Shown: positions 1 through 265 of the stretch, piece after piece | Layout of the letters: every line of letters begins with the position of its first letter | How positions within the stretch are numbered: the first letter of the stretch is position 1 | Source of the DNA: Escherichia coli | Lineage (GTDB): Bacteria > Pseudomonadota > Gammaproteobacteria > Enterobacterales > Enterobacteriaceae | Length of the DNA stretch: 265 bases | Direction: 5' to 3' (one strand) | Assembly (NCBI RefSeq): GCF_003334255.1 | Contig: NZ_QOWU01000274.1 | Position numbers and translations under genes: made by a program | Notes under the pieces: generated by a model | What the model was told of the DNA's origin: nothing | Database searches by the model: none | What the model saw: only the letters and a program-made list of their open reading frames with translations

Positions 1-265
1 GAACTTCTTAACATGCTGGATATTAAAGGAAAAATCATCACAACTGATGCGATGGGTTGCCAGAAAGATATTGCAGAGAAGATACAAAAACAGGGAGGTG
101 ATTATTTATTCGCGGTAAAAGGAAACCAGGGGCGGCTAAATAAAGCCTTTGAGGAAAAATTTCCGCTGAAAGAATTAAATAATCCAGAGCATGACAGTTA
201 CGCAATGAGTGAAAAGAGTCACGGCAGAGAAGAAATCCGTCTTCATATTGTTTGCGATGTCCCTG
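1..265 (+). CDS. ISAs1-family DDE transposase (H-repeat-associated protein, ISEc1-like), internal fragment, partial at both ends
   Basis: Seen in sequence: frame 1 (codons at 1-3, 4-6, ...) is open across the entire window, 88 codons with no stop. The other two + frames are interrupted (TAA at 9-11 in frame 3; TAA at 116-118 in frame 2). All three - strand frames contain stops (for example, forward TTA at 106-108 is a TAA on the reverse strand). Translation: [88 protein letters not shown]. Established knowledge, recalled from memory and not verified by search: this matches the central portion of E. coli H-repeat-associated ISAs1-family transposases (YhhI/YdcC/YbfD/YbfL paralogs). The specific paralog cannot be assigned from 265 bp, so no gene symbol is given. 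True start and stop codons lie outside the window. Confidence 0.85.
1..265 (+). mobile_element. Internal portion of an ISAs1-family insertion sequence (H-rpt / ISEc1-like); element termini are not in the window
   Basis: Inference from the CDS identity: ISAs1-family elements are about 1.2-1.4 kb and carry a single transposase ORF filling most of the element. The window lies entirely inside that ORF, so no inverted repeats or target-site duplications can be seen. The 40% GC (106/265 by hand count) is consistent with a horizontally acquired element in a roughly 51% GC enterobacterial host. Confidence 0.75.

Follow-up and report, generated by a model that had tools for sequence, protein, structure and literature searches.

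Assignment of a 265-nucleotide stretch of Escherichia coli DNA to the interior of an ISAs1-family (H-repeat) transposase gene

The stretch of Escherichia coli DNA analysed here (the window, 265 nucleotides) is occupied over its entire length by one open reading frame. In the six-frame translation, frame +1 is the sole frame free of stop codons, and its bases 1-264 are translated to 88 amino acids. Each of the other five frames contains at least two stops. Frame +1 neither starts nor ends within these 265 nucleotides, which places the window in the interior of a gene. The identical sequence is found in E. coli O157:H7 PV15-279 (locus L001) at 6001-6265, inside a coding sequence of 1137 bp (5533-6669). 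The protein of this full copy has 378 residues, of which the window encodes 157-244; base 265 opens codon 245. The open reading frames listed for the other frames of the window are all short: one of 55 aa on the antisense strand, and two of 23 aa. The coordinates of the features are summarised in Table 1.

Table 1. Features assigned to the 265-nucleotide window and the evidence for each of them.
Feature	Position in the window	Strand	Evidence
ISAs1-family (H-repeat; ISEc1/ISEc5-type) transposase coding sequence, internal segment	1..265	+	Frame +1; profile and DNA matches
GAT codon for Asp172, putative second acidic residue of the DDE triad	46..48	+	Invariant in 11 aligned members; strand 168-171 (beta-4) in the model just precedes it
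AVKGNQ motif, residues 194-199	112..129	+	Alignment and model
Beta-strand insertion domain (predicted), start, residues 221-244	193..264	+	Model strands 221-229 and 232-242; invariant columns; fold match to Tn5 transposase
55-aa antisense open reading frame with TTG start, judged to be due to chance	38..205	-	Broken by a stop codon in L014 (94% identical), where numerous amino acids differ too

The 88-aa peptide matches the NCBIfam profile NF033564 (ISAs1 family transposase), a curated equivalog, with 99.7 bits (E 1.7e-28), where the cut-off of the profile is 70 bits. The match spans residues 1-86 of the peptide and positions 129-217 of 314 of the profile. In Pfam, the peptide hits DDE_Tnp_1 with E 2.3e-6, over model positions 68-139 of 200. 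The full 378-aa protein that contains the identical window passes the NF033564 cut-off with 412.2 bits (E 1.3e-123) and has the architecture of the ISAs1 type. The N-terminal DDE_Tnp_1-associated domain (PF13808) lies at residues 8-94 (E 2.4e-32), and it is followed by the catalytic DDE_Tnp_1 domain (PF01609) at residues 102-343 (E 3.1e-30), of which the window covers a part only. Thus far nothing contradicts an assignment to the ISAs1 family, and it is almost certain that the window belongs to the interior of the one gene that an ISAs1-family insertion sequence (H-repeat, ISEc1/ISEc5) carries, a gene which encodes a DDE transposase.

The preliminary description had placed the window inside a single open frame of an ISAs1-family (H-repeat) transposase gene, with high identity to be expected over the whole length. 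The frame, the NF033564 score, the annotation of identical genes and their setting at Rhs ends (below) agree with it, and the 265 bases are 100% identical throughout to ISAs1/ISEc1/ISEc5 transposase genes of thousands of E. coli genomes. The two Pfam domains that it had proposed for a check fared differently. DDE_Tnp_1 was recovered from the window; the associated N-terminal domain was not, since residues 8-94 are beyond the reach of a peptide that covers residues 157-244.

The pattern of substitutions indicates that frame +1 is under purifying selection. In the comparison with a copy 94% identical to the window (L014), 12 of the 16 differences fall on third codon positions, and the changed codons include 11 synonymous and 4 nonsynonymous ones. 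The forward frame is open throughout in all ten divergent family members that were compared (10/10). The substitutions relative to L014 and the open frame in the relatives together imply that frame +1 is not open by chance.

Four observations would speak for a second feature overlapping the transposase gene, whether a small protein encoded on the antisense strand or a structured RNA: the 55-aa antisense open reading frame, one promoter-like and one terminator-like site, and a weak Rfam match to SCARNA4 (22 bits). None of them withstands comparison. The antisense frame is stopped in the L014 copy. The counts of promoter-like and terminator-like sites are within the expectation from shuffled sequences (0.5 and 0.4, respectively), so that both sites are judged to occur at chance frequency. 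The SCARNA4 match, obtained in an Rfam scan of both strands with E up to 1, falls well short of the gathering score (60), and the family is eukaryotic; the match is put down to chance. Against shuffled controls, no unusual RNA folding was detected on either strand of the window: z is -1.56 for one strand and -1.24 for the other, and folding that was as good or better was seen in 18 and 24, respectively, of 200 shuffles. An overlapping feature is therefore effectively refuted, with next to no probability left to it.

The repeat search detected no tandem array in the window. One 10-nt direct repeat in two copies and one 12-nt inverted pair with 83% identity were found and judged to be due to chance, as short two-copy families need caution. 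The PADLOC profiles for defence systems gave no matches with either the window peptide or the full protein. A literature search for a newly described role of ISAs1/H-repeat elements returned routine mobilome and genome papers only. The suggestion in the preliminary description that no novel system is visible is thus in line with the scans for RNA families, folding, repeats, antisense frames and defence systems, all of which were negative. The gene in the window is that of an already known and very common insertion-sequence transposase, with nothing novel visible.

To characterize the catalytic part of the protein, the E. coli sequence was aligned with ten members of the ISAs1 family that show 27-51% identity to it. 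These relatives are from plasmids of Escherichia, Klebsiella, Vibrio, Methylobacter, Acaryochloris, Citrobacter, Aeromonas (ISAs1 itself) and Kitasatospora. D109, D172 and E306 are invariant among the 11 aligned members, which represent Proteobacteria, Cyanobacteria and Actinomycetes. According to the alignment and the predicted structure, these three residues constitute a conserved DDE triad at the positions expected for the RNase H-like fold. A catalytic role of D172 is likely by analogy with DDE enzymes of the Tn5 type. The residues invariant inside the window are G166, D172, A173, Q177, K196, N198, R232 and R236. Two of them, K196 and N198, belong to the AVKGNQ motif, where Q199 is nearly invariant; in the model, the motif is placed at the end of strand beta-5 and in the following loop. 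R232 (nt 226-228) and R236 (nt 238-240) are in the segment of the insertion domain that the window encodes.

The AlphaFold2 model built from the 11-member alignment is confident (mean pLDDT 84.7, pTM 0.83). The order of its secondary structure elements is RNase H-like: strands 105-113, 126-133 and 138-145, helix 148-161, strand 168-171, helix 177-186, and strand 190-194. After strand 190-194, a block of long beta-strands (221-286) precedes a long helix (292-316) that carries E306. In the model, the insertion domain breaks into the RNase H-like fold after beta-5 and before the E306 helix, as it does in Tn5 transposase. A Foldseek search of the model against PDB gave Tn5 transposase (4dm0, 3ecp and 1mm8) as the best matches, with E values of 2.5e-8 to 3.8e-7 and TM scores of 0.50-0.52. 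Other DDE enzymes rank after it with much weaker scores. In a sequence search of PDB with the full protein (L001:5533-6666), no related chain was found; the best matches were to CheY, at chance level (E above 1). Judged by this sequence search, no member of the ISAs1 family has a solved structure. The nearest fold is that of Tn5 transposase, which only the comparison of folds brought out.

Among known systems, the closest are ISEc1 and ISEc5 (H-repeat, H-rpt), whose K-12 paralogues are ydcC and yhhI. The DNA of the window is 100% identical to annotated copies of ISEc1/ISEc5, 99.6% identical to K-12 ydcC (one base), and 99.2% identical to a copy annotated as yhhI. The genomic location, at Rhs ends, is likewise shared, and within the window there is no difference from ISEc1/ISEc5. 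ISAs1 of Aeromonas, the family prototype, and ISKpn31, ISKpn9 and ISPa60 share the domain layout, a length of about 360-380 aa, the invariant D/D/E and an AVKGNQ-type motif. They differ from the E. coli protein in showing only 31-51% amino-acid identity to it and in being often plasmid-borne. Tn5 transposase (IS50, IS4 family) has in common with the E. coli protein the RNase H-like DDE core and a beta-strand insertion domain before the Glu helix, but it is only 9-12% identical in the structural alignment and its N-terminal domain is another one. The IS4 family profile NF033592 matches the full protein weakly, with 18.9 bits, below its cut-off of 115. Because this cut-off is not reached, the likeness to Tn5 is at the level of fold and does not extend to membership of the IS4 family. 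The E. coli ISAs1 protein thus resembles Tn5 transposase in fold, and probably in chemistry as well, without being an IS4-family member.

The boundaries of the element were determined in the L001 copy. It extends from 5389 to 6679 (1291 bp) and contains one open reading frame. The terminal inverted repeats, CAGGGAAAGATCACCTAACGCCGC and CAGGGCAAGATTACGAAAGCCCGC, begin with CAGGG and agree in 18 of 24 positions; none of 300 shuffles did as well. When three independent loci are compared in register, homology begins and ends sharply, exactly at the ends of the L001 element. ISAs1-family elements have, in general, a single open reading frame, a length of about 1.2-1.5 kb and short terminal inverted repeats, and the L001 element fits this description. 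No direct repeat that would represent a target-site duplication is present between the 20-bp flanks GGCGTACATCGCACAGAGGC and CCTGCTCACCTCCAGGCACT of the L001 copy, the single copy examined in this respect. Old insertions and rearranged Rhs ends often lose their target-site duplications. As such loss is common, the missing duplication at L001 does not exclude membership of the ISAs1 family.

The left end is different at the pptA locus (L003). The CAGGG end seen in L001 is absent there, and a copy of IS1 (4658-5412) is located at or inside the left terminal repeat of the ISEc5 element. The IS1 terminus adjoins the shared sequence near 5412.

The element is widespread in E. coli. When all complete E. 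coli assemblies (5426 genomes) were searched by megablast with the 265 bases, 5314 of them gave matches. There are 20871 matching places in total, with a median of 4 per genome and a range of 1-9, and the best match is at least 99% identical in 3617 records. The features under the matches are annotated as 'ISAs1 family transposase', 'ISAs1-like element ISEc1 family transposase' or 'ISEc5 family transposase'; the gene names ydcC or yhhI are attached to them in some genomes. Plasmids account for only 19 of these 20871 places, so that the element of E. coli is almost wholly chromosomal. ISAs1-family relatives in other genera, by contrast, often occur on plasmids (939 plasmid records).

Three different chromosomal loci, in three strains, carry the 265 bases without any difference: one near nfrB (L001), one near yafV (L002) and one near pptA (L003). 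Since the identical sequence occurs at three or more loci, the window is not assignable to one paralogous copy. This identity is compatible with either recent spread or gene conversion between copies. The parts of the element that flank the identical 265 bases differ at scattered positions among the three loci.

RHS core genes or RHS repeat-associated genes are located upstream of the ISAs1 gene at L001, L002, L003 and the K-12 locus L016, where the copies are identical or 99.6% identical to the window. The examined copies are mostly at the distal ends of Rhs loci, which is the classical arrangement of H-repeats; this location applies to the identical and 99.6% identical copies rather than to the window's own flanks. 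The L001 copy adjoins nfrB/nfrA, and upstream of it are an RHS core gene, a gene with a zincin-like toxin domain and a small open reading frame. The copies at L003 and in K-12 adjoin pptA in the RhsE region, with a second, decayed ISAs1 copy just upstream.

Two details of these neighbourhoods deserve description. At L001:3736-5318, directly upstream of the element, a 444-aa gene annotated with a 'zincin-like metallopeptidase toxin domain' is followed by a hypothetical open reading frame of 69 aa, and the RHS core gene upstream of the toxin gene is frameshifted. This segment looks like an orphan C-terminal toxin tip of Rhs together with a candidate immunity gene. The decayed copy in the RhsE region (L016:4303-5447 and L003:3625-4613) is frameshifted with an internal stop, and over 159 nt its identity to the window is only about 72%. 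Based on this low identity, it is a distinct, older sub-lineage placed in tandem with the intact copy.

Copies are also observed away from Rhs loci. An intact copy, 94% identical to the window, is found at L014:1033-2169, with a DUF1972 (glycosyltransferase-type) gene on one side and a gene of the LTA synthase family on the other. H-repeats are known from polysaccharide and O-antigen gene clusters, and the setting of L014 recalls these. In a strain without the full element, a 144-bp ISAs1 remnant (L015:1501-1662), about 90% identical to positions 9-171 of the window, is located near yddH/nhoA, beside a peptidase M35 gene and hypothetical open reading frames.

Truncated copies raise the question of whether the window comes from a pseudogene relic, that is, from a defective copy of the same element from which no functional protein is made. 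The copy next to yafV (L002) has lost its 5' part to an insertion of ISCro1, an IS66-family element, and is annotated as a pseudogene, yet its window is identical. Because of this 5'-truncated copy, the intactness of the source copy is not readable from the window alone. Other decayed copies are the frameshifted one at L016 4303-5447, the 144-bp remnant at L015, and the partial matches H54 and H55. On the other hand, most of the 100% identical matches among those listed are in intact coding sequences of 1137 bp, and the window itself contains no stop or frameshift. It is therefore rather unlikely that the window is from such a relic, and origin in an intact ISAs1-family transposase gene is preferred.

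The structure of the L002 locus is as follows. ISCro1, with tnpA, tnpB and the transposase gene, splits the ISAs1 copy (2826-5885). The 3' part of ISAs1, with the window-identical segment, is at 5782-6669, and the boundary of homology is near 5780. A short fragment annotated as 'transposase family protein' is present at 2826-3080.

According to one genome paper, H-repeat elements are listed in ISfinder, yet no transposition of them has been seen (PMC3032704). Together with the missing target-site duplication at L001, this leaves the present-day activity of the element unproven. It is conceivable that the H-repeat transposase has been domesticated in the service of Rhs loci, for example in the exchange of C-terminal toxin/immunity tips, and that its gene is not that of a selfish insertion sequence. 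The copies at distal Rhs ends beside orphan toxin tips, found at no fewer than three separate sites on the chromosome, the narrow copy number, the rarity of plasmid locations and the maintenance of the open reading frame under purifying selection would all be in accordance with domestication, as would the lack of observed transposition. However, the terminal inverted repeats of insertion-sequence type are retained, and related elements with ISfinder names are common on plasmids of many phyla. The 94% identical copy is outside Rhs loci, in a gene cluster of the polysaccharide type, and many copies are decayed or interrupted, as expected of a selfish element. The 265 bases themselves give no evidence either way. 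Domestication is thus very improbable, and an ordinary insertion sequence of the ISAs1 family is the favoured reading.

As the gene of such an insertion sequence, the full copy encodes two domains. The N-terminal DDE_Tnp_1-associated domain is presumed to bind DNA. The RNase H-like catalytic domain is, in the model, broken by the beta-strand insertion domain in the manner of Tn5 transposase. What the window encodes is the central part of the catalytic domain, from the end of helix alpha-1 through beta-4, D172, helix alpha-2 and beta-5 with its AVKGNQ motif to the initial two strands of the insertion domain. If the protein acts as Tn5/IS4-type enzymes do, D109, D172 and E306 would bind two divalent metal ions. 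These ions would cut the ends of the element and then join them to target DNA, and the ends acted on would be the 24-bp imperfect inverted repeats starting with CAGGG. The results above show the family membership, the layout of domains, the conserved triad, the fold, the boundaries of the element and the constraint on the coding frame; the two-metal chemistry of cleavage and strand transfer, and any activity of this particular copy, are inferred.

If the H-repeat gene were a domesticated recombinase shuffling the toxin/immunity tips of Rhs, the window would encode the catalytic centre of that activity. Residual interest lies in the ISAs1 family being without a solved structure, as judged by sequence search, and in the undemonstrated activity of Rhs-linked H-repeats. 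Both gaps have long been recognised and are not revealed by the window. The window is wholly explained by a well-annotated insertion-sequence transposase gene that is carried by about 98% of complete E. coli genomes; it can be set aside and matters very little.

Follow-up and report, generated by a model that had tools for sequence, protein, structure and literature searches.

Background

The 265-nt stretch of Escherichia coli DNA analysed here, which we refer to as the window, raises the question of which genes surrounded it in its source genome. A first-pass annotation made from the letters had placed the window inside an insertion sequence (IS), an H-repeat of the ISAs1 family. It had also proposed that this IS is flanked by an Rhs element or a surface-polysaccharide gene cluster, with anything unusual at the locus lying in the flanks rather than in the window. 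The association of H-repeats with Rhs elements is established in the classical Rhs literature of the 1990s, and H-repeats are also found in Salmonella and Vibrio.

Identity of the window

Over its whole length, the window is the interior of an H-repeat IS (ISEc1/ISEc5-like, ISAs1 family), containing neither an IS end nor flanking sequence. Frame +1 translates without a stop through all 88 codons, and megablast aligned the window at 100% identity (E = 1e-135) to genes annotated as "ISAs1 family transposase". The 88-aa peptide scored 99.7 bits against the NCBIfam model NF033564 (ISAs1 family transposase), for which the cut-off is 70 bits, and the full transposase of one exact-match copy, L001, scored 412.2 bits. 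The open frame, the identical genes, and the model score bear out the assignment to an H-repeat that had been made from the letters. Positions of the window on the IS were taken from L001 and are listed with the other features in Table 1.

In the full protein, Pfam identified PF13808 (DDE_Tnp_1_assoc) at aa 8-94 (2.4e-32), followed by PF01609 (DDE_Tnp_1) at aa 102-343 (3.1e-30), and the transposase would be expected to work by DDE chemistry. The Asp within the conserved TTDAMGCQ motif is probably the second catalytic Asp. An antisense ORF of 55 aa was considered as a gene and rejected, being purely mechanical and with no annotation over it in 21 annotated E. coli loci.

Table 1. Positions of features in the window and in the loci discussed in the text, and content of the Rhs tips (window positions count from its first letter; other positions are those of the locus named)
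Feature	Sequence	Position	Strand	Details
Transposase gene, internal fragment	Window	1..265	+	IS nt 613-877; codons 157-244 plus one base; 378-aa DDE transposase
Conserved motif containing TTDAMGCQ, DDE_Tnp_1 domain	Window	40..71	+	Translation
Putative second catalytic Asp (aa 172)	Window	46-48		Within TTDAMGCQ
Antisense 55-aa ORF	Window	38..205	-	ORF listing; wholly within the sense transposase frame
Transposase CDS of an exact-match copy	L001	11533-12669
IS of an exact-match copy	L001	11389-12679
Rhs gene upstream of the IS	L009	4558-8811
H-repeat at the yafV site	L008	9389-10679
H-repeat in the O15 O-antigen cluster	L012	9369-10679
H-repeat in the O2/O50 O-antigen cluster	L013	9379-10689
Solo H-repeat	L015	9388-10679
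Upstream "ISAs1 family transposase" pseudogene	L003	10304-11430
Tandem Rhs units	L017	2802-16038
Start of N-terminally truncated Rhs fragment	L017	8678
Inner IS end	L017	8679
T6SS effector island with ISAs1 remnant	L014	5595-10145
yafV-site tip 1				DUF6973, then YdcD
yafV-site tip 2				YkuD-like, E = 4.8e-5, then two small ORFs
yafV-site tip 3				Unassigned; weak Peptidase_M91-like match, E = 0.0026, not significant; then dsORF-h1
nfrB-site orphan tip				Zincin-like toxin domain, then 69-aa ORF

Structure and age of the element

The complete element is ~1,291 bp long (1,290-1,292) and carries a single ORF of 1,137 nt that encodes 378 aa. Its ends lie outside the window and were set by aligning copies in unrelated flanks, being read in copies identical to the window. 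Homology between copies begins at CAGGGAAAGATCAC and ends at GTAATCTTGCCCTG, and the terminal inverted repeats are imperfect, with the left repeat CAGGGAAAGATCAC and the right repeat CAGGGCAAGATTAC matching at 12/14 positions. Elements of the ISAs1 family measure ~1.2-1.5 kb and have short imperfect terminal inverted repeats, and the 1,291-bp element agrees with them in both.

The first-pass annotation had suggested defining the insertion boundaries by inverted repeats and a target-site duplication. While the repeats could be located, the duplication was absent at the Rhs-linked, O15, and solo copies that were checked; it was found, as a perfect 10-bp CCTTATATAG, only around the copy in the O2/O50 cluster (L013). 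At the yafV site, the right inverted repeat is degraded to CGGGGTAAGACTAC (L002-L005, L009, L011), and a premature stop at codon 18 is common to most of these copies, with the region of the window still 100% identical to that of intact copies. Given the missing target-site duplications, the degraded right repeats at yafV, and the stops at codon 18, these copies therefore point to long residence rather than recent insertion, and we infer that the Rhs-linked copies are old, vertically inherited residents and not fresh insertions.

A genome paper states that transposition of H-rpt has never been observed (PMC3032704); set against that statement, the duplication around L013 is indirect sequence evidence of past transposition.

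The H-repeat is not a new element. The H-rpt of E. coli Rhs elements, represented by ISEc1 (yhhI, RhsB) and ISEc5 (ydcC, RhsE), is the same element, with a length of 1,291 bp and a 378-aa transposase, and PGAP gives several exact copies the name "ISAs1-like element ISEc1/ISEc5 family transposase". The K-12 H-rpt has the same placement, immediately after rhs and the ORFs that follow it, and differs from the window in its allele by a single mismatch. ISAs1 of Aeromonas salmonicida and IS1358 of V. cholerae O139 belong to the same family by NF033564 and the DDE_Tnp_1_assoc/DDE_Tnp_1 pair. They come from other species and are more distant in sequence. IS1358 of V. cholerae O139 is included among the members of the ISAs1 family in a published listing (PMC5674738).

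Abundance in E. coli

The window was matched by megablast in 5,314 of 5,426 complete E. coli genomes, at 20,871 places in total (median 4 per genome, maximum 9), 20,852 of them chromosomal. In 3,617 records, the best match reached 99% identity or more. The feature beneath the match was always annotated as an ISAs1-family (ISEc1- or ISEc5-like) transposase. The best K-12 copy (ydcC) is 99.6% identical to the window, with 1 mismatch, and the copy annotated yhhI in strain YY76-1 is likewise 99.6% identical. Exact copies were seen in 13/60 evenly spaced rows of the match list, from which we estimate that at least 1,100 records carry one.

Since exact copies of the window occupy at least three sites on the chromosome, its source locus is not assignable, and naming that locus from the letters of the window was ruled out. 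A 265-nt internal fragment of an element whose central segment is shared by several chromosomal sites does not point to one of them. The exact allele is nonetheless informative, in that it predicts Rhs/T6SS neighbours and not an O-antigen cluster.

Rhs context of exact copies

Annotated neighbourhoods were read for exact-match copies in 15 genomes; the search lists the best place per genome only, and these 15 contexts are a small, non-random sample of the exact copies. In all of them (15/15), an Rhs core gene is found immediately upstream of the IS, in the same orientation, which supports, for identical copies, the Rhs element that had been proposed as the flank. The Rhs gene has a variable tip and small downstream ORFs, and in most cases vgrG or a T6SS cluster comes before it. 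Eleven of the 15 copies are at the yafV site, where the order is T6SS cluster, hcp, vgrG, rhs, dsORF-h1 / ydcD / small ORFs, IS, and yafV. Two are at the nfrB site of O157:H7 genomes (cusS, vgrG, a DcrB-like gene, rhs, orphan tip, 69-aa ORF, IS, nfrB), and the remaining two are at the RhsE/pptA site. The gene upstream of the IS in L009 scored 2,647 bits on NF041261 (RHS_core, cut-off 2,000 bits), has YD repeats, and also matches TIGR01643 and TIGR03696. Near-identical copies named yhhI (99.6%) and ybfD (99.2%) follow rhsB and rhsC, the K-12-type arrangement. Beside identical copies, the search of flanking ORFs that the first-pass annotation had suggested thus turned up the RHS core, YD repeats, variable C-terminal tips, and small downstream ORFs.

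Queries joining 120 nt of IS to 150 nt of backbone found the IS|yafV junction in 3,259, the IS|nfrB junction in 2,287, and the IS|pptA junction in 2,380 of the 5,426 genomes. All three are fixed, widely inherited positions. The T6SS/Rhs-yafV site, the commonest among the exact matches, carries no Rhs element in K-12 (PMC3032704, Table 6), and the same paper associates H-repeats with Rhs C-terminal tips (PMC3032704).

The flanks of exact copies resemble Rhs polymorphic toxin elements with orphan rhs-CT/rhsI modules: they contain an RHS core with YD repeats, C-terminal tips that are unrelated to one another, and small ORFs downstream. The window is not itself part of the toxin system and belongs to the IS that terminates the Rhs element. 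Three unrelated Rhs tips were found upstream of the same IS at the yafV site (Table 1). The small ORFs behind the tips are putative immunity genes, and judged by sequence the layout would be that of an ordinary polymorphic Rhs-CT/immunity locus with orphan modules. Rhs-CT/RhsI toxin-immunity pairs and orphan modules have been described (PMC3150448), and a matching layout of Rhs tips was also described by Jackson et al. 2009 (PMC2935791), where the IS is not discussed. As the first-pass annotation had said, the window holds nothing unusual; the flanks hold ordinary, known Rhs toxin/immunity modules. Both the identity of the H-repeat and its placement beside Rhs genes match long-established knowledge, and the analysis finds this widespread E. 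coli repeat in the position known from classical work on Rhs.

Two features of these flanks concern other IS sequences and duplicated Rhs units. At the yafV site of L003, and also of L004, L005, L018, and L019, the ydcD cassette is accompanied by an upstream pseudogene that bears the annotation "ISAs1 family transposase". We considered whether it was a duplicated H-repeat and rejected this, as it has 67% nt identity and belongs to a different, yncI-like ISAs1 member. L017 has two tandem Rhs units with an H-repeat copy after each, and an N-terminally truncated Rhs fragment starts next to the inner IS end (Table 1). This arrangement looks as if a second Rhs unit had been duplicated or inserted in association with the IS.

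With family membership, element anatomy, fixed junctions, and the Rhs adjacency of identical copies all observed directly, we consider it very probable that the window comes from the middle of the transposase gene in a 1,291-bp H-repeat on the chromosome of a non-K-12 E. coli, in a Rhs-linked allele that most probably forms the right boundary of a T6SS-associated Rhs element. Such an element would run from vgrG through the rhs core with its variable toxin tip, one or more small immunity-type ORFs, and sometimes orphan tips, to the H-repeat and then the conserved backbone. The H-repeat would be on the same strand as rhs, and the backbone site would most likely be yafV, otherwise nfrB or pptA. 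The unseen source locus would accordingly be one of the yafV, nfrB, and pptA sites, with the proviso that adjacency was observed for identical copies in public genomes and that an unsampled exact copy could sit in an O-antigen or solo context.

Copies outside Rhs elements

H-repeats were also found away from Rhs genes, and these copies define the alternatives. In the first, the window would come from a "solo" H-repeat with housekeeping neighbours whose adjacent Rhs element has been lost. L015 is such a case: a 97.0% copy stands between ansP and a truncated yddH, and within 10 kb there is no Rhs, toxin, or polysaccharide gene, only housekeeping genes. This locus lacks the Rhs element, pptA, and a portion of yddH. 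A deletion adjoining the IS is likely because the right flank matches the sequence at the pptA end in L006. The 97.0% class accounts for ~6 of the 60 evenly spaced rows (~10%) and is usually the sole copy in its genome, as in L015. Flanks of housekeeping genes alone over about 10 kb were what the first-pass annotation had named as refuting its proposal; they do occur in this class, and in none of the 15 exact copies. The class also differs from the window by 8 bases, and no exact copy that was examined is solo, so we regard a solo origin as very unlikely.

At the same ansP-yddH site in another strain (L014), PAAR, VgrG, an M35 peptidase, and a hypothetical gene are followed by an ISAs1 remnant of 144 nt at 89.6% identity. 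This is a different T6SS effector island with the same kind of IS scar.

The second alternative places the window in an H-repeat between galF and gnd, within a cluster for O-antigen or another surface polysaccharide. In V. cholerae, IS1358 is located in the O139 O-antigen region. H-repeats in O-antigen clusters are found in E. coli as well. In L012, an intact 98.9% copy lies in the gap between galF and wzx, the first O-antigen gene of the O15 cluster, on the same strand. An ops-like AGCGGTAGCGTG motif precedes its left end by 8 nt, and there is no target duplication; transcription of the O15 genes would need to cross this IS or begin inside it. In L013, a 96.2% copy lies inside the O2/O50 O-antigen cluster, with the CCTTATATAG duplication around it; its reading frame is now interrupted by a stop at codon 185, and two more ISAs1 fragments come after it. 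An ISAs1 ORF, annotated as "H repeat-associated protein", has also been reported within a novel O-antigen cluster of EPEC (PMC9705854). The two copies that we read nevertheless mismatch the window, at 3 positions for O15 and 10 for O2/O50, and placement between galF and gnd among wzx, wzy, or glycosyltransferase genes was seen for 0/15 exact copies and only for the non-identical L012 and L013. The polysaccharide half of the first-pass proposal thus holds for the 98.9% and 96.2% alleles and for none of the 15 exact copies. With 3 and 10 bases separating the O-antigen alleles from the window, the Rhs context is preferred, and an O-antigen origin is rated very unlikely, marginally below a solo one.

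The least probable source, with a very slim chance, is a plasmid- or phage-borne copy or a species beyond E. coli/Shigella: 20 plasmid records do match, two of them at 100%, and relatives at 92-97% aa identity exist in other species, yet 20,852 of the 20,871 E. coli places are chromosomal, plasmid origin was rejected as rare (20/72,556 records), one exact record is a 4.8-Mb replicon that is probably a mislabelled chromosome and the other is 7.3 kb long, and the relatives are divergent in protein-level comparison.

Mosaic structure of the copies

Returning to the Rhs-linked element that we favour, full-length copies at different sites are 95-98% identical, and their differences cluster in nt 1-520 and past nt 913. 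The segment between, IS nt ~517-913, contains the whole window and is invariant among nfrB-, yafV-, and pptA-site copies (L001, L009, L008, and L006). The RhsB (yhhI) copy L020 and the inner pptA-site copy of L017 deviate at a few positions in the centre, with L020 differing from the window at a single base. O-antigen and solo copies carry 4-11 differences in the IS centre. Taken at the level of sequence comparison, this mosaic pattern suggests gene conversion among the Rhs-linked copies.

The right third of the IS is site-specific, and 13/13 yafV copies share one haplotype there, whatever cassette lies upstream. One copy at the yafV site, L008, combines two types: its left third is pptA-type at 19/21 informative sites and its right third is yafV-type at 16/16. 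The split of 19:2 versus 0:16 gives a Fisher p of 1.2e-8, and the breakpoint falls between nt 463 and 913. By this pattern, the IS of L008 is clearly recombinant between left and right. Upstream of the IS, a block consisting of the Rhs tip, ydcD, and the yncI-like ISAs1 pseudogene is 96-99.6% identical between the yafV site and the pptA site (L006) and ends exactly at the left terminus of the H-repeat. At the yafV site, the three unrelated cassettes likewise all end precisely where the IS begins on its left side. Together these observations are consistent with recombination inside the IS.

We tentatively propose that the H-repeat may act as a portable right homology arm, with the rhs core as the left arm, for swapping whole toxin-tip/immunity cassettes between Rhs loci and strains through homologous recombination, and that the invariant centre may be the crossover or gene-conversion tract. 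The idea is put forward because cassettes abut the left terminus, the yafV and pptA sites share a block, the right third is site-specific, and L008 is recombinant. We hold it to be possible though doubtful, as it draws on one recombinant in a small sample and gene conversion unrelated to cassette exchange is an alternative. If true, it would add a modest mechanistic detail on how polymorphic toxin repertoires diversify. Our literature search, outside which the older Rhs literature fell, found no paper proposing a homology-arm role for the H-repeat.

Related elements in other species

A scan of one genome per species with a degenerate back-translation of the conserved window motif (Table 1) returned 16 loci with ISAs1-family transposase genes, mainly from Escherichia, Citrobacter, and relatives. 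This contig scan returned no E. coli or Shigella record, though the motif pattern matches the window. In protein-level comparison, relatives at 92-97% aa identity were found in E. albertii, E. whittamii, Citrobacter, and Pseudocitrobacter. In many cases the contig breaks off within the IS; among the approximately nine loci with usable flanks, five have VgrG, Rhs, or T6SS genes near the IS, and a panel of O-antigen proteins gave no match.

In two loci, L024 (a Citrobacter MAG) and L031 (Escherichia sp.), the IS is at the contig edge with only the downstream side visible. Its neighbours there are a 188-aa ORF and a cluster of flagellar FliF/FliI genes, which is probably the lateral Flag-2 system. 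Two others, L028 (Lutispora saccharofermentans) and L036 (a Bacillota MAG), carry ISAs1-type transposases of Firmicutes with only 38-40% aa identity.

Follow-up and report, generated by a model that had tools for sequence, protein, structure and literature searches.

An ISEc1 (H-repeat) transposase gene fragment of Escherichia coli carries the probable second catalytic aspartate of a Tn5-like DDE triad

Introduction

The DDE transposases that serve best for comparison here are those of Tn5 and Tn10. In Tn5 (IS50), D97/D188/E326 are the metal ligands, as established by the synaptic-complex structures 1MUH/1MUS; in IS10 (Tn10), Bolland and Kleckner are said to have found in 1996 that D97/D161/E292 are catalytic. 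Members of the ISAs1 family, as catalogued by ISfinder, are elements of ~1.2-1.5 kb with one ORF and terminal inverted repeats starting CAGGG; a short, direct target duplication of 8-10 bp flanks them. ISAs1, IS1358 and ISPmar4 are members reported to transpose. To our knowledge, no transposase of the ISAs1 family has been studied by mutation or biochemically, and the literature searched yielded neither such a test nor a published DDE assignment for ISAs1. Tn10 and Tn5 have the YREK motif in common as well as the DDE triad (PMC2705183). Set around the catalytic Glu as Y-(2)-R-(3)-E-(6)-K, this motif defines the IS4 family (PMC2266710). In E. coli, transposition of the H-repeat has reportedly never been observed (PMC3032704).

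The stretch of E. coli DNA analysed here is 265 nucleotides long and is called the window throughout. An earlier note, made from its letters alone, had proposed an ISAs1/IS4-like DDE transposase with a candidate second catalytic Asp in the motif ITTDAMGCQ. With a probability of about 0.92, we read the window as an internal piece of the sole transposase gene of ISEc1, the 1,291-bp 'H-repeat' of E. coli, and its D172 as the second carboxylate of D109-D172-E306 in a Tn5-like DDE transposase of RNase-H fold. Such a residue is nothing new: it belongs to an ordinary, known class and lies in an annotated, extremely common E. coli insertion-sequence gene.

Results

Frame +1 is open across all 88 codons of the window (1..265, plus strand), and its translation alone matched Pfam DDE_Tnp_1 (PF01609) with an E-value of 2.3e-6 (query 2-76 to model 68-139). 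The 88 residues correspond to residues 157-244 of a 378-aa ISAs1-family / ISEc1 (H-repeat) transposase, and the flagged Asp, encoded by GAT at nt 46-48 as codon 16 of this frame, is D172. The codon thus lies where the earlier note had put it; of the range 40-63 given there for ITTDAMGCQ, the eight codons T-T-D-A-M-G-C-Q stand, with the first Ile just outside at nt 37-39. Other ORFs within the window are short and purely mechanical. The 55-codon, TTG-started ORF at 38-205 on the minus strand runs antisense to the transposase frame, shows no sign of a gene and is regarded as a mechanical by-product.

The window is 100% identical to L001:3001-3265, a locus of E. coli O157:H7 PV15-279 used as one example genome. 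The identical stretch is contained in a CDS of 1,137 nt (L001:2533-3669; 378 aa) annotated 'ISAs1 family transposase', with an RHS-repeat gene and a toxin-domain gene upstream and nfrB/nfrA downstream. Against NCBIfam NF033564 (transpos_ISAs1; cut-off 70) the whole protein scored 412.2 bits, with residues 29-344 spanning model positions 1-314 of 314. It contains the Pfam pair DDE_Tnp_1_assoc (PF13808) at 8-94 (E 2.4e-32) and DDE_Tnp_1 (PF01609) at 102-343 (E 3.1e-30). These matches bear out the ISAs1 family named in the earlier note, and NF033564 membership and the domain pair are held in common with ISAs1 of Aeromonas salmonicida, IS1358 of Vibrio cholerae and IS1548 of Streptococcus agalactiae.

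The window DNA is likewise 100% identical to ISEc1, the H-repeat (H-rpt) of E. coli Rhs loci (yhhI, ydcC, ybfL/ybfD-type). Over its whole length the gene shows 97-100% identity to yhhI and ydcC genes, whose annotation reads 'ISAs1-like element ISEc1 family transposase', and the example locus adjoins an RHS-repeat gene. No material difference from ISEc1 was found; the window gene is a copy of that element. The element unit, L001:2389-3679, measures 1,291 bp, holds a single transposase ORF and ends in CAGGG at both termini, which lie outside the window; its inverted repeats match at 19 of the first 30 bases. No direct repeat, and so no target-site duplication, was found around this unit between the flanks TCGCACAGAGGC and CCTGCTCACCTC. 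Because this is a single old copy inside an Rhs-type locus, the duplication may have been lost, and its absence has no bearing on the identity of the protein.

Chromosomal DNA of thousands of complete E. coli genomes carries the window at 100% identity. Matches to the window DNA occurred in 5,314 of 5,426 such genomes (~98%) at a median of 4 places per genome, where the annotation read either 'ISAs1 family transposase' or else 'ISAs1-like element ISEc1/ISEc5 family transposase'. The whole gene was present in 5,343 of the 5,426 genomes (median 5 places, maximum 14) and is named yhhI or ydcC in K-12-type genomes; plasmids accounted for 25 of its 24,890 places. Such a near-universal, chromosome-bound spread is unusual for an insertion sequence.

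Conservation was assessed among relatives drawn from 1.84 billion cluster representatives (50%-identity clusters), of which 29,562 matched the transposase at E<=0.001 and 12,719 at E<=1e-10. A family alignment was built from the query and 124 full-length representatives that are 35-54% identical to it (n=125). The D172 column holds D in 124/125 sequences and E in 1/125; the D109 column shows the same counts, and E306 is E in 125/125. The Asp, whose conservation the earlier note had made decisive for its reading, is therefore nearly invariant in the family, and the E. coli copy retains it, as the note had said. D172 opens the family signature D-A-M-G-C-Q (residues 172-177; window 46..63, plus strand), in which A173 is found in 124, M174 in 102, G175 in 113, C176 in 97 and Q177 in 121 of the 125 sequences. 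Further along the plus strand, at 100..129, strand β5 (D190-V195) leads into a K196-x-N198-Q199 motif, with K196 and N198 invariant (125/125), Y191 in 123/125 and Q199 in 101/125. Within H230-G231-R232-x-E234-x-R236, R232 and R236 are invariant, and conservation reaches 90% or more at H230, G231 and E234. Conserved acidic residues other than the triad comprise E151 (125/125), E234 (116/125), D190 (96/125), D314 (125/125), E319 and D320.

The signatures common to the ISAs1 family run along the protein as DGK (D109), KSNEITAIP, T-x-D-A-M-G-C-Q (D172), K-x-N-Q, HGRxExR and HW-x-I/V-E-N-x-L-H-W-x-L-D (E306). Against this background the E. coli copy differs from other cluster representatives by its overall identity of only 35-54%, by T171, where 95/125 sequences carry Ile, and by F317V and N332L, which are unique to it. 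Residues 317 and 332 lie downstream of the window, in L001:2533-3669.

An AF2 model of the ISAs1 protein (pLDDT 95.1) was assigned secondary structure by DSSP, and Tn5 transposase was modelled likewise (AF2, pLDDT 90.5) for comparison of the order of elements. The Tn5 reference sequence was verified against PDB 3ecp, and its motif positions reproduce D97/D188/E326. An RNase-H-like catalytic fold is present in the ISAs1 model, and the two predicted chains run through the same succession of elements. Strand β1 spans 105-113 in ISAs1 (with D109) and 92-103 in Tn5 (with D97), followed by β2 (126-133; Tn5 122-133), β3 (138-145; 139-148) and helix α1 (148-161; 162-182). Strand β4 (168-171; Tn5 183-187) then delivers the second Asp, D172 in ISAs1 and D188 in Tn5, as the first residue after the strand in both models. 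Helix α2 (178-186; Tn5 193-202) and β5 (190-195; 206-210) precede a β-rich insertion (221-286; 233-302), and a long helix (292-316; 309-335) bears the Glu, E306 or E326. In ISAs1 the insertion strands, 221-229, 232-242, 259-271 and 274-286, lie between β5 and the E306 helix; the β-rich insertion domain of Tn5, with its strands at 233-302, is placed as in the ISAs1 model. Taken together, the model shows a DDE transposase domain of Tn5-like RNase-H fold in which the D109/D172/E306 triad is intact.

On the window itself, all on the plus strand, β4 occupies 34..45 (I168-I169-T170-T171, with V/I at 169 and T/S at 170 kept family-wide) and is followed at 46..48 by GAT, the codon of the putative second DDE-triad Asp in the N3 region. 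Helix α2 takes up 64..90, and the first two insertion-domain strands, within residues 221-242 and including the HGRxExR motif, take up 193..258. The earlier note had placed the Asp at the end of a β-strand, which agrees with the I-I-T-T strand directly before D172 and with Tn5 in the same arrangement. It had also placed the first Asp upstream of the window and the Glu downstream, and D109 indeed lies 48 residues before the window start and E306 62 residues past its end. Its view that the window covers the catalytic core stands in part: the window holds the end of α1, β4, D172, α2, β5, α3 and the first two insertion strands, and only one of the three catalytic residues.

The likeness to Tn5 did not extend to sequence. 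Tn5 (IS50; 1MUH/1MUS/1MM8) and ISAs1 are ~9-11% identical, with no detectable profile-profile match: hhalign of the ISAs1 profile against a 53-sequence Tn5/IS50 profile gave a probability below 1% and an off-register alignment in every form tried (full length, cores, local/global, low MAC threshold, and DSSP strings from both AF2 models). A 53-residue Tn5 fragment around D188 had no match in Pfam. Because the profile alignments failed and the Tn5 fragment found no Pfam match, the link between ISAs1 and Tn5 is one of structure and topology, not of sequence. The proteins differ in other respects as well. Locally, D-A-M-G-C-Q in ISAs1 stands against D-R-E-A-D in Tn5; the N-terminal domain of ISAs1 is DDE_Tnp_1_assoc, unlike that of Tn5; and the C-terminal dimerisation region of Tn5 is absent from ISAs1 (378 aa vs 476 aa).

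A sequence bridge was obtained through IS10 and IS4. Fragments of 53 residues, each built with the candidate Asp at residue 11, were aligned to Pfam PF01609. The ISAs1 fragment (D172) aligned over query 4-40 to model 76-112, gapless by length (E 1.6e-4), the IS10 fragment (D161) over query 4-42 to 76-115 (E 6.9e-6) and the IS4 InsG fragment (D209) over query 4-45 to 76-115 (E 3.2e-4). The IS10 reference matches the transposase of plasmid R100 at 100% identity and has its motif positions at D97/D161/E292. Because all three alignments begin with query 4 at model 76, ISAs1 D172, IS10 D161 and IS4 D209 all fall on PF01609 position 83, on the assumption that the first seven aligned residues hold no indel; the IS10 and IS4 alignments each hold a small indel somewhere. 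The second-Asp regions of IS10 (Tn10) and IS4 therefore share PF01609 positions with D172. This is the Pfam comparison by which the earlier note had proposed to judge its candidate, and it does not put the catalytic Asp elsewhere. In the Glu region, both hhalign and hmmsearch aligned Y-R-L-R-W-Q-I-E of IS186 with R300-x-H-W-x-I-E306 of ISAs1.

The bridge does not make ISAs1 a member of the IS4 family. NCBIfam IS4_1 matched the ISAs1 protein weakly over residues 99-306 (E 6.4e-4), and on NF033592 the protein scored 18.9 bits against a cut-off of 115. Around E306, the places of the Y-(2)-R-(3)-E-(6)-K signature are taken in ISAs1 by I299, H302 and L313, as against Y319, R322 and K333 around E326 in Tn5. 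Lacking YREK and scoring far below the IS4 cut-off, ISAs1 forms a separate family.

No transposase turned up in PDB sequence searches, whether the query was the single protein or the 125-sequence profile, and the matches at E ~1 (CheY, histo-aspartic protease, RHS protein YenC2) were judged to be chance, the single-sequence match to CheY being weak at E 1.1-1.6. YenC2 (PDB 4igl/9c4k) is an RHS-repeat toxin whose residues 242-289 align with the ISAs1 profile as T-I-D-A-M-G-C-Q...L-K-G-N-Q at E ~1, touching window 40-129 (residues 170-199); the match, likewise attributed to chance, is noted only since H-repeats sit inside Rhs loci. Neither hhalign nor hmmsearch found anything against the single IS10 sequence, and with a single IS186 sequence only the C1 (Glu) region aligned. 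The match to IS4 InsG was weak: it pairs the first-Asp motifs IAIDGK and LAIDGV, but a ~4-bit alignment to InsG residues 171-207 then sets D172 opposite Ala. This last register pairs β4-α2-β5 of ISAs1 with a segment ending at IS4's own β4 and D209, and it was rejected as a slip of one β-α-β unit, given that IS4 D209 maps to PF01609 position 83. InsG homologues, sought as material for a bridging profile, offered too little depth for that use, nearly all of those retrieved being 67% identical or more.

Discussion

Near-invariance in the family, a predicted place directly after β4, and PF01609 position 83 in common with IS10 and IS4 make D172 very probably the second catalytic Asp (N3 region) of a DDE triad. 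If the Tn5 and Tn10 enzymes are a guide, two divalent metal ions would be bound between the three carboxylates and would promote hydrolysis at the CAGGG element ends, after which the 3'-OH ends would be transferred into target DNA. The second strand might be handled as in Tn5, possibly through a hairpin. In Tn5/Tn10, a sub-domain takes charge of the flipped base while the hairpin forms (PMC2705183), and the hairpin route appears plausible for ISAs1 because its β-rich insertion occupies the place of that sub-domain.

That the motif arose by chance in non-coding or misframed sequence has next to no probability. The open frame, the significant Pfam and NCBIfam matches, the 12,719 cluster representatives at E<=1e-10 and the position of the window inside an annotated CDS in thousands of genomes already refute it, and no observation was found in its favour. 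D172 could instead be kept for structure or DNA binding, with another acidic residue, for example E151, D190 or E234, as the second catalytic carboxylate. The other conserved acids listed above give this idea some substance; their positions speak against it, and we judge it very improbable. E151 is at the start of α1, E234 is inside the insertion domain, D314, E319 and D320 are C-terminal to E306, and none of these five is placed after β4; D190 is not well conserved and precedes β5. D172 alone stands at the canonical site, immediately behind β4, and no other of these acids shares the Pfam model position of IS10 D161 and IS4 D209.

A separate question concerns present-day function rather than residue identity. 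D172 may be the DDE Asp by descent and yet belong to an H-repeat copy that is now immobile in E. coli, whether fixed, decaying or domesticated, the Asp having been kept through recent common ancestry or through a DNA-processing role other than transposition. The failure to observe H-repeat transposition (PMC3032704) fits such a state, as do the minute plasmid-borne share and the missing target-site duplication. Of 85 positions with family conservation of 80% or more, the copy also departs from the conserved residue at 8, and F317V and N332L, unique among the 125 sequences, together with the never-seen transposition put the activity of the copy in question. Against immobility stand the full-length ORF of 378 aa, the intact triad and other invariant residues, the terminal inverted repeats with their CAGGG ends, and a copy number (median 5, up to 14 places per genome) that implies past multiplication. 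On balance we consider an immobile copy unlikely, though well within the range of serious possibilities. Much further removed is the idea that the near-universal, almost wholly chromosomal ISEc1/H-repeat genes, which often adjoin Rhs toxin loci, are not a selfish IS but are kept as a working DDE nuclease or recombinase with a host role, such as the rearrangement of Rhs C-terminal tips; were this highly doubtful proposal true, the intact D109-D172-E306 triad would serve that role.

Under the preferred reading, an ISEc1 transposase fragment with a DDE Asp at D172, the value of the analysis lies mostly in correct annotation: the window belongs to the catalytic domain of a known ISAs1-family transposase and keeps the middle triad residue. 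A modestly useful product is the explicit assignment of the ISAs1-family triad as D109/D172/E306 in ISEc1 numbering. Together with the high-confidence Tn5-like model, the triad supplies mutagenesis targets for the question of H-repeat activity.

Two regions outside the window are also strongly conserved. Downstream, the Glu region (residues 299-314; L001:3427-3474) contains invariant H302, W303, E306, H310 and D314 in the consensus I/V-R-x-H-W-x-I/V-E-N-x-L-H-W-x-L-D. Upstream, K148-S-N150-E151 (L001:2974-2985), at the N-terminus of helix α1, shows little or no variation across the ISAs1 family. The Tn5/IS50 group carries an invariant K160-E161-S162-x-K164-W165 at the matching structural place, and the two motifs may represent a common feature near the active site.
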